Of a DNA stretch of 12,608 nt, positions 1 through 12,608 are shown one piece after another. Positions within the stretch are counted from its first letter, which is position 1. The number at the start of each line of letters is the position of its first letter. The position numbers and the translations under genes were made by a program. The notes beneath the pieces were generated by a model. It worked only from the letters and a program-made list of their open reading frames with translations. It was not told the DNA's origin and did no database searches. The DNA is taken from the NCBI GenBank assembly GCA_036149055.1, contig JAYZQJ010000221.1, positions 1-12,608 of the forward strand. The letters run 5' to 3'. This stretch comes from Myxococcota bacterium (lineage in GTDB: Bacteria; Myxococcota_A; Polyangia; Polyangiales; Sandaracinaceae).

Positions 1-98
1 GCTTGTCCCGACGCTCCAGGGCGGCGTTGCTCCTCCTCGCCGATGCGGGGCATCGACTCGTCGTCGCGCCTTGCCCTGAAACGCCGGTCCGGCGCCAT
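1..98 (-). CDS. Possible 5' fragment of a CDS running off the window start (MAPDRRFRARRDDESMPAS...)
   Basis: Minus strand reads AGAAGGGGAG-ATG (CAT at 96-98), SD-like but abutting the ATG, and the frame is open to base 1. No recognisable domain. Confidence 0.3.
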   Translation of the reverse strand, partial: MAPDRRFRARRDDESMPRIGEEEQRRPGASGQ

Positions 99-125
99 CT
101 CCCCTTCTACCGGTCGGATCTCCGC

Positions 126-167
126 ACCAGAGAGGGGGGGACGGAGTGAACTTGTGAACTTACATAG
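126..167 (+). repeat. Left copy of a 42-bp inverted repeat (REP/TIR-like)
   Basis: ACCAGAGAGGGGGGGACGGAGTGAACTTGTGAACTTACATAG matches the reverse complement of 1107-1148 at 38/42 positions. 137-163 is a 27-bp perfect match. Contains tandem GTGAACTT x2. Confidence 0.92.
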
Positions 168-192
168 GTCGAACGCCTACGTAGCCCCGTCG

Positions 193-558
193 TCACTCCT
201 CGCCGAGCGGCTGCCCGACGTCGATCCGGTGCCCGTCGGGATCGGCGACCACGAAGATGCGCATGCCCCACGGGGCGTCGCGGAGCGCCTCGACGATCTC
301 TCCGCCCGCCGCCTTCGCCGCGCGCTCGACCGCCATTGCGTCGCTCACGATCAGGTGCATGACGTTCTGAGACCGCGGCGCCGGATCCGAGCACACCGAG
401 AGGTGCACCTCGGCCGCGTCCTTCTTCATGACCACGTAGAGATCGGCCTGCGAGAAGGTGACCTCCAGCCCGAACGCCGACGTGTAGAAGCGCCGCGCGC
501 GCGCCATGTCGCGCACCGGGATCGTCGGCGCGGCTCGCCCGAGCGTCACGTCGGCCAT
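193..558 (-). CDS. VOC (glyoxalase/bleomycin-resistance) family protein, 121 aa
   Basis: PTIPVRDMARARRFY...FG N-terminus and DAPWGMRIFVVADPDGHRIDV C-terminus are typical VOC-fold motifs. Confidence 0.9.
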   Translation of the reverse strand: MADVTLGRAAPTIPVRDMARARRFYTSAFGLEVTFSQADLYVVMKKDAAEVHLSVCSDPAPRSQNVMHLIVSDAMAVERAAKAAGGEIVEALRDAPWGMRIFVVADPDGHRIDVGQPLGEE

Positions 559-602
559 GGCCCCTGGATACCCTCGGCGTCGCCACGTGCCAAGCTGGGG
601 TC

Positions 603-1097
603 ATGACCCCGACGGCGCCCCGGGTGACGTTCGTCCGCCTGGCGCGGGCGCACCTCGACGTCCTCCACGGCCTGGCGGTCGACCCCCACGTGCGGCGCTT
701 TCTGCTCGACGGGGAGGTCGTGCCGCGCGCCTGGTGCGACGCGGTGCTGGAGGCGAGCGACGCCCTGTACGCGGAGACCGGGCTGGGGCTGTATCTGGTG
801 GAGCGCGACGAGACGATCGGGTTCGCCGGCTTCCACGTGTTCGAGGAGCTCGGGCCGGAGCCGCAGCTGCTCTACGCGCTGACCGAGGCCCACGTCGGCC
901 AGGGGCTCGCGACCGAGATCGCGCGCGCGCTGCTCGAGCACGCCTTCGCGCTCGGGCGTACGCGCGTCGAGGCGGCGGTGGACGCGCCGAACGTGGCCTC
1001 GATCCGCGTGCTCGAGAAGGCGGGGTTCACGCGCATGCCGCGCACGGCGGCGGGCGCGTTCGGGGAGACGTACCTCTTCGAGGCGACGCGGGTGTAG
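603..1097 (+). CDS. GNAT N-acetyltransferase, RimJ/RimL-like, 164 aa
   Basis: HVGQGLATE acetyl-CoA loop and NVASIRVLEKAGF motif. Confidence 0.9.
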   Translation: MTPTAPRVTFVRLARAHLDVLHGLAVDPHVRRFLLDGEVVPRAWCDAVLEASDALYAETGLGLYLVERDETIGFAGFHVFEELGPEPQLLYALTEAHVGQGLATEIARALLEHAFALGRTRVEAAVDAPNVASIRVLEKAGFTRMPRTAAGAFGETYLFEATRV

Positions 1098-1106
1098 GGC
1101 GAAGGA

Positions 1107-1148
1107 CTACGTAAGTTCACAAGTTCACTCCGTCCCCTCGTATCTGGT
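1107..1148 (-). repeat. Right copy of the 42-bp inverted repeat; overlaps the last codons and stop of the citrate synthase-family gene
   Basis: GTAAGTTCACAAGTTCACTCCGTCCCC (1111-1137) is the exact reverse complement of 137-163. Confidence 0.92.
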
Positions 1149-2306
1149 CCCAGTGTATCTCGCGCGAGGCCGGAGGAGGGCGGGGCTCTCGCGTTGCTCG
1201 AGGGCGTGCGCGATCCAGCCGGCGGTGCGGCCGACGCCGAAGAGGGCGCTCGCGAGGTCGGGGCCGCCGCCCATGGAGCGGGCGAGGGCGTAGAGGGCGA
1301 GGTCCAGGTTGGGGTGGGCGCCGGTCGCGCGGGGGACGGCGTCGGCGAGGGCGAAGGCGACGTCGCGCTCGGGGCTGGCGTCGCCTTCCCGGGCGAGGGC
1401 GAGGAGCGGGGCCGCGCGCGGGTCGCCGTCCGGGTAGAGGGGGTGGTGGAAGCCGGGCACGGTGTCGCCCCGCGCGATCCGGTCCCGCAGGGCGCGCTCC
1501 ACGCCGACGCTCACGCACTCGCGCACGAAGGCCTCGAGGCGAAGCGAGGCCGCGCCGTGCTTCGGGCCGCTGAACGCGTAGAGCGCGGCGCCGACGCAGG
1601 CGTAGAGATCCGCGCCGCTCGAGGCGGTGACGCGGGCGGCGAAGGTCGAGACGTTCAGCTCGTGATCCGCGCACGCGACGAGGGCGGCGTTCACCCGCGC
1701 GGCGTGTCGCTCGTGCGCGAGCCCCCGGGCGACCGCCTCGGCGATGGAGCCCTTCACCTCGACCTGGCTCGCCGCCGCCGCGAGCGCGGTGACGAGGCGG
1801 CGCGCGCGCGCGTGCTCGAGGGCGGCGGTGGCGCCGTGCCGCAGCGGATCGGCGAGGGCGAGCCCCGGGAGCGCCGCGGTCATGCGGAACACGGGCGGGC
1901 CCTCGAGCGACGTCGGCGAGGCCGTGGGCCAGTCCCCGGGCTCGGCCTCCCAGAGCCGCTCCGCCACCGCCTCGTAGCGCACGCCGTCCGCGATCAACGC
2001 GCCGACGTCACGCCCGCGGTATCGCAAGCCGTCCTCCACCGAGGTGATCGCCGAGTCGAGCACCGGGTCTCCCCAGCGGAGGGCGCCGACCGCGACCGCC
2101 GCGTGCCCCCGCCGGGCCGCGCTCTTGGCCGCGAGGCGGTCCACGTCGTCGACCGCGTAGAGCCGACGTCGCCCGCCGGCCCGCACGCAGCGGACCAGGC
2201 CACGGCTGACGTAGGAGTAGAGCGTCGCCTTCTTCACGCCGAGCCGGCGGCACGCCTCCTCCGAGCGAATGTATTGATTGTCGATTCGAGCTGTCTCTCG
2301 ACCCAT
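1125..2306 (-). CDS. Citrate synthase-family protein with N-terminal excisionase/MerR-like HTH domain
   Basis: N-terminal [26 protein letters not shown]; citrate synthase motifs [45 protein letters not shown]. Start placed at ATG 2306 (TACGAT -10-like box 9 nt upstream; avoids overlap with the divergent gene). Confidence 0.88.
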
Positions 2307-2363
2307 CGCGCCATCATCGTAGACCCATGCAGAACGAGGCTCCACGACACGTCGATCATCAAT
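2273..2363. promoter_or_regulatory. Divergent promoter region with a pair of inverted ATTGATnnTCGA boxes (2273-2284 and 2352-2363)
   Basis: ATTGATTGTCGA versus the reverse complement of TCGATCATCAAT (ATTGATGATCGA), 10/12 identical. AT-rich islands placed symmetrically about the 20-bp gap between the divergent starts. Confidence 0.4.
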
Positions 2364-3130
2364 CCGCATATCTGCCGCGCTGGTCGCGCACCGCTCGGGA
2401 CTACGCGCGCCATCGGGCTGGCTTCCCGGCGTCGTTCTACGCGCGGGTCGAGCCGCTCCTCGGGCCCAGGGTCCTGGACGTCGGCACGGGGACCGGGACC
2501 GTCGCCCGGGCGCTCGCGAGGCGGGGGCACGCGGTCACCGCGATCGACGTCGCCGCCGGGCAGCTCGCCGAGGCGGTGCGGCTCGCCAACGAGGCCGACC
2601 TCGCGATCGACTTCCGGCGGGTCCCCGCGGAGCACACCGGGCTCGACGCGCGCTCCTTCGACGTCGCGATCGCGGCGCAGTGCTGGCACTGGCTCGATCG
2701 TCCGAAGGCGGCGCTGGAGATGCGTCGGCTGCTCCGCCCGGGCGGCCGCCTGCTCCTCGCCCACCTCGACTGGATCCCTCGCGCCGGCAACGTGGTCGAG
2801 GCCTCGGTGGCGCTGGTCCGGGCGCATCGCCGGGTGGAGCTGCCGCACCTCGAGCGGGTCTCGCTCGACGGCCTCTACGGCCCGTGGCTCGAGGATCTGC
2901 ACGCGGCCGGCTTCGAGCGCGTCGAGAGCTTCAGCTTCGACGTCGCCATCCCCTACACCGCCGAGTCCTGGCGCGGCCGGATGCGGGCCAGCGCGCACGT
3001 CGGCGCCACCCTCGACGACGCCGGCGTGGCCCGCTTCGACGCGGATCTCGCCGAGGCGCTCACCGCCTACGGCGACGCCTTCCCCGTCCCCCACCGCGTC
3101 TTCGTCGCGCACGCAGAGGAGCCGTCATGA
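2327..3130 (+). CDS. Class I SAM-dependent methyltransferase
   Basis: VLDVGTGTG motif [21 protein letters not shown]. The first ~15 codons have atypical codon usage, so the exact start is uncertain. Confidence 0.88.
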
Positions 3131-3621
3131 GTCACCCCAACGTCAAGAACGTCGCCGCGCTCGAGCCCACCGCCATCGAGAAGGGCCCGCATCGCATCGT
3201 GCGCCGCCAGCTCGGTCGGCCGGCCGGGAGCCAGCAGCTCGGCTGCAGCCACATCACGATCCCGCCGGGCGGGCGGAGCTGGCCGCGGCACTGGCACGCG
3301 GTCAACGAGGAGGCGATCTACGTGCTCTCGGGCGAAGGCGTGGCGCTGATCGGCGACGAGAGGGTGCCGGTGAAGGCCGGAGACTACGTGGCGCTTCCGG
3401 TCGGCGAGGCGCACGCCCATCAGATGCGGAACGAGGGCGCCGAGGACCTCGTCTATCTCTGCTTCAGCACGATGATCCCGCACGAGATCGCGTTCTACGC
3501 CGACACCGGCAAGGTCGCGCTCTTCGCCGGCGCGGCGCCCGGGGGAGACAAGTCCGCGCGCTTCGTCGAGCGCTACGCCTACCTGGAGGACGTCGACTAC
3601 TGGGACGACGAGGGCGCTTGA
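3127..3621 (+). CDS. Cupin domain protein, 164 aa (MSHPNVKNV...)
   Basis: Metal-binding cupin motifs [17 protein letters not shown] and GDYVALP...AHQMRN. ATGA overlap with the methyltransferase stop suggests translational coupling. Confidence 0.9.
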
Positions 3622-3646
3622 CGCCGGGCGCGTCGCGCCTCAGGCT
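3618..3646 (+). promoter_or_regulatory. Putative sigma70-type promoter for the tuf leader
   Basis: TTGACG (3618-3623), 17-nt spacer, CAGGCT (3641-3646). Confidence 0.55.
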
Positions 3647-3655
3647 CAGCGAGTC

Positions 3656-3733
3656 ATGCGGCTCGACTCACGGACAGCGTCACGCACCGCGCCCGCTCTC
3701 GCAGCGGATCGGTGCACGTGCGTCCGGAGGTAG
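3656..3733 (+). CDS. Putative leader peptide (uORF) [25 protein letters not shown]
   Basis: ATG 9 nt after the -10 box, TAG at 3731-3733. Its last codons overlap the predicted antiterminator strand. Confidence 0.5.
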
Positions 3734-3766
3734 AGAGCCCAGACCGCGAGCGCTCGCTCGAGCTGA

Positions 3767-3808
3767 AAGGCCCCTCCGGCACACGCCGAGAGGGGCCTTC
3801 GCAATTCT
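3767..3808 (+). terminator. Attenuator/terminator-like hairpin in the tuf leader
   Basis: AAGGCCCCTCCGGC-ACAC-GCCG(A)GAGGGGCCTT: 14-bp stem with one bulge, followed by a weak tail (CGCAATTCT). Confidence 0.6.
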
Positions 3809-3902
3809 GCGCGTCTCTCCCGGCGTCCCCCGGCGGGGCCAGGTCTCCCTCCGTCGTCCGCGAAGGTCGCGGCGCGTGAGGAGAAACGGAGAACGTAGAG
3901 AG

Positions 3903-5075
3903 ATGAACATCGAGAAGCAGCACCTGAGCGTCGGCACGATCGGCCACGTGGACCACGGCAAGACGACGCTGACGGCGGCGTTGACGGCCGCCACGGCCCA
4001 CGCGTTCGGCGGGACGGCGCGCGGCTTCGGCGACATCGACAACGCGCCCGAGGAGCGGCGGCGGGGCATCACGATCCAGGCCTCGCACGTGCAGTACGAG
4101 TCTCGGGCTCGCGTGTACGCGCACGTCGACTGCCCCGGGCACGCCGACTTCGTCAAGAACATGATCGCGGGCGCGTCCCAGATGGACGGCGCGATCCTGC
4201 TCGTGGACGGATCCGTCGGGGTGCAGGCGCAGACGCGTGAGCACGTCCTGCTCGCGAGGCAGGTCGGCGTCGAGCACGTCGTGGTGTTCGTCAACAAGGT
4301 GGACATCGCCGACCCCGAGCTGCTCGACCTCGTCGAGATCGAGGTGGCCGAGCTGCTCGAGGCGCACGACTACATCGACCCGCCCTTCGTGCGGGGCTCG
4401 GCCCTCGAGGCGCTGCGCGCCTGTGAGGAGGGGCGCTGGGACGACGCGCGGGTGGAGGAGATCCTCGCCCTCGTCGAGGCCCTCGACGCCCACGTGCCCG
4501 TGCCCGAGCGGGACTACGACGCCCCCTTCTTCATGCCCGTCGAGGGCGTGTGCAGCATCGAGGGGCTCGGCACCGTGATCACCGGCAAGGTCGAGCGCGG
4601 CCGGCTCTCGGTCGGCGCCAGCGTCGAGGTCGTCGGTCGCGGCGGCGAGCCGCGGCAGGCGGTCGTGAAAGGCATCCAGTCGTTCCACCGTGACGTGCCC
4701 GAGGCGGTCGCGGGCTGGAACGTCGGGCTGCTGCTCCGGGGCGTCGGCCGTGAAGAGATCGTGCGCGGTCAGGTCGCGGTCTCGCCCGGCTCGATCGCCT
4801 CTCACGCCACCGGCGAGGCGGAGATCTTCCTCCTCTCCGAGAAGGAGGGCGGCCGCAAGCGGCCCTTCGGATCGGGCTACGCGCCGCAGCTCTTCTTCGG
4901 CGTGGTCGGCGTGACCGGCACCCTCCGGTTCGACGAGGGCGTCATCGCGCCGGGTGACCGGGCGAGCGTCCGCTTCGAGCTCGACAAGGCGGTGGCCATC
5001 GAGCCCGGCATGCGCTTCGCCATGCGCGAGGGCGGCCGCACCATCGGCGCCGGGGTCGTGCGCGCGGTGGCGTGA
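3903..5075 (+). CDS. tuf: Divergent, stand-alone elongation factor Tu paralog, 390 aa
   Basis: [32 protein letters not shown] and C-terminal [22 protein letters not shown] upstream of ATG 3903. Not flanked by fusA/rpsJ or tRNA/secE genes. Confidence 0.95.
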
Positions 5076-7283
5076 TCACCCGGGCGGCGCCTCTCCCTCT
5101 TCGGCGGGAGGGGCGTCGCCCTCCTCCAGCACCAGCCGGTCGCCCTGCCAGATCCACCACTGCCGCTCCTCGCCGGGCCGCCGCACGACCAGCGCGAAGG
5201 GCTCGCGGCGCGCCCGTCCCGCGCGATCGCGGGTGCCCGACACGCTGCCTCGGCGATGATCGGGCAAGCTCTCCGCGGTCGGGAGCTGCGCCGACCAGAC
5301 CTCCCGCCGGCGATGCAGCGGCGTCGCGCTCCACTGCAGGATCCCGTCAGCGCCCAGGGAGTCGCGCGGCGCGTGGCTCGCGACCAGCAGCGTCTGCCCG
5401 CCCCCTCGAAGGGTCTCGGTCAGGAACACCTCGCCGAGCGCCCCGCCGAGGCGGTGAGTCGTGAGGCGCTCGAGCTCGCACTCGGCGTCGAGCGCGTAGG
5501 CGACGATCTCCGCGGCGCCGTAGACGTCCGGGGTGATGAGCAGGAACGCGGACCGGGGCCGGCCCTCGCTCCAGATCCGGGTGCGGACCGCGAGGCTCTC
5601 CTCGGCGGCGCGCTCGGCCTGCCCGAAGACGTCGTCGGCCTCGTCCTCGAGCTCGTCGTACACCTCACCGCCGTACACCTCCTCGAGGTAGGCGAGGCTC
5701 TCGTCCAGGATCGCGGCCCGGCTCGGCACGCAGCCCTCGAGCGGCGCGAGGAACCGCGCGGTCACCCACCCCCGCTGCCGGCGGCTCACCACGACCTGGA
5801 GGAAGCCCTCGTCGGAGTCGCCGCTCTCGTGGAGCGCGACGACGACCGTGTCGTGCGGCAGCACGCGGAGCACGTTCGGCGCGTCGGTGGTGGGCGTGCG
5901 CCGGAGGGTGAGGCGCACGGTCGAGCTCATGCGCGCCGGGCGGAGGCCCACGCTCGGATCGTAGGCCTCGGGCGCGCTCACTACGCTGCCGAGCGCCCGC
6001 ATCGCCCTCTCGAGGGCCGCCGGCGGCGTCTCTGCGGGCAGGCGCGCGGCCCAGCCGTCGTCGAGACGCGTGAAGCGGAACGGCAGCTCCCGCAGCGAGC
6101 TCGGCAGCTCGGCCCAGTCCGAGGCCAGGGCCTCGAGCGGTCGCGCCCCGGTCACCCGAACGCCCGACGGAGGTGCAGGCGTCGGTGCGGGGGGGCGTGC
6201 CGTCTCGGCGGCCGGGCCCGCGTCGGGAGGCGGCGCGGGCTCGGCGGCCGCGGGCGCGAGCTCGGCGCGCGGCGGCTCGGGCGACGCGAGCGCGAGCGCG
6301 AGGACGAGCAGCGTCGCGAGCCCGAGGGCGCCTGCCGCCGCGATCCCGATCGCCGCTCGGCCGCGACGCCGGGGCGAGGGGAGCGCCTCGGTGGGGGAGG
6401 CCATCGCGAGCCCGATCGTGCCCGGCACCGCCGGCGGGTCGGTCGCGGGGAGGGCGCCGGTGGCCGCGTCGAGCGCGTCTCGCATCGCCGCGCCGCTCGC
6501 GAAGCGCTCCGCCGCGTCTCGGCGCAGCGCCCGGTGCACGAGCTCCACGATCGCCCGCGGCAGATCGGGGCGCAGCGTGTCGAGCGGCGCGGGCTCGGTC
6601 TGGAGCGTGGCCCGGTGCACCGCGAACGCGTCGTCGCCCTCGAAGGGGCGCCGGCCGGCCAGCGCCTCGTAGAGGATCACGCCCGCCGCCCACACGTCCG
6701 CGCGCGCGTCGACGTCGCGGGCGGACTCGAACTGCTCGGGCGCCATGTAGCACGGCGTGCCCACGCTGGTGTGCGGGGCGGTGAGGTGAGGCCCGGTCCT
6801 CTTCGCGGCGCGCGAGATCCCGAAGTCGAGCAGCTTGGGGATCACCCCGTCGCCGTCCTCCGCGAGGAACACGTTCGCGGGCTTCAGATCGCGATGCACG
6901 ATGCCCGCCTCGTGGATCGCGGCGAGCCCGCCCAGCACCCCTCGCGCCCAGCTCAGCACGTCACCGAGAGGCGGCAGCCCACGCGCCAGCCGCGCGTGCA
7001 GCGTCTCGCCCGACAGCAGCGGCATCACCAGGAAGGGCGCGCCGTCCGCGTCTCCGTAGTCGAGGATGTCCACGACGTTGCGATGCTGCACCCGGGCCAC
7101 GAGCGCCGCCTCTCGCTCGAAGCGGGCGCGCGCCTCGTCGCCGTCGAGCGCCTCGCGCACCCGCTTCACGGCGACCTCGCGCCCGAGCGCGAGCTGCTCG
7201 GCTCGCCAGACCTCGCCCATCCCGCCTTCGCCCAGCCGGGCGATCAGCCGGTAGCGTCCCCCGAGGGTGTCACCCGCCTCCAC
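5076..7283 (-). CDS. Membrane Ser/Thr protein kinase with TM helix and extracytoplasmic SH3b-like domain, 735 aa
   Basis: GEGGMG, VAVK, HRDLKPAN, DFG, GTPCYMAPE. TM AAIGIAAAGALGLATLLVLALALA (~6286-6356). SH3b-like segment LTLRRTPTT...GWVTARFL (~5745-5930). GTG start. Confidence 0.92.
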   Translation of the reverse strand: MEAGDTLGGRYRLIARLGEGGMGEVWRAEQLALGREVAVKRVREALDGDEARARFEREAALVARVQHRNVVDILDYGDADGAPFLVMPLLSGETLHARLARGLPPLGDVLSWARGVLGGLAAIHEAGIVHRDLKPANVFLAEDGDGVIPKLLDFGISRAAKRTGPHLTAPHTSVGTPCYMAPEQFESARDVDARADVWAAGVILYEALAGRRPFEGDDAFAVHRATLQTEPAPLDTLRPDLPRAIVELVHRALRRDAAERFASGAAMRDALDAATGALPATDPPAVPGTIGLAMASPTEALPSPRRRGRAAIGIAAAGALGLATLLVLALALASPEPPRAELAPAAAEPAPPPDAGPAAETARPPAPTPAPPSGVRVTGARPLEALASDWAELPSSLRELPFRFTRLDDGWAARLPAETPPAALERAMRALGSVVSAPEAYDPSVGLRPARMSSTVRLTLRRTPTTDAPNVLRVLPHDTVVVALHESGDSDEGFLQVVVSRRQRGWVTARFLAPLEGCVPSRAAILDESLAYLEEVYGGEVYDELEDEADDVFGQAERAAEESLAVRTRIWSEGRPRSAFLLITPDVYGAAEIVAYALDAECELERLTTHRLGGALGEVFLTETLRGGGQTLLVASHAPRDSLGADGILQWSATPLHRRREVWSAQLPTAESLPDHRRGSVSGTRDRAGRARREPFALVVRRPGEERQWWIWQGDRLVLEEGDAPPAEEGEAPPG

Positions 7284-7322
7284 TGCGCGGGTAGACGCGC
7301 GGCGATCGGGCGTCGATTCCCG

Positions 7323-7934
7323 CTACCGCCAGCGACCTTGCCACTGGCAGGTCGCGTCGCCGCGGTGGACGCAGGCGACGTGCTCGATCTGCACGCCTTC
7401 GCCGCCCGACAGCGTGATCGCCGACTCGATCCAGCCGGCGATGCCGTACTGGCAGAGGTAGAGCGGGTAGACGGCGTCGCCGATCGTCACCGTCGCGCGA
7501 CCGCGCCCGTCGAGCGTGGTCTTCGCCCAGCCCGGCCGGAGGTACTGACGGTAGGCCACGCCGATGCTCTTCAGCACGAAGCCCGGCGTGCCGATGCGGT
7601 AGAGCGCGCGGTAGAGGGACGGGAGGTCGTAGGCGGCGATGGTCGCGCCGAAGGGCTGCATCAGCCGCATGTCTCCGCGCATCGCGATCTCGACGATGCG
7701 CTGATCGATCTCGACCATCTCGACGAGCGGGTACCAGCTCACCGGCATCGGCTCGCCCTCGAGGTGCCTGCGCGCCTCCGGGGCCGTGCCCTCGGCGACG
7801 CGTCGGAGCATCTCCTCACCCCACGTCTCGCGCACGTACCGCGGACGCGCGGCCATCAGAGAGCCCTTTACCCGCTGCTCCCGCATCGGCGCGAGCAGGG
7901 ACTCGTCACCCAGCACTTCATGAGTGATCGACAC
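7323..7934 (-). CDS. Myxobacterial DUF2378/TIGR02265-like protein with V4R-like C-terminus
   Basis: VKGS...YVRETWGEE, SWYPL and C-terminal EHVACVHRGDATC pattern. GTG 7934 has TGcTAGGGT 8 nt upstream; ATG 7886 is an alternative start. Confidence 0.7.
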   Translation of the reverse strand: MSITHEVLGDESLLAPMREQRVKGSLMAARPRYVRETWGEEMLRRVAEGTAPEARRHLEGEPMPVSWYPLVEMVEIDQRIVEIAMRGDMRLMQPFGATIAAYDLPSLYRALYRIGTPGFVLKSIGVAYRQYLRPGWAKTTLDGRGRATVTIGDAVYPLYLCQYGIAGWIESAITLSGGEGVQIEHVACVHRGDATCQWQGRWR

Positions 7935-7990
7935 CGTCGAGGACCCTAGCAGGCGTTCACCGGCGCGGCCGGCCGTGTTACCAATGGACC

Positions 7991-8872
7991 GTGGGGAGGA
8001 TCTTGCTGCTCCTGACGGTGCTGTGGATCCCTGCGCTCGCCGAGGCGCAGACGGAGCCCGAGTGGCAGCGCGGCGTGGAGCTGCGACGGCAGGGCCAGGA
8101 CGCGGCCGCGCTCGAGGTCTTCGCGGCGCTGCACGCCCGGACGGCTTCGCCGGCGAGCCTCGCGCAGGTGGCGCTGGCGGAGCAGGCGCTCGGACGCTGG
8201 GGCGCGGCGGCGCTGCACCTCGACGCGGCCCTCGCGCGACCGGACGCCTGGGTGACCGAGCGCCGCGGCGCGCTGGCGCAGGCGCGGGACGAGATCACGC
8301 GTCACGTCGGCCAGCTCGAGGTGCTCGTGAGCCGCGCGGGCCTGACGGTGGAGGTCGACGGAACGGCGGTGGGCACCTCCCCGCTCCCGGGCCCGGTGCC
8401 GGCGACCGAGGGCACGGTGGTGGTGCGCCTGCGCGAGGCCGGCCGCGTCGTGGGGGAGCGCCGGGTGACGGTGCAGCCGGGGGCGCTGTCGCGGGCGAGC
8501 CTCGAGGTCGGCGCCGGCGTGAGCGCCTCGGGCGGCGGCGCGCTCGGCGTCGTCGGCGGGGTGTCGCTCGGCGTGGGCGGCGGCGCGCTGGTCGGTGTGG
8601 CGGTCGCGTGGGCGCTCCGCGAGTCGCACGTGCAGCGCTGGAACTCCGACGAGTGCTGGCCGGCGGGCGCGACGCGCATGGAGGCCTGCCCGGGCGAGCC
8701 CGACGCGTGGAGCGCGGCGGAGACGGCGGCGATCGTGCTGGGCGCGGCCGGCGGCGCGCTGCTGGTCGCGGGCGCGGTGCTGCTCATCGTCGACGCGAGC
8801 GGCGGGGGCGGCGAGACCGCGCTCGCCTGCGCGCCCGGGCTGCTGGGCGTCAGCTGTCAGGGGCGCTTCTGA
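7991..8872 (+). CDS. Secreted TPR + PEGA-like domain protein with hydrophobic C-terminal region
   Basis: Signal peptide ending AEA-Q; TPR-like helices (WQRGVELRRQG...ALAEQALGRW); PEGA-like VEVDGTAVGTSPLPGPV; two Gly-rich hydrophobic segments; ends GVSCQGRF. Confidence 0.8.
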   Translation: MGRILLLLTVLWIPALAEAQTEPEWQRGVELRRQGQDAAALEVFAALHARTASPASLAQVALAEQALGRWGAAALHLDAALARPDAWVTERRGALAQARDEITRHVGQLEVLVSRAGLTVEVDGTAVGTSPLPGPVPATEGTVVVRLREAGRVVGERRVTVQPGALSRASLEVGAGVSASGGGALGVVGGVSLGVGGGALVGVAVAWALRESHVQRWNSDECWPAGATRMEACPGEPDAWSAAETAAIVLGAAGGALLVAGAVLLIVDASGGGGETALACAPGLLGVSCQGRF

Positions 8873-10092
8873 TGCGGGCGCGGTGCCTCGCCCTCTGCGC
8901 GCTCCTGGTCGCCTGCACCGAGCCGCTCCCCGGCGACGTGAGAAACGGAGAGGACGCGGCGGCGCCCGACGCGGGCGTGGACGACGGCGGGCGCGGCGAA
9001 GACGGCGGCCTCGAGCGCGACGGCGGGCTCCCGCTGGACGACGGCGGCTCCGACGGCGGCGGCTCCGACGGCGGCGCCCCCTTCACGATCCGGGCGATCG
9101 ACGTCGGGACCGGCTCGACGCACACCTGCGCGGTGACGACCACCAACACCGTCGTCTGCTGGGGCGCGAACGACCGAGGGCAGCTCGGGCGCGCCGAGGG
9201 CGATCGCGCGCCCGGCGTGGTCGAGGGCGTGTCGGCCACCTCGGTGTGCGCGGGCGACGGCTTCACCTGCGCGCTGACCACCGCCGGCGAGGTCGCCTGC
9301 TGGGGAGTGAACAATCGCGGGCAGCTCGGGCGCGGCGTCATGGGCGAGCCGGACTCCACGCGTCTCGTCATCGGTCTCTCGGGCGTGCGCGGCATCACCT
9401 GCGGGTCGCACCACGCCTGCGCGCTCGACGGCGACACCGTCGACTGCTGGGGGAGCAACGCCACCGGCCAGCTCGGCACCGGCGGCTCCACGGCCGCGGA
9501 TCCGTGGCCCCGGACCGCGGTGAGCTCCGCCGGCAGCGACTTCACCCTCGAAGCCGGCGCCCGGCACACGTGCTTCAGCGATCTCATTCGCGGCTCGGGG
9601 CGCACCGCCTGCTGGGGCGACAACGGGGCCGGGCAGATCGAGGAGGGCGGGAACTCCGAGTACCGCGCCGGCCTCGAGCTCAACCGCGTCTTCATCTCCG
9701 AGATGGCGCTCGGCGAGCGGCACACCTGCTTCATGACGACGGCGGGCTTCACCTGTCGCGGCTCGGACGCGCAGCAGACCGCGGTGCCCACCGCGATCGG
9801 CGGCGGGGTGGACGTGGCGGCGGCGGGGCTCTCGGCGTCGTGCGGCGGGAGCGGCGCGGACGTGGTCTGCTGGGGCGACAACGACGAATGGCAGCTCGGC
9901 ACGTCGGCGAGCGGCGCGACCCAGGCGACCGTCACCCTCCCGTCCGACGTCCGGGCGCTCGACGGCGGCGCCGGGCAGTTCTGCGCGATCGACCGCGAGC
10001 AGCGCGTGTGGTGCTGGGGGGCGAACGGCTTCGGTCAAGCGCGACCCGGCGACCCCGCCGCGCAGGTCGACCCTGCCATGCTCGGCCTGTGA
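8872..10092 (+). CDS. RCC1-repeat beta-propeller lipoprotein, 406 aa
   Basis: MRARCLALCALLVAC lipobox, DGG-rich linker, repeated HTCA...CWGxNxxGQLG units. TGATG overlap with the upstream gene. Confidence 0.9.
   Translation: MRARCLALCALLVACTEPLPGDVRNGEDAAAPDAGVDDGGRGEDGGLERDGGLPLDDGGSDGGGSDGGAPFTIRAIDVGTGSTHTCAVTTTNTVVCWGANDRGQLGRAEGDRAPGVVEGVSATSVCAGDGFTCALTTAGEVACWGVNNRGQLGRGVMGEPDSTRLVIGLSGVRGITCGSHHACALDGDTVDCWGSNATGQLGTGGSTAADPWPRTAVSSAGSDFTLEAGARHTCFSDLIRGSGRTACWGDNGAGQIEEGGNSEYRAGLELNRVFISEMALGERHTCFMTTAGFTCRGSDAQQTAVPTAIGGGVDVAAAGLSASCGGSGADVVCWGDNDEWQLGTSASGATQATVTLPSDVRALDGGAGQFCAIDREQRVWCWGANGFGQARPGDPAAQVDPAMLGL
9040..9075 (+). repeat. Short coding tandem repeat (GACGGCGGC[GGC]TCC) in the Asp/Gly linker
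   Basis: Encodes DGGS-DGGGS-DGG. Confidence 0.6.
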
Positions 10093-11654
10093 TGGAGCCG
10101 CCCGACACCCTCGAGCATCGACAGCTGGCTCCGGGCGTCCGGGCGGGCAGCTATCTCGTCGAGAAGATCCTCGGCGCGGGAGGCATGGGCCACGTGTTCG
10201 CCGCGCGCCACGTGGGGCTCGACAAGCCGGTGGTGCTCAAGGCGCTGCATCCCGCGCTCTCGTCTCGACAAGACGCCGTGACGCGGTTCGTACGCGAGGG
10301 GCGGGCGGCGTCGAAGATCCGCCACCCGCACGTCGTCGACGTGACCGACGTCGGGACGCACGAGGGCGTGCCGTTCCTGGTGATGGAGTACCTCGAGGGA
10401 GAGGATCTCCATCATCGCCTGCACGCCACCGGGCCGATGTCTCCGAGCGAGATCGCGCGGATCATGCTGCCGGTCTGCGACGCGGTCGCGCACGCGCACG
10501 ACGCGGGCGTCATTCACCGCGATCTCAAGCCGTCGAACATCTTCCTCGCCGCCGCGCCGAACGGCCGCGAGGTGCCCAAGGTCCTCGACTTCGGCATCGC
10601 GCGCATCGTCGACACCCAGCTCGACCGGGTCACGGTCACCCACGCCGCCTCGTTCCTCGGGACGCCGTTCTACGTCGCGCCCGAGCAGGCGCAGTCGGGT
10701 CGCGACGCCGACGCGCGGAGCGACCAGTTCTCGCTCGGCGTGATCCTCTACCAGCTCGCGACGGGACGGACGCCGGTCGAGGGGGGCACGCCCTTCGAGG
10801 TGATCTGCGCGATCATCCAGGGGATCAGCATCCCCATCCAGACTCACCTCCCGAACGTGGATCCACGGCTCGCCGCCATCGTCGAGCGCGCGATGGCCTT
10901 CGCGCCGGACCAGCGCTACCCGGACGTGCGCGCCCTCGGCCGGGACCTGCTCCAGCTCGCCGATCCCGCGGTGCGCGCGCAGTCGGCTGGCGTGTTCGGC
11001 GCCGACCCGATCGCCACGCCCGCCCCCGCGGCGCCTGACACCTCTCCCGACGCCTTCGCGCCGACGATGGTGCCCGCGTCGGTTCAGCCGGCGCTGACGC
11101 CCGCGCCTCCGCCTGCTCCGGTCGTCACCCCGGCCTTCACTCGCCCTGCGCCGGTGAAGCGCGCGCGGGCGCTGCCGTGGCTGGCGCTCTCGCTGGGGCT
11201 GGTGCTGCTGCTCGGAGGTGGAGTCGCCGCGTGGTGGGTCGTCTCGCGGGCGCCGGGCTCACCGGTCCAGGCGGAGGCGCCTTCGCCTGCGCCGCGCGAT
11301 GCGGTCCACTCGGAGCCGGCGGCCGCCGAATCGGAGCTGGCCGAGCCGGAGCCGCCCGAGCGGGAGCCGGCCGAGCCGGAGCCGGCCGAGCGGGAGCCGG
11401 CCGAGCCGGAGCTGGCCGAGTCGGAGGGGGTGCGGGAGCCCGAGCCTCCCGAGGTCGCGTCTCCGGAGCCGGCGCCTCCGGAGCCGCGCGCGCGACCGAC
11501 TCGCGTCATGCGGCGCGCTCCGACGCCGTCGGGGTCGCGGGCCACGCCTCCGACGCCGCGCAGCCTCCCGCGCGCGCTGCCCGCGCCGCGCCCGCGACCG
11601 ACGCCGCGCCCTCCGCCTCGGGTCGGCGCCAACAACGCGCCCATCCTGGACTGA
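10092..11654 (+). CDS. Membrane Ser/Thr protein kinase with Pro/Glu-rich periplasmic tail, 520 aa
   Basis: GAGGMG, VVLK, HRDLKPSN, DFG, GTPFYVAPE. TM WLALSLGLVLLLGGGVAAWWVV. Ends GANNAPILD. TGATG overlap with the RCC1 gene. Confidence 0.93.
   Translation: MEPPDTLEHRQLAPGVRAGSYLVEKILGAGGMGHVFAARHVGLDKPVVLKALHPALSSRQDAVTRFVREGRAASKIRHPHVVDVTDVGTHEGVPFLVMEYLEGEDLHHRLHATGPMSPSEIARIMLPVCDAVAHAHDAGVIHRDLKPSNIFLAAAPNGREVPKVLDFGIARIVDTQLDRVTVTHAASFLGTPFYVAPEQAQSGRDADARSDQFSLGVILYQLATGRTPVEGGTPFEVICAIIQGISIPIQTHLPNVDPRLAAIVERAMAFAPDQRYPDVRALGRDLLQLADPAVRAQSAGVFGADPIATPAPAAPDTSPDAFAPTMVPASVQPALTPAPPPAPVVTPAFTRPAPVKRARALPWLALSLGLVLLLGGGVAAWWVVSRAPGSPVQAEAPSPAPRDAVHSEPAAAESELAEPEPPEREPAEPEPAEREPAEPELAESEGVREPEPPEVASPEPAPPEPRARPTRVMRRAPTPSGSRATPPTPRSLPRALPAPRPRPTPRPPPRVGANNAPILD
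11334..11423 (+). repeat. Coding tandem repeat, 6 x 15 bp
   Basis: Units near GAGCCGGCCGAGCCG/CGG encoding ELAEP-EPPER-EPAEP-EPAER-EPAEP-ELAES. Confidence 0.85.
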
Positions 11655-11701
11655 CGCACTACGACCTGTCGCGCGTTTGTGTTCTCTGCGGACGGATCTA
11701 C

Positions 11702-11855
11702 GTCTTCTGGGCCGACCCGAGCTTGAGGTCGGGGCGCGAAAGCGTTACACCGAATGAACAGGCGTGTGCGCAACCGTCGTGCTCTGAACGACGCGCATCG
11801 CCAACCGAAGACCAGTGGGAGCGGCGCCGATGGAACGCGCCAATCGTTCTCCCAC
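11702..11855 (+). promoter_or_regulatory. Candidate structured 5' leader RNA of infC
   Basis: Pairings 11702-11710/11805-11812, 11712-11717/11727-11732, GCGC-GAAA-GCGT (11734-11745), 11761-11780/11788-11802 and 11815-11821/11849-11855. Confidence 0.4.
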
Positions 11856-11871
11856 GCCAACAAGGAGATAC

Positions 11872-12408
11872 ATGGGTAGAAGATTTCGTGGGGCCGTCCG
11901 ACCGAACAAGCCCGAACACCGCGTCAATCACAGAATTCGCTTCCCTCAGATCCGAGTCGTCGATCCCGATGGATCCGTCCTCGGCGTCATGAGCCCCGAA
12001 GAAGGCCGCGCGAAGGCTCGAGAGTATGGTCTCGACCTCGTGGAGATGGCGCCCAACGCGCGCCCCCCGGTCTGCCGGATCATGGACTACGGGAAGTTCA
12101 AGTACGAGCAGAGCAAGGCCAAGTCGGCGAAGAAGAACGACGGCCCGCAGCTCAAGACCGTGCAGATGCGTCCCAAGACCGACACGCACGATCTCGAGAC
12201 CAAGCTCAACCGCGCCCGCCGCTTCCTGGAGCGCGGCGACAAGGTCAAGCTCGTGATGCGGCTCCGCGGACGAGAGCGCGGCTACCCGCAGCGCTGGGTG
12301 CAGATGATGCACGAGCACGTGCAGGAGCACCTGAGCGACGTCGCCGACGTGGCGTCGAGGCCGGCCCAGCAGGGCCGCATGATCTCGATGCTGCTCGAGC
12401 CGAGCTGA
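11872..12408 (+). CDS. infC: Translation initiation factor IF-3, stand-alone copy, 178 aa
   Basis: RVNHRIR...IRVVD, GLDLVEM, PPVCRIMDYGKFKYE, FLERGDKVK, RGRE motifs. AAGGAG SD 4 nt upstream of ATG 11872. Confidence 0.95.
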   Translation: MGRRFRGAVRPNKPEHRVNHRIRFPQIRVVDPDGSVLGVMSPEEGRAKAREYGLDLVEMAPNARPPVCRIMDYGKFKYEQSKAKSAKKNDGPQLKTVQMRPKTDTHDLETKLNRARRFLERGDKVKLVMRLRGRERGYPQRWVQMMHEHVQEHLSDVADVASRPAQQGRMISMLLEPS

Positions 12409-12419
12409 CCTTCTAGGGC

Positions 12420-12608
12420 AGGGGCGGGTCCGCCCCCGCCCCCCCGCTGCGGCGGCACAACGATGTTCGCTCCGGGCTGCGCCCTCCGCAAACATCGCTG
12501 CGCCTCCTCCGCGGGGCCCCCCCACCCACTCCGGGACCTCGCTCCGCTCGGCCCCGACCCCAGCGCGGGGCGCTGGGTCCCCTGCGGCTCGCGCTCGCGC
12601 TGCGCGCG
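12420..12608. repeat. Cluster of GC-rich imperfect palindromes (REP-like or terminator region)
   Basis: Long imperfect stem 12442-12467/12491-12516 (CGATGTT/AACATCG core), stem 12556-12579, CGCTCCGCTCG-type motifs. Confidence 0.5.

Follow-up and report, generated by a model that had tools for sequence, protein, structure and literature searches.

A candidate ribosome-mediated attenuator in the leader of a divergent EF-Tu gene of Polyangiales

Overview of the locus

A spacer of 281 nt separates a cupin gene from an EF-Tu paralog gene on the same strand in a Myxococcota bacterium (Sandaracinaceae; GCA_036149055.1, contig JAYZQJ010000221.1). Judged from its sequence, this spacer is probably the 5' leader of the paralog transcript and acts as a trp-type, ribosome-mediated (leader-peptide) transcription attenuator. 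The features are listed in Table 1 with their coordinates in the window, which is the whole stretch of DNA analyzed (positions 1-12,608, forward strand). What the analysis shows is the set of sequence elements, how they are conserved and covary, a bias toward rare codons in the uORF frame and the logic of the folds. The attenuator is a known kind of switch, and its target, a divergent EF-Tu, is undescribed for this control. No description of this leader was found in the open-access literature on EF-Tu leaders and attenuation, myxobacteria, tuf3 and leaderless uORFs.

A promoter, a uORF and a terminator had been proposed at this place in an earlier note on the same DNA. That reading was supported, as every one of its structural elements recurs in orthologous leaders. 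The claim that the arrangement is better than chance is based on this comparison with orthologous leaders and not on the window by itself.

Table 1. Features of the EF-Tu paralog gene and its leader, in window coordinates
Feature	Position	Strand	Remarks
Sigma-70-type promoter	3618..3646	+	-35 TTGACG 3618-3623, spacer 17 nt, -10 CAGGCT 3641-3646
Leader uORF, 25 sense codons and TAG	3656..3733	+	ATG 3656, stop 3731-3733; no Shine-Dalgarno
Candidate sensor codons TCA-CGG-ACA-GCG-TCA (codons 5-9)	3668..3682	+	Three very rare codons
Region 2, predicted antiterminator strand CGTG..CCGGAGG	3717..3730	+	Last five uORF codons
Predicted terminator hairpin (regions 3 and 4)	3767..3799	+	5' arm AAGGCCCCTCCGGC, 3' arm GCCGAGAGGGGCCTT
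Degenerate U-tract CGCAATTCTGCGC	3800..3812	+	Aligned to TTTTCGCATTT tails of less GC-rich relatives
Second conserved hairpin	3848..3881	+	-19.3 kcal/mol; counterparts in orthologous leaders L007, L009 and L010
Divergent third EF-Tu, 390 aa	3903..5075	+	Regulated gene; NCBIfam EF-Tu subfamily models passed

Conservation of the leader

The EF-Tu paralog was detected in 58 of the 401 Polyangiales genomes searched. The earlier note had staked its reading on conservation in orthologs, and conservation was found: an ATG uORF followed by a GC-rich hairpin was located upstream of the paralog in 48 of the 58 loci, a count that overstates the independent support since the loci are relatives. The arrangement was present in all seven GTDB families carrying the paralog, and the hairpin followed the end of the uORF at a median distance of 26 nt (IQR 23-32). 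The other 10 loci failed the automated uORF-plus-hairpin criteria. The terminators in the count of 48 were chosen with a motif filter; a less circular count was obtained with a hairpin covariance model (R1) built from 16 leaders, which had sense-strand matches (E<=0.01) upstream of the gene in 38/58 paralog loci versus 0/16 canonical tuf loci.

In a sister species, whose paralog protein is 95% identical, the homology begins at window position 3636 and the leader shows 246/295 identities, and the upstream gene is a different one. The cupin gene precedes the paralog in only one of 14 loci. These comparisons indicate that the leader is linked to the EF-Tu paralog, whichever gene lies upstream.

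Proposed mechanism

In the proposed model, the transcription start, the translation of the uORF, the termination event and the signal are all predicted. Transcription would begin a few bases before the uORF AUG, and the ribosome would load on virtually leaderless RNA. A ribosome reaching the stop codon would cover region 2 (CCGGAGG), so that the hairpin 3767-3799 could form and transcription would terminate before the EF-Tu gene. With no ribosome on the leader, region 1 (codons 5-9) would pair with region 2 and the terminator would form as well. A ribosome held early, at the TCA and ACA codons 5, 7 and 9, would cover region 1 and leave region 2 free. The freed region 2 would then pair with the emerging 5' arm of the terminator, and RNA polymerase would read through into the EF-Tu gene. 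Such a switch would report slow decoding at codons of minor Thr and Ser tRNAs, and the response would be synthesis of the alternative EF-Tu. The slow decoding may stem from a shortage of Ser/Thr-tRNA or from a general drop in active EF-Tu ternary complex.

Promoter and leader ORF

The TTGACG-N17-CAGGCT motif listed in the earlier note was present, and its -35 hexamer overlaps the cupin stop codon. The same layout (-35 matching at least 5/6, spacer of 16-18 nt, -10 of the form NAnnnT) was observed 6-15 nt before the uORF ATG in 27/48 orthologous leaders versus 0/311 control anchors, which were sites in coding sequence. A consensus scanner applied to positions 3000-5400 called no promoter and no terminator; the window has a weak -10 hexamer and a U-poor tail, and the scanner thresholds (9/12 hexamer matches, 5 T in 8) are unmet by such high-GC signals.

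The near-leaderless 25-codon uORF was likewise found as had been described, and it has a comparable ATG uORF in each of the 48 leaders. The ATG lies 9 nt past the -10 hexamer. Because the promoter ends 6-15 nt before the ATG in the 27 loci mentioned above, the uORF is effectively leaderless. Across the 48 leaders the uORF has a median length of 32 codons (range 15-41), its second residue is Arg in 29/48, and the interior between start and end varies freely in length and content. In the sister species the uORF has 25 codons with an unchanged stop, despite five non-synonymous codon differences.

Rare codons in the leader ORF

Unusual A-ending codons (two TCA, ACA and GCA) and a final AGG had been pointed out in the uORF. 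All of them were confirmed, TCA at codons 5 and 9, ACA at codon 7, GCA at codon 16 and AGG at codon 25, and the rarity of TCA, ACA and AGG could be computed. Over ten CDSs of the window (3354 codons), the frequencies of TCA, ACA and AGG are 1.5, 1.2 and 3.6 per 1000, or about 3% of the respective amino-acid families.

The bias is specific for the reading frame of the uORFs. TCA was counted 76 times in frame versus 13 and 4 times in the other two frames, and ACA 41 times versus 6 and 2 times. TCA makes up 76/242 of the Ser codons in the uORFs versus 1/429 in the paralog CDSs, and ACA 41/104 of the Thr codons versus 5/768. At least one of the two codons, TCA or ACA, was present in 42/48 uORFs. 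The candidate sensor codons of the window coincide with region 1 (3667-3680), the partner of region 2 in folds that contain no ribosome. In the family of the window, the conserved ACA lies within the CGGAC stretch forming region 1; thus, codon selection and RNA pairing are inseparable there.

The in-frame excess of rare Ser and Thr codons would fit a Ser/Thr-tRNA shortage at least as well as EF-Tu inhibitors. It is possible, if rather doubtful, that the same attenuator is amino-acid specific and responds to how well Ser and/or Thr tRNAs are charged (starvation, SerRS/ThrRS inhibition) and not to a general failure of EF-Tu, in which case the paralog would be a starvation-phase factor. Ser accounts for 16.3% of the residues in the uORFs versus 3.5% in the paralog CDSs, and several families have four to six Ser in a row. 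Of the uORF Ser codons, 220/242 are TCN and 22/242 AGY, compared with 155/429 AGY in the CDSs. TCN codons are serine-starvation sensors in Bacillus subtilis sinR, according to the accessible part of that study (PMC3862929), and the Streptomyces tuf3 gene is apparently under positive stringent control in the portion available of an earlier report (van Wezel et al., 1995). However, the dominant rare codon alternates between families, which fits a rare codon better than one amino acid. Thr-ACA dominates in the window's own family f1, where it was found in 10/10 uORFs, and in f9 (7/9) and f3 (2/3), while Ser-TCA dominates in f17 (7/7) and f18 (14/17). Moreover, the window uORF contains two Ser codons only, and nothing ties an EF-Tu paralog to the supply of Ser or Thr.

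Predicted antiterminator pairing and ribosome-dependent folds

The attenuator model depends on an alternative pairing of the last uORF codons, which the earlier note had also claimed. The perfect complement is present, since CCGGAGG (3724-3730) matches CCTCCGG (3773-3779), and CGTG (3717-3720) pairs with CACG (3782-3785) in constrained folds. This part of the claim stood, but the 7-bp match in the window was no better than in shuffled sequences, with an antiterminator duplex of -16.0 kcal/mol versus a shuffle mean of -16.9 (z +0.33). Among the five closest leaders, GTCCGGAGG is kept in four and replaced by a variant in the fifth. Pairing between the 3' end of the uORF and the 5' arm of the terminator beats 95% of shuffles in 19/48 loci. 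In unconstrained folds, 3667-3680 was seen to pair with 3716-3729.

When the window leader was folded with parts masked by a ribosome, the three-state logic was reproduced. In a transcript ending before the 3' arm, a ribosome on codons 5-10 gave an antiterminator probability of 0.98; the value was 0.006 when the ribosome was left out and 0.00 when it was placed at the stop. At equilibrium, the terminator of the full leader formed in every ribosome state (P ~0.97), and the model therefore requires kinetic, co-transcriptional control. The co-transcriptional truncation is thus the only informative fold, and equilibrium folding of the whole leader under masks is uninformative. In the orthologous set, two-way switching by at least 0.3 was shown by 22/48 leaders versus 14/144 shuffled controls, the other 26/48 being without it, and the strict pattern by 15/48 versus 6/144.

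Predicted terminator hairpin and downstream structures

A 14-bp hairpin had been claimed at 3767-3799 and is indeed present. In its stem, AAGGCCCCTC (3767-3776) is perfectly complementary to GAGGGGCCTT (3790-3799), and four inner pairs with one bulged A bring the total to 14 bp (-29.2 kcal/mol with extension). The R1 covariance model matched the window hairpin at 3762-3808 with 28.9 bits (E 5e-6).

The stem also covaries in orthologous leaders. Covariation was scored as a pair count over 35 model-delimited segments; the window row is shifted by one column in this alignment, which lowers the count. Stem pairing was 87.6% versus 80.1% in shuffles, and the covariation score was 0.273 versus 0.141, with none of 500 shuffles as high in either measure. 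The best slid control reached 0.159, and 6/11 stem pairs are altered on both sides. When 48 hairpin segments were simply aligned with MAFFT, arms and loops fell out of register and RNAalifold gave no structure.

Behind the window stem, the tail CGCAATTCTGCG is U-poor, with 4 T in 12 nt. Its place is taken by canonical U-tracts (at least 6 T in 12 nt) in many relatives, which are the less GC-rich ones. The lack of a proper U-tract in the window and in high-GC relatives would suit uORF-dependent control without intrinsic termination, either by Rho-dependent polarity or by translational control through structures in 3800-3902, an alternative that we consider unlikely. Two structures downstream point the same way: the second conserved hairpin, located 3' of the terminator and just 5' of the EF-Tu ribosome-binding site, and a 24-nt inverted repeat that connects the terminator with 3817-3840. 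However, many relatives carry a canonical terminator of stem plus U-tract at the homologous place, and the Shine-Dalgarno GGAG (3888-3891) lies outside the second hairpin.

Origin of the hairpin and RNA-library contigs

The hairpin lies 3' of the cupin gene on the same strand, and could be a mere terminator or insulator of this upstream gene, with the EF-Tu promoter downstream of 3800 and the uORF a chance frame. Open frames of some length are frequent in DNA this rich in GC, and ordinary genes at other places in the genome end with this type of hairpin: the hairpin model had five further matches there, four of them ordinary 3' terminators and one an ilvD leader. Nonetheless, this explanation is very unlikely. 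The leader is conserved although the cupin gene is nearly always absent (present in 1/14 loci), the hairpin is 146 nt past the cupin stop, a promoter directly precedes the uORF in 27/48 loci, and the TCA/ACA bias is frame-specific. In addition, contigs from RNA libraries extend from the uORF through the hairpin into the gene. Two runs of one study gave coverage of 3667-3974, and another run of that study gave coverage of 3785-3974, all with 0 mismatches. The contigs bridge the uORF, the hairpin and the EF-Tu start; such contigs reveal neither ends nor strand nor regulation, and the libraries may contain DNA.

A gap between RNA contigs at 3413-3625 (four runs) together with the contig start at 3667 had been considered as a sign of a transcription start near 3653, and was rejected because contigs cannot show starts and a gap is no proof. 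The five other hairpin matches in the same genome were checked as possible regulon members, and 0/5 was a second copy of this leader. The ilvD gene of this genome is preceded by a leader ORF rich in Val, Leu and Ile and by the same type of hairpin.

The region 3650-3810 folds to -86.5 kcal/mol versus a mean of -67.1 and beats 200/200 dinucleotide shuffles, and the leader is more structured than shuffles in two folding tests (z -4.8 and -3.7). Rfam gave no match at the gathering threshold over the whole window, including the Thr, His, Leu and Trp leader families, and at E<=1 over 3560-3960 only a chance microRNA match (19.5 bits versus a gathering score of 88). A translation-independent leader whose structure is recognised by a ligand, a tRNA or a protein (as a riboswitch, or in autoregulation by the paralog) might explain this degree of structure and a CCCCTCCGG arm conserved beyond the needs of a plain terminator, but is most improbable given the lack of an Rfam family, the free variation of the uORF interior and the indications of translation from the frame-specific codon bias and the promoter-adjacent ATG.

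The divergent EF-Tu and its possible roles

The gene behind the putative attenuator encodes a protein that passed the NCBIfam models NF000766 (493.9 bits, cutoff 449) and NF009372 (486.8, cutoff 479) and scored 481.3 with the equivalog TIGR00485, under its cutoff of 522.4. The latter score indicates a paralog within the EF-Tu family but not a standard orthologue. The paralog shares about 50% identity with canonical tuf in relatives; the canonical tuf copies of its own genome sit at contig ends. It retains the GTPase motifs and, in Thermus numbering, His67, Thr62, Glu226, Thr239 and Asn285.

Thermus Y161 and E. coli R333 are positions that we take to confer resistance to EF-Tu inhibitors. Among the 34 paralogs compared, the former is H or Q in 26 (H in 21, Q in 5) and still Tyr in 4, and the latter is G in all 34. 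The aminoacyl pocket is altered as well (Thermus numbering): D227 is replaced by G in 23/34, E271 by Q in 32/34 and R274 by H in 33/34 paralogs, F229 is changed in 25/34 and D284 in 34/34.

Such changes might reflect an EF-Tu with a remodelled aminoacyl-adenosine pocket that is specialised, for example for Ser/Thr-tRNAs at UCA/ACA, with the leader metering that delivery step, although we regard this as improbable. The nematode mitochondrial EF-Tu2 is serine-specific. If the specialised-delivery reading were true, the speed at which specific rare codons are decoded would be tied to production of a dedicated elongation factor in a closed feedback loop, one that is kept throughout an order and may have arisen convergently in other phyla. 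Divergent EF-Tu paralogs may serve in starvation or development, in the delivery of particular aminoacyl-tRNAs, or by being insensitive to EF-Tu-targeting antibiotics of competitors.

No other translation factor is as abundant as EF-Tu, whose genes are commonly regarded as constitutive. Here, a third, diverged EF-Tu is retained across many Polyangiales behind a predicted switch for ribosome speed. If the attenuator model is true, the supply of ternary complex or of Ser/Thr-tRNA would be measured directly on a leaderless mini-ORF, and the answer to slow translation would be a change of the elongation factor itself. A stress-induced alternative EF-Tu would then have been reached in Streptomyces by another route (WblC), and attenuation by single rare codons with leaderless translation would be added as a case in Myxococcota.

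Comparison with known systems

The classical trp, his, thr, leu and ilv leaders of Enterobacteria consist of a promoter-proximal short ORF with regulatory codons and an intrinsic terminator before the first structural gene. Their regions 1:2, 2:3 and 3:4 form mutually exclusive hairpins, and an early stall leads to read-through. The leader described here is predicted to share the short ORF near the promoter, the exclusive regions and the terminator before the gene. In contrast to the classical attenuators, its target is a translation factor instead of a biosynthetic operon, its uORF is leaderless, and its sensor in the window consists of isolated, very rare TCA and ACA codons instead of a run of codons for a single amino acid.

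Antibiotic-responsive ribosome-mediated attenuators precede translation-rescue genes such as vmlR in B. subtilis (PMC9226507) and hflXr in Listeria (PMC6310831), and the actinobacterial whiB7/wblC uORF belongs to the same kind (PMC7157823), each as set out in the available part of the respective source. As in these systems, a ribosome stalled on the uORF is proposed to relieve a terminator and to induce a factor that sustains translation. The induced factor differs, being EF-Tu instead of an ABC-F protein, HflX or WhiB.

Leaderless polycysteine short ORFs act as cysteine-responsive attenuators in mycobacteria, according to the accessible part of a preprint (bioRxiv 10.1101/834739). As far as that part goes, they resemble the present proposal in being leaderless short ORFs at the 5' end whose codon content sets downstream expression, and differ in the amino acid, the phylum and the target genes. 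With B. subtilis sinR (PMC3862929) the proposed leader would share the slowing of ribosomes at TCN serine codons as a signal; in the portion of that study available, the sinR codons are located within the regulated ORF and act on the translation yield, without a uORF or terminator.

In terms of the target, tuf3 of Streptomyces is comparable. At 15 actinobacterial loci inspected superficially, no similar leader of uORF plus terminator was seen, and a superficial screen for hairpins at 40 loci with actinobacterial Tuf3-like or planctomycete EF-Tu genes gave no obvious counterpart, which is not evidence of absence. Actinobacterial Tuf3-like proteins are likewise changed at positions Thermus Y161, D227, F229 and R274, but the replacing residues differ and the identity to the window paralog is only 50-55%. 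In the part of the literature available, EF-Tu3 is a third, divergent and dispensable EF-Tu that is induced with the WblC translation-stress regulon (PMC7157823), and the title of one report states that it is resistant to three classes of EF-Tu inhibitors. Both systems thus have a third, divergent EF-Tu; they differ in that tuf3 is controlled, as the accessible portion of the source has it, at a WblC-dependent promoter, whereas the Polyangiales paralog would be controlled by attenuation in its leader.

The EF-Tu paralog and its locus

The source genome (order Polyangiales, Myxococcota; 9.9-Mb) is assembled in 289 contigs, among which the window is contig C221. The EF-Tu-family protein encoded here scored above the NCBIfam EF-Tu subfamily cutoffs and below the equivalog cutoff, and shared ~50% identity with the canonical tuf products of related genomes. 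The genome's own canonical tuf copies were found as pieces at contig ends only, where duplicated genes usually turn up. On these grounds the gene is evidently a third, diverged EF-Tu copy, called the paralog below together with its orthologues.

Features of the leader and its surroundings (window positions unless another contig is named)
Feature	Position	Strand	Remark
Cupin-domain gene	end at 3621	+	upstream neighbour of leader
Spacer/leader before EF-Tu paralog		+	281-nt; subject of the finding
uORF	3656-3733		ATG 3656 to TAG 3733
Region 1	3667-3680		codons 5-9 of uORF
Region 2	3716-3729		last codons of uORF
Antiterminator, 5' strand	3724-3730		CCGGAGG
Antiterminator, 3' strand	3773-3779		CCTCCGG
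Terminator hairpin	3767-3799		
Match to hairpin covariance model	3762-3808		28.9 bits
Inverted repeat	3769-3792 / 3817-3840		24-nt, 79% complementary; joins terminator 5' arm and loop to downstream stretch
Second conserved hairpin	3848-3881		between terminator and ribosome-binding site of EF-Tu gene; -19.3 kcal/mol; counterparts in L007, L009 and L010 (loci of relatives)
EF-Tu-family gene (paralog)	3903-5075	+	390-aa; NCBIfam subfamily match
Ser/Thr protein kinase gene	5076-7283	-	convergent with paralog, abuts its stop codon; sister-species DNA homology reaches into it
Second Ser/Thr protein kinase gene	about 10100-11654	+	also flanks paralog region
ilvD leader	G000:C33 (same genome), about 92350-92660; L161, about 1240-1575		promoter-like site, leader ORF and hairpin; 31 bits with the hairpin model (R1)

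Elements of the leader

The elements described in the earlier note were all found in the sequence at the positions given there. The promoter hexamers TTGACG and CAGGCT are separated by a 17-nt spacer, the uORF comprises 25 codons, and the hairpin combines an outer stem of 10 perfect bp with four further pairs inside it and a single bulge. The two antiterminator strands are complementary, and the codons regarded as unusual are truly rare in ten genes of the window (TCA 1.5, ACA 1.2 and AGG 3.6 per 1000; 3354 codons). The leader fold was better than those of 200/200 shuffles (z -4.8). Simple consensus scanners called no promoter and no terminator in the leader, and an Rfam search of it matched no family. 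The tail after the hairpin, CTTCGCAATTCT, aligns with the U-tracts of relatives, yet it is degenerate. The inverted repeat may give the read-through RNA one more conformation; at one other locus (L010), an analogous alternative pairing joins the terminator 3' arm with downstream sequence.

Conservation of the leader with the paralog

In a sister species with a 95% identical paralog protein, DNA homology begins at window position 3636, within the promoter, and covers the leader (246/295 identities) and the paralog gene. Another gene lies upstream in that species, and the cupin gene was present in 1/14 loci. Because homology spans leader and gene while the upstream gene differs, the leader can be assigned to the paralog gene. 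Alignment of the five closest leaders indicated that the promoter and the uORF start (MRLD-RT) were kept. The motif GTCCGGAGG occurred at the uORF end in four of the five, with a variant in the fifth, and CCCTCCGGC, on the hairpin's 5' side, was invariant.

The paralog was detected in 58 of the 401 Polyangiales genomes sampled, spanning seven GTDB families; 58 upstream regions were collected, and one more was cut short by its contig end. Automated criteria recognised a uORF that starts with ATG and stops ahead of a hairpin in 48/58 regions, a count that is partly circular because the hairpin was picked by a motif filter. Across these 48 loci, the uORFs had a median length of 32 codons (range 15-41) and ended a median of 26 nt (IQR 23-32) before the hairpin. 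At one locus (L045, genome G139), short tandem repeats with CCGAAC- and CCACCGGAA-type units replaced the uORF-plus-terminator leader in the 300 nt upstream of the paralog, which suggests loss or displacement of the leader in this genome.

A promoter preceded the uORF ATG in 27/48 loci compared with 0/311 control anchors in coding sequence, when a -35 matching TTGACA at 5/6 positions at least, a spacer of 16-18 nt and a -10 fitting NAnnnT were demanded. The -10 ended 6-15 nt (mode 9-10) ahead of the ATG. As no space is left for a Shine-Dalgarno sequence, translation of the uORF would have to begin at a leaderless or almost leaderless 5' end.

To lessen the circularity of the motif-filtered count, a covariance model was built from 16 hairpins. 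It gave sense-strand matches upstream of the paralog in 38/58 loci (E<=0.01), the window among them; at the same threshold 0/16 canonical tuf loci matched, one of them giving a weak match at an E of 0.22. Relatives of lower GC content carry textbook U-tracts of the TTTTCGCATTT type after the stem. Stem covariation, which the earlier note had named as a check, was present among 35 leaders, with a score of 0.273 against 0.141 in column shuffles and 0.159 in the best slid control. In the same leaders, stem pairing was 87.6% compared with 80.1% in column shuffles (0/500 as high), and both-sided changes occurred in 6/11 stem pairs.

Predicted ribosome-dependent folding

According to the proposed model, a ribosome finishing the uORF would lead to termination, while one held early would permit read-through into the paralog. 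In the window's leader without a ribosome, region 1 pairs with region 2 and the terminator forms. Antiterminator probabilities were computed with ribosome footprints on a transcript ending just before the terminator 3' arm. The CCGGAGG:CCUCCGG pairing reached 0.98 when the footprint covered codons 5-10. It fell to 0.006 in the ribosome-free transcript and to 0.00 when the ribosome stood at the stop codon. At equilibrium the terminator was favoured in all ribosome states (~0.97); the attenuator model therefore needs kinetic control, as does the classical trp leader.

Averaged over the 48 leaders, the terminator 5' arm was sequestered to 0.46 in the absence of a ribosome, to 0.80 when the ribosome stalled early and to 0.49 when it stood at the stop codon. 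Two-way switching by at least 0.3 was seen in 22/48 leaders versus 14/144 dinucleotide-shuffled controls, and a strict switch pattern in 15/48 versus 6/144. Pairing of the uORF 3' end with the terminator 5' arm fell within the best 5% of shuffles at 19/48 loci (mean z -1.2); that of the window itself was no better than shuffles (z +0.33).

Codon content and the candidate signal

The uORF peptide is weakly conserved, with 5/25 codons differing non-synonymously from the sister species. The codon content of the uORFs is frame-specific: in the 48 uORFs, TCA occurred 76 times in frame versus 13 and 4 times in the other two frames, and ACA 41 times versus 6 and 2, although these counts are not independent events because the loci are relatives. 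TCA made up 76/242 Ser codons in uORFs and 1/429 in paralog coding sequences, and ACA 41/104 and 5/768 Thr codons, respectively. At least one TCA or ACA was present in 42/48 uORFs. ACA dominated in GTDB families f1 (that of the window, 10/10), f9 (7/9) and f3 (2/3), and TCA in f17 (7/7) and f18 (14/17). In f1, ACA sits in a CGGAC stretch also used for RNA pairing.

Two signals fit these data. Under the first, ternary-complex supply would drop as a whole, EF-Tu inhibition included, and the drop would be felt first at minor-tRNA codons. The second is a specific shortage of Ser/Thr-tRNA. The alternation of families between Thr-ACA and Ser-TCA argues for rare codons as such. In favour of serine, the uORFs are Ser-rich overall (16.3% of residues, compared with 3.5% in paralog coding sequences and 12.0% and 7.7% when read in the other frames) and biased towards TCN (220/242 Ser codons), and a serine signal has a precedent in Bacillus subtilis sinR (PMC3862929).

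RNA-library contigs and other hairpin matches in the same genome

Four seawater metatranscriptome runs from one study contained much of the window stretch. A 308-nt assembled contig without mismatch spans 3667-3974 in two runs, and a 190-nt contig spans 3785-3974 in a third. The contigs link uORF, hairpin and EF-Tu start in one molecule, as expected of a read-through transcript; contigs of this kind reveal neither ends nor strand nor amount, and all these libraries may include DNA.

The hairpin model had five other matches in the same genome, four of which were ordinary 3' terminators. The fifth lies between ilvD (TIGR00110, 651.7 bits) and a leader ORF with a terminal Val/Leu/Ile run, an arrangement that resembles the classical leader-peptide attenuators of branched-chain amino-acid genes, here in a myxobacterium. 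This organism evidently uses leader-peptide attenuation with such a terminator. Leader-peptide attenuation is a textbook class of mechanism; a search of open-access papers returned no description of such an attenuator before an EF-Tu gene. We consider it probable that a conserved ribosome-dependent attenuator controls the diverged EF-Tu.

The paralog protein and comparison with known systems

Alignment of 34 full-length paralogs and 16 canonical Polyangiales EF-Tu to Thermus EF-Tu indicated that the paralog retains the GTPase motifs, His67, Glu226, Thr239 and Asn285. Relative to the canonical proteins, the pocket for the aminoacyl-adenosine end, to which GE2270A binds, is altered. Substitutions among the 34 paralogs were D227 to G (23), F229 to C, H or Y (24) or N (1), D284 to H, E, L, W or M (34), E271 to Q (32) and R274 to H (33). 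At Y161 the residues listed were H (21) or Q (5), together 26, and the original Tyr (4), and the arginine equivalent to E. coli R333 was G in all 34. In E. coli EF-Tu, mutations at Y160 and R333 confer resistance to kirromycin and pulvomycin. The canonical two-copy EF-Tu (L019-L022 and L024-L035) have an unusual switch-I segment compared with window 4030-4080, and the same segment was seen in EF-Tu loci of Planctomycetota and Verrucomicrobia. The third copy retains the classical segment, which makes the spare EF-Tu more conventional here than the canonical one.

Nematode mitochondria reportedly possess a serine-specific EF-Tu, EF-Tu3 of Streptomyces is said to resist three classes of EF-Tu inhibitors, and Streptomyces tuf3 is reportedly subject to positive stringent control. 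Actinobacterial Tuf3-like proteins are changed at some of the positions altered in the paralog, but to other residues. Streptomyces tuf3 is also a member of the WblC translation-stress regulon (PMC7157823).

Follow-up and report, generated by a model that had tools for sequence, protein, structure and literature searches.

A divergent accessory EF-Tu of Myxococcota with changes at tRNA-end and domain-junction pockets and an attenuator-like leader

The window, that is the whole stretch of 12,608 nt analyzed here (contig JAYZQJ010000221.1 of assembly GCA_036149055.1, from a myxococcotal genome of the Sandaracinaceae), encodes an accessory, divergent and probably functional EF-Tu that stands beside the canonical tuf genes of the same genome; its features are listed in Table 1. 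To our mind there is an even chance that the gene provides a stand-alone spare EF-Tu of Myxococcota, which is turned on by ribosome-sensing attenuation and escapes the blockers of ternary complex formation. The first-pass annotation had taken this protein for a relative of the Streptomyces EF-Tu3, able to protect a soil predator from three antibiotic classes. The accessory and divergent nature of the protein holds, as do clade-wide changes at the pockets of the GE2270A and pulvomycin type; the kinship with Tu3, the protection against three classes and the soil setting find no support.

Table 1. Features of the accessory EF-Tu locus, with positions in the window (residues numbered as in mature E. 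coli EF-Tu)
Feature	Positions	Strand	Basis or counts
Promoter candidate: TTGACG 3618-3623, 17-nt spacer, weak -10 CAGGCT 3641-3646	3618..3646	+	
Near-leaderless uORF, 25 codons, begins Met-Arg; its RNA is predicted as one long hairpin	3656..3733	+	leader fold z = -3.93
Putative antiterminator segment, 3' end of the uORF; pairs with the 5' arm of the hairpin under a ribosome on early codons	3718..3739	+	constrained folding
Terminator-like GC hairpin 3767-3799, -28 kcal/mol; weak tail containing U at 3798-3806	3767..3806	+	
Ribosome-binding region for the EF-Tu gene, rich in purines: GAGGAG 3878, GGAGA 3888	3878..3892	+	
Divergent accessory EF-Tu, 390 aa	3903..5075	+	NCBIfam subfamily models, AlphaFold2 fold, dN/dS
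His at Y160 (Y160H, kirromycin cleft), codon CAC	4365..4367	+	clade H 58, Y 33, Q 22 of 128; canonical Y 74/76; Tu3-like H 18/22
D216G, F218C, R223L, R230K (amino-acid pocket and adjacent loops)	4545..4589	+	D216 changed in 94/128 (G 73), F218 in 107 (C 57)
T256K, E259Q, M260S, R262H (tRNA 3'-end, thiopeptide and bottromycin pocket)	4668..4688	+	
R333G, T334V (three-domain junction, pulvomycin region)	4899..4904	+	

Identity and distribution of the accessory EF-Tu

Regarding its identity, the protein had 55% identity to E. coli EF-Tu, the reference taken from an annotated genome. It passed three NCBIfam EF-Tu subfamily models and missed the equivalog TIGR00485, with 481 bits and a cut-off of 522. 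The AlphaFold2 model (pLDDT 87) matched the GTP form of EF-Tu (1EXM) with a TM of 0.94 and an rmsd of 2.0 Å; the G1-G5 motifs and H84 are present and the typical three-domain fold is predicted. The alignment bore out the earlier statement that the GTPase motifs, H84, Q124, A375 and E378 are intact, and L120, G316 and Q329 are likewise unaltered. The tRNA contacts H66, K89, N90, E215, T228, N273, R288, R318, Q329, E378 and G379, a list part of which we assume, are all retained.

As for the canonical genes, whose presence the first-pass annotation had proposed to check, the same genome contains two tuf 3' ends at contig breaks, one before rpsJ (C50) and one before rpmG, a tRNA gene and secE (C47), along with one tuf 5' end after fusA (C148); with two canonical copies elsewhere, the window gene is an extra one. 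Complete or near-complete relatives (G428, G017) carry both types. The gene is under purifying selection, with a dN/dS of 0.155 relative to a same-genus genome and of 0.03-0.21 across four informative pairs, where the pair L001/L197 is based on 3 changes and the pair L189/L151 was discarded for its unequal lengths. Its neighbors in the window encode a cupin, a methyltransferase and a kinase, and no family recurred beyond pairs among the 95 nearest ORFs of the relatives, drawn from flanks of only ∼1.5 kb (95 of 104 picked ORFs; nine were omitted, two from the window and seven short ones). The gene is stand-alone, outside ribosomal operons and, within ∼1.5 kb, outside biosynthetic clusters; no such cluster, the feature that goes with producer self-resistance, was seen among the window neighbors or in the ∼1.5 kb flanks of the relatives.

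The closest named relatives belong to Sandaracinaceae, Polyangiaceae, Nannocystales and Enhygromyxa. At the level of the order, 48 of 301 genomes had a match at E ≤ 1e-124, 46 of these with at least 58% identity, and at the level of the phylum 22 of 401 had one at E ≤ 3.5e-134; both counts include the genome of the window and many incomplete genomes, and G023 enters the order count as a non-match. At least one clade member came from a Pseudomonadota genome among the 80 matches listed, while the other 79 were canonical proteins, used as background. The clade forms one side of a branch with a support of 99-100 in four quick trees, and, as far as these trees tell, it is a lineage of its own, a distinct clade of accessory EF-Tus from Myxococcota.

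The soil habitat supposed for the host does not agree with the RNA data, in which the DNA was found in seawater metatranscriptomes. Four runs, all from one study, contain 43-59% of the sampled words of the window DNA, and further runs (X5-X10) have small shares; long contig pieces cover the EF-Tu gene in all four, and in two of them mismatch-free contigs span 3667-3974, across the hairpin and into the gene. These data are assembled contigs, from which level, strand and ends are not readable, and DNA carry-over is possible since one run covers 29 of the 30 bins.

Substituted sites and the relation to EF-Tu3

All eleven changes that the first-pass annotation had named (Table 1) were present in the alignment to E. 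coli EF-Tu, and what it had stated on the salt bridge R223-E259 and on GE2270A contacts matches the published description (PMC8183687). Their spread was followed in sets dereplicated at 90%, with 128 clade, 76 canonical, 22 Tu3-like and 16 phage-like proteins. R333G occurs in 128/128 clade and 16/16 phage-like proteins, and in none of the 76 canonical or the 22 Tu3-like ones; E259Q (121/128) and D109Q (104/128) are equally absent from the 76 canonical proteins, R262H is found in 116/128, and M260 and T334 are changed in 125/128 and 94/128, respectively. R333 and T334 are, we presume, positions of pulvomycin resistance. R223L, R230K and T256K are present in the window protein but local, being found in only 15, 14 and 16 of the 128 relatives; R223 and R230 are each retained in 111/128 and T256 in 103/128, so that these three sites belong to a small subclade. 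Functional residues are kept throughout the clade: A375 in 125/128, Q124 in 127/128, E378 in 128/128, and H66, H84, E215, T228, N273, R288 and T382 in 122-128 of 128. G257 and G275, which we take to be the classic positions of GE2270A resistance, are unchanged in the window protein and retained in 115/128 and 127/128 clade proteins, and the other presumed kirromycin sites are unaltered.

The exchange at Y160, the kirromycin argument of the first-pass annotation, is confirmed and recurs in Tu3-like proteins, but the position is polymorphic in the clade (Table 1). The published kirromycin-resistance changes comprise Y160N and Q124R (bioRxiv 2024.02.10.575802). E259Q, R262H and Y160H occur together in one housekeeping lineage, a Patescibacteria-like tuf that lies before rpsJ-rplC-rplD in six loci and has H160, Q259 and H262; these residues thus permit normal function.

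Regarding the overlap with drug sites, the clade altered seven of the 102 canonical-invariant positions (A96, D109, D216, E259, K263, R333 and T334), none of them at the core kirromycin sites. Four of the seven (D216, E259, R333 and T334) are among 11 blocker-site positions (p = 0.002), in a post hoc test that includes two presumed sites (R333, T334). The window protein differs at 14 of the 102 positions, four of which are among the nine listed GE2270A contacts (p = 0.019), and at 45 of the 189 positions that are at least 90% conserved in the 76 canonical EF-Tus. In this looser set the enrichment was absent, for the window protein at GE2270A contacts (4/10, p = 0.19) as well as for the clade at drug contacts (1/10, p = 0.72; 2/10, p = 0.57). 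Hence only part of the overlap of the window protein with drug sites appears to exceed chance, and we know of no drug link for V104L, A107G, D109Q and F304G, among many clade-fixed changes, which counts against an escape from blockers. With the published GE2270A list only, in which D216 and E259 figure as contacts (PMC8183687), the clade scored 2/9 of the invariant contacts (p = 0.12). D216 and R262 are, in addition, the two contacts of bottromycin in domain II (bioRxiv 2025.08.17.670399), and the thiopeptide site is the site of the tRNA end (PMC4307249).

As for EF-Tu3, the comparison was made with 22 divergent second EF-Tus of actinomycetes (loci L039, L040 and L300-L319), taken as presumable tuf3 orthologs. 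The window protein had the same identity, 53%, to these Tu3-like proteins and to canonical ones. The Tu3-like proteins retain E259, R223, R333 and T334 in 22/22, and they carry G275A, R262G and a changed R230 (A/V/S) in 22/22 and D216N in 21/22; the window protein has G275, K230, H262 and G216, and also C81, G172 and R373 where the Tu3 signature has C81M, G172V and R373G. Derived states common to both groups are Y129H, a gap near 140, G161, F162Y and two further gaps, to which Y160H can be added, and 29 derived states are exclusive to the clade and 55 to Tu3; the gap near 140 is absent from the deepest Tu3-like rows. In one quick tree, which included only two Tu3 rows, the groups came together (93), while three kept them apart, two of which nest the Tu3-like proteins among the EF-Tus of Actinomycetota. 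The equal identity, the different signature residues and the separation in three of four trees speak against the kinship that had been claimed, with a sister relation that the AU test does not reject (p = 0.12). The clade seems to work like Tu3 and is yet not classed as Tu3.

The leader and a proposed stalling switch

The leader of the gene consists of a uORF that overlaps the antiterminator segment and of the hairpin that follows. The first-pass annotation had passed over this conserved attenuator-like leader, as well as the phage-like copies described in the next section. The leaders came from 60 chromosomal-type loci, 43 after dereplication and a length filter. A uORF of the MR/VR type was found in 31 of the 43, with a mean of 5.7 and a maximum of 12 in shuffles, and 23 of these 31 leaders have a TTGAC/TTGCG-type hexamer upstream of it, which in 22 lies 37-48 nt before the start codon; with a -35-type hexamer so near, the uORF itself has next to no leader. 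The encoded peptide lacks conservation, with 6 non-synonymous changes and 1 synonymous change relative to the same-genus genome, and has no amino-acid run. The hairpin reaches -16 kcal/mol or lower in 28 of the 31 leaders, and its C-rich 5' arm is near-invariant across 40 aligned loci; the U tail, weak in the window, is clearer in many relatives, and a covariation analysis of the hairpin, on an alignment that was not structure-aware, gave 3 consensus pairs only.

In constrained folding, the antiterminator segment formed up to 15 pairs with 3769-3784 when the ribosome footprint was on codons 1-14 or 18-19, and none when it was on codons 15-17 or 20-26. Of the 11 bases of the hairpin arm, the simulation paired 1.4 upstream with no ribosome, 10.7 with an early stall and 0.5 with the ribosome at the stop codon, and 0 of 30 shuffles reproduced this switch. 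Among 29 hand-picked leaders, the switch was above the shuffle mean in 29, exceeded 3 bases in 13 and in 15 was matched by no more than 5% of the 30 shuffles, related leaders not being independent of each other; a plain duplex test of the antiterminator gave a modest result, with 8 of 31 leaders at p < 0.05. Transcription apparently is switched, in these models, by the stalling of a ribosome in the leader.

A scan of the window for consensus promoters and terminators called neither the leader promoter nor the hairpin, and Rfam gave no credible match for the leader. Two scripted scans of the genome for the same leader returned this locus alone, and the hairpin model returned it with weak matches, the next best of which (E 0.077) is located between a frame rich in Val and Leu and ilvD; this is a classic attenuator setting and offers an internal comparison for the model. 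A near-leaderless uORF also precedes the gene for the EF-G paralog of this genome and was seen in 11 of 12 loci; the co-occurrence of this paralog with the accessory EF-Tu, judged by eye, is loose. In the Tu3-like loci, a short uORF ends at a GC hairpin in 15 of 22 by script and in 4 more by eye; the clade hairpin model does not match these leaders (22 loci, best E 0.3).

From these data we infer the transcription switch, the activity in translation, the resistance and the identity of the agent in the following way. During normal translation the ribosome would clear the short uORF, and the hairpin 3767-3799 would terminate the transcript; upon failure of aminoacyl-tRNA delivery, the ribosome would lag on the early codons of the uORF, whose 3' end would pair with the 5' arm of the hairpin, and the EF-Tu gene would be transcribed. 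Its product, which keeps the GTPase and the core tRNA contacts and has a rebuilt tRNA-end pocket (D216, F218, E259Q, M260, R262H) and a rebuilt junction (R333G, T334), would deliver tRNA while the EF-Tu of the host is blocked, the likely agents being pulvomycin-like, GE2270A-like or an unnamed agent of the same pockets. Kirromycin resistance is recessive beside sensitive copies. Pulvomycin and GE2270A prevent aminoacyl-tRNA from attaching to EF-Tu and kirromycin traps EF-Tu on the ribosome (PMC4307249); a spare resistant copy could then rescue the cell only from the blockers of tRNA binding and not from ribosome-trapping drugs, a logic that fits the fixation at the blocker pockets and the looseness at Y160. 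The protection from three classes, as originally proposed, seems unlikely in view of the Y160 kept in 33/128, of the intact kirromycin sites and of the recessive nature of resistance to trapping drugs, as described for the bottromycin-resistance changes D216N/Y in the presence of a sensitive allele (bioRxiv 2025.08.17.670399). The actual agent may be another than pulvomycin or GE2270A, because the activity described for the latter is against Gram-positive bacteria (PMC4307249) and the host here is Gram-negative. Two further points count against an escape from blockers: a stalling sensor would answer any translation stress, beyond EF-Tu drugs, and the phage-like copies keep the residues of the clade without its leader.

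Phage-like copies, rival explanations and known systems

Two subclades with 18 loci (16 dereplicated) are phage-like: they lie mostly beside tRNA genes and have the uORF in only 3 of 17. One copy is on an IMG/VR record of 618,736 bp (CheckV 92%), where 40 kb contain 18 tRNA calls and where 54 proteins gave one baseplate-wedge match; this record gave no other GTP_EFTU match and no EF-Ts match, and terminase, sheath and T4-type capsid Gp23 were not found on it, the Gp23 search being silent in the controls too. No clade member was present among 50,697 GenBank phage records, and most of the tRNA-adjacent loci are unassigned metagenome contigs. R333G, E259Q, R262H and D109Q are in 16/16 of the dereplicated phage-like proteins, and one subclade has a switch-I segment typical of the housekeeping EF-Tu of the host lineage, which suggests that an exchange took place with a host of the Polyangia type. 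An EF-Tu can be part of the genomes of huge phages. It is conceivable, and we say so with considerable doubt, that the clade is a second independent lineage of stress EF-Tus, common to bacteria and giant phages and escaping an unnamed inhibitor of ternary complex formation, that myxobacteria keep it under a ribosome-stalling switch, and that it was taken up on two occasions by huge phages, which have it with tRNA arrays but not with the switch and would use it to translate when the EF-Tu of the host is off.

Several other explanations have to be weighed with the escape from ternary-complex blockers. It is possible, at well below an even chance, that the protein serves starvation or general stress, with an attenuator that senses the shortage of charged tRNA, an altered preference for aminoacyl-tRNAs and drug resistance as a by-product; the less acidic and opened pocket (D216G, F218C, R262H) would even out the binding or shift it to substrates that bind weakly, Asp- and Glu-tRNA for example. 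This agrees with tuf3, reportedly under positive stringent control, and with the near-leaderless uORF of the EF-G paralog. The coincidence of the thiopeptide and tRNA-end sites points the same way, as do the whiB7/wblC leaders, which respond to amino-acid starvation too (PMC11550727), and the engineered EF-Sep, where D216G is one of six changes and where E215 and D216 are described to disfavor acidic amino acids (PMC11122139). However, E215 is kept in 128/128 proteins and D216 in 34/128, R333G, the most fixed change, is away from the amino-acid pocket, and the uORF has neither an amino-acid run nor a conserved peptide.

A conflict between phages and hosts, in which this EF-Tu escapes a postulated protein that inactivates or sequesters the host EF-Tu, with large phages having the gene along with tRNAs of their own and hosts retaining it in inducible form, would account for the tRNA-adjacent loci, the copy on the IMG/VR record, the four residues common to all phage-like proteins and the host-type switch I. 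We consider it unlikely, given the absence of terminase, sheath and T4-type capsid matches from that record, the unassigned contigs, the GenBank phage records devoid of clade members, and the retention of T382 and of G59-I60, presumably the targets of Doc and Lit. The original proposal, an EF-Tu3 relative that protects from the kirromycin, pulvomycin and GE2270A of soil actinomycetes, is very unlikely: it can count on the presence of all the residues named, on Y160H, Y129H, F162Y and the one-residue gap near 140 common with Tu3-like proteins, on the tree that joins the groups, on the AU test and on the uORF-hairpin leader of Tu3-like loci, but these proteins differ at the very positions that define the clade, their deepest rows are without the shared gap, three trees separate the groups, Y160 is polymorphic, resistance to trapping drugs is recessive and the source is seawater. 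Relaxed drift of a dispensable paralog, whose overlap with drug sites is due to chance, is scarcely probable; the 45% divergence from E. coli EF-Tu, the patchy presence and the looser tests without enrichment would suit it, but the dN/dS values of the four pairs, the new residues fixed phylum-wide and the conserved leader do not.

In conclusion, the clade appears to be a second distinct EF-Tu subfamily beside the actinomycete one, with other residues in the same pockets. Its proposed cis switch predicts when the protein is made, and its natural variants can help to ask what a divergent EF-Tu is kept for in bacteria, a question also posed by Tu3. The two drug classes would be cleanly separated by it, as only the blockers of tRNA binding could select for a spare copy, and the phage-like copies, together with the uORF leaders of tuf3-like and EF-G paralog genes, hint at a broader group of translation factors induced by stalling.

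Among the known systems, the housekeeping EF-Tu (tufA/tufB) has the same fold, G motifs, H84 and main tRNA contacts, whereas the window gene stands apart from the str and tRNA-tufB operons, scores under the equivalog cut-off and is not homogenized with the housekeeping EF-Tu; the altered switch I found in the housekeeping EF-Tu of the host lineage is absent from it. EF-Sep, like the window protein, has D216G and an altered F218 within its amino-acid pocket (PMC11122139), while H66, E215, T228 and N273 are kept here, in a natural protein. As for the leader, the whiB7/wblC attenuators, and also the vmlR and lmo0919 leaders, have a uORF, an antiterminator and an intrinsic-type hairpin, and read-through of whiB7/wblC occurs when antibiotics or starvation disturb the translation of the uORF (PMC11550727); here, instead, the leader is directly before an elongation-factor gene of a Gram-negative predator, is without an Rfam match and has a switch known from simulation.

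In the literature searched, which covered few subscription papers, no divergent myxobacterial EF-Tu and no uORF of tuf3 were found, and no mention of EF-Tu was seen in bioRxiv 2026.09.14.751636 and PMC7824862. A survey of translational GTPases described actEF-Tu as the sole EF-Tu subfamily clearly distinct from the housekeeping one (PMC4342817); tuf3 is induced by antibiotics through WblC (PMC7157823), and its overexpression gives at least fourfold resistance to GE2270A beside a sensitive tuf1 (PMC12309360). The EF-Tu3 of Streptomyces and other actinomycetes is, like the protein described here, a divergent EF-Tu, non-essential in its case, with an intact GTPase core, encoded by a stand-alone gene beside the housekeeping tuf; both have altered D216, R262, M260 and often Y160, and both have a uORF-hairpin leader. 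They differ in phylum and in their residues, E259Q/R262H/R333G/D109Q here and G275A/R230A/R262G/D216N there, and phage-like copies are a trait of the present clade. This clade is best regarded as a variant, apparently not described before, of Tu3-type systems, with independent residues, an attenuator-like leader of its own and phage-like carriers.

Leaders of translation-factor and ilvD genes

As for the actinomycete Tu3-like (tuf3-like) genes (L039, L040, L300-L319), an Ala-rich, near-leaderless uORF lies ~90-320 nt upstream of them, and a GC hairpin was located right at the uORF end in 15 of the 22 loci by script, and in four more by eye; a literature search found no paper describing such a uORF-hairpin leader for actinomycete tuf3-like genes. 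In the source genome of the window (G000), the leader of ilvD contains a frame rich in Val/Leu, followed by a hairpin like that of the EF-Tu paralog leader, and it is a probable branched-chain amino-acid attenuator. The same genome encodes a divergent EF-G paralog; at 11 of 12 loci of this family, a near-leaderless uORF occurs downstream of TTGAC/TTGCG, its peptides have two recurring C-terminal motifs, and its product may be an arrest peptide.

Locations of additional features in the window and in its source genome
Feature	Location	Strand	Remarks
Citrate-synthase-like protein	window 1125-2369	-	N-terminal excisionase-type DNA-binding domain
Second IF-3 gene	window 11872-12408	+	44% identity to the copy on contig C249, in an infC-rpmI-rplT operon
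Divergent EF-G paralog (L003, L327)	G000:C7:39962-41881		relatives L328-L338
Probable branched-chain amino-acid attenuator (L321)	G000:C33:92613-92660		upstream of ilvD

Phage-like copies and unusual EF-Tu records

On two virus records, L264/G637 (618,736 bp) and L263, the clade EF-Tu sits within tRNA arrays. Further gene products of G637 include RtcB-like and RNA 2'-phosphotransferase proteins. One phage-like subclade (L146, L152, L165, L167, L199, L203, L263) carries a switch-I segment of the kind found in the host's housekeeping EF-Tu, which suggests that this subclade recombined with the host tuf.

In two other genomes, the EF-Tu match is in two pieces (G037:C10:1066029-1067193 and G025:C27:552942-554001), one of them clade-like with 67-72% identity; these are possibly frameshifted genes or assembly errors. 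Finally, a Streptomyces plasmid record (NZ_CP109451.1:63295-64479, L041) has an EF-Tu with 89% identity to the E. coli protein, attributable to either transfer or contamination.

Residue and loop changes in housekeeping and accessory EF-Tus

Y160H, E259Q, and R262H are also present in a low-GC, Patescibacteria-like housekeeping tuf from metagenome contigs (L204, L192, L194, L190, L164, L161), where the gene order is tuf, then rpsJ-rplC-rplD; these changes are convergent with those of the accessory clade.

In the clade EF-Tus, the 104-112 loop and the domain 3 tip are rebuilt (positions 104-112, 323, and 346-351, E. coli numbering); both regions are EF-Ts contacts, and the clade proteins may have a lower EF-Ts dependence. 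Regarding the housekeeping EF-Tu of the order (L020-L037), its switch-I loop is replaced and contains two inserted residues (D50A, R58K region), and this myxobacterial loop differs from that of both E. coli EF-Tu and the accessory paralog.
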